Of a stretch of 64,000 nucleotides of DNA, positions 1-64,000 are shown in pieces. A program made the translations under genes and the position numbers. The DNA comes from Desulfobacterales bacterium (GTDB lineage Bacteria > Desulfobacterota > Desulfobacteria > Desulfobacterales > UBA5852): contig CAXXVS010000003.1 of the NCBI GenBank assembly GCA_963674755.2, forward strand, positions 1,120,001 through 1,184,000, written 5' to 3'. The first letter of the stretch is position 1. Each line of letters opens with the position of its first letter. The notes beneath the pieces are model-generated. The model was not told the DNA's origin and did no database searches. It was given only the letters and a program-made list of their open reading frames with translations.

Positions 1-405
1 GACCCACTCCGTCAGCCCCCGTCGCAAGTCGCGACCGGAGTCAAACGAATGCAGGTAAAGATACCGATACTTGATGGTCCACCACAGCCGCTCGATGAAA
101 ATGTTGTCCTGACAGCGGCCCCGGCCGTCCATGCTGATTTTAACCTGGTGGTCCTTGAGCACCTGGATGAAGGCTGTGCTCGTGAACTGAGCCCCCTGAT
201 CGGTGTTGAAGATTTCCGGCGCATCATGACGATCCAGAGCCTCGTGGAGCGCTTCGACACAGAAGGAAGGCTCCAAGGTATTGGAGATGCGCCAGGATAA
301 TATTTTACGGCTGTGCCAGTCCATGATGGCCGCCAGATACATAAAGCCACGGGCCATGGGGACATAGGGACATAGGTGATATCAGCGGCCCAGAGCCTGT
401 TCAGT
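1..405 (-). pseudogene. IS3-family transposase (OrfB, DDE integrase core) fragment, frameshifted and 5'-truncated; runs off window start
   Basis: Minus-strand translation: LWAADITYVP / MARGFMYLAAIMDWHSRKILSW...PEIFNTDQGAQFT...ISMDGRGRCQDNIFIERLWWTIKY. An 8-bp tandem duplication (ggacatag x2, 360-375) shifts the frame. This frame is not in the ORF track. Confidence 0.9.
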
Positions 406-538
406 CTATAGGAATCTGGTTGACTGATCGCTGTGCATCAGCTGGAGACCCACCTCCTGGTTATCGCACTAGGGGGAGCCCTATTAGGGCGTTGCTCTTA
501 TAAAACGAATGCATCTAATTTATGGTACATGGTGCCGA

Positions 539-1183
539 TCAAAGCTCCAAATATATTTCGGAACAATCGTTGCAAAGGGTATGGGTGATATCCGCATCGG
601 TGTGCTTTGTGATATAGGCTTCCAGAGGCCACCAGCGCCCGTTTTCATCCCGGATCCGTTTACATCCACTGCATATCGGCAGAAGTTCCATTAAAAGTTT
701 ATTTTCTTTTAACAATTTCTCTTTTTCGGCCAGAGCTTCCCCGAGGCTTTTGATCAATTCAACCTGCTTTTGTTCGACCTTTTTTCGATCGCTGATCTCC
801 TTGATGATGCAAATGATCTTCAAGGGGCGATCTTTATCGGCTGAAATCTTGGCTCGGATTTCAGCCCAATAGGTGCTGTGATCTTTATGAATCAATTCCA
901 CTTCAACGGTCTGGAGGTCATTCACCCCCTGCTGATATCTTTCCTTGGCCTTGTTCAGTAAGCTCAGGATTCTCTGGTAGGAATCCGGCAACAACCTGTC
1001 TTTAACGGTTAATTTGCGATATTCCTCAGCCGAATAGCCGCTTATCCTTTCGATGCTGGGGTTGACGTAGTCAAATTCCAATGTTTCCGCATCCAAAACA
1101 AATACGGCCTCGATCAGATTATCGGTGATCAATCGGTATTTGTCTTCCAACTTTTCGTATCGCGCTTTGTAATTGGAACCCAT
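539..1183 (-). CDS. PAS-domain protein with C-terminal Cys-rich motif (LPICxxCKRIRD...THxLCxDC)
   Basis: PAS signature (YVNPSIERISGYSAEE; ELIHKDHSTYWAEI), then a coiled coil; GGAGG RBS before ATG at 1183. Confidence 0.85.
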   Translation of the reverse strand: MGSNYKARYEKLEDKYRLITDNLIEAVFVLDAETLEFDYVNPSIERISGYSAEEYRKLTVKDRLLPDSYQRILSLLNKAKERYQQGVNDLQTVEVELIHKDHSTYWAEIRAKISADKDRPLKIICIIKEISDRKKVEQKQVELIKSLGEALAEKEKLLKENKLLMELLPICSGCKRIRDENGRWWPLEAYITKHTDADITHTLCNDCSEIYLEL

Positions 1184-1539
1184 AATAGACCCTCCATTCT
1201 TCACCGGGCGCAATCCTTATCATGCTGTTTCACTGGCCTATTATCGGCATCTATTCGAATTAGGTTAATTTTTCCCCTTGATCTTTCAAAATTTAAACGT
1301 GCTAAAGTAGAAACGTAGCATGCCACTACAAGTCTGGCAGGCAGCAGGCGCGACATGATGGACTATTGGTTTGAGGTAAATGCCTGCCCCATGGGTGCGT
1401 CGCTTGCAGGAACAACGTTGGTAGGTGCAGAGCATGCGAATTGGGTTGAAGAAGGCCGTGATAAAAAGCGCCCGCAGGGATCTTGCTCCCCGCAGGCGCG
1501 CTATCGACTACCAAATTACGCCGCCGACATATAAAAAAC

Positions 1540-1570
1540 AAAAAGACACTTGCGAGCCAAGTGCCTTTTT
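1540..1570. terminator. Putative bidirectional intrinsic terminator downstream of tRNA-Pro
   Basis: aaaaagacacttg-cgagc-caagtgccttttt hairpin with A/T tails on both sides. Confidence 0.6.
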
Positions 1571-1581
1571 AGATTATTCGA

Positions 1582-1658
<77 letters not shown>

Positions 1659-1893
1659 ATTTTTCAGGCGAAAATCTTTAGCATGAATGGCCGGTGGCTG
1701 CAAGCGCAAAGCCTCCGCCGAATCTTATGAATTCTCAACAGGTTGGCAATTAGGAGAACGCATGAAATGCTGACTGAGGGACTGATTTACTCATTCACCT
1801 ACAACAGGTGTTATTTTCATTGGCGGCCCCTGGGTCGGGGGCCTTGTGTCGATCAAATCGTCTATCCGGGCAAGGGATGCGCCCCCGTTGTCG

Positions 1894-3522
1894 TCAAACC
1901 CGGACGACGTGCGGCAAAATGACCGGGCGCGAGCGCGTCTGACGGTAAAAAAAGTCCTGAAGGGTTTTGCAAATGCTTTCTTGCTGCCGGCAGCCGTCTT
2001 TCTTCAGGGTCCGCCGCAATGTGCGTTTGGCCTTTTCCATCAGACGCTTCGATGCATCCATTGGCATGAAGCCCTGGCTGATCAGGCGAACCTCGCCGGC
2101 CAAGCGGCGCTGCCGGTCCACGGGCACATAGCACAACACAAACCCGTTTTGCGACAAGCGCTCCCGGTCCTGCACCACCCGATCGCCGATTTCACCTACC
2201 AGGGAGCCATCCACGTACACATCTTTGAGGGGCATCGGATCCTCCAGCCATGCGCGCTGCCCGTCGCTGACCCATGCCGCCCCGTTTTCCAGGATAAACA
2301 CCGCGTCGGCATCCAGGCCGTTTTGCTGGGCCAGGTAGGAATGCAGGTGCAGGTGGCGGGTTTCGCCATGCACCGGAATCAAAAACCGCGGGTGGACGGC
2401 TTCCAGCATGATGCGCATGTCTTCGCGGCTGCCATGACCGGAAACATGCACGGTGGCGAGGTCGCCGTAAACGACGTTCGCGCCGCGCCGGAACAGGTTG
2501 TTGAGCATCCGGCCGACATTTTCTTCGTTGCCTTCGATGGCACCGCCGGAAATGACGATCGTGTCGCCCGCATGCACCTGCACGTCGCGATGGGCGCCCC
2601 GGGCCATTCGGTTGAGGGCGGAATTGGGTTCGCCCTGGGAGCCGGTTGACAAAATCACCAGCTCGTCCTGCGGTACGTCCGCCTTGATATCCACCAGCAT
2701 TCCCGCGGGGATGTCCAGGTAGCCCAATTCCTGCGCCAGTTCGGCATTCTGTATGAGGCTGCGCCCGGTCAAGGCCAGTTTGCGCCGATGCTTGGCCGCA
2801 AGATTGACGATTTCCTGGAAGCGCGCCAGCACCGAAGCGAAGGTGGCGATAATGATGCGGCTTCCGCCGGCCTCGGCAAACAGGCCGTCCAGCACCGATG
2901 TCACCAGCTGTTCGGTCGGCGTGCGGCCCGGTCGATCGGCATTGGTGCTGTCCGCCAGCAAGGCGAGCACGCCGTTGGGCGTCAAGGCCTGCAGCCGTTT
3001 CAAATCGGTCGTGCGGCCGCCGGCGGGCGTTTCATCCAGTTTGTAATCACCGGTATGCACCACCGCGCCGACCGGCGTATCGATGACGAGCCCCACGGAA
3101 GCGGGAATGGAGTGCGCCACGGCAAAAGGGCTGACCTTGAACGGGCCCAGATGGATCGTCTGCCGGTCGTCGAAGCGCTGCAGCGTCACATGAGCGAGGC
3201 CCGCCTCTTCCAGTTGGCGCGCCGCCATTCCCAGCGTCAAATCCGTGCCGTACACGGGGGCGTCCACCTGTTTGAGCAGGTAGGAAAGCCCGCCGATATG
3301 GTCCATGTGCCCGTGGGTCAGCACGATCCCACGCAACAGGGCCTTGTTTTCAATCACGTAATCAAAGTCGGGCAGCACGAGATCGATCCCGTACAAGTCG
3401 TTCTCGGGGAACATGACCCCGCAATCGACGATGATCAGGTTGCGGCCGTATTCGAGCAAGGTCATGTTCTTGCCGATTTCGCCCAGGCCGCCGATGGGAA
3501 TAATCTTTAAACGTTTAGACAT
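1894..3522 (-). CDS. rnj: Ribonuclease J (beta-CASP metallo-beta-lactamase)
   Basis: IPIGGLGEIGKNM, THGHMDHIGG, HTGDYKLD, GSQGEP, HVSGH, PVHGE motifs; start set at MSKRLK (3522). Confidence 0.95.
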   Translation of the reverse strand: MSKRLKIIPIGGLGEIGKNMTLLEYGRNLIIVDCGVMFPENDLYGIDLVLPDFDYVIENKALLRGIVLTHGHMDHIGGLSYLLKQVDAPVYGTDLTLGMAARQLEEAGLAHVTLQRFDDRQTIHLGPFKVSPFAVAHSIPASVGLVIDTPVGAVVHTGDYKLDETPAGGRTTDLKRLQALTPNGVLALLADSTNADRPGRTPTEQLVTSVLDGLFAEAGGSRIIIATFASVLARFQEIVNLAAKHRRKLALTGRSLIQNAELAQELGYLDIPAGMLVDIKADVPQDELVILSTGSQGEPNSALNRMARGAHRDVQVHAGDTIVISGGAIEGNEENVGRMLNNLFRRGANVVYGDLATVHVSGHGSREDMRIMLEAVHPRFLIPVHGETRHLHLHSYLAQQNGLDADAVFILENGAAWVSDGQRAWLEDPMPLKDVYVDGSLVGEIGDRVVQDRERLSQNGFVLCYVPVDRQRRLAGEVRLISQGFMPMDASKRLMEKAKRTLRRTLKKDGCRQQESICKTLQDFFYRQTRSRPVILPHVVRV

Positions 3523-4146
3523 AGTGGTTTTCGTAGGTCTCCTTTGTCGCCCTGAATGGCCGCTGATTTCCCGCGCACGATCCCGGAACGCAATGCGCCA
3601 GGCGTGCGCAATCCCCTGGCCGGGGCGGTGAGATTGAGCAGGCACCCATGGTGACAGAAAATTGAAATAATGGTGATGTTGGTTTTTCGCAGGCAGGTTT
3701 AAAAGGACTCGTGTAGGCTGGACAGGAGCTTTTCCGCCAACGGAAAGTTTGCTGACAATATCCGACCGAATGCGGTTTTGTCAAGATTCCATAATCGCCC
3801 GTCCCCATTTTCAGTGCTGCCAAGGTCAGAAACGGGGGCAAGGCGGTCCTGGCTCCCTCACAAGGGAAACCCATTTCCATTCCCTTGTGGGGGGGAAATC
3901 AGGCACCGGCCCGTCAGGGAGTGCTGATCGTCTACCGGAAACTATCCCAAAGGACGGTGATAACCCCGGACTTGCCAGGGCCCCGGCTTGTCATTTCTCG
4001 GGTCTGCCACGGCAACCCGCCAGTGTTGCGACAACAATTGGCCGATCCGGCATTTGATCGAAGGCCGGCGGCCTTTGTGGGGAAGCCGTTACGAACGGCT
4101 GCGGCTGCCTTGGCAGGCGATGCTTCGGGCGATGACGTGTCTCAGC

Positions 4147-4203
4147 TTGACAACCCGAACGATGACAACTATTGTCCCTATAATTCGTTAAATGGCGAAA
4201 TAT
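4147..4203 (+). promoter_or_regulatory. Sigma70 promoter and putative ArsR operator
   Basis: TTGACA(4147)-17 bp-TATTGT(4170), followed by imperfect inverted repeat taattcg-ttaaatgg-cgaaata just before arsR. Confidence 0.65.
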
Positions 4204-4212
4204 GAGGGATGT

Positions 4213-4569
4213 ATGTTGGCGTTCATGAATATCACCAAAGCCCTGGCCGACGAAAACCGGGTGCGCATCCTGATGGCACTGCACGGCGAGGAGGAGCTGT
4301 GCGTCTGCCAGCTGATCGACCTGCTGCAATTGGCCCCGTCCACGGTTTCCAAGCACCTTTTCATCCTGCGCAACGCCCGTCTCGTCCTGGGACGCAAGGC
4401 GGGGCGCTGGATGTATTACCGCTTGAACGGGGCGGCGGCCGCCGGGGTGGTCAAGGAAGCCCTCGATTGGGTGGCGCGCTCGGTGGCTGAAGATCCGGTC
4501 ATCCATCAGGACAAGGCACGCCTGGCGGCATTCGGGACGGATTCGGCCCAAACGAAATGCGGCGTTTAG
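4213..4569 (+). CDS. arsR: ArsR/SmtB family arsenic-responsive repressor
   Basis: KALADENRVRIL, ELCVCQL metal-binding motif, STVSKHL, GRWMYYRL; GAGGG RBS. Confidence 0.92.
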   Translation: MLAFMNITKALADENRVRILMALHGEEELCVCQLIDLLQLAPSTVSKHLFILRNARLVLGRKAGRWMYYRLNGAAAAGVVKEALDWVARSVAEDPVIHQDKARLAAFGTDSAQTKCGV

Positions 4570-4743
4570 TGGTCCTATTCATCGATACGCTGACATTCGA
4601 GCGCCAATTCATCCTGTCTGACGGCGTTGTGAAACCACGGCATATTCCAGATATCCCTTAGCTTTCAAGCCTTGTCCGCCAGGCGACTTGACGCTCGTAT
4701 GACGCCACCGTTTTTACGAACAGGACCACTTAGGAGCGAGCCA

Positions 4744-5865
4744 ATGGCTGATGTAACGAAACGCCTGTCGTTTTTAGACCGCTATCTGACGCTGTGGATT
4801 TTTCTGGCCATGTTCGCCGGGGTGACGGGGGGCTATCTTTTCCCCGGCATCCGGGAGGCCATCAACTGGTTCCAGGTGGGCACCACCAACATCCCCATTG
4901 CGGTGGGATTGATCCTGATGATGTATCCGCCTCTGGCCAAAGTGCGCTACGAGGAGCTGCCCCGGGTGTTTCGCAACGGCAAGGTGCTGGCGCTGTCCCT
5001 GGTGCAGAACTGGATCATCGGCCCGATTCTGATGTTCCTGCTGGCCGTCGCTTTTCTGTCCGGTCACCATGACTATATGGTGGGGCTTATCATGATCGGA
5101 CTGGCCCGCTGCATTGCCATGGTCATCGTCTGGAACGACCTGGCCCAGGGCGATCGCGAATACTGCGCCGGGCTGGTGGCCTTCAACTCCATCTTCCAGG
5201 TGCTCTTCTTCTCCTTCTATGCCTACATTTTTATCACCCTGGTGCCCCATTGGCTGGGAATGCAGGGCATGGTGGTGAACATCTCCATCGGCCAGATCGC
5301 CCAGAGCGTCTTCATCTACCTGGGCATTCCCTTTATCGGCGGGATGGTGTCGCGGTATGTCGGCCTAAGGCTCAAAGGCCGCGACTGGTACGAGAACACG
5401 TTTATTCCCCGCATCAGCCCGATCACGTTGATCGCCCTGCTGTTCACAATCCTGGTGATGTTTTCCCTCAAGGGCAATTACATCGTCCGGTTGCCTCTGG
5501 ATGTCGTCCGCATCGCCATTCCGCTGAGCATCTATTTCGTGGTCATGTTCGTGGTGTCGTTTTTCCTGTCGATGAAAGTCGGGGCTACGTACGAGCAATC
5601 GGCCACGTTGAGCTTTACGGCCGCCTCCAACAATTTCGAACTGGCCATCGCCGTGGCGGTGGCGGTCTTCGGCATCGATTCGGGTCAGGCCTTCGCCGCC
5701 GTGATCGGCCCGCTGGTGGAGGTGCCGGTCCTGATCGCCCTGGTGAACGTGGCCTTCTGGTTCAAGCGCCGCTATTTCCCCTACGAAATCAAGGCGGTCA
5801 CCGGTGTCTGCCACGTGCATCACCGGCCGCGGGGGCTTGAATCCTGCGCTGACAAGGAATCCTGA
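4744..5865 (+). CDS. acr3: Acr3 family arsenite efflux transporter
   Basis: [60 protein letters not shown] before 4744. Confidence 0.96.
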
Positions 5866-5902
5866 CCACCATTTATAAGGAAGGGGCAATAAGGCAGGGG
5901 CT

Positions 5903-6499
5903 ATGGAAACCTACACCGTCTTCCCGGATCGAACCATAACGCAAGCCGGTCCCATGGGACGGATATTTACGGGACTTGGTATCGGAACCTTTCACGGGGC
6001 CTGCCGCTGGGTGCAGCAACTGCCCTACGGCTACAATTCCGACCGGGACGACCTCATGATCCTGTTCAAGGAAAAAAGGGGCAGCTGCACCACCAAGCAT
6101 GCAGTCATCGCCACACTGGCCGCCGAGCTGGATCTGCCCATCCACAAAAACATAGGCATCTACGCCATGACCGAGGCCCTGGTTACCGGCTCCCGGGAGA
6201 TCCTGGATCGTTATCGGTTGCCTTATGTGCCCATGCTGCACTGTTTTCTCGTCTGCCGGAACCACCGGGTCGATCTTTCCGAGGGCAACCGCAACGGCAA
6301 GAACGGTCCCATCGATCGTTTCCTTTATACAGCCGGCGTTTCGGCCACCATTTCCGCCAAAGACGAATACCGCCTTTACCGACAGGCGCTGAAGGATGAG
6401 GTCCTTTCCCGAGCGGAGCTGGAGGGGACCGATATGAAAACCATGCTCAAGGCGCGCGAAGAGGGTCTGGCCCTGCTGAAGCACAACCTAACGCGATAA
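5903..6499 (+). CDS. Hypothetical protein with possible transglutaminase-like Cys-His-Asp triad
   Basis: LPYGYN...GSCTTKH...HCFL...RVD; co-oriented between acr3 and arsM. Confidence 0.7.
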   Translation: METYTVFPDRTITQAGPMGRIFTGLGIGTFHGACRWVQQLPYGYNSDRDDLMILFKEKRGSCTTKHAVIATLAAELDLPIHKNIGIYAMTEALVTGSREILDRYRLPYVPMLHCFLVCRNHRVDLSEGNRNGKNGPIDRFLYTAGVSATISAKDEYRLYRQALKDEVLSRAELEGTDMKTMLKAREEGLALLKHNLTR

Positions 6500-6510
6500 A
6501 GAGGTGTATC

Positions 6511-7317
6511 ATGAAAGAAGAATCCGCCGATATCATTCGTCAAGTCGTACGGGGACGCTATGCCCAAGCGGCGGGCGGCGCGGGATGCGGCTGCGCATCC
6601 GAACCGGCATCGCCCTGCTGCGGCGCGCAACCAAGAAGTGCTTTCGATCCGAACCAGGTGATGGGCTACTCGCAGAAAGAACTGGCGAGCGTCGTGGATG
6701 GGGCCAATCTGGGGCTGGGGTGTGGCAACCCCACCGCCATCGGCTCCCTCAAGCCGGGGGAGGTCGTGCTGGATCTGGGCAGCGGCGGCGGGTTCGACTG
6801 CTTCCTGGCCGCCCAGAAGGTGGGGCGCCAGGGCCGGGTGATCGGGGTCGACATGACGCCCGAAATGCTCAGCAAGGCCCGGGAGAATGCGGCCCGTATG
6901 GAAGCCGTCAATGTCGAATTCCGCCTGGGCGAAATCGAACACCTGCCGGTGGCCGACAACAGCGTGGATGTCATCATCTCCAACTGCGTCATCAACCTTT
7001 CTCCGCAAAAAGCGCAGGTCTTCAAAGAGGCCTTTCGTGCTTTGACGCCGGGCGGCCGTCTGATGATTTCCGATGTGGTGGCCACGGCCGAAATGCCGGA
7101 AGCGTTGCGCAAGCAGGCGGCCATGCTGACGGGGTGCGTTGCCGGCGCCGTGCATGTCGATCAAATAAGGGAATTGCTGGGGACAGCAGGCTTCCGGGGA
7201 ATCAAGATCGACCTGAAAGACTACAGCAGGCAATTGATCCATGGCTGGTTTCCCGGCAGCGGCGCCGAAGACTATGTGGCCTCCGCGGCCATTGAAGCCG
7301 TAAAACCATCTCAGTGA
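6511..7317 (+). CDS. arsM: Arsenite S-adenosylmethionine methyltransferase
   Basis: ANLGLGCGNP, VLDLGSGGGFDCF, GVDMTPEM, ISNCVINLS, GCVAGA motifs. Confidence 0.95.
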   Translation: MKEESADIIRQVVRGRYAQAAGGAGCGCASEPASPCCGAQPRSAFDPNQVMGYSQKELASVVDGANLGLGCGNPTAIGSLKPGEVVLDLGSGGGFDCFLAAQKVGRQGRVIGVDMTPEMLSKARENAARMEAVNVEFRLGEIEHLPVADNSVDVIISNCVINLSPQKAQVFKEAFRALTPGGRLMISDVVATAEMPEALRKQAAMLTGCVAGAVHVDQIRELLGTAGFRGIKIDLKDYSRQLIHGWFPGSGAEDYVASAAIEAVKPSQ

Positions 7318-7367
7318 TATTCGAATGGTGCCGCAGCCACGCGGCTGGCCTGGAGAAATGGCACGAC

Positions 7368-7863
7368 TAGTTTTAATCCAAACCCACCATCTCTGGTGGA
7401 GGCCCCGGAGGGTTCTGCCGATCCGGGGCGCTTTTCTATTATTGGCGCCTTCATTTTCTTGCACGTGCAAGAAAACGGAAGCAATCACGCCTCGGCCTGA
7501 CAGGCTTCAAACGCCCGTGTCCCGCTTAACCCTGCGCGTCGTCCAACCGGCCCATGAAACGGCGCCTCGTGCCGCCATGCGGCGTTGCCAGGCTTGCTCG
7601 GGTGCTCACAATCTGGCGATTGCTGCGCGCCTCACTTCACCTGTCGCCTTGCCTGACAGCACGATGCTTGCTTCATTGACCGGTTGAAGCGACCGGAGCC
7701 CGCACGCGGAAACTCGCCCCGCCTGCGACAAGCCTTCGGCGGACAGGCAGTCCGCGCGCTTTAATCCGCCCGCCCCGCCGATGCTCGGCGCGGGACAAAG
7801 GGAAATCTGAAAACCGAGGGCCACAACTTCATTTTTGAAGCCTCCTTTTTGGAAGCTACCTGA
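7368..7863 (+). repeat. Structured repeat family A, copy 1 (carries the ~143-bp internal module)
   Basis: Shared blocks ggtggagg.cccggag..ccgatccgggg, ttttcttgcacgtgcaagaaaa, aaacgcccgtgtcccg, gatgctcggcgcgggacaaaggg also at 18.7, 22.1, 41.3 and 50.4 kb. Confidence 0.9.
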
Positions 7864-8072
7864 TGCCTCCCGCTATGCGGGAGGAGACTCGTTATGATTG
7901 AAAGCCGTTGCGAACCTGTCAAATTTGCGTTTATCCCGTCAATTGACGGATATCGATGCGCTATCGGGAGTTCACCCGAATCGGCGATTGCCGCTATGGG
8001 CGGCAACGATCGCTATTGGAATCAAAACTGACGATTTCGATGACGATTCCTATTTCGGTAAGGCAGAGCGAT

Positions 8073-8107
8073 ATCCAGCATCCAGCATCCAGTATCCAGT
8101 CTCCAGC
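8073..8107. repeat. Heptamer tandem repeat (atccagY x5)
   Basis: atccagc atccagc atccagt atccagt ctccagc. Confidence 0.8.
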
Positions 8108-8121
8108 TTTCCCGAAACTCC

Positions 8122-8150
8122 TTGACAGGTTTGGTCACTCATATTAATTT
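8122..8150 (+). promoter_or_regulatory. Sigma70 promoter of tRNA-Leu/tig operon
   Basis: TTGACA-17 bp-TAATTT, 30 bp upstream of the tRNA. Confidence 0.6.
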
Positions 8151-8180
8151 GTCCATTTATTCTTGTGCTGTATGGCAGCT

Positions 8181-8267
8181 GCGAGAGTGGCGGAATTGGT
8201 AGACGCACTGGACTTAGGATCCAGCTCTGGCGACAGAGTGGGAGTTCAAGTCTCCCCTCTCGCACCA
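8181..8267 (+). tRNA. tRNA-Leu(TAG)
   Basis: gcgagagtggcggaattggtagacgc...ctggactTAGgatccag, long variable arm, gttcaagtc, CCA. Confidence 0.97.
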
Positions 8268-8446
8268 TATCCGACAGTTTTAAGAGTGCCTGGAGGTGAT
8301 CGACTCCGGGCACTCGACGTATAGGGGCTGACGCAAACACGGCCGTAGCGGGTTTGTGATCGCCCGGGCCGCTTTTGGAGTGCGTATCATGTTCGAACCC
8401 ATTCCCCGCCGCAGTGGGGATGCGGTTCGCCTGGAAAGGAACCGGA

Positions 8447-9778
8447 ATGAATTTTTCAGTTGAGGACCAGAGTACCGTTAAAAAGAAGCTCACCATCGAG
8501 GTGCCCAGGGAGGATGTCGTTCGCGAACTGGACAAGGCCTACAAGGAATTAAAACGGAGTGCCAAGGTCAAGGGGTTCCGGCCGGGCAAAGCCCCCCGCT
8601 CCGTGCTCGAGCGGTTGTACGGCAAAGACGTCCGGGCGGATGTGGCCTCGCGCCTGATTCAGGAAACCTTTGTGGAGGCGTTGAAGGAATCCGAGATGAA
8701 CGTGGTGGGCACCCCGGAGATCGACCCCCCGGATCTCAAGGTGGATGAAGGCTATACCTTTACGGCCACGGTGGAGGTGAACCCCGAGCTGGCGTCTTTC
8801 AACCTCGACGGTTTTCAATTGAAAAAAACCCTTTACCGGGCGACGGATGAAGAGGTGGACGCCCAACTGCAGATGCTGCGCAACAACCTGGCCCGCATGG
8901 TGCCCATCGAGGGGGCGCGCCCGGTGGCCGACGGCGACTACGTGATGGTGGACTACGAGGGGATGAGGGACGGCAAACCCTATGCCGAAACCCAGCGCAC
9001 GGAAAATTTTTCCATGAAAATCGGCGACGGACTGCTCCATCCGGATGTCGATGCGGCCCTTAAGGGATTGAATGCCGGCGATAGCACGGAAGTCGCCGTG
9101 AAATTTGCCGGTGACCATTTCAATGACAAGCTGGCCGGACAGGAGATCACCTTCCATGTGACCGTCAAGGAAATCCGGGAGCAGCAGATTCCGGAGATCG
9201 ACGACGAAATGGCCAAGCGGCTGGGCCCGTTCGACTCCCTGGCGGCGCTCAAAGAAAAAATCAACGAGAACCTTTCCGCGGGCTACAGCAAGCGCCAGGA
9301 GCAGGAACTCAACGAACAGGTCTTCAAAGCCCTGATCGCCCAGCAGGATTTCGAGGTCCCGGAGTCCCTGGTCAATAGCGAGCTGGAAACCATTTTGAGC
9401 GAAGCCAAACAGAAGTTCGCCTACCACAACACCTCCATGGAGGAACTGGGGCTGAATGACGAAGGCTTGCGCGACCAATATCGTGAAACAGCCCTCAACC
9501 AGGTACGCCGCCACATGATCCTGGCCAAGATTATCGCGCAGGAGTCCCTGGAGGTGTCCGACGAGGAGCTGGAAGCCGGCTATCAGGAGATGGCCGACAG
9601 CTTCAACCAGCCGGTGGATGTCATCAAGCAGGTTTATGCCCAGGACCCGGACCGGGTTGATGTGTTCAAGTACGCTTTACTTGAAAAACAGGCAATTAAG
9701 CTTATTGTTGATAGAAGTTCCATCGAGGAAGTTGAGCCGGAACTGGAAACCCCCGCTGAAGACGACAAGGCCGAATAA
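8447..9778 (+). CDS. tig: Trigger factor
   Basis: GFRPGKAP ribosome-binding signature, FKBP-like domain; canonical position before clpP. Confidence 0.97.
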   Translation: MNFSVEDQSTVKKKLTIEVPREDVVRELDKAYKELKRSAKVKGFRPGKAPRSVLERLYGKDVRADVASRLIQETFVEALKESEMNVVGTPEIDPPDLKVDEGYTFTATVEVNPELASFNLDGFQLKKTLYRATDEEVDAQLQMLRNNLARMVPIEGARPVADGDYVMVDYEGMRDGKPYAETQRTENFSMKIGDGLLHPDVDAALKGLNAGDSTEVAVKFAGDHFNDKLAGQEITFHVTVKEIREQQIPEIDDEMAKRLGPFDSLAALKEKINENLSAGYSKRQEQELNEQVFKALIAQQDFEVPESLVNSELETILSEAKQKFAYHNTSMEELGLNDEGLRDQYRETALNQVRRHMILAKIIAQESLEVSDEELEAGYQEMADSFNQPVDVIKQVYAQDPDRVDVFKYALLEKQAIKLIVDRSSIEEVEPELETPAEDDKAE

Positions 9779-9904
9779 GGGGCCTTGTCGGATCTGAAAC
9801 CGATCACTTTGACGGGGTCTTGAAGGTGTAAGCGCTCAAGGCCCCACCTGTCATCGGACTGGTAGGCCGACAACCACCTGACATTATTTATAAGGAGAAC
9901 CATT

Positions 9905-10519
9905 GTGCCGCTAATCCCTATGGTAATTGAACAGAGCAGTCGGGGGGAACGGGCCTATGACATCTATTCCCGTCTGCTGAAGGACCGGATTATTTTTCTC
10001 GGCTCCGCCATGAATGATGAGGTGGCCAACCTCATCATCGCCCAGTTGCTGTTCCTCGAGTCGGAAGACCCTGAAAAGGACATAAATTTTTACATAAATT
10101 CACCCGGGGGGGTTGTGACTTCGGGACTTGCCGTATATGATACGATGCAGTACGTTAAGCCCGACATTGCAACGGTGTGTATCGGTCAGGCAGCCAGCAT
10201 GGGTGCCGTTTTGCTGGCCGCCGGCACTGCAAAGAAACGTTATGCCCTGCCCAACGCCCGGATCATGATTCACCAGCCCATGGGCGGCTTTCAGGGCCAG
10301 GCGTCGGACGTGGAGATTCATGCCCGTGAGATGCTACGGATGAAGCAGGATCTCAATCAAATCCTTTCCGCCCACACGGGGAAACCGATTGAGCAGGTTC
10401 AAACGGACACCGATCGTGATTATTTTATGTCCGGCGAGGAAGCCCGGGTATATGGGATCGTGGATCAAGTGATTGCCAAACGTGACGATCTCGGAGGCGG
10501 CAGCGCCACGGAGAAATGA
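9905..10519 (+). CDS. clpP: ATP-dependent Clp protease proteolytic subunit
   Basis: [30 protein letters not shown]. Confidence 0.98.
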
Positions 10520-10520
10520 G

Positions 10521-11771
10521 ATGACCCATAAAGACGATGACAATGACAACCTGTTTTGCTCGTTTTGCGGCAAGAGCCAGAAGGAAGTCAATAAACTGAT
10601 CGCCGGTCCGGCGGTCTATATCTGTGACGAGTGTATCCAGCTCTGCAGCGAAATCATCGAGGAGGAGAGCGAAAAGGACGCCGACGCGCTGGAGAATCTG
10701 CTGGCGCCCAAGGAAACCAAGACGCTCCTGGATGACTACGTCATCGAGCAGGAAGCCGCCAAAAAGATTTTGGCGGTGGCGGTCTACAACCATTACAAAC
10801 GCCTGAACTCGACGATTCACGCGGGCGATGTGGAGCTCAACAAAAGCAACATCCTGCTGATCGGCCCCACCGGTTGCGGCAAAACCTTGCTGGCCCAGAC
10901 CCTGGCGCGCTTTCTCAACGTGCCCTTCACCATCGCTGATGCCACCAGCCTGACGGAGGCCGGCTACGTGGGCGAGGATGTGGAAAACATCATTCTCTCC
11001 CTGCTGCAGAACGCCGACTACGATGTGGAACGGGCCAAAAAGGGCATCGTTTACATCGACGAGATCGACAAGATCGCCAGCAAGGGCGACAACCCCTCCA
11101 TCACCCGGGACGTGTCCGGGGAAGGCGTCCAGCAGGCGCTCCTTAAAATCATCGAAGGCACGACGGCCAGCGTGCCCCCCAAGGGCGGCCGCAAACACCC
11201 CCAGCAGGATTTCGTCAAGGTCGATACCTCCAACATCCTGTTTATCTGCGGGGGCACCTTCAACGGCCTGGAAAAGATCATCCAGCGCCGGATGGGATCC
11301 AAGGTGATGGGCTTCGGCGCCGAGATCGTCAAGTCCGCCGATCGAAGCGTGGGCGAAACCCTGTTGGACGTACAGCCCGAAGACCTCATCAAATTCGGCT
11401 TGATTCCGGAATTTCTGGGGCGTCTGCCGGTGATCGCCACCCTGGGCGAGCTCAATGAAAAATCCCTGGTGCGGATTCTGACCGAGCCCAAAAACGCCCT
11501 GGTGAAGCAGTACCGCAAGCTGTTCGAGATCGAAGGGGTCAACCTGCGGTTTACCGACAGCGCCCTGTCCGCCATCGCCAAAGAGGCGGTCAAGCGCAAA
11601 TCCGGCGCCCGCGGGCTCAGGGCGATCCTGGAAAAGACCCTGCTGGACATCATGTACGAGCTGCCTTCGGTGGAGAATGTCAAGGAGTGCGTGATCAGCG
11701 AGGATGTGGTGCTCAACAAGGAAGACCCCATCCTGCTGTTCGACCAGACCAAGACCAAGAAGCAGGCTTGA
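10521..11771 (+). CDS. clpX: ATP-dependent Clp protease ATP-binding subunit
   Basis: CSFCGK...ICDEC zinc finger, GPTGCGKT Walker [16 protein letters not shown] loop. Confidence 0.98.
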
Positions 11772-12111
11772 TTCAACCGCGACCTTTGCCGCAGCATCGA
11801 TGCTAACGGCCCCTGGCATGACCGGTATCGTTCTGATACGCCAGGGGCCGTTTGTGCTGGTGCACGGGGAAATCCGCCCGCCCGGTCTGATCGTTCCAAT
11901 GGCCGGAGGACTTAACGGGCCGGTGGCCGAAGAATCGGCTTGCGGCAGCACGCTGTCCGATCTAAAACCGGCGCCGCGTCTTGAAATAGCCGCGTTTTCC
12001 GATTATTTTAATCGATGAGGGGCCAGGCTGCCAGGCGGTCAAACCCTCCACCGTAAATAACGGGTCATTGGTGACCCGAACAATCCAAGACCACATCAGG
12101 AAGTGAGTATT

Positions 12112-14550
12112 ATGGTCAATATTCCCAATATTTTCAAAGATGAACCCCAGAGCGAAACGATTGAACTTCCGTTGCTGCCGTTGCGCGACATCGTCGTTTT
12201 TCCCCATATGGTCGCTCCGCTTTTTGTGGGCCGTACCAAATCGGTCAATGCCCTGGCCAATGCCATGGGCCGGGACAAGCGTGTCTTCCTGTCCACCCAG
12301 AAAACGGCCGGCGTGGATTCTCCGGAGGAGGCGGACATCAACCCGGTGGGCACCGTCGGCAAGGTGCTGCAGCTGCTGAAACTGCCGGACGGCACGGTCA
12401 AGGCTCTGGTGGAGGGTGAAAGCCGGGCGCGGATTCTCCGGTTTCTGGAGGAGGACGAATACTTCAATGTCGAACTGGCCCCCATGCCGGAGCCGGACGT
12501 CGATCCCATCGAAGCCCGCGCCCTGTGCCGCTCGATCCTGGAGAATTTCGAAAAGTACGCCAAGCTCAACAAGAGCATCTCCAAGGAGCTGATGGAGAGC
12601 GTCGGTGAAATCTTATCGCCTTCCAAACTGGCCGACACCGTGGCCGCGCATTTCGCCTTCAAAGTGGATGACAAGCAGCGCCTGCTGGACACCCTGTCGC
12701 CTTCGGACCGCGTGGCCGACCTGGTCAGCCTGATCAAGATGGAAATCGAGGTCATGCGCATGGACCAGCGCATCAAGGGGCGGGTCAAGGAGCAGATGGA
12801 AAAGACCCAGCGCAACTACTACCTCAACGAGCAGATGCGGGCCATCAAGAAGGAGATGGGGGCCGAGGACGACCCCAGCGAAGAACTGGAAGATCTCGAA
12901 AAACGGATTGCAGAGAAGAAATTGTCCGAGGAGGCCACTGAAAAGGTCAAGCAGGAATTCCGCAAGCTCAAGATGATGACCCCCATGTCGGCCGAGGCCA
13001 CGGTGGTGCGCAACTATATCGACTGGCTGCTGAGCCTGCCCTGGTACGATGTGAGCGAGATCAACCAGGATCTCAGCGCGGCCGAGCGCATCCTGGACGA
13101 AGACCATTACGGCCTGGAGAAGCCCAAGGAGCGCATCATCGAATACCTGGCCGTCCAGACCCTGACCCAGAAGGTCAAAGGTCCCATCCTCTGTCTGGTG
13201 GGTCCTCCGGGGGTCGGCAAGACTTCCCTGGCCAAATCCGTGGCGCGGGCTACCGGACGCAAATATGTGCGCCTCTCCCTGGGCGGGGTGCGGGACGAGG
13301 CGGAGATCCGCGGCCACCGGCGGACCTACATCGGGGCCATGCCGGGCAAGATCATGCAGTCCCTGAAAAAGGTGGGGGTCAACAACCCCGTCTTTTGCCT
13401 GGACGAGGTGGACAAGATGAGCATGGACTTCCGGGGCGACCCATCGGCGGCCCTCCTGGAAGTGCTGGATCCCGAGCAGAATTACAGCTTCAACGACCAT
13501 TACCTGGACGTGGACTACGACCTGTCGGATATCCTGTTCATCACCACGGCCAACACCCTGCCGGATATCCCTTTGCCGCTGCAGGACCGCATGGAGATCA
13601 TCCGCCTGCCGGGCTATACGGAATACGAGAAGTACAACATCGCCCATAAATTCCTGGTGGCCAAGCAGCTCGAGGCCAACGGCCTCCAAGGCCTGGACAT
13701 CGCGTTTTCCAAGAATGCCATCCTGACCATCATTCGGCGTTACACCCGGGAGGCCGGGGTGCGCAACCTGGAGCGCGAAATCGCTTCCATCTGCCGCAAG
13801 ATCGCCAAGCAGGTGGTCAAGTATCAGGACAGCGATACCTTTAAGGTCACCGCCCAGTCGGTGGCCAAATACCTCGGACCGGCGCGCTTCAAGCAGGACC
13901 AGATCGAAGACAAGGACCAGATCGGCATGGTGACGGGCCTGGCCTGGACCCAGGTGGGCGGCGAGCTCCTGATCGTGGAAACCCTGACCATGCCCGGCAA
14001 GGGCAACGTTCAGGTAACCGGCAAGCTGGGGGATGTGATGAAGGAATCCGCCCAGGCGGCGGTCAGCTATGTCCGTTCGCGCGCCGATTACCTGATGATC
14101 GATGAAAAATTCTACCGCAAGCTCGATTTGCACATCCACATCCCCGAAGGCGCCATCCCCAAGGACGGCCCCTCAGCCGGGATCGCCATGTGCACCTCCA
14201 TCGTATCGGCCCTGAGCAGACGCCCGGTGCGGCGGGATATCGCCATGACCGGCGAGATCACCCTGCGGGGCCGCGTGCTGCCCATCGGCGGGCTTAAAGA
14301 GAAGATCATCGCGGCCCACCGCGGCGGGATTAAAACCGTGCTGATTCCCAAGGAGAATGAAAAGGATCTCAAAGACATCCCCAAGCTGGTTTCCCGGAGC
14401 ATGACCATCATCCCGGTGGAGCACATGGACGAAGTCCTTGGGCATGCCCTGATCCTCGGTGAGGGGGGGCGCCTGTTCAAGGAAGTGGACCTGCCTTTCG
14501 ATATCGCCAAGGGCGAGGGTGACGGCACCAACGCCGCACCCCTGAACTGA
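12112..14550 (+). CDS. lon: Lon protease
   Basis: [36 protein letters not shown]; alternative GTG start at 12103. Confidence 0.98.
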
Positions 14551-14604
14551 CCGTATCGAACGGGGGCGACCTTTGCCGGAGGGCCCGGTGATCCGGGTTT
14601 CCGC

Positions 14605-14633
14605 TTGACAGGCTCCGGCGGATCAAGTATCAA
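14605..14633 (+). promoter_or_regulatory. Sigma70 promoter of tRNA-Val
   Basis: TTGACA-17 bp-TATCAA. Confidence 0.55.
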
Positions 14634-14648
14634 AACAGTCCTTGCGTT

Positions 14649-14724
14649 GGGCGGGTAGCTCAGTTGGGAGAGCATCGGCCTTACAAGCCGAGGGTCACAG
14701 GTTCAAGCCCTGTTCCGCCCACCA
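14649..14724 (+). tRNA. tRNA-Val(TAC)
   Basis: gggcgggtagctcagttgggagagca tcggcctTACaagccga ...ggttcaagcc...ccgcccacca. Confidence 0.97.
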
Positions 14725-14735
14725 TTCACAAAATT

Positions 14736-14771
14736 AAAAGGCGACCGGTCCCACGACCGGCCGCCTTTTTT
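14736..14771. terminator. Intrinsic terminator between tRNA-Val and the convergent acyl-CoA dehydrogenase gene
   Basis: aaaaggcgaccggtc-ccac-gaccggccgcctttttt. Confidence 0.8.
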
Positions 14772-14795
14772 ATGTCTTCTTTCCGTCACAGGACC

Positions 14796-15956
14796 CTATA
14801 GCAGTTTGGCAATGATCTCCTTCATGATCTCGGTCGTGCCGCCGCCGATGGACAGAATGCGGTTGTCCCGATAGAGCCGCTCCACCAGGTAGCCCCGCAT
14901 GGTGCCGTAGCCGCCGAAGAGCTGCACGGCATCGTAGGTCACCCGGTCGCTGACGCTGCAGGCGAAATTCTTGGCCATGGCGACTTCCTTGAACTGGTCG
15001 ATGCCGGCGTCGATTTTGGCCGCCACCCGCCAGGTGTACTCCCGGGCGATGTCCACCAGGGTGGCCATATCCACCAGCTTGTGGCGGGTCACCTGGAAAC
15101 CGGTGAGGGGTTTGCCGAAAGCCGTGCGTTCCTTGGCATAGGCCTGGGCCTGCTCCAGCGCGAGCTGGGCGGTCATGTAGGCCATGACCGCCAGGGAGAG
15201 CCGCTCCCCCTGGAAGTTTTCCATGATGGCGTAGAAGCCCTGGTGCTCCTCGCCGATCAGGTTGGCAACCGGCACACGGCAGTCGTCGAAAAAGATCTCG
15301 GCCGTGTCCGAAGCCCACCAGCCGGTCTTTTTGAGGGGCGTGGATACGGCATAGCCCGGCGTATCGGATTCGATCACCAGCATGCTGATGCCGTGGGCGC
15401 CGGGCGCGCCGGTGCGCACGGCGCAGGTGATCTGGTCGGCCCGGGTGCCGCTGGTAATAAAGGTCTTGCTCCCGTTGACGATGTAATGATCGCCGTCGCG
15501 CACCGCCGTGGTGGCCAGGTTGGAGACGTCCGACCCGCCCCCGGGTTCGGTAATGGCCAGGGCGGCGATGCGCTCGCCGGCAATCACCGGCCGGACGAAG
15601 CGCGCTTTCTGCTCTTCCGTGCCGTGCCGCAGGATGGGCGGCAGGGCGATGTGCAGTGATCCCAGCCCGGCCACGAATCCGCCCGATCCCGCGCGCATGA
15701 GTTCTTCACTGGCCGCGATGGTGAAGAAGATATCGCCGGGGGTGCCGCCGACCGCTTCCGGATAGCCGATTCCCAATATGCCCACTTCTCCGGCCTTGTG
15801 GTAGATTTCCCGCGGAAAAATTCCCGCCTCCTCCCACTCGTCGATAAAGGGCTTGATCTCCTTGTCGACAAACTCCTTGACGGATCGGCGCACCATGTCG
15901 TGGGCCTTGGAGAAGTACTGCTGACAGGATGCGCGCGCATTGAATTCGATGGCCAT
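14796..15956 (-). CDS. Acyl-CoA dehydrogenase (AtuD/citronellyl-CoA dehydrogenase-like)
   Basis: AITEPGGGSDV, GSKTFITSG, GWWASDTAE, FQGERL, IGGGTTEIMKE; neighbours AtuA. Confidence 0.88.
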   Translation of the reverse strand: MAIEFNARASCQQYFSKAHDMVRRSVKEFVDKEIKPFIDEWEEAGIFPREIYHKAGEVGILGIGYPEAVGGTPGDIFFTIAASEELMRAGSGGFVAGLGSLHIALPPILRHGTEEQKARFVRPVIAGERIAALAITEPGGGSDVSNLATTAVRDGDHYIVNGSKTFITSGTRADQITCAVRTGAPGAHGISMLVIESDTPGYAVSTPLKKTGWWASDTAEIFFDDCRVPVANLIGEEHQGFYAIMENFQGERLSLAVMAYMTAQLALEQAQAYAKERTAFGKPLTGFQVTRHKLVDMATLVDIAREYTWRVAAKIDAGIDQFKEVAMAKNFACSVSDRVTYDAVQLFGGYGTMRGYLVERLYRDNRILSIGGGTTEIMKEIIAKLL

Positions 15957-16227
15957 TTTGACTTCCTTTTTTGGCGTTTATATTTGGCCGGAAAGAGACT
16001 ATCAGGCTTAACAGCAGGTCTGGAAAAGAAATGAATCGAGTCACAGCACCTGTATGACTGATAGGTGAAAATAAATCGGTGTCCGATTCTGAAATGAGGA
16101 TTTTTGTCTCTGATCAAGGCCCTAAAAAGGTTAGCAGTGAGGCATACATTAGTACGCTACAGATGCCAAACCTGAAGGAATCGCAGATCTATATCAATTT
16201 TTGAATCGGCTACAGCACAAGCAATGC

Positions 16228-16371
16228 AAGGTTCAGCCGGAATCTGTAGATTTTGGTTTCGACCAAGGCCGCAGCGATTTGGAAACCGCAGACGTAGTCA
16301 GCTACGTCGAGGATTTACAAAGAGCGAGAACGCTGGACGGGGCCAAAAGATGCCGGTTCCGGCTGAACCTT
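16228..16371 (+). repeat. Structured repeat family B, copy 1
   Basis: Perfect 15-bp terminal IR aaggttcagccggaa/ttccggctgaacctt; core gaaaccgcaRRcgtag..ctacgtcgaggattt. Confidence 0.9.
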
Positions 16372-16805
16372 TACTCCAGTTTAGGGGGCGGCATGACGAG
16401 CGCCGTCCCCTCCGCCACGGTTTCCCCCTTCTGGTTGGTCCAGAGCAGGGCCATGCGCACCCAGCGCTTGTCTTCCAGCTTTTCGGTCACTTCGGCCCGG
16501 GCCGTGATGGTATCGCCGAAGCGGGTCGGCGCCCGGAAGCGCGTGTTGATTTCCAAGGCCACAGTTCCCAGGCCGGGCAGCTTCATGCCCAGCACCGGCG
16601 CGATCAGGCACTGGGGCAGGGCGCCGTGGGCGATGCGGGTGCCGAAGGGGGTCAGCTTGGCGAATTCTTCGTTGACGTGCATGGGGTTGAAGTCTCCCGA
16701 AATGCCGGCAAAGAGATAGACATCGGTCTCGGTGATGGTCTTGCTGAACGACGCCGACATGCCGATCTCCAGCTCGTCGTAGGATTTGCCCAGTTCGAAA
16801 TCCAT
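16371..16805 (-). CDS. MaoC family (R)-specific enoyl-CoA hydratase
   Basis: FAGISGDFNPMH...IAHG hydratase motif; AGGAGG RBS before 16805. Confidence 0.92.
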   Translation of the reverse strand: MDFELGKSYDELEIGMSASFSKTITETDVYLFAGISGDFNPMHVNEEFAKLTPFGTRIAHGALPQCLIAPVLGMKLPGLGTVALEINTRFRAPTRFGDTITARAEVTEKLEDKRWVRMALLWTNQKGETVAEGTALVMPPPKLE

Positions 16806-16837
16806 GCGCCCTCCTTTGAAATCCATTTTATATTCGT

Positions 16838-18622
16838 TTATGGGGCTGCCTCATTTTGCAGTTCGGCGGGAATCGTTATGGTTTTGACGCGCAGGTATTC
16901 GCCCAGGGTCTTGGCCTGGGGGTCGCTCTTCAGGGACGCGGCCACCCCTTCCCCCAGAATCCCTTTGATATAGAAGTTCAACGCCCTCAGATTGGGCAGC
17001 GCGTAGCGTTCGATGGCATAGGGGGCCGTATCCGGCAGGAGCGATTTAAGCTGTTCCGTGGTGAGGTAGCGGTGCAGAAAAGCATAGGCCGCATCACTGC
17101 GGGCCCAGATCCCCAGGTTGGCGTTGCCCCCCTTGTCCCCCGAGCGGGTGCCGAACAGCCGTCCAAAGGGCAGCGCGACAGTATCTTGCACTGAGGGGGG
17201 GCGGTCTTCAACGGCCGTCCCAGCGGCTTGCGCCGCGGTGATTTCAGCGCCTGCGAGGGGCTCGACCATGACGCTCTCATCGCCGATCACCACCCGGGGC
17301 CGGACATGGCGGTTGGCCACCACGGCGGGCCAGTGCTGGATAGCCGGGGTGCCCTTGGTGGGCGGGGCAGTGGCTGTAAACCCGGGAATGCTCGCCAGGG
17401 CCAGCTCCACCACGGCGGCGGAAAAACGGGCGACTTTGGCCGGATCGGGATCCATGACCCCCAGGTGCAAATAGGCAAAAGCCTCCTCGTTGACGGCCGG
17501 ATCGGCCTGATCCGAGCGCACGAGACGGGCTTCGAACACGGCATACTGCTTGCGGCCGCCCAGGGCTGCGACGACGGTTTCTTCGAGGATGCGGGCTTTG
17601 GCTTCAATGTCGAGCCCGGTCAGGATGAGGGTCATACTGTTGCGGTGGCCGAAGAGATTGTTGAGGCAGACCTTGGTGGTAGGGGGCGGCGGAGCGCCCT
17701 GAACTCCGGAAACCAGGATGCGGTCTTCGCCGTCATCACTCAGTTGGATGGTGTCGAAGCAAGCGGTGACGTCCGGGGTCAGGTAATCCGGCGACCGGAT
17801 TTCGTAGAGCAGCTGGGCCGTGACCGTGCCTACGGAGACCCGGCCGCCGGTGCCGGGATGCTTGGTGATGACCGACGACCCGTCGGCATGGATTTCGGCA
17901 ATCGGAAAGCCCAGCTTGTGAAAGGAGGGGATCTCCTCGATGAAAGGGTAGTTGCCGCCGGTGGCCTGCCCGCTGCACTCGATGATGTGTCCGGCCACCG
18001 CGGCGCCGGCCAGGCGGTCCCAGTCCTCCCGCTGCCAGCCGAAATGCCAGGCCGCCGGACCGGTGACCAGGGCGGCGTCGGCCAAGCGGCCGGCCACGAC
18101 GATATCCGCCCCCCGGGTCAGGGCCTCGGCCACGGCCCAGCCGCCGATGTAGGCATTGGCGGATATGGGCTGGGCGCCGGCTTCCTGCAGCGGAGTGCCT
18201 TTGTCCAGATGCACGAAAGCCTCCCCCTGGGCCTGCAGTTCGGCCAGGCGGGGCAGCAGGTCGTCGCCCTCGATGTAGGCGATCTTGGGCGATAACCCCA
18301 ATTTCTCGGCCAGGGTCTGCAAGGCCTTGGCCAGCCCCTTGGGATTCAGACCGCCGGCGTTGCTGACCACCTTTATCTTGCGTTCCAGGCAGGTGTCCAT
18401 GACCTCTTCCATCTGGCGCAGGAAAGGGCGGGCATAGCCCAGAGCGGCGTCCTTGAGCTTCTGGCGGAAGAGGATTGCCATGGTGAGCTCCGCCAGGTAG
18501 TCACCGGTCAGGACATCGATGGGGCCGCCCTCCACCATCTCCCGGGCCGCGCTGAAGCGGTCCCCCAGGAAGCCGCTGCAGTTGGCGATGATCAGTTTGT
18601 CTGCGGATGGGGGTGCCGGCAT
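16838..18622 (-). CDS. atuA: Acyclic terpene utilization AtuA family protein (DUF1446 plus C-terminal domain)
   Basis: IANCSGFLGDR, GDYLAELTM, NAGGLNP, GHIIECSGQATGGN, RSGDKGGNANLG, DPQAKTLGEYLR. Confidence 0.9.
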   Translation of the reverse strand: MPAPPSADKLIIANCSGFLGDRFSAAREMVEGGPIDVLTGDYLAELTMAILFRQKLKDAALGYARPFLRQMEEVMDTCLERKIKVVSNAGGLNPKGLAKALQTLAEKLGLSPKIAYIEGDDLLPRLAELQAQGEAFVHLDKGTPLQEAGAQPISANAYIGGWAVAEALTRGADIVVAGRLADAALVTGPAAWHFGWQREDWDRLAGAAVAGHIIECSGQATGGNYPFIEEIPSFHKLGFPIAEIHADGSSVITKHPGTGGRVSVGTVTAQLLYEIRSPDYLTPDVTACFDTIQLSDDGEDRILVSGVQGAPPPPTTKVCLNNLFGHRNSMTLILTGLDIEAKARILEETVVAALGGRKQYAVFEARLVRSDQADPAVNEEAFAYLHLGVMDPDPAKVARFSAAVVELALASIPGFTATAPPTKGTPAIQHWPAVVANRHVRPRVVIGDESVMVEPLAGAEITAAQAAGTAVEDRPPSVQDTVALPFGRLFGTRSGDKGGNANLGIWARSDAAYAFLHRYLTTEQLKSLLPDTAPYAIERYALPNLRALNFYIKGILGEGVAASLKSDPQAKTLGEYLRVKTITIPAELQNEAAP

Positions 18623-18712
18623 GTCAATTTTCTCCTCTCCCCGCGTTATCGGTTTGATCTTTCTCTTGGTTTTATGATTGTAGTCTGACGAATATTGGTT
18701 TGGGAAAACGTT

Positions 18713-18981
18713 TAGGTTCGATCTAAGCCCTCCACTTCTGGTGGAGGACCCGGAGAGGCTTTACCGATCCGGGGTGGGTTTACATCAATTGGTTCCTTCC
18801 TTTTCTTTCACGTGAAAGAAAAGGAAGCTAAAAGAAAACGCCCGTGTCCCGTTTAACCCTGCGCGTCGCCGACACGGCCGGAGCACGCGGAAACTCCCCC
18901 GCCTGCGGCGGGGTCAGACAGTCCGCGCGCCTTAATCCGGCCGCATCGCCGATGCTCGGCGCGGAACAAAGGGAATAAAAC
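18713..18981 (+). repeat. Structured repeat family A, copy 2 (minimal form)
   Basis: Same blocks as copy 1 without the internal modules; perfect 32-bp palindrome cttccttttctttcac/gtgaaagaaaaggaag. Confidence 0.9.
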
Positions 18982-19128
18982 TTCGAAACAACCAAATTCC
19001 TATTAAACCACACAAGGAAATATTTCAGTCTTTCAATTCGTCCAGCTGTAAAGCTGCTTCTCTACGTTAAATGTGACCTACATTGTTCCTAAAGTTTTAC
19101 GAACGAAAAGGTAAGTTTTCTGCATCCT

Positions 19129-19273
19129 ACTGGGCGTCTTCAAATGGTGGATTTTGGCTCAAGGCAAGGCCCGAGGGATTTTGAAACCGCAGGCGTAGAT
19201 GCGCTACGTCGAGGATTTCAAAATCGTGAGAACGCCGCCCTGAGTCAAAAGACGCCGTTTGAAGATGCCCAGT
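19129..19273 (+). repeat. Structured repeat family B, copy 2
   Basis: 21-bp terminal stem with three G.U pairs; core gaaaccgcaggcgtagatgcgctacgtcgaggatttc. Confidence 0.9.
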
Positions 19274-20044
19274 CTAGTGGCCTACAAAGTTCGGCGCCCG
19301 CTTCTCCAGAAACGCCGTAATGCCTTCGCGGGCATCCTCGGTGGCCGCCACCTCGCCCAGTTTGCCGGCCAGGAAGTCGATGGCCTGATCGAAGGGCATG
19401 TCCGCCATGGCGTAGAAGGCTTCCTTGCCGATTTTCATGCCGATGGGGCTCTTGGACGCCAGCAGGGTCAGCAAGTCGCCGACCTCTGCATCCAGGTCCT
19501 CCCGGGACACGATCCGGGTGACCAGGCCCATTTCCAGGGCTTCTCCCGCGGTCAGGCGGCGGCCGGTAAGCACCATTTCCATGGCCTTTTTGCGGGGCAC
19601 GTTGCGGTAGATCAAGGCCCCGATCATCATGGGGAAGAGGCCGACGTTGACTTCCGGCGCCCCGAAGCGGGCATCCCGGCAGGCAATGACGATATCGCAG
19701 GCCAGCATGAGCCCCAGGCCGCCGGCCATGCAGGTGCCGTTCACCCGCGCCACGACAGGTTTGGGGAAGCCTGCCAGACGTTTGAGCAGGTTGGCGTAGC
19801 GGGCGATGACGGATTCGCTGTCGGCACTCATGCCGCCCAGATCGGCACCGGCGCAAAACGCTTTGTCACCGGCGCCGGTCACACAGACCGTCCGCACCGC
19901 CGCATCGGCTTCGGCCGTGTGCAGGGCCTCGTGAAAAAGAGCCAATGCTTCGGGGCTCAGGGCATTGCGCTGGGCTTCACGGTTCATGGTGATCCAGCCG
20001 ATTCGGTTTTCAGGATGGTAGATCAAGGGTGCTGTCTCGGTCAT
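19274..20044 (-). CDS. Enoyl-CoA hydratase/isomerase (crotonase family, LiuC/AtuE-like)
   Basis: AFCAGADL, CMAGGLGL, FGAPEVNVGL, EGITAFLEKR; GGAGG RBS before 20044. Confidence 0.92.
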   Translation of the reverse strand: MTETAPLIYHPENRIGWITMNREAQRNALSPEALALFHEALHTAEADAAVRTVCVTGAGDKAFCAGADLGGMSADSESVIARYANLLKRLAGFPKPVVARVNGTCMAGGLGLMLACDIVIACRDARFGAPEVNVGLFPMMIGALIYRNVPRKKAMEMVLTGRRLTAGEALEMGLVTRIVSREDLDAEVGDLLTLLASKSPIGMKIGKEAFYAMADMPFDQAIDFLAGKLGEVAATEDAREGITAFLEKRAPNFVGH

Positions 20045-20086
20045 GGCGGCCTCCCTTCCGGTTATCATGTAAAGCGAATGGTGCTG

Positions 20087-20614
20087 CTATGCTTCCGGCG
20101 CGTTTTCTTCCCCTGCGGTTTCCAGGTCCACCAGGATGTCGCCGGGCGCCACCTTGTCGTCTACGGCAACGTTGATCCCCGCCACCCGGGCATCGAAGGG
20201 CGCGGTGAGGGTCGTCTCCATCTTCATGGCCGATACCACCACCAGGCCGTCCCCGGCCTTGACCTGTTGACCCACGGCGACCATGATCTTCACCACCACA
20301 GCGGGCATGGGCGGTGTCGCGTCGCGGGGCAGCGTCGGCGAGGCGGCACCCGACACCGTGGATCGGGCCTGGGCGTCGGCATCGATCACCTGGTAGAGGA
20401 CGCCGTCGATCATGATTTGTTTGGCGTTCCCGTCGTCGCTGATAAACGCGTTGCAGCCGACCCCGTCGATGGTCAGGAAGAGATGGGTGTCATCGATGCG
20501 GCGGCCGGTCACGGCCAGGCGCTTCTCAGGCGATTCCATCTCCCAGGCGCCGTTTGCGGTGGGCGATACGGCCAAAGGGGTCGTTTTTTCCAGAAGGGTC
20601 AGATTGTATTTCAT
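20087..20614 (-). CDS. Biotin carboxyl carrier subunit (BT linker plus biotinyl domain)
   Basis: SAMKME biotinylation motif. Confidence 0.9.
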   Translation of the reverse strand: MKYNLTLLEKTTPLAVSPTANGAWEMESPEKRLAVTGRRIDDTHLFLTIDGVGCNAFISDDGNAKQIMIDGVLYQVIDADAQARSTVSGAASPTLPRDATPPMPAVVVKIMVAVGQQVKAGDGLVVVSAMKMETTLTAPFDARVAGINVAVDDKVAPGDILVDLETAGEENAPEA

Positions 20615-20645
20615 CGGTGTTCTCCCGTGGGTGCTGTCCTATGGG

Positions 20646-22133
20646 TCAACCGCGCCAGCCCCCCAGACTCTGCCAAGGGGAGGGGGCGCTCGGGCCCGTA
20701 CCGGGGGTTGCGGCCGGCCGGGCTTTGGGCATCAAGGCATCGGCCACGAAAGCGGCCCGGGCCGCGTCGGGATTCGGCGCCAGCGGCGTCCAGGCGGCCA
20801 GGTGCTCCGGGATGAAATCGGTATAGGTGGCGCCCCGGCGAAACGCCTCATGGTCCAGGACGTCCCGCAGAAAGGCGATGGGGGTGCGCACGCCCAGGAT
20901 GACATAGCTGGCCAGCGCCCGCCGGGCCCGGGCTATGGCGGCCTCCCGGGTTTCGGCCTGCACCACCAGTTTGGCCAGGATGGGGTCGTATTCCACCGGG
21001 ACGTGCGCCCCGGCGTAGATGCCGGCATCGATTCGGATCCCGGGGCCCTGGGGGCTTTTCAGATAACGGATGATGCCCGGGGACGGCAGGAAGCCGCAGG
21101 CGGGATCTTCGGCATAGATGCGGCATTCGATGGCGTGGCCCCGCCCGGCGATGTCTTCCTGGGCGTAGGACAGGGGCCGGCCGGCGGCAATCCGAATCTG
21201 CTCCCGCACCAGGTCGATGCCGGTCACCATTTCGGTAATGGGGTGTTCCACTTGCAGGCGCGTATTGACTTCGAGGAAGTAGAAGCGGCCCTCCGGATCC
21301 AGCAGGAATTCCACCGTACCGGCATTGACGTAGCCGGCAGCCCGCGCCGCGCGCACGGCGGCCTCTCCCATCGCGGCCCGCAGCTTCGGTGTGAGGGCCG
21401 GGGAGGGGGTCTCTTCGATGATCTTCTGGTGGCGGCGCTGGATGGAGCATTCCCGCTCCAACACATGAATGCAGTTGCCGTGGCGGTCGGCCATGATCTG
21501 GAATTCGACGTGCCGGGTCTTGGGCAGATACTTCTCGATGTAAATTGAGCCGTTGCCGAAGGCCGCCGCGGCCTCCCGGCCGGCGGCTTCCGCCGCTTCG
21601 GCCAGCGCTTCCGGGGCATGCACGATCCGCATGCCTTTGCCGCCCCCGCCGGCAGCGGCCTTGATCAAGACGGGATAGCCGATCTCCTCGGCCGCCGCGG
21701 CCAGTTTCGCAGGGTCGGTTTCGGCCTGGAGCTGACCCGGAATGACCGGCACGCCGCTGTCCTGCATGAGACGGCGGGCCACGGTCTTGTCCCCCAGATC
21801 GCGGATGGCCTCCGCCGGCGGGCCGATGAAGGTGATCCCCTCCTCGACACAGCGGGCGGCGAAGGCGGCATTTTCTGCCAAAAACCCGTAGCCGGGGTGG
21901 ATGGCTTCGGCCCCGGCCGACCGGGCGGCGGCCAGGATGCGGTCCTGGTTGAGATAGCTGGCCGTCGGGTCGGCGGCCCCTACCAGCACGGCCCGGTCTG
22001 CCGCCAGGACGTGGGCCGCGGTCTCGTCCGCCTCGGAATAGACGGCCACGGTCTCGATCCCCATCTCCCGGCAGGTATGCATGATGCGGCAGGCGATTTC
22101 GCCGCGATTGGCAATCAGGATGCGTTTGAACAT
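20646..22133 (-). CDS. Biotin carboxylase subunit of an acyl-CoA carboxylase (MccA/AtuF-like)
   Basis: ILIANRGEIA, IHPGYGFLAEN, GGGGKGMR, ERECSIQRRHQK, LEVNTRLQVEHP; the longer track start runs into repeat A3. Confidence 0.95.
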   Translation of the reverse strand: MFKRILIANRGEIACRIMHTCREMGIETVAVYSEADETAAHVLAADRAVLVGAADPTASYLNQDRILAAARSAGAEAIHPGYGFLAENAAFAARCVEEGITFIGPPAEAIRDLGDKTVARRLMQDSGVPVIPGQLQAETDPAKLAAAAEEIGYPVLIKAAAGGGGKGMRIVHAPEALAEAAEAAGREAAAAFGNGSIYIEKYLPKTRHVEFQIMADRHGNCIHVLERECSIQRRHQKIIEETPSPALTPKLRAAMGEAAVRAARAAGYVNAGTVEFLLDPEGRFYFLEVNTRLQVEHPITEMVTGIDLVREQIRIAAGRPLSYAQEDIAGRGHAIECRIYAEDPACGFLPSPGIIRYLKSPQGPGIRIDAGIYAGAHVPVEYDPILAKLVVQAETREAAIARARRALASYVILGVRTPIAFLRDVLDHEAFRRGATYTDFIPEHLAAWTPLAPNPDAARAAFVADALMPKARPAATPGTGPSAPSPWQSLGGWRG

Positions 22134-22148
22134 GATGCCGTTTCCTTT

Positions 22149-22503
22149 TAGTTTTGATCTAAACTCGCCGCCTCCGGTGGAGGACCGGAGAGGTTCGGCC
22201 GATCCGGGGAGCTTTTTTATAATTGGAGCCTTCATTTTCTTGCACGTGCAAGAAAACGGAAGCAATCACGCCTCGGCGTGACAGGCTTCAAACGCCCGTG
22301 TCCCGCGGCCCCTGCGGGGCTGCCCTGCGCGTCCCGTCGGCGGTCGGACGCGCCGAAACTCGCCCCGCCTTCGCCAAGGCTACGGCGGGACTCAGACAGT
22401 CGCCGCGTCTTTTTCGCCCTCCGACGGGATGCTCGGCGCGGGACAAAGGGAAATTCAAAACCAAAATCTCAAAAGCCGTTTTCAAGCCCCCTTCGGAGAG
22501 GCC
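22149..22503 (+). repeat. Structured repeat family A, copy 3
   Basis: Shared blocks; extra hairpins ggcccctgcggggct and cccgccttcgccaaggctacggcggg. Confidence 0.9.
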
Positions 22504-22552
22504 AAGGGCCACGTAACGCCGATCTGGGGCCAAAAGACAATTTTGAGTTTCT

Positions 22553-24169
22553 CTACATGCGGAAAATCCCATACCCCGGCGCCCCATCCCGCAGGGGCGC
22601 ATTGAGGGCTGCGGATATGGACAGCCCCAGCACATTGCGGGTTTCGGCCGGGTCGATGATGCCGTCATCCCAGAGATTGGCCGTGCTGTAGTAGGCATTG
22701 CCCTCTTTGCGGGCCGCCTCGACGATGGGTCCCTTGATGGCCGCCACGTCTTCATCGCTCATGGGGGGGGCCCCGGCCCGGGCGAGCTGATCGTTTTTGA
22801 CCGATATGAGGACATCGGCGGCCTGTTCGCCGCCCATGACGCCGATTTCGGCATTCGGCCAGGTCCACAGGAAACGCGGGCCATAGGCCCGACCGCACAT
22901 GCCGTAGTTGCCGGCCCCGAAAGAGGCCCCCGTCATGACGGTGAACTTGGGCACCGTGGCCGTGGACACCGCGTTGACCATCTTGTGACCGTCTTTGGTG
23001 ATGCCGATCCGCTCATACTCCCGGCCGATGATATAGCCGTTGATGTTTTGCAGAAAGACCAGCGGGATGCCGCGCCGGTCGCAGAGCTGAATGAACTGGG
23101 TGGCCTTGAGGGCGCTGTCCGAAAAAAGGATCCCGTTGTTGCCGAGAATTCCCACCGGGTAGCCGTGGATGCGGGCCATGCCGCACACCAGGGTCGTTCC
23201 GTAGAGGGCCTTGAATTCGGTAAAGTCGCTGCTGTCCACGATGCGGGCGATGACTTCCCGCACGTCGTAGGGCGTTTTCAGGTCACGGCTGACGATGCCG
23301 TAGATTTCCTTGGGGTCGTAGCGGGGCGGGGCCGGATCCTGCATACGCAGGCCCGCCTTGTCGGCCTCCGGCAGGTTGCGGACCAGCTCCCGCACGATGG
23401 CAATGGCTTGGGCGTCGTTGTCGGCCATATAGTCGGAGACCCCGGACTCCCGGCAATGCAGATCCGCGCCCCCCAATTCGTCGGCCGTGACCTCTTCGCC
23501 GGTGGCGGCCCGCACCAGGGGGGGGCCGCCCAGAAAGATGGCCCCGGTGCCCCGCACGTGAACCGCTTCGTCCGACATGGCCGGGATATAGGCTCCACCG
23601 GCCGTGCACAGCCCCATGACCGCGGCGATCTGGGGGATGCCCATTTTGGACATGACGGCCTGGTTGTAGAAGATGCGCCCGCCGTCGTCCTCGTCCGGGA
23701 AGATTTCGCTCTGCAGGGGCAGAAAGGCCCCCCCGGAGTCAATCAGATAGATCGTGGGCAGCCGGTTTTCCATGGCGATCTTCTGGGCCCGCAGGGACTT
23801 CTTGACCCCCAGGGGATAGATCGTACCCCCCTTGATCATGGGGTCGTTGGCATTGACGATCACCTCGCGCCCCTCCACCACCCCGATGCCGATCACACTC
23901 CCGGCCCCGTGGACCTTGCCGTCGTACATGCCTTTGGCCGCCAGGGCGCCAATTTCCAGAAAGGGCGTGTTGCGGTCCAGGAGCAGCTCCAGCCGTTCGC
24001 GCACCGGCAGCTTGCCCACCTCCGCCACGCGTTGGCGCGCCTTGTCGGAGCGTTCTTCCCGGGCCTGCTTAAGGTTTGCTTTGAGATCCGCCACCAGGGA
24101 GGTCATGCGGGCGAAGTTCTTCTGGTACGCATCGGATTGCGTGTCGATCCGGGTCGCTATCACGGCCAT
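22553..24169 (-). CDS. Acyl-CoA carboxylase carboxyltransferase beta subunit (MccB/LiuB/AtuC-like)
   Basis: DSGGAFLPLQ, CTAGGAY, GGPPLV, GASFGAGNYGMCGRAY, WDDGIIDP. Confidence 0.95.
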   Translation of the reverse strand: MAVIATRIDTQSDAYQKNFARMTSLVADLKANLKQAREERSDKARQRVAEVGKLPVRERLELLLDRNTPFLEIGALAAKGMYDGKVHGAGSVIGIGVVEGREVIVNANDPMIKGGTIYPLGVKKSLRAQKIAMENRLPTIYLIDSGGAFLPLQSEIFPDEDDGGRIFYNQAVMSKMGIPQIAAVMGLCTAGGAYIPAMSDEAVHVRGTGAIFLGGPPLVRAATGEEVTADELGGADLHCRESGVSDYMADNDAQAIAIVRELVRNLPEADKAGLRMQDPAPPRYDPKEIYGIVSRDLKTPYDVREVIARIVDSSDFTEFKALYGTTLVCGMARIHGYPVGILGNNGILFSDSALKATQFIQLCDRRGIPLVFLQNINGYIIGREYERIGITKDGHKMVNAVSTATVPKFTVMTGASFGAGNYGMCGRAYGPRFLWTWPNAEIGVMGGEQAADVLISVKNDQLARAGAPPMSDEDVAAIKGPIVEAARKEGNAYYSTANLWDDGIIDPAETRNVLGLSISAALNAPLRDGAPGYGIFRM

Positions 24170-24181
24170 AATTATAGTCTC

Positions 24182-24859
24182 CTAAACCGGGTGATCGGTA
24201 CGCAGCAGGTTCTGGATGCCGCCCACGATGAAGGCCACCGCATCCCGGCCCACCGCGTCGAGGTCGGCGTGGCGGTCCTGCCAGATCAGATATTGGTAGG
24301 CCAGGCGTTCGAACATCCCCAGGATGCTGGCTGCCATGACTTCTTCGGCCATCGTGCTCTCAAAGGGACCGAGGTTGTCGCCAATGCTTTTGAGCGCCGT
24401 CATGAGGTCGTCGATCAGCTTGTCGAAGATTTTTTTGCGGTGGGCTTCCACCGTCTCGCCCTGGCCCACCGACTCCCGGAAGATCAGAGCGATCTGGTCG
24501 GGGTGGCGAGGGCAGAAGTCTTCAAAAAAGACCATTCCGGCCCGCCGGATGCCCTCCAGGGTACCGTCGGCATTCCGGAAAGCTTCGCCCAGCAGATTGC
24601 GCAGCTCGTAGCCGGTCTGGTCCAGCAGTTTCACCAGCAGGTCTTCCTTGTTCTTGCAGTAGAAGTAGACCGTCCCCACGGAAACCTCGGCCTCGTCGGC
24701 AATGCGTTCCATGCCGGTGCGGTGGTATCCCTCCCGAGCGAATAGCCGTCCGGCGGCCGCCAGGATGGTCTGCAGGCGCTGTTCGCGTTCGCGCTGCCGC
24801 CGCAGGGCGCTCTTGGTCGATGGCGTGCGGGGCTTCGGAGGGGCTTTCGGTTTCGACAT
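24182..24859 (-). CDS. TetR/AcrR family transcriptional regulator
   Basis: ILAAAGRLFAREGY...IADEAEVSVGTVYFY..NKEDL HTH; AGGAG RBS before 24859. Confidence 0.93.
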   Translation of the reverse strand: MSKPKAPPKPRTPSTKSALRRQREREQRLQTILAAAGRLFAREGYHRTGMERIADEAEVSVGTVYFYCKNKEDLLVKLLDQTGYELRNLLGEAFRNADGTLEGIRRAGMVFFEDFCPRHPDQIALIFRESVGQGETVEAHRKKIFDKLIDDLMTALKSIGDNLGPFESTMAEEVMAASILGMFERLAYQYLIWQDRHADLDAVGRDAVAFIVGGIQNLLRTDHPV

Positions 24860-24872
24860 TATCTCTCCTGTG

Positions 24873-25018
24873 TAGTGCCCATCCAGAAATGTCATCTTTC
24901 GGCCCCGGCCGGCGTTCTCGCTCTTTGGAAATCCTCGACGTAGCTCACTACGCCTGCGGTTTTCAAATCGCTGCGGTCTTGGCCGGAACCAAAATCTACC
25001 ATTTCTGGATGGGCACTA
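24873..25018 (-). repeat. Structured repeat family B, copy 3 (inverted)
   Basis: Perfect 19-bp terminal IR tagtgcccatccagaaatg/catttctggatgggcacta; core is the reverse complement of copies 1 and 2. Confidence 0.9.
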
Positions 25019-25096
25019 AGTATGGGCAAAGTGATATTCGTGTCATTTCTCCAGAAAAGACAAAACCTATATGTCGCCTGCCACGCAGGAGAGGAT

Positions 25097-26233
25097 TCAC
25101 AATCTACCTAAAGCCGCGTCCCCGATCTTCACCCGGGCAATCTCGGTGGAGATGCCGGCGATCTGGCCGTATTTGGCGCAGCGGTAGGCCTGCTCGGCCG
25201 GCCCTCCCGTCAGGTAGCCGCTGCCGGACAGGATTTGCAGGGCTTTCCCGGCCACGGTCTCGGCCGCCTCGGTGCAGAACACCTTGGCGCAGAGGGTCAG
25301 GACGTTGGCTTCCCGGGGGGCGTCGTCCGCCATCCAGGCCGCCCGGTAGGCAAAAAGCTGGGCGGTCTGGCAAAGGGTCAGCATTTCCGCGAGCTTGAAG
25401 CCCACCTCCTGGTAGGCGATGATGGGCTTTCCGCCGGAGCGGTGAGTCTTGGCATGATCGCGGGCCGCTTCGAAACTGCTCTGCAGCATGCCCAGGGCGG
25501 CGGCGATCAGAATCTGGTTTTCCCACAGCTTGAGCTGACCCAGAACCGTCTCCCCGTCGAGGGGTCCGATCACCCGGTCAGCCGGCACCGGACAGCCGTC
25601 CAGTTCGAGGCCGCAAATGGCAAGCCCGTTGTAGCCCATGGTGGTCAGACGGTCCGTCATCTTCAGGCCGGGGCTTGGCCGGTCCACCAGGAAGACGGCC
25701 AGCCCGCCCTCCAGGCACCCCACCACGGCCAGGCAATCGGCCAGCGGGCCGTTGATGACATAGTTTTTCGCGCCGCTGATCAGGACCGTGTCTCCCTTGC
25801 GAGTGCCCACGGTGGTCAGGGGATCGTTCTCCACGTTCATGGCCGTTTCCGAAAGGGCCACGGCACCGACGATCCCGCCTGCCGCCACCTGCTTGGCGAG
25901 GGCCTCGACCGCCGGCGTTTGTTCGCCCAGGCTCAGGGCGCGGCCGAACAGCCGGGTGCTCATCTCCACCGCCAGGAACAGTGAAGGCGAAACCGTGGCT
26001 AGGCGTTCCATGGTGGCCATCAGGGCCAGGGTGCCCGCCACCGGCGGGTCGGGCAGGGAAGCGCCGATCTTCAGGTAGCCCAGGGGGGCCAGGGCGGCCA
26101 GGACCGCGGCCAGGTTGCCGCGCACCGTTTCAAGATCGCCGGATTCCAGGTCGCGATCCTGCGCGAGCTTGCGCAACGCGCTGCCAAGCTCGGCAAAAAA
26201 AGCGGTTTCGGTTGCGGAAAAATCAAAATTCAT
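25097..26233 (-). CDS. Acyl-CoA dehydrogenase family protein, divergent
   Basis: GAKNYVINGP, KPIIAYQEVGFKLAEM, KALQILSGSGY; FAD motifs degenerate. Confidence 0.85.
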   Translation of the reverse strand: MNFDFSATETAFFAELGSALRKLAQDRDLESGDLETVRGNLAAVLAALAPLGYLKIGASLPDPPVAGTLALMATMERLATVSPSLFLAVEMSTRLFGRALSLGEQTPAVEALAKQVAAGGIVGAVALSETAMNVENDPLTTVGTRKGDTVLISGAKNYVINGPLADCLAVVGCLEGGLAVFLVDRPSPGLKMTDRLTTMGYNGLAICGLELDGCPVPADRVIGPLDGETVLGQLKLWENQILIAAALGMLQSSFEAARDHAKTHRSGGKPIIAYQEVGFKLAEMLTLCQTAQLFAYRAAWMADDAPREANVLTLCAKVFCTEAAETVAGKALQILSGSGYLTGGPAEQAYRCAKYGQIAGISTEIARVKIGDAALGRL

Positions 26234-26279
26234 CGGGTTCTCCTTACGCTGGCCTGTTTCTGGCGCTCGACGCTGGCCC

Positions 26280-27422
26280 TTACAGTAATTTCGAGATGAT
26301 CATCTTCTGGATTTCCGACGTGCCGCCGCCGATGGGTGCCAGGCGCGTATCCCGGAAGATGCGCTCCACATCGAATTCATGGGTGAAGCCGTAGCCGCCG
26401 TGCAGGGTGACGGCATCGTTGGTGATCGCCAGGCTCCAGTCGCCCACGTACAGCTTGGCGATGGCCGCCTCCAGGTGGTTAAGGGGCTTGCCCTGGTCCT
26501 TGCACCAGGCGATGCGGTAGACCAGGGTGCGGGCGGCCTCGCCAAAGATGCGGATATCGGCCAGCTTGTGCTTGATGGCCTGGAACTTTCCGATGGGCCG
26601 GCCGAACTGGACGCGCCCCCGGGCGTAGTCGGCGCATTTTTTGAGCAGATAGGTGGTCGCGCCCACGAAGGGCGCCAGCAGGGCGCTGCGGTCCCATTCC
26701 ACGGTCTGCATGGCGTAGAAAAAGCCCTCGCCCTCCTTGCCCAGCAGATTCTCAGCCGGGATCTCGCAGTCCTGGAAGACCAGTTCGCTGGTCTGGGAGG
26801 AACGCACCCCCATTTTGATGAGGGGGCGCCCCGGCGAAAACCCCGGCGTGCCCTTCTCCACGATAAAGGCGCTGATCCCGGCGTGGGCCTGCTCCGGGTC
26901 GGTCTTGGCGTAGACCACGGCCACGTCGGCAATGGGACCGTTGGTGATCCACATCTTGGTGCCGTTGAGGACGTAGCGGTCGCCGCGCTTCTCGGCCGTG
27001 GTGGTCATGGAGGCCACATCCGATCCGGCGTCCGGTTCGGAAAGCCCCATGCAGCCGATCCACTCCCCGGAGGCCAGTTTGGGAATATAGCGCCGGCGCT
27101 GGGCCTCGGTGCCGTTGCGAAACAGGGTGTCCGCGCACAGGAAGGTGTGGGCGCCGTAAGCCAGGGTCAGGCCGCCGTCCACCCCAGCCTCTCCCAGGGC
27201 CTCGCCGGCCAGCACCGTGGTGACCACGTCGGCCCCCTCGCCGCCGTATTCGGTGGGGAAGTGCATCCCCAGCAGGCCGAAGTCGCCCATCTTGCGGAAG
27301 GATTCGAAATCGAAGGCCTCCTTGAGATCATGCTCCTGCACCCGGGGGACGATTTCCTTTTTGGCAAACCGGATCACCTCTTTCTTGAACATGAGCTGTT
27401 CCCTGGTGAACGCAAAATCCAT
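26280..27422 (-). CDS. Acyl-CoA dehydrogenase
   Basis: GLSEPDAGSD, GTKMWITNGP, QFGRPIGKFQAI, LHGGYG, IGGGTSEIQ. Confidence 0.93.
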   Translation of the reverse strand: MDFAFTREQLMFKKEVIRFAKKEIVPRVQEHDLKEAFDFESFRKMGDFGLLGMHFPTEYGGEGADVVTTVLAGEALGEAGVDGGLTLAYGAHTFLCADTLFRNGTEAQRRRYIPKLASGEWIGCMGLSEPDAGSDVASMTTTAEKRGDRYVLNGTKMWITNGPIADVAVVYAKTDPEQAHAGISAFIVEKGTPGFSPGRPLIKMGVRSSQTSELVFQDCEIPAENLLGKEGEGFFYAMQTVEWDRSALLAPFVGATTYLLKKCADYARGRVQFGRPIGKFQAIKHKLADIRIFGEAARTLVYRIAWCKDQGKPLNHLEAAIAKLYVGDWSLAITNDAVTLHGGYGFTHEFDVERIFRDTRLAPIGGGTSEIQKMIISKLL

Positions 27423-27506
27423 CCTGTCCGTCCTTTCACCGGCCGGCGGGCCGTTTGGCGTGATGCGCGGGTCTGCGGCTGACTATTTTTGAAGGTGATT
27501 ATAAAT

Positions 27507-27604
27507 TTGAATCTTGTTCAACCAATAAATACCAGCATTAGAGGATTCACGTTTCCCTTGTCAAGCAAAATTCGAACGAAATTATAAAATTGAATTAAGT
27601 TCAA
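27507..27604. promoter_or_regulatory. Two palindromic TTGAA-N5-TTCAA sites around a minus-strand TTGACA (candidate TetR operators)
   Basis: ttgaatcttgttcaa (27507-27521), ttgaattaagttcaa (27590-27604), tgtcaa at 27559-27564. Confidence 0.5.
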
Positions 27605-27741
27605 AAACAGGGGGTGCGTGGCGTGCGGCGAGTCCGGGCGGTCATTCCGCGGCGGGAGAGAAGGAATTGCACCCGTTCCCCGGTCGGTCGGGCCGGGTCC
27701 GTTCAACCGGCTGAATCCGTATGATCCCCACCATTTTTTTG

Positions 27742-27770
27742 TTGACCCTCTTCCCGAAACAGTCTATATC
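27742..27770 (+). promoter_or_regulatory. Sigma70 promoter of tRNA-Asp
   Basis: TTGACC-17 bp-TATATC. Confidence 0.5.
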
Positions 27771-27785
27771 GTAGGTCTCAATTTC

Positions 27786-27863
27786 GGGGGTGTAGTTCAG
27801 TTTGGTTAGAACGCCGGCCTGTCACGCCGGAGGTCGCGAGTTCGAGTCTCGTCGCTCCCGCCA
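27786..27863 (+). tRNA. tRNA-Asp(GTC)
   Basis: gggggtgtagttcagtttggttagaacg ccggcctGTCacgccgg aggtcgcgagttcgagtctcgtcgctcccgcca. Confidence 0.97.
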
Positions 27864-27909
27864 CGAAAATAAAGGCCTGTTACCGGTTGGTGACAGGCTT
27901 TCGTTATTT

Positions 27910-28161
27910 ATGGCTTACACTGTTTACATACTGGAGAGTGAGCGCACGGGCCGATATTATGTAGGGTCGACGGCAGATGTGGAGGAGCGCTTGACCCGCC
28001 ACAACCAGGGCCGATCTAAGTATACGAAAAGCGGTATCCCCTGGAAGGTGGTCTACACTGAGCAATGCGAAACGCGCGCTCAGGCCGTACGCCGTGAGAA
28101 ACAGATTAAGGGGCGAAAATCGCGGGCCTATATCGAAGATTTGGTTAGAACGTCCCGCTGA
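27910..28161 (+). CDS. Small stand-alone GIY-YIG nuclease (83 aa)
   Basis: YTVYIL...YYVGST...RLTRHN..G.SKYTK...A.RREKQIK signature; start trimmed to ATG 27910. Confidence 0.92.
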   Translation: MAYTVYILESERTGRYYVGSTADVEERLTRHNQGRSKYTKSGIPWKVVYTEQCETRAQAVRREKQIKGRKSRAYIEDLVRTSR

Positions 28162-28203
28162 CCAGCGGGAAGGTCGCGAGTTCGAGTCTCGTCGCTCCCG
28201 CCA
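28140..28203 (+). pseudogene. Partial tRNA-Asp duplicate (D-loop to CCA) with the anticodon arm replaced by a different palindrome
   Basis: tttggttagaacg + tcccgctgaccagcggga + aggtcgcgagttcgagtctcgtcgctcccgcca; 28171-28204 identical to 27831-27864; no 5' acceptor strand. Confidence 0.92.
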
Positions 28204-28210
28204 CAAACAG

Positions 28211-28250
28211 AAACAGGGACTTAGAAGCGATTCTGAGTCCCTTGTTTTTT
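28211..28250 (+). terminator. Hairpin/terminator after the pseudo-tRNA
   Basis: aaacagggacttagaa-gcga-ttctgagtcccttgtttttt. Confidence 0.7.
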
Positions 28251-28429
28251 GCCTCAATTCTTGCGATTCCAACCCTATTTCCAACCCCCGTAAGTCGACG
28301 CCGCTTTGGTCTTAGGTCTTGATTTGATGGCGATCGTGATTTACAAATAAGTTAAAGTAATTTCATAATAACCTTCACTGAATTCCGGCTCGTTCAATCT
28401 TCCTTAGTAATTAGCTGTCATTTGAGGAT

Positions 28430-29155
28430 ATGATGAACAATACATGTAAAATGCCTGATATCGGCGATTCCCCTTGGGACTATCCAATGTATACCGCCGC
28501 TGAGGCGGCAAGGTTCGTTGGTCTATCGTCCGGTCGCGTGCGTAGATGGATAAAAGGCTACAGCTATAAATATGAGAAATCAGAAAATGTTTTTGAGGTT
28601 AAACACCAAAAACCAGTAATTAAAAGAAGTGCTCCGCCAGACTCATGCTATGCTTCATTTGTTGATCTGATTGATCTTTTGTTTGTTAAGCGTTTTTTAA
28701 ATTACGGCTTAAGCTTACAAAAAGTCAGGTCAGCCCTTGTAGAAGCAACTCAAATACTTGGTACGAATCATTTTGCCAGGGAATCATTTTTTACAGACGG
28801 AAGAAACATATACTTAGAAGTTAAAGAAAGTGGAGATGCCATATTAGAACTACTCTCCGGCGGGCAATGGGTTATTTCATCAGTTATCCGCCAACTTTCT
28901 CACCAAATCGACTTTGATCAGCCATGCGGTATTGCTAGAAGATGGTATCCATTAGGGAAGAATGGCCTAATTGTGCTTGATCCTGCAATTTCCTTTGGAA
29001 GACCAATTATTAAAAAGAAAAATATCACGACATTAAACGTGTATGATTTTTTTAAAGGCGAAAACGAAGATATCGATAGAGTTTCTAAATGGATGAACAT
29101 CAGCGAGAATGAAGTTAAGGCCGCCATTCAATTTGAGCAACAAATTGCTGCATGA
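28430..29155 (+). CDS. Putative antitoxin: HTH plus DUF433 (VapB45-like)
   Basis: PMYTAAEAARFVGL...VRRW, SFVDLI, FFTDGR, IVLDPAISFGRP, EVKAAIQFE; AT-rich. Confidence 0.8.
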   Translation: MMNNTCKMPDIGDSPWDYPMYTAAEAARFVGLSSGRVRRWIKGYSYKYEKSENVFEVKHQKPVIKRSAPPDSCYASFVDLIDLLFVKRFLNYGLSLQKVRSALVEATQILGTNHFARESFFTDGRNIYLEVKESGDAILELLSGGQWVISSVIRQLSHQIDFDQPCGIARRWYPLGKNGLIVLDPAISFGRPIIKKKNITTLNVYDFFKGENEDIDRVSKWMNISENEVKAAIQFEQQIAA

Positions 29156-29532
29156 GATTCTTCGTCGATAATAATCTTAGTGTAAATATTGTGCTTGGCT
29201 TAAGGGCATTTGGGGAAGATGTTACACACTTAACCGAATGTTTCCCACCTGAAGTACAAGATGTCGAATTGTTAAAATATATTGGTGAAAAAGGGTGGTT
29301 TTTAATAACAAGGGACGAAAGAATTCGATACAATGTTGCAGAGTTTGCCGCACTAAAGAGATATAAGGTCGGTGCTTTTTTTATAGGTGGAAAGAATAGG
29401 GGCCGATGTGAGTTAATTCGGCAAATTGTCAGAAATTGGCCGCGCATAAAAGAACAAGCCGCAAAGAATAGAACACCCTTTGCATACAAGGTACCCCCTA
29501 CTGGTACTAAGTTTAAAAAATACCCACTTTAA
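29152..29532 (+). CDS. Putative PIN-like toxin (VapC45/DUF5615-like)
   Basis: RFFVDNNLS, D.E.L, LITRD.RIR; ATGA overlap with the upstream gene. Confidence 0.8.
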   Translation: MRFFVDNNLSVNIVLGLRAFGEDVTHLTECFPPEVQDVELLKYIGEKGWFLITRDERIRYNVAEFAALKRYKVGAFFIGGKNRGRCELIRQIVRNWPRIKEQAAKNRTPFAYKVPPTGTKFKKYPL

Positions 29533-29586
29533 AATAAGGAGGCCCAGGGAACGACGGGAGGGGACGGGTTTGATGCGTTTTCCACC

Positions 29587-30470
29587 ATGCCACGTCAATC
29601 CCGATTGGACGCACCAGGCGCCCTGCACCATATCATCGTTCGCGGTATCGAGCGGCGCAACATCTTTGCCGACGATTGTGACCGATATGATTTTATCAAC
29701 CGGTTGGGCGTTATTGTTAAAGAGACTTATACCGTCTGTTTCGCCTGGGCCCTGCTTCCCAACCATTTTCATCTTTCCTCTGCCAAGAGGACAGCTACTT
29801 CCTGGAGTTGGTGCGCTATATCCATTTGAATCCGCTAAGAGCCAAGTTGATCCCGGATATGAATGCCCCTGGTCGATATCCCTTTTGCGGCCGTAGCGTC
29901 ATCATGGGCCAAACCCAACAATCCTGGCAAGATATCGATAAAGTGCTCAGCTATTTCGGAAAGCAAAGGGGGCCAGGGCGGCGGAGCTACCGCGCGTTTG
30001 TCTCGAAAGGAATAGAGCAGGGAAGACGATCGGATTTCACCGGAGGCGGATTGATTCGGAGCCAGGGTGGCTGGGAGGCGGTCAAAAGCCTACGAAAAAC
30101 CGGAGATCACCGCGAAAGCGATGAACGTATCCTTGGCGATAGCGTTTTCGCCAAAAAAGTGCTGGCATAAAGTGAGGAGGTCTTGGAGCGAAAGTATGCC
30201 CTGCAAGCAAGGGGCATTGGCATTGAAGACATGGCCGAACGCGTGGCACATTTGCTCGGAATGACCTACGATGAGGTATGGCTTCCCGGAAAATACCAGA
30301 AACAGGTAGCTGCACGCAGCCTGTTGTGTTTTTGGGCGGTAAACGAATTGGGATTCAGCGTGACCGCCCTTGGTAAAAAATTAGGTATTTCCGTGCCTGC
30401 CATCAGCAAGTCGGTACGGCGTGGCGCTGCGATCGCTCACGAAAATAGCTATATGATTTTCCGAAGTTAA
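29587..30470 (+). pseudogene. RAYT-like / IS200-type Y1 (HUH) transposase with C-terminal HTH, inactivated
   Basis: MPRQSRLDAPGALHHIIVRGIER...LPNHFHL, then internal deletion plus frameshift (~29776) to CQEDSYFLELVRYIHLNPLRA; in-frame TAA at 30168; C-terminal ARSLLCFWAVNELG. Confidence 0.85.
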
Positions 30471-30502
30471 GAAAGCAGGGGCGTCCCCTCCATATGTCCC
30501 CT

Positions 30503-30766
30503 GTGGGAGTCGGATCAACCCATAGTACTCTGAGACGGTCGCGCCGATTACATGGGGAAGGGGTTGACAGTGGTACGCAGCCCTCAAAGGAAACTCGTAC
30601 CGGACAAAGTCGGGCTGGAACACTACGAGCCAACCTCACTGAGGGGAACAGCAACGTTCCAAAACTGGAATCGCGGAAGCGAGTACCATTGAGGAGCCCG
30701 GTGCGGGAATACCGCACGCCGGGATCTGTGCGGGGGGTGCCGGGTAACCGGCATTCCTACCGCGAC
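30503..30766 (+). mobile_element. Group II intron remnant (about DII-DIII, start of DIV, intact DV-DVI; RT ORF deleted, DI missing)
   Basis: ggagtcggatcaacccatagtac...ggggaaggg; DV gAGCccggtgcgggaataccgcacgccgggatc (from 30694); DVI ggggtgccgggtaaccggcattcctAcc ending in AC. Confidence 0.85.
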
Positions 30767-30789
30767 TACTCAATACACTATATAAAAAT

Positions 30790-31428
30790 ATGAAGGAACA
30801 GGACCATACATTGAAAGAAGACGTAGCAATTGGAGGCCATAGATGGATTTATGAAAATCTTATCGAACAACTTCGAAATACGGATATTGCCACTTCAGCA
30901 AAGCATCTTGATCTTACCCTGAATGACGCCGGAGAAGCCAAGATCCCGTTTTTGGGTGCGAATTTCCTCATATCCAATGAGGGCGTACGACGGGCGGATG
31001 GAAAGGGGGTCAACGATGCAATTGGAAGTATATTAATTCACTACATTTTGAAAGGCAGTAGCAGTCGGGCGGCTGGTAATTTTATAAATTTTGTGGAACT
31101 TGCGGGTCCCCTTTTCAAACAAAGTAGCTATTCCAGTAGCGCTTTAGAGAGGCCCATAATAAAGCGGTTCCAAGGACGCGTTCCGGAATTATTTGAAGTG
31201 GCGGCATTGTATGGCGGACACCAAGGAGGAGAAGCAGGCTTAGGCTCGGTGAGCTTAATTTTCGATTTGCTTCCGCACATTTTATTACAACTTATTTTCT
31301 ATGACCGAGACGATGAGTTTCCTGCGAGGGCAACCTTATTGTTCGATTCCAACTCGACTCAATTTATCGATTTTGAAGTTTTGGCCGTACTGGTGACCAT
31401 ATTCGTTCAGGCCCTTACGAAACCATGA
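30790..31428 (+). CDS. DUF3786-like hypothetical protein
   Basis: IPFLG, LIHYIL, INF.EL.G, LLPHI.LQLIFYDRDDEFPARATLLFD pattern. Confidence 0.7.
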   Translation: MKEQDHTLKEDVAIGGHRWIYENLIEQLRNTDIATSAKHLDLTLNDAGEAKIPFLGANFLISNEGVRRADGKGVNDAIGSILIHYILKGSSSRAAGNFINFVELAGPLFKQSSYSSSALERPIIKRFQGRVPELFEVAALYGGHQGGEAGLGSVSLIFDLLPHILLQLIFYDRDDEFPARATLLFDSNSTQFIDFEVLAVLVTIFVQALTKP

Positions 31429-31565
31429 GTTTGGTTATGGAATAATCGTATAACCTTTGCTTTGAGAGAGACTTTTGCTATGCCATGGCTTGTTGATGTT
31501 ATAAAGAATGCGTATATCACTTGAATGATCATCGGATGGTTGAAACTGGAAAAGAAAGGCGAGCC

Positions 31566-31823
31566 ATGGGCAATCTGGATGGGAAAAAGCTACCCACTGT
31601 CGAACAGGTGGAAACCATCATGGCGGAATATGGAACATCATCCATCAAGGATTTTGCCGACCGCTTCGGGATTGAAGAAGTCGTGGTCGAGGCCACTATC
31701 GATAGTCTTCACCGCCTTCATAGGATCTCTGCAGAAGACGTCATACCCGCCATTGCCTGCTATAGGGACGACACGCTCGATTCTATCGTTCGATGTGCGG
31801 GTTCAAAGCACGGTTATGAATAA
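31566..31823 (+). CDS. Small hypothetical protein
   Basis: 85-aa ORF with AAGG RBS; no recognisable family. Confidence 0.55.
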   Translation: MGNLDGKKLPTVEQVETIMAEYGTSSIKDFADRFGIEEVVVEATIDSLHRLHRISAEDVIPAIACYRDDTLDSIVRCAGSKHGYE

Positions 31824-31910
31824 GCCGCAGGTTACCTACCACCCGTCTAACCGGCCTGAGGGTATTTAGGGGACTCTCGGAGGTCTATTCTCTAACTATT
31901 TCAATATATA

Positions 31911-31963
31911 ACGTTGTTGACTAAATGTACAAGAGTTGGATTTGTACACTTAGTCATCAACGT
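31911..31963. repeat. 22-bp imperfect inverted repeat
   Basis: acgttgttgactaaatgtacaa-9 nt-ttgtacacttagtcatcaacgt (20/22 complementary). Confidence 0.75.
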
Positions 31964-32021
31964 CCCTTTCCCCCCCCTTATTGTTCCCGTTATATTTCTA
32001 CTTATTTGATTCTGTCAGCAT

Positions 32022-32366
32022 GTGGAACGTCAGCTCCAGGAGAAGCATGATGTCCATCTCTACAACCTGTTCCTGCACCCCGAAAATGAGGATCGCGAGG
32101 TCAGCGCCTGGGGGTTGTCGCCCTCCGGCAGCCTGCTGGTTTGGATCGACTACGCCTTTGGCGATCCCGATTACATCCTGCAGCGTACCGCCGGGCGCTG
32201 GTCGAACATGAAGGAGGCGCTGCCGCTGATCAAGGACAATGTCAAGGGCCGCGTCTATTTCAAAGTGTTCGGGAAAACGAAAGACAAGTGCGGGCATCCG
32301 CAGGAGCACGGCGCGTTCGACGACTGCGACTTTCCCTTCTGGGAGCAGGCCTACTGGTGGCGGTAG
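32022..32366 (+). pseudogene. Probable 5'-truncated gene fragment
   Basis: GC-rich, codon-biased ORF beginning abruptly after AT-rich DNA without an RBS. Confidence 0.4.
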
Positions 32367-32500
32367 CCCGCATCGAAGCCTATGTCCGCGATGGACCGCC
32401 CACTCCCGTCGCTATGGTTGAGAGGCAATAAGAAAACTGCATGGAGGCAGGTCTACACGCTTCAATTTTCATTATGGGAGGGGAGGGGATTGGGACAGAA

Positions 32501-32872
32501 TCAGTCCCGGCCCAACCAAATGATCACCATCCCCACCAAAAATGCCATTAATGCGGAAGACATATCGCCGATCCAGGTAATGAGTTCGGCGATGCCCTTC
32601 CATTCAATAGCCTGTGCCATTGCTTCGACGGAAACCCCGACTTTTGAAAGCAGGCCGGAAAGGGGCAACGCAAGCCAATGGCCATTTTTAAACCAAAGTC
32701 CGATTTGAAAGAGAAAAATGCAGGCCGCCACCAATACGGCGAAGATACCGACAAAAATCAGAGAACATCCTGGCAGCCGATTACCTGATTTTCTTAACCG
32801 CTCCAATGCCTCCCGGTTATAGCCGGCAAAGATTTGATCGAAGTCTTTGGGGTCGTCTGGTTCTTGATTCAT
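32501..32872 (-). CDS. Hypothetical membrane protein
   Basis: MNQEPDD... with two to three hydrophobic segments. Confidence 0.55.
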   Translation of the reverse strand: MNQEPDDPKDFDQIFAGYNREALERLRKSGNRLPGCSLIFVGIFAVLVAACIFLFQIGLWFKNGHWLALPLSGLLSKVGVSVEAMAQAIEWKGIAELITWIGDMSSALMAFLVGMVIIWLGRD

Positions 32873-33075
32873 TTCACTGATCCCAAAAGCCGGAAATGAT
32901 GAAGATTGGCTCTTCCCTAAATTTCCGCGCAATGCTGCTGTCCTTATACAACTAAAGCGGATAGAGGGGAAAGAGGGGATGTCCTGAAGCCGAAAGGACA
33001 AGTAGTGATTTCGCTGATATCCGGCCTTTAGAAATACGCCTGCAAGTGAACCGGTGGAGAACAGACTTGTTGGAT

Positions 33076-33444
33076 ATGTTTGCGGCATTGGGTAAGTGGT
33101 TTTGGCTTGTTTGCATCCTCGTAACGTTCCTCAATGGTGCCATTTTCTGGATTCGGGCCAAAAAGCGAATTCAGCAGAGCCCGACATTGGCGAACGGGTA
33201 CCGAACGATTATCAAGGGTTTCGTGACCTGGGGGAATCTGCCTTGGGTCGTCATGGGGGTTGGATGCACCATCGGGGGTGTCCCATCGGTATGGCATTAT
33301 TTCAATCCCCGAGACGGCAATGGTTATATCCCGGCCTTTTTTGCATCCGTCGTTCTCCTTTGGATTATAGGAAGCTATTGGATATTTTTTCGCGGTGGCG
33401 CGAAGGCCTTGGTCGATCACCCAGGAATATTCAAGACGCCCTAG
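33076..33444 (+). CDS. Hypothetical membrane protein
   Basis: Three hydrophobic, Trp-rich segments. Confidence 0.6.
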   Translation: MFAALGKWFWLVCILVTFLNGAIFWIRAKKRIQQSPTLANGYRTIIKGFVTWGNLPWVVMGVGCTIGGVPSVWHYFNPRDGNGYIPAFFASVVLLWIIGSYWIFFRGGAKALVDHPGIFKTP

Positions 33445-33928
33445 CGCATGCTGGAGGCAGGCGGAATACGATCGCTCCGATAGCCTCCGCCAAAATTCCC
33501 AGCGCTTACTTAAATTCCTCTTGAATTAGCACGGTGAAAGTTTTAAGGGATAGGCAACCGGCAAGCATGGGCAGGACGGCCCCGTCCTGCGAGGGGGATC
33601 AGAAATGAGTATCGGCGTTCGGCGACGCCTATGTACCGATAGCCCACCCGACGACGGGCGGGTGCACGACAACTTGGAATAAATCCGACCGCGCTAGTCC
33701 AGCGCGGTTTTTTATTTGATGTCCATCCATAAACGGCATCGTATGGTCCCTGGCGGCGAACCCGCTTGTTTTCATTCCTCGAAGCAGCGAGCTATGCCTC
33801 CGGCTGACACCCACCGTTGGGAATCGATCAGCCGGTAAGTCCTGCAAAGCGGGAAGACGCGCCCGGGCCTTGCCGGGAACCAAAATCTACCCTTTATGGA
33901 CGGACGCTATCGGGAAAGGAGAATCGCC

Positions 33929-35044
33929 ATGCGAACGACCGTTTGGATTCTTTGCTTCGTATTTCTGGCCATGTGTTTTACCACCACCGCCGGCGCGGCC
34001 GACACTTTCGACGAGCAGGCGCTCTACCAGGCGGCCAAGGCCGAAGGCGAGGTGAACATCTATTCCTATTCATCGCGCGTTTTCAAATTCGGCAAAACTT
34101 TCGAAGAAAAGTATCCCGGCATCAAGGTGAACGGTTTCGACATGGACTCTCCCGAGATCGTCACCAAGATCCTGGCGGAGCAGGCGGCCAAAAATTACGT
34201 GGCGGATGTCATCTTCCTGAAAGATCCGGCCACCGTCATCAATGAACTCTACAACCGAAAGCTGGTCTTCAATTACGTGCCGCCGGATTTGGAGGCGGTG
34301 ATCCCGGCGGAATACAAAGAACCGCTTCTGGTGCATCACGCCAGCGTGGACGCGCTGATCTACAACACTGCGAAAATGAGTGCGCCCCCCATAACCTCGC
34401 TGTGGGATCTGGCCAAACCCGAGTGGAAAGGACGCGTCATTTTCCCCGATCCCCAGAAGCTGTCCGAATTTGTCGAGGTTTTGGCGACCATCGTCCAGCA
34501 CGCCGATGACATGGCCGCCGAATACCAAAAGGTGTTCGGCAAAGCGATCAAACTGAGCCCGGGTGTCGAGAATGCCGGCTACGAGTGGATTCTGCGGCTG
34601 CTCAACAACGATGCCATCATCCAGGGCTCCACCAACGATGTGGCCAAGGCGGTGGGCCTTTCCAGCCAGGACAATCCCCCCGTGGGATTTACGGCTTACT
34701 CCCGTCTGCGGGACAAGGAAAAGGACCCCAATCTCAAATTCGACGTGATGGTGAACGTGGCCCCGGTGATGGGGATCAGCACGGACGTGGTGGTGGGCAT
34801 CGTCAACGCGGCCAAGCACCCCAATGCCGCCAAGCTTCTGATTCATTGGATGATGGGCAATGCCAAGGGCGGAGAAGGCTACAAACCGTATTACGTGCTG
34901 GGGAATTTCCCCGTCCGCACGGACGTGCCGCCCCCCAAGGGGTCCAAGAGCCTGTCGGACCTGAAGCTGTGGAAAGCCGATCCGAACTACATTTGGTACA
35001 ATGGGCAAAAAGTGCTCGACTTCTGGTTGGCGCACCTTCAATAG
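33929..35044 (+). CDS. ABC transporter substrate-binding protein (Fe3+/thiamine/AfuA-like class)
   Basis: Signal peptide, AAKAEGEVNIYS, FEEKYPGIKV, LWDLAKPEWKG, AKHPNAAKL; AGGAG RBS. Confidence 0.9.
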   Translation: MRTTVWILCFVFLAMCFTTTAGAADTFDEQALYQAAKAEGEVNIYSYSSRVFKFGKTFEEKYPGIKVNGFDMDSPEIVTKILAEQAAKNYVADVIFLKDPATVINELYNRKLVFNYVPPDLEAVIPAEYKEPLLVHHASVDALIYNTAKMSAPPITSLWDLAKPEWKGRVIFPDPQKLSEFVEVLATIVQHADDMAAEYQKVFGKAIKLSPGVENAGYEWILRLLNNDAIIQGSTNDVAKAVGLSSQDNPPVGFTAYSRLRDKEKDPNLKFDVMVNVAPVMGISTDVVVGIVNAAKHPNAAKLLIHWMMGNAKGGEGYKPYYVLGNFPVRTDVPPPKGSKSLSDLKLWKADPNYIWYNGQKVLDFWLAHLQ

Positions 35045-35161
35045 GGCAATCGCAGGCAACGCAAGGCGGACGATGCCGGTTGCCGCAGGCGTCGGCGGAA
35101 GGCATGGATGCCGGCCTGTTCGGAATCGGGAATGGCATGCAAGCGGAGCTGCTCCGGGCCG

Positions 35162-36955
35162 ATGAAAACACGCAGGCTAATTTTAGGCTACAGCCGGTTT
35201 AAAAATTATATCCGCCGGCCTCATATCGTCATTGCGCTGGTTCTGCTGGTGATTCTGCTTTTCATCGTCCTCCTGCCGTTTGCCAAAATGGTGCAGGATT
35301 CCTTTGTCTGGCAGTTCGCCGATAGTCGCCTGTCGCGCGATGCCAATCCGGGAGGCTTTACCCTTTTCCACTGGAAGCGGGTCTTTGCCAGCGCGCTTAC
35401 TAAAAATACGCTGCTGCGCCCGCTCTATAACTCGCTTGCCATTTCGCTGAGCGTTTCCGCCGGTGCCATGGCCATCGGGGCCTTTTTAGCCTGGCTGGTG
35501 GCCCGCACCGATCTCCCCTTCAAAAAAACCATTACCACGGTGGCCGTGCTGCCGTACGTCATTCCGTCCTATATCCACGCGCTGGCCTGGCTCAATCTCT
35601 TCAAGAACGACCGCATCGGGGGGGCGGCAGGCGTTTTTCAGTATCTCACGGGGCTAAGCCCGCCGGACTGGCTCTCTTACGGGTATCTGCCCATCGTGAT
35701 AACGCTCTCTATCCATTATTTCCCCTTCACCTTTCTACTGGTGTCGGCGGCGCTGGCCAGCATCGATTCACGGTTGGAGGAATCCGGCGAGATTCTGGGC
35801 GCCTCACGGATCTATATCCTGCGGCGCATCACCTTCCCATTGGTGCTCCCGGCCCTGCTGTCCAGCTTCATATTGACCTTTTCACGCATCCTGGGCACCT
35901 TCGGGACACCTTACTTCCTTGGCACACCGGTGCGCTACTACACCCTGTCCACCCAGATTTACGCAAACATCATCAATCGCATCCCATCGGTGGGGTATAT
36001 CCTGGCCTTTGTGCTGATTGCGATTTCTTCGGTTATCATTTACTTCAACCAGCGTTTGATCGGCAAAGGCAAGAGCTACGTGACCATTGCCGGCAAGGGT
36101 TTCCAGATCACCCCGACGCCGCTGGGCCAATGGCGCTACCCTGCGCTGGGCATGGTCACCCTGCTATGCGTGATAGCGGTACTCATGCCGTTTGTGCTCA
36201 TTCTGTGGCAGACCTTTGCCCTTTATCCCAGCGATTATTCCCTGCGGCACCTGACGCTGCTGTTTTGGATCGGGGATGCCAATACGGCCTTTGCGGAAGG
36301 CGAGGCCGGCATCCTGCGCAATCCATTGATCATGGGGGCCGCATGGAACAGCATCAAGCTGGCCCTGACCGCATCGGTGCTTGCGGGATTGGTGGGCATT
36401 TTTATCGGCTACGCCGTCGTGAAGGGAAGACATACGCGGTTGTCCGCGGCCGTCGAACAAATGTCGTTTCTGCCCTATCTCGTCCCGGGCATCGCTTTCG
36501 GGGCCCTTTACCTGGCCCTGTTTTCCCACAACATCGGTCCCCTGCCGGCGATCTACGGCACGTTTTTCCTGGTGGCGCTGGTCTGCATCGCCAAAAACCT
36601 GCCGTTCACCGGCCGTGCCGGGATTACCTCCATGCTGCAAATCGGGAGCGAACTCGAAGAAGCCTCGGAAACCCTGGGCGCCCGGTGGACCATGCGCTTT
36701 CGCAAGATCATTTTGCCCCTGTCCATCCAGGGCGCGCTTTCAGGGTTTGTGCTCGTGTTCATCACGGTCATGCGGGAGCTTTCCCTGATCATTCTGCTGG
36801 TAACGCCGGAAACCCGTACCCTGACGACCATGACCTTTCGCTACCAGGAACAGGGCTACGCCCAGTTTTCCAGCGCCATCAGCGTCCTGATCATCGTCAT
36901 CGTGGTGGTGGGGGAATTGCTTTCCCGCAAGCTGGGCCGGAAGGGGTCGATATGA
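35162..36955 (+). CDS. ABC transporter permease (duplicated FbpB/AfuB-type)
   Basis: Two EAA loops (LEESGEILGAS; LEEASETLGAR), about 12 TM segments, ARTDLP. Confidence 0.93.
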   Translation: MKTRRLILGYSRFKNYIRRPHIVIALVLLVILLFIVLLPFAKMVQDSFVWQFADSRLSRDANPGGFTLFHWKRVFASALTKNTLLRPLYNSLAISLSVSAGAMAIGAFLAWLVARTDLPFKKTITTVAVLPYVIPSYIHALAWLNLFKNDRIGGAAGVFQYLTGLSPPDWLSYGYLPIVITLSIHYFPFTFLLVSAALASIDSRLEESGEILGASRIYILRRITFPLVLPALLSSFILTFSRILGTFGTPYFLGTPVRYYTLSTQIYANIINRIPSVGYILAFVLIAISSVIIYFNQRLIGKGKSYVTIAGKGFQITPTPLGQWRYPALGMVTLLCVIAVLMPFVLILWQTFALYPSDYSLRHLTLLFWIGDANTAFAEGEAGILRNPLIMGAAWNSIKLALTASVLAGLVGIFIGYAVVKGRHTRLSAAVEQMSFLPYLVPGIAFGALYLALFSHNIGPLPAIYGTFFLVALVCIAKNLPFTGRAGITSMLQIGSELEEASETLGARWTMRFRKIILPLSIQGALSGFVLVFITVMRELSLIILLVTPETRTLTTMTFRYQEQGYAQFSSAISVLIIVIVVVGELLSRKLGRKGSI

Positions 36956-37030
36956 TGGCGGGCCGCCCCTTCGGGAAACCTCGCGCAGGCGTCGGCGGAG
37001 ACGGCGCAATACTTGGAATGGAATACGGAT

Positions 37031-38143
37031 ATGGGAACGCCCCTCATCGAGGTTAAAAACTTAAGGAAAGTGTTCGGCAATGTGGTGGCGGTGGATGACG
37101 TCAGTTTTGCCATCCGGGAAAAGGAATTCCTCGCCCTGCTGGGGCCCTCCGGCTGCGGCAAGACCACGATCCTGCGCATGATTGCCGGCCTGGAGATGCC
37201 CACCAGTGGAGAAATCACCCTCAAAGGGCGGCCCGTTTTCTCCAGCCACCAAGGGGTCTTCGTGCCTGCCAGGGAAAGAGCGGTCGGCCTGGTCTTCCAG
37301 AGCTATGCCTTGTGGCCGCACATGACGGTCTTTGACAATATCGCCTTCGGGCTCAAGGTGCGCAATGAAAACGCCAAACGCATCGCGGAAAAAGTGGACG
37401 ATATCCTGGCCTACATGCAGCTTGAGGATATGCAGAAGCGCTATCCCCAGGAAATGAGCGGCGGCCAGCAGCAGCGGGTGGCCCTGGCCCGCATGCTGGT
37501 GAACAAGCCGGATATCCTCCTGATGGACGAACCCCTGTCCAACCTGGACGCCAAACTGCGCCTTGAGATGCGGGCCGAGATCAAGAATATTCATTCCCAG
37601 ACCGGCGCGACAACGGTTTATGTGACCCACGACCAGGTGGAGGGCCAGACCATGGCCAGCCAGATTGCCGTGATCAACCGCGGCCTCATCGAACAGATGG
37701 CATCCCCCAAAACCGTCTACAGTCGTCCGGCCAATCTCTTCGTGGCGGACTTCATCGGTTACCCCACCATCAACCTCATCGAGGGTCGGACCGGCCGCCA
37801 AGGGGAGGCCTGGGGTGTTTTCATCGAAGAGGGGCGGGGGTTTTTGGAGACCAGCTATAAAAATCTCCCCTCCGACATGAAGGTGGTGGCGGGCATAAGA
37901 CCGGAAAACATCCGCATTGCCGCGCAACCGCAGCTGAATGGCCTGGAGGGCGAGGTTCGCACCGTCCTTGCGGCCGGGCCCGAAACCGTGCTGCGCGTGC
38001 GGTGCGGCGGCCAAACCTTCAACCTCCTCGCTTCCCAGGAGATCAGCCTGTCGTCGGGAGCCAGGATCAACCTGGTCCTGCCGCCGGACAGCATTCTTGT
38101 TTTCGACCAGGAAACCGGACGATTGATAACCGATGCGGCATGA
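37031..38143 (+). CDS. ABC transporter ATP-binding protein with TOBE domain
   Basis: GPSGCGKTT, MSGGQQQRVAL, LLMDEPLSNLD, YVTHDQ. Confidence 0.96.
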   Translation: MGTPLIEVKNLRKVFGNVVAVDDVSFAIREKEFLALLGPSGCGKTTILRMIAGLEMPTSGEITLKGRPVFSSHQGVFVPARERAVGLVFQSYALWPHMTVFDNIAFGLKVRNENAKRIAEKVDDILAYMQLEDMQKRYPQEMSGGQQQRVALARMLVNKPDILLMDEPLSNLDAKLRLEMRAEIKNIHSQTGATTVYVTHDQVEGQTMASQIAVINRGLIEQMASPKTVYSRPANLFVADFIGYPTINLIEGRTGRQGEAWGVFIEEGRGFLETSYKNLPSDMKVVAGIRPENIRIAAQPQLNGLEGEVRTVLAAGPETVLRVRCGGQTFNLLASQEISLSSGARINLVLPPDSILVFDQETGRLITDAA

Positions 38144-39389
38144 CGACCTGAAACCGGACCGATTGAACACCTTTATCGCAGACGCCCATCGGGCTGCCGC
38201 ATGCTTTCGCGAGCATGTCGGCCGATCCCGGGCTTCGGCGACCGTCGTTCACCATAACGACGCCGACGGCATCGCGGCTGCGGCCGCCCTGGCCTACACC
38301 TTCCGCAAGCTCCATGTGGACGCCCGATTGCTCCCCATCGAGAAGGTGCATGGGCCGGTAGTGGAGGCCATCCATGCCGGGACGAAGGGGCCTATTTTAT
38401 ATGCCGATCTGGGAGGACAGTCCTGCCAGTTGATCGACCGGTATACCACCGACGGCCAGCAGGTGATCATTCTGGACCACCATCTGCCGGGCACGGATCT
38501 TGCCAGCCGTATCTTTCATCTGAACCCCGAACACCAGGGCATCAGCGGTGACAGCGAGGCCTCGGGAGCTGCGGTTTGCGCGTTTTTCGCGGCGGAACTG
38601 CTCAAGGAAACCGCCTCCGGGGCACAGGGGCCGGATGCGCTGCCGGCCCTGATGGGGGTGATCGGGGCGGTCGGAGACGGCCAGATGAGATCGGGAGCCT
38701 TGGCGGGGCTGAACCGCCTGCTGCTTGAAATCGCCCTCCAAAAAGGTGAAGTCGCTCTTGGTCCGAAGGGATATGCGGCGACATCCCGTTACGGAAACAA
38801 ATCCCTAAACGAGATCGTGGAGGTACTAAATCTCCTCGGATCCGTTGGATTTTATGCCGGGCATGCCCAGACCGGCGTCGACTACCTGCTTGGGATAGAA
38901 TCGCAGAAGGCGCTTCGCATTGCCAAAAAGCTTGGCGTGCTGAAGACATCCTATTTTGAAAAGGAAGCCGAGGTCATTGGTCGCAACGGCCTCTCGGCCT
39001 CCGCCCATCTGCAGTGGGTCGATCTGAAGGGGCGTTTCGTGCCCATGGGGGTCAAGGCCATCGGCCTTTTTCTGGAATGGCTGGCCGAACAGGAACCGGC
39101 CGCCCCGGACAAATATCTCATCGGGTTCCAGCACCTGCCTGCTGAAATGCCGGGGATCGGCGTCATCGAGGGCAATTTGACCAAAATATCCGCCCGGGTG
39201 CCCCGCCCCTTGCGGGAGCGGATTCTGGCAGGGCAGTTCCCGGATTTGATGACCCTCATCCCCCAGGCCACGGAGCGCGTGGGGGGCGTTGCGGACGGCT
39301 GCCACCGCTTTGCCGCGGCCTCTTTGATCGAACAGGGCCGGGAAAAAGCGTTTCGGCAGGCCCTGGAGGATATCTTGTCCCAAACGTGA
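38133..39389 (+). CDS. DHH family phosphoesterase (RecJ/archaeal-like)
   Basis: HHNDADG, ADLG, ILDHH, HLNP, GAVGD, ISAR, DGCH; 11-bp overlap with the ATPase gene. Confidence 0.85.
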   Translation: MRHDDLKPDRLNTFIADAHRAAACFREHVGRSRASATVVHHNDADGIAAAAALAYTFRKLHVDARLLPIEKVHGPVVEAIHAGTKGPILYADLGGQSCQLIDRYTTDGQQVIILDHHLPGTDLASRIFHLNPEHQGISGDSEASGAAVCAFFAAELLKETASGAQGPDALPALMGVIGAVGDGQMRSGALAGLNRLLLEIALQKGEVALGPKGYAATSRYGNKSLNEIVEVLNLLGSVGFYAGHAQTGVDYLLGIESQKALRIAKKLGVLKTSYFEKEAEVIGRNGLSASAHLQWVDLKGRFVPMGVKAIGLFLEWLAEQEPAAPDKYLIGFQHLPAEMPGIGVIEGNLTKISARVPRPLRERILAGQFPDLMTLIPQATERVGGVADGCHRFAAASLIEQGREKAFRQALEDILSQT

Positions 39390-39543
39390 TAGACCGCCGC
39401 ACCTCACGTCAATTTCGGAACAGTAACATTCCAAAGGTGGGCCGATGTCCGGAAGCGGGCGCTATCCCCGAGGCTTATCGCTCAATTGATCGCCTATTGC
39501 ACGCTGGGTGTTGTCGGGGGGCAAGAGGTGGCCGGGGTGCGGT

Positions 39544-39837
39544 TTAGTGGATCTGGCAGCCTTCCGGTGTTTCACATTCCGGCCATAGGCGTTGGGGAAC
39601 GAAAGCCCGGATCTCGGCATGTCCGGTAGTGGTGAGAAACAGTCTCTGGTGCGCAGCTTCCTCCCGCAGAAAGCCCTTTTCCACCAGGGAATGAATGCTG
39701 GCGGTAATCTTGTCACCGGGGAGATCGGCATAGGTGCGGTAGATGACCCCGGTGTCCACCGGCCGGCAGGGGTCGCCTGCCACCAGCAGTTCGCACATCC
39801 GGTAGAGAATATTTTTGTCCAGATTCTGTAATTCCAT
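39544..39837 (-). CDS. Small hypothetical protein, winged-helix-like
   Basis: SIHSLVEKGFL...LFLTTTG pattern; start uncertain (39903 possible). Confidence 0.55.
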   Translation of the reverse strand: MELQNLDKNILYRMCELLVAGDPCRPVDTGVIYRTYADLPGDKITASIHSLVEKGFLREEAAHQRLFLTTTGHAEIRAFVPQRLWPECETPEGCQIH

Positions 39838-39917
39838 CGGTTGTTCCCCATCTTCATGCGGTTCAAAAGAAACCACCAGGGGATTGTCGTAAGGATCAAA
39901 CACCAGGTGGCAAGTTC

Positions 39918-40292
39918 TTATTGCCTGATCCAGGCCTGGGCGCGATCGGCTTCCCGGCGGTCGAAATACTTTACGTTAGCCGCTGTAAAGGGTTTGAGGA
40001 AGGCGGTCATGCCTTTTTCCCATCCGGCATCCCCCACCACGGCCAGCCGTTCGATGTCGCTGAAGTGCCGCGCCGCAAACTTGGTGTCCTCCCACAGGGC
40101 GCCGGCGGTCCAGCCCTTGAAATCGCGCAGTTCGACCAGCAGGCGGATCTTGGCCCCCCCCTTCATGAACCCCTCGAGTTCGGGGACGAACAGCTCGTAG
40201 TCTTCTTTTTCGAGCTTGCCTTTGAAGACGAGGGTCACGATATCCCCCACCGATGATGTCTCCACCTGGATTTCGTCAAAACCGAGGGTCAT
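39918..40292 (-). CDS. STAS/SEC14 (SpoIIAA-like) domain protein
   Basis: GKLEKEDY, RLLVELRDFKGW..GALWED, ERLAVVGD..WE, A.AW. Confidence 0.88.
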   Translation of the reverse strand: MTLGFDEIQVETSSVGDIVTLVFKGKLEKEDYELFVPELEGFMKGGAKIRLLVELRDFKGWTAGALWEDTKFAARHFSDIERLAVVGDAGWEKGMTAFLKPFTAANVKYFDRREADRAQAWIRQ

Positions 40293-40309
40293 GGGTATCC
40301 TTTTCTTTT

Positions 40310-40516
40310 CTATCGCGATTCCCCGATGTTGCAGCGATCGTTGAGATGCACACGGTAGAAATACCCCGCCAGTACCAGCATGGGGACGGCGGCCAATAAG
40401 CCGATCACCGGCAGGACGGTAATGCCGATGACACTAAAGCCGATACCGCCCAGCAGGAGGATTGTTGCAAGAAGCAGTTTGGAAAAGCGTTCCGGCATGC
40501 ATGCCTTGGATTGCAT
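40310..40516 (-). CDS. Small membrane protein
   Basis: Two TM helices (GITVLPVIGL), flanking Cys residues; GGAGG RBS. Confidence 0.7.
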   Translation of the reverse strand: MQSKACMPERFSKLLLATILLLGGIGFSVIGITVLPVIGLLAAVPMLVLAGYFYRVHLNDRCNIGESR

Positions 40517-40655
40517 AATCAGCCTCCATTGAGTGGAAGGTCATACTGCTTGGGTTCATCTTAAGCGCCCCCAACGCAAAGAAGGGTGCGGACCGCCTCC
40601 GCGGTGGGCGCAACACCCCTCGTCGATGGCAAATTGCCGATGATCAGAACGGACC

Positions 40656-40814
40656 TTATTGGGGCAGGCGCCGGGCAAAGGCCTTGGCCTCGTCCGGGGC
40701 CAAGCGCCGCATGTTTTCTCCACAGCATACCAGGTCCCCCACGCCCCCTTCCAATACGAAGACGACATTGCCGCATGCCTCGCACCTGTAAATCTCGTTT
40801 GGGGCAGCCCCCAT
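40656..40814 (-). CDS. Desulforedoxin-type Fe(Cys)4 protein, 52 aa (absent from ORF track)
   Basis: [52 protein letters not shown]; CxxC...CC; GAGGAGG RBS. Confidence 0.92.
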
Positions 40815-41252
40815 GGTCGTTCCTCCTCAAATCGGTCCGGTTCGCATCCCAACACCATCGACGAGCTTGAAGCGGGGTGCGACCTCACGTTCGTTTCCAT
40901 TTCCAAAGATAATGATTGATGGCGGAAGCACAATAAGGGAATCCATGTATCCCCGGCGACTCAGTTGCGTATGTGGGGGACCCTGGTGGAAGTTCCCGTG
41001 GACCCATCCCCTGCGCGATGGGTCGGAAGACGCGCTATCGTTGCCTATCAACGGCGGCGAGAATGGCGGCTCTCTGCGGATTGGCGCATTTAGCCTGGCC
41101 TATAAATAAGGCCGGCCGCCATTACGATCCCGGTAAAACGGCGCGTTTGGCCGCCCGTTATCACCCTTTAGCGTTTGAAAGTCATGCGCGTGGGATCGGA
41201 CGCATTTGCCGGCGGCGTCCGGCGTGCCTATGGTCCGCCTATGAATTCGAAT

Positions 41253-41560
41253 GGCCGATGACGCGGCGCCTCGTGCCGCCGTGCGGCGTTGTCAGGCTAA
41301 CTCGGGTGCTCACAATCTGAAGATTGCTGCGCGCCTCGTTTCACCTGACGCCTTGCCCGGCAGCACGATGCTTGCGCCATCAACCGATTGAAGCGGCCGG
41401 AGCGCGCGGAAACTCACTTCGCTCAGACCCGCCTGCGGCAAACCTTCGGCGGACAGGCAATCCGCACGCTTTAATCCGTCCGCCCCGCCGATGCTCGGCG
41501 CGGGACAAAGGGGAATTGAAAACCAAACCACAAAAACCACTTGGCGGCCTTCAAACCGCC
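41253..41560 (+). repeat. Structured repeat family A, copy 4 (5'-truncated)
   Basis: Internal module plus gatgctcggcgcgggacaaaggg end. Confidence 0.88.
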
Positions 41561-41587
41561 CTAACCCCAGCAAGAGGGAGAATGACG

Positions 41588-42148
41588 ATGAAATCGATGC
41601 GAAGCATACGGATAAACGGTGGGCTCGTTTTATTGGCGGTTTTAGCTGCCCTGGCGGTCACGACTGCCGGTGCGGATGAGATGACGGACGGCAACAAGGT
41701 GGACCGCGCCGTGGCCGTGCTGCATCCCACCGAGGGCAACCGGGTCACCGGTACGGTGGTCTTTACCCAGGTCGGGGACAAGGTGCGGATTGAAGGTGCG
41801 GTCGAGAACCTGACCCCGGGCAAACACGGTTTCCATATTCACGAATGGGGCGATTGCAGTGCGCCGGACGGCTCATCCGCCGGGGGCCACTACAATCCGG
41901 ACAACAACCCGCACGCCGGTCCCGATCAGATGAAACGGCACATGGGCGATCTGGGCAATCTGGACGCCAATCCCATGGGCGAGGCGGACTATGAAAGGGA
42001 CGACGGGTATGTGGCCCTAAACGGACCGCATTCGATCATCGGACATGCGATCATCGTCCACGCCGGCCAGGACGACCTGACCTCCCAGCCCACGGGGAAT
42101 GCCGGCGGCCGGGTGGCCTGCGGCGTGATCGGGATTTCCCATGAATAA
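41588..42148 (+). CDS. sodC: Cu/Zn superoxide dismutase, exported
   Basis: Signal peptide; HGFHIHEWGDC, GGHYNP, RHMGDLGN, IVH, GNAGGRVACGVI; the track N-terminus is repeat-derived. Confidence 0.93.
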   Translation: MKSMRSIRINGGLVLLAVLAALAVTTAGADEMTDGNKVDRAVAVLHPTEGNRVTGTVVFTQVGDKVRIEGAVENLTPGKHGFHIHEWGDCSAPDGSSAGGHYNPDNNPHAGPDQMKRHMGDLGNLDANPMGEADYERDDGYVALNGPHSIIGHAIIVHAGQDDLTSQPTGNAGGRVACGVIGISHE

Positions 42149-42325
42149 AGGGCTTGCCAGGCGGTCAATTCGCCGCCGGACCGCCAGCGTGCCCCTGTTA
42201 GGCCGGCCCGATACCCCTTGCCGGAAGCGACCCGATGCGGCGCAAGCGGTTGAAGGCGGCCGGCTGCACAACCAGCGCAATCGTTTCCGGCAGCGTCACG
42301 GCGCGCTGCACGGCCGTGGACCGCC

Positions 42326-43324
42326 CTAGCTTGTCAGTCGCACGAGCGCCCGCACCATCTGGGAGGTATAGCCCCATTCGTTGTCGTACCAGCTCAGCAC
42401 TTTCACCAGATCGCCGTCCACGACGGTCGTCATGGTCAGGTCGACGATGGTGGCGCGGGGATCCCGGACCACGTCGGCGGAGACCAGCGGATCGTCGGTG
42501 GCGCCCAGGATACCGCGGTAGCGGTCGGATTGCGCGGCTTCGCGAAAGGCCGCGTTGACGGCGTCGACCGTGGTGGCGGCACGGGTCACGAAGACGATAT
42601 CGGCCAGCGAGCCGGACGGAACAGGGCCGCGCACGGCAATCCCGTCGAAGCGCCCTGCCAGGTCGGGCAGAATCCGGGTGGTGGCTCGGGCGGCCCCGGT
42701 GGAGGTGGGTACGAAGCTCACGGCCGCAGCCCGTCCCCGCCGCCATTTGTTGCGGGGACCGTCCACGAGAGCCTGGCTGGCGGTATAGGCGTGAATCGTG
42801 GTCAGGATGGCTTTGCGCACGCCGGCGTGCCGTTCCAGCACCTCGACCACGGGGGTGATGCAGTTGGTCGTGCAACTGGCGCAGGAGATCATGGTCGACC
42901 CGGCCGGCGGGGTATTGACGCCATAGACCACCATGGGGATGGTGTCGTCCTTGGCCGGTGCCGAAAGGACCACCCGCTTGGCGCCGGCATCCAGGTGGTG
43001 CTGCAGGCTTTTCGCGTCGCGGAAAACGCCGGTGCATTCCAGCACGGCATCGATCCCCAATTCCTTCCAGGGCAGTTGGGCAGGATTTTTCTCGTGGTAG
43101 ACCGGGATACGCTTTTCACCGAGGCGCAATTCCTGGGAACCGGCCTCGGCCGGCGGCAGGTGCCGACCGTGGACGGAATCATAGTTGATCAGATAGGCCA
43201 GGTTGTCGACGGCGATCAAGTCGTTGAGGGCGGCTATCTCGAGTTCGGGCGTGTCCAGAATGATCTTGAAGGCCGCCCGTCCGATGCGGCCCATGCCGTT
43301 GATGGCGATCTTGGGCTTAGGCAT
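42326..43324 (-). CDS. gap: Glyceraldehyde-3-phosphate dehydrogenase, type I
   Basis: INGMGRIGR, ASCTTNC, TIHAYT, STGAA, WYDNEWGY. Confidence 0.96.
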   Translation of the reverse strand: MPKPKIAINGMGRIGRAAFKIILDTPELEIAALNDLIAVDNLAYLINYDSVHGRHLPPAEAGSQELRLGEKRIPVYHEKNPAQLPWKELGIDAVLECTGVFRDAKSLQHHLDAGAKRVVLSAPAKDDTIPMVVYGVNTPPAGSTMISCASCTTNCITPVVEVLERHAGVRKAILTTIHAYTASQALVDGPRNKWRRGRAAAVSFVPTSTGAARATTRILPDLAGRFDGIAVRGPVPSGSLADIVFVTRAATTVDAVNAAFREAAQSDRYRGILGATDDPLVSADVVRDPRATIVDLTMTTVVDGDLVKVLSWYDNEWGYTSQMVRALVRLTS

Positions 43325-43719
43325 ATGTCTTCCTCCCTTATGGTATGAGCGGCTGTTTCGCCGCAGGGCACCGCAACTTGTGCACCCGGCTCCGACTATA
43401 GGGGCTTTGCATTAAGGGGGGAAATAGGGCTATGGCCCCATTGGACGATCGCGCCGGGCGTATTCCACCTCTTCCACAGCGCGTTCGTACACGGACGAAG
43501 TCTCTATGGTGTCTTGCGGATTCCGGGCGGCGGCCCCCTCCCGTCGACACGGATTGCAGACAGATCGGCCGGGCGCCATTGCCCTGTCTCCCGGAAAGAT
43601 GCACTGCTTTTTCGCGCGCGATAGATACGGCTTTGCAACCTTCCATATAGATTGCGGACCCTATTTTATCGCCCCATGATGTGCGGGAAAATGACATCAT
43701 CCGCCGTGATTCTGTCGGC

Positions 43720-43863
43720 CGTACCCTGAGCCGCGACACCATCAGGGCGGCGTCCCGGGCCGCGGTCCGGGACGCCCACCCACTGGAGAAAAACACCTAC
43801 AAACTACCCCTCTTCCGCGGGGTTATCGAAGAAGAACTGCACAAGCTGTTCCGCCGGTCGTGA
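43720..43863 (+). pseudogene. C-terminal remnant of a xanthine-dehydrogenase-family FAD subunit
   Basis: TIRAASRAAVRDAHPLEKNTYKLPLFRGVIEEEL resembles the A.PL..N.YK end of YagS/PaoB-type subunits; no upstream domain. Confidence 0.55.
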
Positions 43864-43888
43864 GGCCGGAAAGCGGGGATGATAACCC

Positions 43889-44329
43889 TTGAAGGATCGA
43901 TCGATGACGCCACGGCCGAAATCTCTCTTTGGCAAGGGTGGCGCGTCCCGGAATCCCTCCGCGATGGTGCTCGTTTGCACCGTGGTGTTGGTGGTGGATA
44001 TGCTCCTGCTGAGCACCCTGCCGTCCCATAACCGCCCCACGGACGCCGGGCATGTCCAACCCGGAGACCGCCTCCGGGGTTGGGAGGCGACGGCGCCGGC
44101 CGCAGCGGTTCGGACGCCGCTCGATACGGCCATGGGGCTGTCCCCCGACCGCGAAACGTTAACCCTCTATTACGATATGGTCCGGTTTTGGGGCTTGAAC
44201 ATCGAAATCGGCAAGGTTGGCCAAGTCTCCTTTGCGGAGGATTTTCCGTTCACCGCCGCACCGGCCGGGTTGGTCCAAAACATAGCGGTATTTTCCCCCG
44301 AAAAGGACATGTCCGCCCTGAGCCCCTGA
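43889..44329 (+). CDS. Hypothetical protein, possibly a fragment
   Basis: ORF with one hydrophobic segment; no family recognised. Confidence 0.3.
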   Translation: MKDRSMTPRPKSLFGKGGASRNPSAMVLVCTVVLVVDMLLLSTLPSHNRPTDAGHVQPGDRLRGWEATAPAAAVRTPLDTAMGLSPDRETLTLYYDMVRFWGLNIEIGKVGQVSFAEDFPFTAAPAGLVQNIAVFSPEKDMSALSP

Positions 44330-44501
44330 CGATCCGCGGCCTTTTGCCCGCCTGAATGGATATTCAGCCTTTAGCGCATCGCAATAAGGTTTTGCCCCTA
44401 TATACGATCGACCGTGCCTGATTACCTTGAGAGGGAAGCGGGACCGTTCGGCGCGTCGTAGGATGGGCCCGTACCAGAGACCCCAGGAAGGAGGGTGAGT
44501 C

Positions 44502-45491
44502 ATGATCTTAGCAGGCGATATGGGCGGCACCAAAACCAACCTGGCCTTATTCGAAAGCGGCCGCGACCGGCCCAGGACGGTGGATATCAAGCGGTTTGCG
44601 ACAGCGGCCTACCCGGACCCGGGCGCCATGATCGAAGACTTCCTGGGGCAACATCCGGGCCAGACCGTCACCTCCGCCTGTCTGGCCGTGGCGGGACCGG
44701 TTGTGGACGGCCGGTCGCATTTGACCAATGTGTCCTGGGCGCTTTCCCAGGAGGATCTGGCCCGGCGCTTCGGCTGGCGGCGCTGCCTGCTGCGCAATGA
44801 CCTGGAGGCCACCATTCAGGCGATTCCGCTGCTCAAAAACTCGGAGACCGCTTCGCTGCACGATGCCCGGCCGGCCCCTCACAGCACCCTGGGCGTCCTG
44901 GCGCCCGGCACCGGCTTGGGCGCGGCCCTGGCCCTGAAGCGCAACGGCGACATCATTGCCCTGGCCTCCGAAGCCGGCCACGGCGATTTTACGCCCCTGG
45001 ACGAAGACGGCCTGTCCCTGTGGCGCTATCTGGCCGCCCGCGAAAAGCCCGTATGTCTCGAGCATATCCTCTCGGGCCCCGGGCTCCATCGCCTCTACGA
45101 ATGGCGCCGTGCGATGGGCGACGTCCATCCCGACCCCGCCACCGCCAAGGCCATCGAAGAGAGCCAAGACCCCTCCGCCCGCATATCGTCATTGGCGCTG
45201 CAGGGAGAAGACCCCGTGTGCGCCAAGGCCCTGACCTATTTCGTGCGCTATCTGGGGGCCGCCGCCGGCAACCTGGCCCTGACGGCCATGACGCGGGGCG
45301 GTATCTACCTGGCCGGCGGCATCGCACCCAAAATCCTGCCCAAACTCCAGGGCGATCTTTTCGAAGACGCCTTTTGCGACAAGGCCGCTTTCGGCGACCT
45401 GCTGAAGACGATCCCGGTCGAGGTGATCCTGACCGACAAAGCGCCGCTGCTGGGCGCGGCCTGGACGGCGCTGGCCGCTGAAAACGACTAA
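44502..45491 (+). CDS. glk: Glucokinase
   Basis: LAGDMGGTKT, VAGPV, LTN, NDLEA, PGTGLG, SEAGH, GIYLAGGI. Confidence 0.95.
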   Translation: MILAGDMGGTKTNLALFESGRDRPRTVDIKRFATAAYPDPGAMIEDFLGQHPGQTVTSACLAVAGPVVDGRSHLTNVSWALSQEDLARRFGWRRCLLRNDLEATIQAIPLLKNSETASLHDARPAPHSTLGVLAPGTGLGAALALKRNGDIIALASEAGHGDFTPLDEDGLSLWRYLAAREKPVCLEHILSGPGLHRLYEWRRAMGDVHPDPATAKAIEESQDPSARISSLALQGEDPVCAKALTYFVRYLGAAAGNLALTAMTRGGIYLAGGIAPKILPKLQGDLFEDAFCDKAAFGDLLKTIPVEVILTDKAPLLGAAWTALAAEND

Positions 45492-45795
45492 GCCCCCTAA
45501 CTCGTGCTCCGTGTAAAGATCCCGCGATCGAAGCATTGGCAAGTCCGCCAGGTCGGGGTGCGGCCCGGAGTCCGCAAGGGCTGCGCTTCCCGCGAGGAGA
45601 TGTCCATGTTTGGCCGTAAATTCGACCTGTTCCGTTTACTGTTTTGAAGTCGGTAGCGATCCGGGTTACAGGTCTTCGGGGGGGGCGATGCAGGATATCC
45701 TGTATGGGGAGGAGGCGTGAGGTGTGGTAGCCAAAAGACACTTTACCGCAATTGTGTATGGCGGCTGACATCCGGCCGCACGAAAGGAGGTCACC

Positions 45796-46236
45796 ATGGC
45801 CGTTTTGGAGAGGATCGACGACAAACGCTATGCACCGCGCCTTGAAACCATGGCCGCTTTGACTTACTTCCCGTTTTCTTCCCGCAAAGTCCCGTCGCGC
45901 ACCGCGCGTATTCTCAATTGCAGTCGAGGCGGTATCAGCTTCCTGGCAAACCACGCCCTTAAACCCGGACAAACCATCTGCCTGCAGACGCAAATCAGTC
46001 CGCAGGGCAGCGTTGCGGCGCAGCAGGCCGGCGCGTTGCTGAAATCGTTTGCCCTGGCCGAAGTGCGTTGGTGTGTGAAAGTGGTTGGCGGTCGGGAACG
46101 CTACCGCATCGGGGTGTGCTATCTCCAGTCGCGAGGCTCGGCCAAGGTATCGCCGCCGGGCCACTCCGTCGCCACAAGTGTTGGTGGGCCTTTTGTCGCG
46201 GCATCCCAACCGGCAACCGCTCTCAAACGGCCTTGA
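45796..46236 (+). CDS. PilZ domain protein
   Basis: KRYAPR (RxxxR) and NCSRGG (D/NxSxxG) motifs; AGGAGG RBS. Confidence 0.8.
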   Translation: MAVLERIDDKRYAPRLETMAALTYFPFSSRKVPSRTARILNCSRGGISFLANHALKPGQTICLQTQISPQGSVAAQQAGALLKSFALAEVRWCVKVVGGRERYRIGVCYLQSRGSAKVSPPGHSVATSVGGPFVAASQPATALKRP

Positions 46237-46374
46237 GCGGCCCCTATATGGGGATCACTCGTCGGCCCAGGCTCCCTGTCACGCGGTTGGCCGCGGGACG
46301 GACGCGGCCGCGCGCAACCGGACGGAAGGGAATTTTCCGGAGGTGGCTGGCGCGGCCGGAGATGGCGGTCGGAT

Positions 46375-46605
46375 TTATTCGATAATTTCGAGGGAGGTCC
46401 GCAGTTTGCGCGAACCGGAGGCCGCCTGGAGGATTGTTCGGAGGGCCTGGGCCGTACGGCCTTTGCGGCCGATCACTTTACCGATGTCCGTTTTGGCCAC
46501 ACGCACCTCCAGAACAGCGGATTGAGTTCCATTGACCTGCGTGACCGTGACCAATTCCGGGTCGTCGACCAGTTCCCGTACCATCGCTTCAATCAATTCT
46601 TTCAT
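46375..46605 (-). CDS. khpA: KH-domain RNA-binding protein, KhpA family
   Basis: MKELIEAMVRELVD...DIGKVIGRKGRTAQALR; GAGGAG RBS. Confidence 0.9.
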   Translation of the reverse strand: MKELIEAMVRELVDDPELVTVTQVNGTQSAVLEVRVAKTDIGKVIGRKGRTAQALRTILQAASGSRKLRTSLEIIE

Positions 46606-46858
46606 TTTCTGCATCTCCTCTGTCGCATTGTCATCGGGTCGCATGCCGTTCAACAGCGGTTGGAGGAAGGGCAAACACCGCTCCGCGTAAGCTGCCGATC
46701 CATCCTGGATTATGCTCTGTCAAATTTGCCCGATTTTTGCAGCGGAAACCATGGGGTAAAGACCATATTATCGGATTCGTTTTATGGTACGGCTGTCTTC
46801 TACTTGCCTGGGGTGGCCGGGGGGAAGGGCTCAATCCGGCAATCCGGATGAAGCCGGT

Positions 46859-46906
46859 CGGGATGCGGGGCGCGGGATACGGGTTACGGGATCCGGATAC
46901 GGGATA
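46859..46906. repeat. Heptamer tandem repeat (cgggatN-like, about 7 units)
   Basis: cgggatg cggggcg cgggata cgggtta cgggatc cggata cgggata. Confidence 0.7.
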
Positions 46907-47149
46907 CCATTCGATGGGCGTGCGATGGGGTACCCTTTCCGGGGCGGCCGACATCATACAGGTTCCCTGGGCGTCAACCACCCCCTGGACCGTATTCATA
47001 GCGCCCCATGGCGTTCTTAGATTCTTACAGCAGACAAGTTAGGACGGTTGGGCGTCATCTTGCCGACCGCCCCACCGACCGTAAAGCGCTTCCAATGGCA
47101 CATCCAGTCGCAAAGGGTACCCCCTAAAATGGATCAGAGGCGAGAAGCC

Positions 47150-47614
47150 ATGCAGGTTCGCGATGTGATGACCCATGCGGTGGACTTCATCGCCGCCGGC
47201 AAGACCGTGCGGGAGGCGGCCCGCAAGATGCAGCGCCTGGGCATGACCGGCTTGACAGTGGTCGCGAACCGTGAGGCGATCGGGATGATTACCGATCGCG
47301 ATATCGTGCTGCGGGTGGTGGCCCCGGGTCTCGATCCCGGCGATACGGCTGTCGCTGCCGTTATGACCCCGGGCCTGGTGGTTTGCCGGGAAGAGGACAG
47401 CCTGGGCATTGCGGCCCGCATGATGGCGCGCAGCCATCTGTACCGGCTAGTGGTTATCAACCGCAGGGGCGAACTCTCGGGGATCGTTTCCATCGGGGCA
47501 CTCTGGCCGGGCAATGACATCGAAGGTATCGATCCGGTTTCTGCAGGCCACCCCGGTCTGAGCCCCTCTTACCAAAAGGCCATGTCCCTGTCCGGGCCGC
47601 CGAACGTGCATTGA
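47150..47614 (+). CDS. CBS domain pair protein
   Basis: MQVRDVMT, GMITDRDIVLR, VMT, GIVSIG. Confidence 0.9.
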   Translation: MQVRDVMTHAVDFIAAGKTVREAARKMQRLGMTGLTVVANREAIGMITDRDIVLRVVAPGLDPGDTAVAAVMTPGLVVCREEDSLGIAARMMARSHLYRLVVINRRGELSGIVSIGALWPGNDIEGIDPVSAGHPGLSPSYQKAMSLSGPPNVH

Positions 47615-47644
47615 CATCCATCATCAAACCGGCGAAAGAAGACT

Positions 47645-49261
47645 ATGGACGAAGCACCGGACTATATCCGGGCCATGCGGGATCCGGCCTTCTACCCGCA
47701 GCCGGTGGCGCAAGTCGCCGTGCGGGAGACACATATTTCGTGGGTCTTCCTGACAGGCTCCCTGGTCTACAAGGTCAAGAAACCTGTGGATCTGGGTTTT
47801 CTCGATTTTAGTGCCCCGGCCCGACGGGAACACTTCTGCCGGCAGGAAGTGGACCTCAACCGGCGCCTGGCCCGGGACGTCTATCTGGGGGTGGCGACGA
47901 TCATGCGCACGGCGGACGGTTATCGGCTGGACGGCCATGGTGCACCGGTGGACTATGCCGTGCGCATGCGGCAGCTGTCCTCCGGCGATACCCTCAAGCG
48001 GCGGCTGCCTGCAGGACGCTTGGACGCGGCGGCTGTGGAAGGGCTGGCCGGGACGCTGGTGGCGTTCTATGAGGCGGCGGCCACCGGGGGCGCGGTGAAT
48101 GACATGGGCGCACCGCAGGCCATTGCCCGCAATTGCGAGGAGAATTTCGCCCAGACGGCCGGCGTCGCCGGTCGGCGCTTCGATCGCCGCACCTGGGAGG
48201 TGGTGGCCGCGGCCACCCGGGGGTTCCTCGAAAATCATAGCGACCTGCTGCAACGCCGGGTTGTCGAGGGCCGCATCCGCGACGGCCATGGCGATTTGCG
48301 CACCGACCACGTCTACCTGACGGACGACGGCATTCGGATCGTGGACTGCATCGAATTCAACGAACGCTTCCGCTGGGCCGACGTGGCCTGCGATCTGGCC
48401 TTTCTGGCCATGGAAATGGACGAGGAGGGCTTCGCCTCCCAGGCCGCGGCCCTGATCGACGCGTTTGTCCGCCGTTCCGGCGACCTGTCCCTGTATGGCC
48501 TGCTGGACTTCTACAAGTGCTACCGCGCCATGGTGCGTCTCAAGGTCAACTGCCTGCGCCTCGCCCAGGCGGACGTGGGACAACCCGAACGGGAGACGGC
48601 CGAGGCCGCCATCGAACGTTTCCTGGTGTTGGCCTATCGTTATGCCGTACGCTTTTCGCGCCCTGTGCTGTGGGTGGTGTGGGGCATGGCGGCCGCCGGC
48701 AAGAGCACGCTGGCCCGCGCCCTGGCCGAGGTGCTGGACATCGGGGCCCTGCGGTCGGACGTGGTCCGCAAACAGCTTTTCCAAACCCGTGCGCGGGAAG
48801 ACACGCAGGCCGCTTTCGGGGAGGGGATCTATTCCCGCCAGGCCACGGCGCTGACCTACGGCAGGTTGCTGGGCCTGGCTCAAGCCGAGGTCGCCCAGGG
48901 CCGTTCGGTGGTGCTGGACGCCACCTTCAGCCGCCGCCGCCGGCGCCGGGAAGCCCTGCGGCTGGCCGGGGAGACCGGGGCGGCCATCGTTTTCGTGGAG
49001 TGTGCCTGTTCCGAGGAGACCCTCCGGCGGCGTCTGGCCGCACGGGCCGGCACCCGTTCGGTGTCTGACGCCCGGCGCGAACACTATAAGGCCCTCAAGG
49101 CCGCCTTCGAGCCGGGTGCCGAGCTGCCCGCGCGCTGCCGTATCCGGGTGGACACCGAACAGCCCGTGGCTGACGGGCTGCGGCGGATCTTCAGGCGGCT
49201 GCAGGTTCCTAACAACTGCCTGGAGGGGGAAAATCGGGTCATCGCCGATCGGGATAGGTGA
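47645..49261 (+). CDS. Aminoglycoside-phosphotransferase-like plus AAA/P-loop kinase fusion (Rv2004c-like)
   Basis: ETHISWVFL, YKVKKPV, HGDLR, DCIEFN, GMAAAGKST, VVLDATF, SDA. Confidence 0.92.
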   Translation: MDEAPDYIRAMRDPAFYPQPVAQVAVRETHISWVFLTGSLVYKVKKPVDLGFLDFSAPARREHFCRQEVDLNRRLARDVYLGVATIMRTADGYRLDGHGAPVDYAVRMRQLSSGDTLKRRLPAGRLDAAAVEGLAGTLVAFYEAAATGGAVNDMGAPQAIARNCEENFAQTAGVAGRRFDRRTWEVVAAATRGFLENHSDLLQRRVVEGRIRDGHGDLRTDHVYLTDDGIRIVDCIEFNERFRWADVACDLAFLAMEMDEEGFASQAAALIDAFVRRSGDLSLYGLLDFYKCYRAMVRLKVNCLRLAQADVGQPERETAEAAIERFLVLAYRYAVRFSRPVLWVVWGMAAAGKSTLARALAEVLDIGALRSDVVRKQLFQTRAREDTQAAFGEGIYSRQATALTYGRLLGLAQAEVAQGRSVVLDATFSRRRRRREALRLAGETGAAIVFVECACSEETLRRRLAARAGTRSVSDARREHYKALKAAFEPGAELPARCRIRVDTEQPVADGLRRIFRRLQVPNNCLEGENRVIADRDR

Positions 49262-49270
49262 TGGGGCCGT

Positions 49271-49300
49271 TGCTGGATACTTGATGCTGGCTACTGGATG
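49271..49300. repeat. Heptamer tandem repeat (reverse complement of the 8073 family)
   Basis: tgctgga tacttga tgctggc tactgga tg. Confidence 0.65.
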
Positions 49301-49576
49301 GTCGTCTTGTCGTTGCCGTCATCGAAACCGGATTAACATCTGTTACACCACGATACCCGAGTAGGGGGAATTCCCGAAAACCGTTATCCGGTACCCAGCC
49401 GCCATGCCGGCCCTCCGACCAATCCCCGAAGCGGTTTCCCCTCCCGCCCGTCTCCATCAGGTCGGATGCCAATATACAGGATCGCCGGTATTTACGCTTA
49501 ACCATCCGGGACCCATCCTAACAGGCAGCCTGCGGCGAGCAGCAGGCCCAACGATCGGAATTCGGGAGGAGATCCG

Positions 49577-50362
49577 ATGACTAAGAACAATATGGACAAA
49601 GTGATTTTTGCCGAACTGCGGGGTGAACTGACGGCACGGCGCGACGAACTGATCCGGCTGCGCCAATCCCTGAACCAGTCCTGGCAGAATTTGCACGAAC
49701 CGGAAACGGAGCTGGAGGAGAACGCCAGCAAAGAGACCCTCTCCCGTGAGCTCCAGCAGCGCAGCGAAAGCGTTCAGACCGAGATCCGCAATATCGACAG
49801 CGCCCTGACGCGCATGGCCGAAGGTGACTACGGCCGCTGCGAGGCCTGCCGCCGGCCCATCCGGGTCAAACGGCTGCAGGCGGTGCCCTGGGCGCACCAT
49901 TGTGTGAAATGCGCCGGCCTGCGTGAGGCGTTTGCGGCGGGTGAGGACGAGGATACCGCCGTCGAGGTGGGGCAGGGCGAGTTCACCGACGATGAACTGC
50001 GGGAAAGCATCCTGGACGAGCTTCAAAGCGACGGCCGGGTGGAAACCGAGGAACTGGTCATTACCTGCGAGGATGGTGTCGTCTACCTGGAGGGGATCCT
50101 GCCCAGCGAAGCCAAACATGAGGTGCTGATCGAGATCGTTGAAGACCTGCTGGATATCGAGAATGTGGTGGACAGCATCCGCATCGACCGCCAGCCCTGG
50201 GAACGCGTCGAACGGCGTCCGGATCGCGGGCGGTCCGATCCGCGGGCCGAAGTCCTGGCCGGGGAGGAAGAGGAGGCCGATGTCGATCCCTACACCTCCC
50301 TGGAGACCGGTGAGCCCATGACACCGCCGGACGAACTCATTCCCAGCAGCTCCCGCCGCTAA
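49577..50362 (+). CDS. TraR/DksA C4 zinc-finger protein fused to a BON-like domain
   Basis: ALTRMAEGDYGRCEAC...RLQAVPWAHHCVKC; C-terminal TDDEL...DGVVYLEG...V.D.I. Confidence 0.85.
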   Translation: MTKNNMDKVIFAELRGELTARRDELIRLRQSLNQSWQNLHEPETELEENASKETLSRELQQRSESVQTEIRNIDSALTRMAEGDYGRCEACRRPIRVKRLQAVPWAHHCVKCAGLREAFAAGEDEDTAVEVGQGEFTDDELRESILDELQSDGRVETEELVITCEDGVVYLEGILPSEAKHEVLIEIVEDLLDIENVVDSIRIDRQPWERVERRPDRGRSDPRAEVLAGEEEEADVDPYTSLETGEPMTPPDELIPSSSRR

Positions 50363-50424
50363 CGCGCCCCCCCCCCTGGCGGTAGATTGCATCGATTGGG
50401 GCGGTTTTGGCGCGGCAGACCGCC

Positions 50425-50896
50425 AGGACCCCGGAGACCTCTGCCCCCAAAGGCCCTACCCATTTTATTTCCCGTGAAAGAAAACGGAAGCAATCACGCC
50501 TCGGCCTGACAGGCTTCAAACGCCCCTGTCCCGCGTATCCTACGCGTCGTCCAACCGGCCGATGACGCAGCGCCTCATGCCGTCATGCGGCGTTGTCAGG
50601 CTTGCTCAGGTGCTCACAATCTGGCGATTGCTGCGCGCCTCGCTTCGCCTGACGCCTTGCCTGACAGCACGATGCTTGCGGCATCGATCGATTGAAGCGG
50701 TTGGACGCGCCGAAATTCGCCCCGCCTGCGCCAAGGCTACGGCGGGACTCAGACCCGCCTGCGGCAAGCCTTCGGCGGACAGGCCGTCGCCGCGTCTTTT
50801 TCGCCCTCTGACGGGATGCTCGGCGCGGGACAAAGGGTAATCTGAAAATCAACGGCTAAAAAGCCGTTTCAAGCCCCCTTCGAGGGGGCTTCCTGA
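50425..50896 (+). repeat. Structured repeat family A, copy 5 (most nested modules, 5' end decayed)
   Basis: Shared blocks, internal module, two apical cccgcc hairpins, terminal aagcccccttcgagggggctt. Confidence 0.9.
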
Positions 50897-50921
50897 GACT
50901 TGTCGCAATGCGGGCGGCGGC

Positions 50922-53687
50922 TCATTCGGCCGGCAGGCCGGGAATGACGGGCGGCGTCTGCGTAGGGGTATCGGAAGCGCCGCCGGTGGAGGGAGGGGTC
51001 GCCGGCGGGTGGCCGGCCGTTTCCGGCCCTGTCGCGGGAGGCGGCGTTTGGGGTGATTCGGAGCCCGGCATCGGGTGGGCGGTAGCTTTTTCCTCCTCCT
51101 GCTGCGTGACCCGTTGTTGCAGGGCGAGGTAGGCCTCATCGATCGATTTTTCCATCACCACCACCGATCCCTCGCTCATGATAATGCGCTGCAGCTCGGG
51201 GATTTTGACCCGCGAGGTGGCCCTGAGATAGACGGGCTGGATGAACAAAACGCTGTGCCCCACCGGCAGGATAATCATCTTCCCGCGCACGATCTGGGAG
51301 CCGGCCTGGTCCCAGAGGGTGAACTGCTCGGCGATGTCCGGATCCTGGTTGATGAGGGCGTTGATCTGGGCCGGTCCGAATACCAACTGGCCTTTGGGGA
51401 AGTTATAGATCACGCGTTTCCCGTAGCTTTCCGGATCGCATCCGGCGATGGTCATGGCGCGCAGGTTGTCGCGGTTTTTGGGGTACATGGGCAGCAGCAG
51501 CATGAAATCCATACGGCCGGGTTTGAACAGGTCCAAGGTGACGTAATAGGGCCGCAGGGGCAGGGTGTTGTTCTCCCCCAAGGCGGTCGGGAACGACCAG
51601 AGGTCCTCCTGCTGATAGTACACCCGGACGTTTTGCTGGTGGTACTTGGCATAGATCTGCATCTGGACGGTGAAAAAGTCTTTAGGATAGCGCAGGTGGG
51701 CGCGGAGTTCCCGGGAAAGGGCGTCCAGGGGCTTGAAAAGTCCGGGATAGATGCGGTTGTAGGTCTTGATGATGGGATCGTTCGGATCGTTGATGTAGAA
51801 ATCGACCGTGCCGTTGAAGGCGTCCACGATGATTTTGACGGAATTGCGGATATAGTTGAACCTCCGGTCGCCCAGGGTTTGGGGGGCGGCGGCCGGATAG
51901 TTCGGACTGGTGGTGTAGGCATCCACGATCCAGTAAATGCCCTGGGACGTCGTGGCCGCATAGGGAATGCTGTCCAATTGCAGGAAGGGCACCAGATAGC
52001 GGATGCGGTCGACGATGTTGCGCCGTATGAGCAGGCGGCTGTCCGGCGTAATTTTGGTGGAGAAGAAGACATATTTGTTCTTCAGGTAATAGGCGAACAG
52101 GAACTTGCGCAACAGCGACGAGATGGGCACGCCGCCCCGGCCGTCATAACGGGTCAGGACGTTGCTGTTGCCCTGGGGATAGTCCATCTCCCCGGAGCCG
52201 TTGGGCGCGATGCTGTACCGGTACTTTCCCAGGCCGTAGTAAATCCGCGGCTGTTTCGGGACCAGCCCGTAGGCGGATTTCGGTGGAATATCATACAGGT
52301 ACCAGGTCATGCCGCTGCCGCTGGTCTGGCTGGCCGGGGCCATGACGGCACCGAAGCCGTGGGTGTAAGTGAGATGCTCGTTGATCCAGTTGTGCGCCTG
52401 GCCGGGGAGGCGCGTGAACTCGAGTTCCCGCGGCGCCAGGTAGACCTGCTGCTCGTGGTCTTCAAGCGTGTAGCGCCCCACATTGACCTTGGGGAAATAG
52501 TAATAGGTGCGCAATTCCTGAAGCTGCTGGAAGACTTCCACGAGGGACTCGGCGTCCCAGACCGGAATGTTGCGCAGCACACGCTCCACCTGGGGGGTGG
52601 CCCCGCTTGAAGGAAACCGCTGGTAGGAGAAGTCCCGGATTTCCATGTCGGTGAGCTGATAGGCGTTCAGCGTGGCCTGGATGTGATCGGTGATATAGGG
52701 CCCCTCCTTTGAGATCTCATTGGGCAGGACCACCAGGGTCTGGACCAAGCGTGGCAGGGCTGGTGTGTAGCGCAGGGCCAGCGCCACGCCGAACAGGACG
52801 AACACGGCGATGCCGGATTTAGAGCGTTTGCCCCGCTGGACCATGACCAGCAGCATCACCCCGGCCAGGGCCAGGAGCACCATGCAGGCCCAGATCAGGG
52901 GCAGGACGATCCGCATCTCGACATATCCGGGGCCGTAGATCAGGGGCTGGTGGGAGGTCCCATACAGCAGGTCGTAGCGCTGCAGCATGAATTCCCAGAC
53001 CCCCAGACCGAAAAGGGCCAGCACGAGCAGACTCAAATGCCAACGGGCGCCGCGCCGGAAAGCGAACAGGGCGCGCCCCTGGACACGGTTTTTGGATATG
53101 TAGAGCAGCATGAGGCTGACGGTCAGCACCAGCAGCGCGATGAGCAGGCGGCGCTGGAGAAGCCGGTAGATGGGGAAGGAGAAGAGATAGAAGGAGACAT
53201 CCCGACCCAGAAAGGGGTCGGCCACCCCCATGTTGGGGCCGAAGATGTAGAAGAGGAACGCCTCCCAGCGGGTGAAGAGCGGCAGGGCGATGAGCACGCC
53301 CAAAACCAGGGAGAGCGGGCCGTAAAACCAGATGGTCCCGGTTTGGAAAGCGTGTCGCAGCCGGCGGCGCCGGGTGCGGTCCGTAGCCGGATCAGGCGAT
53401 TTGTCGGCGGGGGCGTCCGTCTTGAGAAAGCGTGCGGCCATCCAGAAGTTGAGAAAGAACACTAAGAAGAACACCAGCAGGACGGCGGCGAAAACCGCGT
53501 ACTGGTAGAGATGGCGCATCCAGAAATACAGACCGTAGCCCAGGTTGTCGAACCACAGGATATCGACGAAGAGGTCCGTCCACATGGTTACGGCGCCGAC
53601 GATCAGCAGCACCAGCAGGGCCGCTGCCCCAATGCCGATCAGCAGACGCAAGATCCATTTCCGTTTCGCGGGGTGTTCGTTTTTCAT
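50922..53687 (-). CDS. UPF0182 family membrane protein
   Basis: DILWF..LGY, DP..GRDVSFYLF, HLTYTHGFG, PRIYYG, NYIRNSVK..VDA.NG, LFIQPVYL, PEL.R.I. Confidence 0.95.
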   Translation of the reverse strand: MKNEHPAKRKWILRLLIGIGAAALLVLLIVGAVTMWTDLFVDILWFDNLGYGLYFWMRHLYQYAVFAAVLLVFFLVFFLNFWMAARFLKTDAPADKSPDPATDRTRRRRLRHAFQTGTIWFYGPLSLVLGVLIALPLFTRWEAFLFYIFGPNMGVADPFLGRDVSFYLFSFPIYRLLQRRLLIALLVLTVSLMLLYISKNRVQGRALFAFRRGARWHLSLLVLALFGLGVWEFMLQRYDLLYGTSHQPLIYGPGYVEMRIVLPLIWACMVLLALAGVMLLVMVQRGKRSKSGIAVFVLFGVALALRYTPALPRLVQTLVVLPNEISKEGPYITDHIQATLNAYQLTDMEIRDFSYQRFPSSGATPQVERVLRNIPVWDAESLVEVFQQLQELRTYYYFPKVNVGRYTLEDHEQQVYLAPRELEFTRLPGQAHNWINEHLTYTHGFGAVMAPASQTSGSGMTWYLYDIPPKSAYGLVPKQPRIYYGLGKYRYSIAPNGSGEMDYPQGNSNVLTRYDGRGGVPISSLLRKFLFAYYLKNKYVFFSTKITPDSRLLIRRNIVDRIRYLVPFLQLDSIPYAATTSQGIYWIVDAYTTSPNYPAAAPQTLGDRRFNYIRNSVKIIVDAFNGTVDFYINDPNDPIIKTYNRIYPGLFKPLDALSRELRAHLRYPKDFFTVQMQIYAKYHQQNVRVYYQQEDLWSFPTALGENNTLPLRPYYVTLDLFKPGRMDFMLLLPMYPKNRDNLRAMTIAGCDPESYGKRVIYNFPKGQLVFGPAQINALINQDPDIAEQFTLWDQAGSQIVRGKMIILPVGHSVLFIQPVYLRATSRVKIPELQRIIMSEGSVVVMEKSIDEAYLALQQRVTQQEEEKATAHPMPGSESPQTPPPATGPETAGHPPATPPSTGGASDTPTQTPPVIPGLPAE

Positions 53688-54013
53688 CAGAGGCTGCCAC
53701 TTTCTGCCGGACGGTTTTTACAAGGTTTTTCAAAACCCCATCAAACATGCGATGGCGGCGTTGCCGCCTTCTTCAGGCAGCGGCGCAGGCCGATCCCGGT
53801 CGTGTTGGCGCTTCGCGACCACCGCTCGGGGCGCCCCCCCCCAGGCGGGGCGATCCGTGAATGACGCCGCTTCGGGGGGAGCCACGCATTGGCCTTGTAT
53901 TATAGGTGCTATAGTCGTGAACACCAATCAGTGCAAGTATGTATTTCCTGCCGCCAGGCCGTACCGTCCGGGCCATGGCTGAAGATTTGCGGGGCCATCC
54001 GCCAACGGCGGGC

Positions 54014-57000
54014 TCAGTCCGCGGGAAAGGGGGCAATGGCCTTGAGCAGCTCGGCTGAAGAAGCGCTCTTGCTGAGAAAACTTTCGGCGCCGGCTTTGCG
54101 CATCAGGATGCCGATCTGGTCGTCCTCGTGCATCGACAACCCGATGATGCGGATCTCCGGCATCTCGGCCTTGATCCGGCGGGTGGCCTCGATGCCGTCC
54201 ATTTTGGGCATGGAAACATCCATGATGATCAGATCCGGCCGCAATTCACGGGCCAGATCGATGGCCTGCTGCCCGTCGGCGGCTTCCCCTACCACGGCGA
54301 TGCCCGCTTGGCCGGCCAACAAGCCGGTCAGTCCCTGGCGCATGACCTGATGGTCGTCCACCAGCAGCACACGCAGGCCCGTCTCCGTCCCGGTGGATGA
54401 CAGCGGCGGGCGGTCAGGGGCCTCCCGGGGGGCGGTCGCCGGGTCGGCGGTCGACGATGTCGGGCTGGTGTTCAGTTCATAAGGAATGATCAGCGTGATG
54501 AAGCTGCCCCGACCCGGATTGCTTTGGATCTTCAAGCTGCCGCCGATGGAGCGGGCCCGCTCCACCAGACTCAACAGACCGAACCCCTTGGGTTCGGTCG
54601 TGTTGATGACGCTTTGCGTATCGAACCCCCGGCCGTCGTCCCGCACGGTGGCGAACATGTGGTTCCGGCCGCCGCCCACGGTAACGCGGGCCTCTTTGGC
54701 CCGGGCGTGTTTGACGACGTTGAACAGGAGTTCCTGAATGGCGCGGAACACGAACACGTTTAGCGGGGGACTGCCCAGTTCGTTGGGCGTCTTGACGTCC
54801 AGATGGACGGTCAGGTCGAATTGTTCCTTCATCTGACCGCCCAGCCATGTCAGGGTGGGCACCAGACCGGCGTGGTTCAACATGGGGGGACTCAATTCGA
54901 CCGACAAGTTGCGGGCCTGGTCGATCGCTTCCTTCAGGAGCGCTTCCACGTTGGCGAGCCTGTCATCGGGGGGCAGGTCAGCCGCTGTATGCTGAAGTTG
55001 CATACGGGCGCTGGCCAGTAGTTGTTGCAGGTCGTCGTGCAGCAACTCGGCCACGCGGCGCCGCTCCCGTTCTTCGGCTTCGATGAGCTCCACGGAGAGG
55101 GCTTGCAGCTGGCGGGCGCGGTTTTCGGCCAGGGCCGTGCGCTCGGCGACCTGCTCCTCGAGGGACTCCTTGAGGGCCAGCAAGGCCTCTTCCATGCGCT
55201 TGCGTTCGGTGATGTCGCTGCCCACGGCCAGAATTCCGGTCACCTGGCCGTCGGCGTCCAAAATCGGCTTGTTGGTCCAGGTCATCCAGACCCGCCGGCC
55301 GTCCCGGCAGACGTTTTCGTTGACATAGTTCATGAAACGTTCGGGGTGGGCCACAATATCCGCTACCAGCCCGCTTACCTCCGGGCCGGATGTATCCTGC
55401 TCCGGCAACAGGATGCTGACATGTTTACCGATGATTTCGTCGGCCGAATAGCCGAAGAAACGCTGGGCGAATTCATTGAAAAAGGTCAGATGTCCGTTTT
55501 TCTTCCAGCGAATGATAGCGCTGTTGGCATTTTGTACGAGGTCCCGGTAGTTGGCTTCGCTGGCTTTCAGTTTTTCCTGGTCCTGGCGGTGTTCGGTTTC
55601 GTCCCGCAGCACCAAGCCGACACGCCCGTCGTTCAGGCTGTAGACGGAGAGCACGATGTCTTTGCCGAGCGTCTCGAAGCGGATCTCGAATTGCTCCGGT
55701 TTGCCGCCGTGATCGATGGCCTCGAAGCGTTGGAGCAGATCCTCGGTCACCAGTTCGTCAAGACCGGCCGATCCGGCCCGTAAGGGCAGGGCATGATCCT
55801 CGATGCCGATCAAGGACAGCATGGCCGGGTTGGCCTGCTGGATGATCAGGTCGGTGGGCTGGCCCTGGGGGCCATGCTCGATTCCGCAGGTCATCAGGGC
55901 CGCATTCATGTTGTTCACCAGCAGCCGGTAGCGTTCTTCGCTGGATTTGAACTCGGCCAAAAGCTCGTTGGCCTCCTCCGATTTGGCGCGCAGCTCGTCG
56001 TTGACCGTGTTGAGTTCCTCGTTGGAGGCCTGCAGCTCCTCATTGCTCGTTTCCAGCTCTTCGTTGGAGGCCTGCAACTCTTCGTTGGCCGACTGCAGTT
56101 CCTCGTTGAGGGACTGCAGCTCCTCGGAGCTGGTTTCCAGTTCCTCCACCGTATCCTGGAGATGTTCCCGCGTGACCTCGAGCTCCTGCTCCAGTTCGCG
56201 GATCCGTTCGTATTCGACATCCCCGAACGGTCCCTTGCTGTGAGCGGCGGGCTTGGGCACCTCCACGGGCGTAAACACGATCAGGCGATTCGCCGTGGCA
56301 CTGCCGATCTGAGCCGGGCCGACGCGGATCAGGACGCCGCTCGCGCCGTCGTTCAGGGCGATCCGGTTGCTGGTCAGGGTGCGCTTTTCTTTGCCGACCT
56401 TGTGCAGCATGGATTGCAGCACGTAGCGGATTTCCGGTCGGGCCACATCGAGCAGATTGAGGGACTCTCGGATGCTGCCCTGGGGAAAACGGCAATAGGT
56501 GCCCACATCGCCGCGGATGTAAAGGATGTTGGCATTTTCGTCCGCCAGCACGGTGCAGCCGCTCAGCAGGTCGAGCAGTGCGTCGAACAAAAAGGCTTCT
56601 TTCTGATCGCTGGTTTTCCGGCGTTTGCGGAGGTCGGCCCGGTGGTTGCTCAGCTGGGCCATATGGCGGTTTTGCATCAGCCGGGGGAAACGCGTGCTCT
56701 GGCTTTCCTTGCGCCGGTAGATTTTCCATTTGTTGTCCACCGTTTTGAAGAGATCCAGGCGTTTGTTGATGGACTCGGATTTGCCCAGAAAGAGGAGCCC
56801 GTTGGGGTTCAGGCTGAATTGGAACAGGGCGAGCAGTTTATCCTGCAGCTCCGAGTTGAGGTAGATCATCATATTGCGGCAGCTGATGAGGTCCAGGTGC
56901 AGAAAAGGGGTATCTTTGATCAGGTCCTGCTGGGCCAGGACGACCATGTCGCGGATCTTCTTTTTGATCTTGACGGTGTTGTCGTGATGGGAAAAGTATT

Positions 57001-58195
57001 TTTCGAAGCGCCGGCCTTCGGTTTCCATGACCGTGGCCAGGGGGTAGAAGCCCTTGCGCGCCAGCTGGATGGCCTCTTCGTCGAGGTCGGTGGCGAAGAT
57101 TTGGGGGCGGTATTTGTTCACGTCGTCCCCCAGGATTTCCGTCACCAGGATGGCGATGGTGAAGGCCTCCTCGCCCGTGGCGCACCCCGGCACCCAGGCC
57201 CGGAAAGCGTCCCCCGGGGTTTTGTTCGCCAGAAGCTCGCGAAGGTGCTCGGCCAGCGCTTCGAAGGCCTGGGCATCGCGGAAGAAGCTGGTGACGGATA
57301 TCAGGAGGTCTTTCTTCAGGACGGCGACTTCCTCGGGGTGTGACTGAATATAGGTCACGTAGTCGCGCAGATTGTCGAGTTTGTGGATCACCATGCGCCG
57401 GCTGATGCGCCGCTGGATGGTGGTGGGCTTGTAGTCGCCGAAGTCGACCCCGGTATGCTGGTGGAGCATCTCCAGAATGGTGCCGATCTCATCGGCGTGC
57501 ATGTCCGGCGCTTTGACAATCAAGTGGGGGTATTTGAGCGCATTTTCGATTTCCGGGCCGATGTCTTCAGGGGGCAGGACCAAGTCCACCAGGCCGGTGT
57601 TGACCGCCGCCTGGGGCATGCCGTCGAATTTGGCGGTGCCGGCGCTTTGGGCCATGGTAATGCCGTCGTTCGATTTGATGGCCCGAATGCCGTGCGCGCC
57701 GTCGGTACCGGTGCCCGAGAGAACGATTCCCACGGCGCGGGCCCCCATTTCCTCGGCCAGGGAAATGAAGAAATAGTCCACCGAGGGACGCGGTCCGATG
57801 GCGGCGGGGGTACTGAGATGCAGGCGCTGACCGGAGAGGGTCACGTCGCGGTTGGGCGGGGTGATATAGATCGTGTCCGGCCGGACCGGCATGCCGTCGC
57901 GGATGGTTTCCACGGCCATCTCGGTGTGTTTGGCGAGCAGGGAGGAGAGCAGACTGCGGTGTTTGGGCGCCAGATGCTGGACAATGATGTAGGCCATACC
58001 GGCTTTAGCGGGCAGCCCCGGCAGGACCCGTTGCAGGGCATCCAGTCCGCCGGCCGAGGCGCCGATGCCGACCACGATCAGGTCTTTTCCGGTGGTCATG
58101 TGCCGGGCCGCTTCATTTCCGGTTTTTTGGAGCGCGTCTTTCGTGGCGGGTGGGGGTTGCTGATCCGGGGCACTGGGTTTGTCAGTATCGTTCAT
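54014..58195 (-). CDS. CheB-CheR-PAS-histidine kinase (HisKA_3)-receiver hybrid
   Basis: GASAGG, VQHL, GTDG (CheB); VTSFFRD, GCATGEE, ISCRN (CheR); EELQS repeats; PAS; ELLHDDLQQ, DDGRGF; C-terminal REC. Confidence 0.93.
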   Translation of the reverse strand: MNDTDKPSAPDQQPPPATKDALQKTGNEAARHMTTGKDLIVVGIGASAGGLDALQRVLPGLPAKAGMAYIIVQHLAPKHRSLLSSLLAKHTEMAVETIRDGMPVRPDTIYITPPNRDVTLSGQRLHLSTPAAIGPRPSVDYFFISLAEEMGARAVGIVLSGTGTDGAHGIRAIKSNDGITMAQSAGTAKFDGMPQAAVNTGLVDLVLPPEDIGPEIENALKYPHLIVKAPDMHADEIGTILEMLHQHTGVDFGDYKPTTIQRRISRRMVIHKLDNLRDYVTYIQSHPEEVAVLKKDLLISVTSFFRDAQAFEALAEHLRELLANKTPGDAFRAWVPGCATGEEAFTIAILVTEILGDDVNKYRPQIFATDLDEEAIQLARKGFYPLATVMETEGRRFEKYFSHHDNTVKIKKKIRDMVVLAQQDLIKDTPFLHLDLISCRNMMIYLNSELQDKLLALFQFSLNPNGLLFLGKSESINKRLDLFKTVDNKWKIYRRKESQSTRFPRLMQNRHMAQLSNHRADLRKRRKTSDQKEAFLFDALLDLLSGCTVLADENANILYIRGDVGTYCRFPQGSIRESLNLLDVARPEIRYVLQSMLHKVGKEKRTLTSNRIALNDGASGVLIRVGPAQIGSATANRLIVFTPVEVPKPAAHSKGPFGDVEYERIRELEQELEVTREHLQDTVEELETSSEELQSLNEELQSANEELQASNEELETSNEELQASNEELNTVNDELRAKSEEANELLAEFKSSEERYRLLVNNMNAALMTCGIEHGPQGQPTDLIIQQANPAMLSLIGIEDHALPLRAGSAGLDELVTEDLLQRFEAIDHGGKPEQFEIRFETLGKDIVLSVYSLNDGRVGLVLRDETEHRQDQEKLKASEANYRDLVQNANSAIIRWKKNGHLTFFNEFAQRFFGYSADEIIGKHVSILLPEQDTSGPEVSGLVADIVAHPERFMNYVNENVCRDGRRVWMTWTNKPILDADGQVTGILAVGSDITERKRMEEALLALKESLEEQVAERTALAENRARQLQALSVELIEAEERERRRVAELLHDDLQQLLASARMQLQHTAADLPPDDRLANVEALLKEAIDQARNLSVELSPPMLNHAGLVPTLTWLGGQMKEQFDLTVHLDVKTPNELGSPPLNVFVFRAIQELLFNVVKHARAKEARVTVGGGRNHMFATVRDDGRGFDTQSVINTTEPKGFGLLSLVERARSIGGSLKIQSNPGRGSFITLIIPYELNTSPTSSTADPATAPREAPDRPPLSSTGTETGLRVLLVDDHQVMRQGLTGLLAGQAGIAVVGEAADGQQAIDLARELRPDLIIMDVSMPKMDGIEATRRIKAEMPEIRIIGLSMHEDDQIGILMRKAGAESFLSKSASSAELLKAIAPFPAD

Positions 58196-58502
58196 CGGGT
58201 CCGCTCCAGGGCACCAGACAGACCGCCTGGGCGGCGGCAGTCCGGCGATTATCGGGGTTGCGAACGGTCAGGGCAAGAACCGCTCCCTATGTGGTCCGTC
58301 GTGCATATCTTCAACGTGAACGGGGATTATAAATTATCCTTGGCGAGGAATCAAATGATGTGGACGTGAGGCGTCGGTGAGCTGCCGGGTTTTGCCGTCA
58401 AATCGCGTCGGCCAGCCGTATAGGGGGTAACCAGACGAATCGATTCGCGCAACGCAGCCATTTTCCGCTTTGGCAGGCACGCCGCACAACGGGGTATCCG
58501 CC

Positions 58503-58688
58503 TTATCCGGTGATCCCATCCATAGTATCACAGGGAACACGCGTTGCCGGGTGGCGGCGGATAACCCGGCCGGCATCCTCCGTCACGGCGACAATCTCGA
58601 CGGGGCATTCGGGAAAGACCCGTTGCAGGCGTTCCAGGAGTCCGGCATCCACGCGGTCCGGATCGGTCAACAACACGATGCGCTTCAT
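58503..58688 (-). CDS. Small hypothetical protein
   Basis: MKRIVLL...LQRVFPECPVEIV; 15 bp downstream of the REC gene, co-oriented. Confidence 0.5.
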   Translation of the reverse strand: MKRIVLLTDPDRVDAGLLERLQRVFPECPVEIVAVTEDAGRVIRRHPATRVPCDTMDGITG

Positions 58689-58703
58689 CTACGGCCTTCC
58701 GGG

Positions 58704-59183
58704 TTAAAGGGTGATGGTGATCGCTGCGGCCGCCGCCTCGGTCGTGATCAATGCGGCCACGGTCTTCAACAAGGTATCGAAGTCGAACGGCTTGGCGAGG
58801 ACGGCCTGGGCCGGACCGTGGCCGTTAACCATGTCCCGGACCGCCGCCTCGATTGCGCCGGTGATGAGCACCACCGGGGTTTCCGGCGACAGGGCCTTGA
58901 TGCGCGCCATGAGCGCCGCTCCGTCCATTACCGGCATCTGCAGGTCGGTGATGACCAGATCGTAGGAGGCCCGGCGGAACATCCGCCATGCCTGGCGGCC
59001 GTTTTCCGCCAGGGAGACCTCGTAGCCATGGCGCTGGAGATAAAGGGATATCAAGCGGCGCAGTTCGGGGTTGTCGTCCACCGCCAGCACCCGCCGGCGA
59101 TGGATAGCGTCGCAATGGTTGCTCGCCGGCGCCATCGCGGAAGTAACTGCACTGGGGGATTTACGGCGGCTGTGATGTTTCAT
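58704..59183 (-). CDS. Single-domain response regulator receiver
   Basis: VLAVDDN, DLVITDLQMPVMDG, ITG, KPF; start uncertain. Confidence 0.9.
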   Translation of the reverse strand: MKHHSRRKSPSAVTSAMAPASNHCDAIHRRRVLAVDDNPELRRLISLYLQRHGYEVSLAENGRQAWRMFRRASYDLVITDLQMPVMDGAALMARIKALSPETPVVLITGAIEAAVRDMVNGHGPAQAVLAKPFDFDTLLKTVAALITTEAAAAAITITL

Positions 59184-59488
59184 GGACGCATTCCTTGCGT
59201 GTTTCCGGGCCTGACGTCTTGGCAGTGGCCGGTGTCTTCGGAGGGGGGAGTGCCGCTGCGCGACCGGCCGTTTGCGCTTCTACGCTTCTATAAAATCTGT
59301 ATCGGACAATTCGGTCCGGGAGACAATGGGGGCGATACCTTATCGGATTTGGAAATGGCCTGTAGTCAGGTTAAGGGTGGATCGGAGAGGGCAAATTCGT
59401 TCGCCGGGACAGGCCGGTCCGCCATGTCCACCATCAAGGGGGGAGGGCGCGGCCGCCCGCAACGCTATCCGCCGGCAACGGGAAGGGG

Positions 59489-60793
59489 TCAGGAGGTGCC
59501 TATCACGCCCGTGCGCCGCCCTGCATAGGCGTCGAAGCCCAGCACGTCCTGTCCGTCATGGGGCAATATCAGGCAGACGGTGGTGCCCCCGCCCGGGCAC
59601 GAGTCGATGGTGAGGCGCCCGCCCGCCATGGCGGCCCGGTCGCGCATGCCCTGGAGACCGAAGCCGGTCAGGGCATCGCCGCCGTTGGTGGCATCCTGAA
59701 GGCGGAAGCCGCGTCCGTCGTCAGCGATGCACAGACGGATTTCCCGGGGTATCGAGATCAGGTGCACCTGGATATTTTCGGCCCCGCTGTGCTTGAGGGC
59801 GTTGTTGACGGCTTCTTGCAGCACCCGGTAGATGATGATCTTGGCCGGCTCGGGGATGTCGGTTTCGGCCGCTTGGATGTGGGTGCCGATGTGGATGCCG
59901 GCATACATTTCACCGCTGTTGCGGCAGTACCAATCGATGGTGGCCAGCAGCCCCAGGTCGTCCAGCGTGGAGGGCCGCAGACTGGCGGAGATCCGACGCA
60001 CCTCCTTGATGGTGTCGTTGAGGTGGGTCACCACTTTTTCAAAGGGAAAGATGGCCTTGGGGGGAGAATCGCCCATGTGAACGAGCCGGCCCTCGATGGC
60101 GTATTTGATGGCCGCCAGGCTGGCACCGATGCTGTCATGGAGCTCCTTGGAGATCTGTCGGCGCTCGTTCTCCTGGGTGTCGACAATTTTGAGAGTCAGG
60201 GCGCGTAAGGCCTGCTGGGATTCGCGCAGGGCTTTTTCGATATCTTTGCGTTCGTAGACTTCCGCCTGGAGGGCCTCCACCGTCAGGGCCAGCTCCCGGG
60301 TGCGCTTGGTGACCATGTCCTCCAAGGCATCGTGGGCCTGCTTCAGCTGGATCTGGGCCTGGCGGTGCGCCCGGCGGACGTCGTGCCGCCGCTTGACGTT
60401 CAACAGCTTGATGGGCAGGAGTTTGAGGTAGCCCTGGTTGGGATCTTTGATGATGTAGTCGTCCATGCCGGCCTGGAGGGCCTGTACGGCCAGAAGCTCC
60501 GAACCGGCGCCGGTCAACATGACCGCCGGTGGCAGATCGTTCTTTTGCCGCAAGACGCGGTAGGTATCCAGACCGTTCATACCCGGCAGGTTGTGGTCCA
60601 GCACCACGATGTCGAAGGCCTCACTGCCGGCCGCTATGGCGGCCGACATATCTTCACCGCGCCGGCAGATGGACAGCTCGAAGGGGATATTCATCTTGTC
60701 GATGGCCCGGCGAAAGGCCAACTGGTCGTGTTCGCTGTCTTCCACCAGCAGAATCCGCAGCGGGGTGGGCGGCGTTTGCGATTTCTGATTCAT
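59489..60793 (-). CDS. Receiver plus HisKA_3 histidine kinase
   Basis: ILLVEDS, LDHNLPGMNG; ELHDSIG, QEAVNNALKHS, DDGRGF, GFGL. Confidence 0.93.
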   Translation of the reverse strand: MNQKSQTPPTPLRILLVEDSEHDQLAFRRAIDKMNIPFELSICRRGEDMSAAIAAGSEAFDIVVLDHNLPGMNGLDTYRVLRQKNDLPPAVMLTGAGSELLAVQALQAGMDDYIIKDPNQGYLKLLPIKLLNVKRRHDVRRAHRQAQIQLKQAHDALEDMVTKRTRELALTVEALQAEVYERKDIEKALRESQQALRALTLKIVDTQENERRQISKELHDSIGASLAAIKYAIEGRLVHMGDSPPKAIFPFEKVVTHLNDTIKEVRRISASLRPSTLDDLGLLATIDWYCRNSGEMYAGIHIGTHIQAAETDIPEPAKIIIYRVLQEAVNNALKHSGAENIQVHLISIPREIRLCIADDGRGFRLQDATNGGDALTGFGLQGMRDRAAMAGGRLTIDSCPGGGTTVCLILPHDGQDVLGFDAYAGRRTGVIGTS

Positions 60794-60992
60794 GCGAGCT
60801 TCTCCTGGTTGCTTAAGCGCCTGGGAGCCGTCGGTGAAGAGGGTGGCGGCCGGCGTTTTGACCTGCTCCGTTGCCGTGGTCGTGATCGCCGACGGAAGCG
60901 TCTTTTATAATAACGTCAACGGCCTTCGCTGGTTACAACGACCACTGCTTCGCTTGCGCCCTGCGCACAACGACAACGAAGCCGCCCGTTGG

Positions 60993-62642
60993 TCAGGGAC
61001 GGCCTATTTCCCTTGGCAGCATCACAAAGAAGGTCGTGCCGGTCTCCGGATCGGATTCCAGCCGAACGGATCCGCCGAGTCGGTAAGCGGCTTTGCGAAC
61101 GATGGCCAGTCCGATGCCGGTGCCTTCATACTCCCGCTGGGTGTGCAGGCGCTGGAAAATCCTGAAGATTTGCTCCCTGTATTGGGACGCAATACCGATG
61201 CCGTTGTCGCGTACGAAGAGCTCGATGCAGTCCTCCGGCGCCGGCTGCCAGCCGATGGCGATCTGTTTGGGCGTGCGGCGGTTGAACTTGATGGCGTTGG
61301 AGATCAGGTTCTGCAGAATCTGTTTGAGCAGCGTACGGTCGGCGTGAAACGAAGGCCACGCGGGGTCCACAGCGAAGTCGACATCGGGTGGCGCGCCCAG
61401 CAACGCCTGGATCTCATCGACAAGGCCCGGCACGTCGGCGGTTTCATGTTCCAGAACCAAAGCGCCAATGCGGGACAGGTCGAGCAGATCGCCGATCAAC
61501 TGTTCGCCCTGGAGGACCGCCTTTTGCATGCCCTCCAGATATTTTTTCTGGATCCCGGACAAGCTATCGGCCAGATCTTCGTAAAGGAAATCGGCGTAGT
61601 TGCGGATGGCCCGCAGGGGATCCTTCAGATCGTGGGAGACGGCGTAGGCGTATTGGGAGAGTTCTTCATTGATCCGCTCGGTTTCGGACAGTTGCCGAGC
61701 CATCTGAAGGTGGGCCAGGTGGACCCTCTCCTCGCTTTGCTTGCGGTGGGTGATGTCGAAGTTGATCCCGGCGATGTGCCGCGGCCGGCCTTCGGCGTCC
61801 CGGAAGATCAACCCCCGCGCCGCCAGCCAGCGGGTTTCCCCGTCGGCCCGCACCACCCGGAATTCATCCCGGACATCGTCGCCGTCCCTCGTCAGGTAGG
61901 TTCGGATGCTTTCGAGGAGGCCGGTGCGGTCCTCGGGGTGGATGAATTCGAAGAAGTAGTCTTCATTTTCCGGCCCCGCTCGGGGTTTGAGGCGCAGCAA
62001 TCGGTAGAGGCCCGCGTCCCACTTGGTCGTTCGATTGTCGAGATCGTAGATCCAGGTGCCCAGTTTGGCCGCCCGGGCGGCCATCTGGAGCTGGGAGTGC
62101 ACATGCTTCAGCTCGGCTTCCCGGCGGCGCAGAGGGGATATATCGAAAAAGGCAAGATGCCAATAGCGGAACTGCCCCTCCGCGTCGAAACGGGGCGCCA
62201 CTTGGATGTGGGTCTGGATCGATCGGTTGGACCGGCCCCGCAGGGCCAGTTCAAAGGAATGGGCCTGCCCTGTGGCGGCCACCCTGCGCATGGCGCGAAA
62301 AAAACGCCCCTGGTCCTTCTTTTCCACGAAAGGGGAAAACGCCTGCCCGATGGGCGGGACTTCAGGTTCGCCCAGGAGGCGCCGGGCGGCGGCATTGGCC
62401 CGTTGGATCAGGCTGTTGGCGTCCAGCGACACGAAAGCCACCGGCGTGGTTTCATAAAGATCGACATACGCATGCCGGGCCGACGCCAGATCGCGGCGGA
62501 GCCTGTGCAGCTTCTGGTCCTGGGAGGCCAGCGCGTTTTGGGCCTGTTCGAGTTCGCGGGCTAGGTGTCCAGGATCGCGGCGTTCTTCTGCGGTCAGGGC
62601 AATCCGCTCCCGGCGGTGTCGATATGATGGATCGTTAGCCAT
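60993..62642 (-). CDS. PAS-PAS histidine kinase (HisKA)
   Basis: Two PAS domains, SHDLKDPLR, NLISNAIKF, DNGIGI, FQRLH, GTGIGL; start uncertain. Confidence 0.92.
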   Translation of the reverse strand: MANDPSYRHRRERIALTAEERRDPGHLARELEQAQNALASQDQKLHRLRRDLASARHAYVDLYETTPVAFVSLDANSLIQRANAAARRLLGEPEVPPIGQAFSPFVEKKDQGRFFRAMRRVAATGQAHSFELALRGRSNRSIQTHIQVAPRFDAEGQFRYWHLAFFDISPLRRREAELKHVHSQLQMAARAAKLGTWIYDLDNRTTKWDAGLYRLLRLKPRAGPENEDYFFEFIHPEDRTGLLESIRTYLTRDGDDVRDEFRVVRADGETRWLAARGLIFRDAEGRPRHIAGINFDITHRKQSEERVHLAHLQMARQLSETERINEELSQYAYAVSHDLKDPLRAIRNYADFLYEDLADSLSGIQKKYLEGMQKAVLQGEQLIGDLLDLSRIGALVLEHETADVPGLVDEIQALLGAPPDVDFAVDPAWPSFHADRTLLKQILQNLISNAIKFNRRTPKQIAIGWQPAPEDCIELFVRDNGIGIASQYREQIFRIFQRLHTQREYEGTGIGLAIVRKAAYRLGGSVRLESDPETGTTFFVMLPREIGRP

Positions 62643-62925
62643 AGTGTTGGATTGCGGTGAAAGCGTTTTCACCGCTCTGTAAGTTGTTAGGGACCAAGCA
62701 TTGCGACCATGATCGGAGGGCCTGCAGATTTTCTGATCAGACGCATCACGGCGGCGGTGGCAGGGGATCGTCCCTCTGATTCGGCGCTGTTTGCGGACGG
62801 AGATGGATTGCAGTGTACGCCACCCGGCCGCCGGAAGCAATAACTTGTAGGGGGTGATACAAGGAAAAGGCGGGAAACGGGAGGGCGGAACCCTTTGGCA
62901 GAGGGACCGGAAACGGCCGTCGATT

Positions 62926-63588
62926 TCAGCTTTTGCGCTCCACCAATCCCTTTTCGATGGCCAGGACGGTCAATTGGGCCACATTGTGCAGGTCGAGTTT
63001 GGCCATGATGTTGGAACGGTGCTTCTCGACGGTCTTGACGCTGATGCAGAGCATATCCGCAATTTCACTGTTGGTGTAGCCTTCGGCCAGCAGCTTCAGG
63101 ATTTCCTTTTCGCGCTGGGTGACGCTCTCCCAGGTGGTTTCCGATTGCTGCCGGGCGCGTTTGGTCAGAAACCCCTCCAGCACATGCCGGGCGATCAGCG
63201 GGCTGAGATAGATCTTGCCGGCCAGGACGCTGTCGATGGCCACCAGCAACTCCTCGCGGCTGTCGTTTTTGCTGCAATAGCCGTCCGCGCCGGCTTCGAA
63301 CGTTTCCAACACGTAGGTTTCGGATTGATGGATGGTCAGGACCAGGGTCTTGATGCCGGGCTGGTAAGTCTTGGCATCCAGCAGGACGGAAAGGCCGTTC
63401 ATGCGGGGCATGGAAAGGTCCAGGAGCATCAGGTCCGGTTTCAGGCGTTTGACCATGCGCAGGGCCTCAAGGCCGTCCACGGCTTCGCCCACGATGTCGA
63501 GCGCTTCCCGGTCGGCCAAGATGGCTTTAAGTCCCTCCCGCAGCATTTGATGGTCTTCAGCGATCAATACGCGTTTCCTGGCTGGCAT
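62926..63588 (-). CDS. NarL/LuxR family response regulator
   Basis: VLIAEDHQMLREGL, LDLSMPRMNG, TQREKEILKLLAEG, ISVKTVEKHRSNIM; AGGAG RBS. Confidence 0.95.
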   Translation of the reverse strand: MPARKRVLIAEDHQMLREGLKAILADREALDIVGEAVDGLEALRMVKRLKPDLMLLDLSMPRMNGLSVLLDAKTYQPGIKTLVLTIHQSETYVLETFEAGADGYCSKNDSREELLVAIDSVLAGKIYLSPLIARHVLEGFLTKRARQQSETTWESVTQREKEILKLLAEGYTNSEIADMLCISVKTVEKHRSNIMAKLDLHNVAQLTVLAIEKGLVERKS

Positions 63589-64000
63589 GGAGACTCTCCT
63601 TCGTGTGGGGGCGTGACCGCAACACAACGCATGGCATCCATCAATACCCCCCCTAACTGTCCGTCAATCTATACGGCAATACGGTCGAAGCCGTATTTTG
63701 GGCCGGGGGAGGATGTAGCGGGGGACGCCGTCAGTGGTGAAAAGTCCGATCAATCGCCAAACCGTCTATCGTGTTCATTGTAGTCGTCGTGGTCGTAATC
63801 GTGTTTTGAAATTCATTGAAACCATCGGGTACGATGACGACAACGACAAGGATGGCTTCTGTGGTTGCGGTTTCCAATTGGCGATGACAAACGACCAGGG
63901 ATGGGCATTATTGCCGGCGGAACTTATAGGGTGTGCTGACGCAGAAAGCGCACCGCCCGGAGTGGAGACTATCGTCGATGATGCGCTTCCTTCGTCAGCA

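Follow-up and report, generated by a model that had tools for sequence, protein, structure and literature searches.

Integrase-borne elements at the 3′ ends of tRNA genes restore the tRNA through duplication of their target. REP/RAYT and IS200/IS605 elements have hairpin-marked ends and give rise to gene-less derivatives; such hairpin elements are discussed in the available text of a study of the GIY-YIG nuclease SsnA (PMC11893778). According to the same text, SsnA binds the NTS hairpin as single-stranded DNA (ssDNA), cuts upstream of it, shows no activity on double-stranded DNA or RNA and needs residues Y6, Y17 and E64, and its authors (Chenal et al. 2025) note that the arrangement NTS-ssnA-NTS resembles an insertion sequence (PMC11893778). 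The word ‘tRNA’ occurs 0 times in the main text of that study. In phage T4, SegB is described in the available accounts as a free-standing GIY-YIG homing endonuclease with a 27-bp site that includes a T-arm motif (PMC2330249, PMC2988022). Stand-alone prokaryotic Slx1-like proteins are predicted repair enzymes, and insertion at tRNA genes is not mentioned in the text consulted (PMC1564403). Our literature search, which covered neither subscription papers nor the PMC11893778 supplements, where tRNA neighbours might be listed, found no description of the cassette reported here.

The cassette is a 340-bp insertion inside a tRNA-Asp gene, where it duplicates the 3′ third of the gene and leaves the tRNA intact. 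It lies in a 64,000-nucleotide stretch of a Desulfobacterales genome (the window); all window features below are on the forward strand. The intact tRNA-Asp(GTC) called at 27786-27863 is the sole Asp tRNA among 59 tRNA calls in this 6.7-Mb genome. Its promoter-like site, read by eye at 27742-27770 (TTGACC, 17 nt, TATATC), and its native terminator (28215-28252) belong to the host and lie outside the cassette; a consensus promoter scan did not flag the former, and a similar sequence also precedes empty alleles. The tRNA sequence from nt 44 to CCA plus 1 nt recurs exactly as a 34-bp direct repeat (27831-27864 and 28171-28204, spacing 340), and because of this repeat the insertion can be placed equivalently at 27831-28170 or 27865-28204. 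A further 13 nt of D-loop and D-stem sequence ending at nt 26 (27801-27813) recurs exactly at 28140-28152, a spacing of 339. Between the two matches, the 17-nt anticodon arm (27814-27830, tRNA nt 27-43) is swapped for 18 nt at 28153-28170, a palindrome with 8-bp arms, a 2-nt centre and a conserved TCCCG...CGGGA core. The original prediction had described a tRNA-Asp, a hairpin, an 83-residue GIY-YIG reading frame and exact 13- and 34-nt matches, and all were found about where it had placed them. The unit is not an assembly artefact, because contigs from four public sequencing runs span it (27839/27875 to 28171/28203), one of which (X1) may be the source sample. An Rfam scan of the locus matched the tRNA alone and returned no family for the downstream copy. 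The reported lack of an integrase held for phage integrases: a search with PF00589, the tyrosine-integrase family, matched nothing in the window and 17 sequences in the whole genome, one of them near a tRNA-Asn system described below.

The empty tRNA-Asp site expected in relatives was found in a genome of the same genus (G001, locus L069), and its alignment with the window contains one 340-bp gap. In G001 the terminator and downstream DNA directly follow the intact tRNA-Asp, and here the same DNA follows the downstream copy; the cassette was therefore inserted into the gene, and the downstream 34 nt are the original 3′ end of the tRNA gene. What had been taken for a second, carried copy of the tRNA is thus real as sequence and native in origin. 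A search of 40 relatives, which are not independent of one another, gave 29 tRNA-Asp loci. By eye we classed 3 of these as intact cassettes, 4 as remnants or internal deletions, 1 as no more than an upstream stub and 19 as empty; the remaining 2 were cut by contig ends. One relative with 95% identity upstream (G004) has lost the gene body and retains the hairpin, the start codon, the D-loop copy and an identical palindrome. This patchy distribution of gain and decay resembles that expected of a selfish element. Within the contigs of public runs we saw neither excised nor amplified forms, and no joint skips exactly one unit. A contig from run X3 joins 27901 to 28142 through 29 other letters; considered as an excision product, it instead fits the gene-less derivative of G004. 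Contigs of RNA runs X19 and X20, which contain only small shares, gave no coverage of the reading frame, and contigs cannot show absence. The locus, which occurs filled, empty and deleted within a single genus, is a direct test case.

The insertion encodes a single-domain GIY-YIG nuclease of 83 residues (27910-28161; PF01541, E 3.8e-17). Across 91 homologues Y6, Y17, R27 and H31 are invariant and E63 is at least 90% conserved. Its predicted structure (pLDDT 90) and its sequence best match a UPF0213 protein (PDB 1zg2) and Slx1, with 1ywl also listed; no NCBIfam model matched it above cut-off. Compared with seven NTS-flanked proteins standing in for SsnA in the cd10448 comparison, the nuclease shows 27-34% identity and stands apart in the tree; it is nearer to UPF0213/Slx1-like folds, and the comparison points away from membership of the cd10448 clade. 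The last residues, LVRTSR, had been read as coming entirely from the D-loop copy; LVRT does, and SR together with the TGA stop (28159-28161) is encoded by the palindrome. An obligatory fusion of gene and pseudo-tRNA did not hold up: of 77 loci, 41 have their stop codon within the palindrome.

To place the locus in its family we took 66 loci from genomes and, out of 546 found in metagenomes, the 80 best; of 148 loci, 96 had enough flank. The named records among the closest matches are mostly Desulfobacterota. A same-strand tRNA lies within 450 nt upstream or 300 nt downstream in 78 of the 96 evaluable loci, 52 of them at Asp, against the 0.8% of the present genome that falls within 500 nt of a tRNA. 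Among 250 genomes sampled evenly across the phylum (best 60 of 150 listed matches taken, 51 evaluable), a tRNA was nearby in 7/9, 17/32 and 2/10 loci by descending score. The same nuclease family recurs at more than ten tRNA isotypes, and a FastTree phylogeny of 166 short proteins resolves clades that are each specific to one isotype (Asp 0.91, Ala 0.97, Asn 0.99, Glu 0.97) on a weak backbone. Tandem copies occur in 17 of 146 loci, with four copies in L025. Eight loci (L027, L273, L036, L362, L371, L372, L285 and L305) show a mirror layout, in which a 5′ stub with the palindrome precedes the nuclease and the intact tRNA. Together with the empty site, these counts uphold the proposal of a nuclease-linked mini element that inserts and amplifies at tRNA genes. 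Neither of two outcomes set against that proposal, homologues with no association with tRNA genes and an arm swap unique to this locus, came about.

Some members depart from this picture or complicate its annotation. Asp-clade nucleases at L345, L347, L016 and L010 sit at tRNA-Asp debris with no intact tRNA called nearby, which may reflect later disruption or relocation. ARAGORN calls the palindrome-swapped copies at L052 and L306 as tRNAs with odd anticodons (Stop-TTA, Val-AAC), so cassettes can yield false tRNA annotations. The present genome holds a second system at tRNA-Asn, comprising two nuclease paralogues of about 40% identity and, in their vicinity, four fragments that bear a palindrome. 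This tRNA-Asn(GTT) system (G000:C1:1292640-1295830, minus strand) has palindrome-bearing upstream stubs, and its two GIY-YIG paralogues (DNA 93% identical) have two cargo genes (325 and 293 aa) between them; its palindrome replaces nt 25-34 only, and a broken integrase lies ~700 nt beyond the system.

Upstream of the tRNA-Asp cassette, tRNA-Val(TAC) and tRNA-Asp, adjacent in most relatives, are ~13 kb apart (14725-27733), and a short remnant of the tRNA-Val 3′ end at about 27726-27734 suggests an insertion at tRNA-Val upstream of tRNA-Asp. Within this interval, 20000-27422 carries acyl-CoA dehydrogenase and carboxylase-like genes. Downstream, low-GC DNA at 28430-29532, which also occurs behind the empty site of G001, carries an HTH/DUF433 gene and a PIN-like gene, likely a toxin-antitoxin pair. 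A fragmented gene resembling a REP-associated tyrosine transposase follows at 29587-30470 (weak NF047646 match, below cut-off).

The arm swap is precise and recurrent. Of the 48 distinct Asp loci that have a palindrome downstream, 38 place the two junctions at nt 27 and 44 and the other 10 fail a junction. The swap is shared by Met and Val loci; Asn and Ser loci differ in their junctions, and an Ala clade has a different, 11-nt palindrome in the same place. In this tRNA-Ala(GGC) clade (L351-L356, L363) the 11-nt palindrome sits in the anticodon-arm copy, and some members have a second copy in the T arm; the clade’s palindrome is evidence of clade-specific nuclease/hairpin pairs.

The original prediction had considered the replacement palindrome unrelated; the swap itself was confirmed, and the palindrome proved to be imperfect and to be a family motif. 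We found a downstream palindrome in 47 of the 96 evaluable loci with a search that required a TCCCG/CGGGA core, so that conservation of the core is partly built in. Beyond the core, the next stem pairs of 64 distinct palindromes covary freely (pair 6: 24 C-G, 21 T-A, 13 A-T). G-T pairs make up 5 of 177 pairs in palindromes versus 92 of 804 in leaders, as would be expected of a DNA hairpin. The core TCCCGC..GCGGGA is common to the palindrome and the Neisseria NTS hairpin; the published SRM pattern had 0 matches in window positions 27701-28400 and among 82 palindromes. The core alone is not specific, because this GC-rich genome holds 158 core-type palindromes, only 5 of them within 500 nt of a tRNA. 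A core invariant across isotypes and phyla, a covarying stem and an NTS-like core point to a recognition site rather than arbitrary filler, and the idea that the swapped arm merely makes the duplicate cleavage-resistant finds no support in that form.

Tails, in turn, follow their hosts. Colinear tails, with 11 variants to choose from, equal the local tRNA in 20 of 28 loci; 20,000 shuffles gave a mean of 3.1 and a maximum of 10. For 22 of 29 loci, the tRNA differs from that of the neighbour closest in nuclease sequence; at 64 of the 66 differing positions, with reciprocal pairs counted twice, the tail agrees with the tRNA of its own host. The D-loop copy tracks the host tRNA less tightly (40 of 48, shuffle 32). 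Both shuffles overstate significance because the loci are related. Among non-colinear tails, about 10 of 19 have a second palindrome in the T arm, as judged by eye.

Somewhat better than an even chance, in our estimate, attaches to the following reading: the unit would be a selfish cassette built around an Ssn-like nickase of ssDNA hairpins and copied into tRNA genes by host annealing and recombination. The 83-residue enzyme would bind the palindrome as an ssDNA hairpin and nick adjacent to it. The palindrome would be the cognate site and, by analogy with SsnA and NTS, the nick would fall a few bases 5′, in the D-loop sequence; because 0 of 82 palindromes match the SRM pattern and identity to the proxies is 27-34%, SsnA chemistry enters here as an analogy. 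D-loop copy, palindrome and tail together would act as an attachment site. On its annealing to a tRNA gene, each strand would loop out one hairpin, which would explain why the exchanged segment is exactly a stem-loop. If the crossover fell 3′ of the arm, it would give the layout seen here, with the intact tRNA first; if it fell 5′ of the arm, the mirror layout would result. Host recombination over the D-loop and tail homology would copy the unit into tRNA genes, and unequal exchange between the 34-bp repeats would produce arrays and clean loss. The strand that is cut could belong to either the donor or the empty allele.

The leader adds a further component, which together with the empty site is an addition of this analysis. 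A terminator-like hairpin (27872-27901) stops 8 nt short of the ATG. The sequence of its 5′ arm (27875-27883) is similar, in sense orientation, to the anticodon loop, and the region of its 3′ arm (27890-27905) is an inverted, antisense copy of tRNA nt 23-38, matching at 13 of 16 nt and spanning the anticodon loop. The host arm ranked top against other isotypes’ arms in 35 of 50 Asp leaders and in 0 of 20 empty-site trailers; a second scoring gave 34 of 51 Asp leaders (3.3 expected) and 4 of 22 leaders of other isotypes (1.5 expected). As a general family trait the inverted leader is unsupported outside the Asp clade (1 of 15; 4 of 22, near chance). At L011, a close homologue at tRNA-Val, the inverted segment matches Val. 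Several loci have the segment outside the terminator, 15-26 nt long, and it is therefore more than a stem. Common descent in one clade explains part of its conservation. Functionally, the inverted leader might hold the element in check: it might pair with the native anticodon arm, which would mask the arm or else gate read-through and translation, or it might be a target-like decoy comparable to the I-TevI operator (PMC2988022).

In seven loci (L001, L008, L233, L244, L253, L258 and L267) the leaders are long and consist of inverted, degenerate copies of the tRNA 5′ half. Read by eye, their inverted anticodon loop is TTGACA, 17 nt before TA and mostly 29 nt before the ATG, an arrangement that looks like a leaderless promoter. 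The notion that the inverted segment is a mere -35 box suits these seven leaders and not the window, where the segment lies 20 nt before the ATG.

Classical homing, as put forward in the original prediction, would read the same features differently: in an empty allele the enzyme would cut the native anticodon arm, whose place the palindrome would take as a resistant replacement, and the inverted leader would shield the intact upstream copy. The isotype-specific nuclease clades suit this account, as do the exact removal of nt 27-43 and the retention of nt 30-37 of the inverted segment in 36-38 of the 39 leaders that pass a three-mismatch filter. Predicted in-cis pairing between leader and arm exceeds a probability of 0.5 in 13 of 48 loci as RNA and in 16 of 48 as DNA; it is negligible in the window (P 0.00 as RNA, 0.01 as DNA), where forcing it costs 7.3 kcal/mol as RNA and only 2.2 kcal/mol as DNA, and the DNA values count towards homing. 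A precedent is I-TevI, which, in the available text, has an operator that resembles its homing site (PMC2988022). Against these points, a resistant filler need not hold its core invariant across phyla or match NTS, and palindromes persist in gene-less derivatives and in extra T-arm insertions. Moreover, about a third of Asp leaders have no inverted segment, which on this account would leave the sole tRNA-Asp gene an unprotected target. We regard classical homing as the main rival, and as unlikely.

We give little credence to a minimal, self-targeting element in which base pairing, and not a protein domain, would aim the 83-residue nuclease. The palindrome would be the handle, the target would be chosen or protected by the inverted anticodon segment together with the tRNA-matching arms, and these arms would be renewed from each new host tRNA. 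Such base-pairing-aimed nucleases, if real, would form a re-targetable, nucleic-acid-guided GIY-YIG class and would rank among the smallest autonomous elements known.

That the unit is an att relic, left by a tyrosine integrase acting in trans or by a lost island with the nuclease as passive cargo, is very improbable. Integrases do leave a 3′ tRNA duplication that restores the gene, and one of the genome’s 17 integrase matches lies near the tRNA-Asn system. Yet the window has none, the unit measures 340 bp and holds a single gene, integrases do not generate a D-loop copy, a palindrome or mirror layouts, and the same nuclease family occurs at more than ten isotypes. Equally hard to credit is a guided nuclease, in which D-loop copy, palindrome and tail, as RNA or ssDNA, would serve as the guide, with the palindrome as handle and the arms as target. 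It would account for a hairpin set between two target-matching arms that overlap the end of the reading frame and for arms that always match the local tRNA, and SsnA cuts substrates assembled from two oligonucleotides in the available account (PMC11893778). The same account describes SsnA as inactive on RNA (PMC11893778), the few G-T pairs speak against an RNA scaffold, and the tail match is explained by the native gene end. Least credible of all is an RNA-level device, a tRNA-like 3′ end that processes, stabilizes or regulates the mRNA of a domesticated nuclease, possibly sensing tRNA-Asp through the inverted leader: a T arm plus CCA follows the stop, the leader hairpin ends close to the ATG and G-U-compatible changes outnumber other transitions in the inverted segment by 19 to 2 (14 of the 19 at one position, which is also in the terminator T-tract), but the unit is missing in most relatives and often decayed, the stop position varies, and the tail is the host’s old 3′ end, which a second palindrome interrupts, as judged by eye, in about 10 of the 19 loci whose tails are non-colinear.

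Returning to the proposed hairpin-nickase cassette, its closest sequence and fold matches are the Slx1-like/UPF0213 proteins (PDB 1zg2, 1ywl), with which it shares a minimal domain without the C-terminal Asn region described in the available text (PMC1564403). Like integrase islands, it has a duplicated tRNA 3′ end that restores the gene; unlike them, it has no tyrosine integrase. It also differs from REP/RAYT and IS200/IS605 elements in having no HUH transposase, and because a hydrolytic nuclease cannot reseal the DNA that it cuts, rejoining would fall to host repair. It resembles SegB, as far as the accounts available go, in that the GIY-YIG gene is found at tRNA genes, relatives have empty alleles and a hairpin precedes the start codon (PMC2330249, PMC2988022). 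SegB, in contrast, is intergenic in a phage, whereas the cassette lies within a tRNA gene of the chromosome, with its target duplicated and a palindrome on board, and its 83-residue nuclease has no room for a separate DNA-binding domain. Set beside free-standing homing endonucleases in general, it has a cognate empty allele and departs from the intergenic position, the unduplicated target and the added DNA-binding domain.

If the proposed reading is right, the very common, unexplained ‘GIY-YIG family’ genes of about 80 residues would have a likely role, parasitizing tRNA genes while leaving the host tRNA functional. The reading would also explain odd tRNA fragments in genomes and offer many natural enzyme/hairpin pairs for site-specific ssDNA cutting.

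The nearest functional counterpart is Ssn. Both systems pair a single-domain GIY-YIG nuclease of <100 aa with an oriented hairpin, share the core TCCCGC..GCGGGA and have the same catalytic positions, as given in the available text (PMC11893778). They differ in that the cassette palindromes miss the SRM pattern, the nuclease is distant from the NTS-flanked proxies and has no C-terminal extension, and the cassette hairpin lies inside tRNA sequence in the place of a stem-loop, at a site whose empty state is demonstrated. By analogy, and membership aside, the cassette likely works as Ssn does. It would then extend the principle of paired nuclease and hairpin to a sister lineage and supply, in its empty site, arrays and gene-less derivatives, the evidence of mobility that is only hypothesised for NTS-ssnA-NTS.
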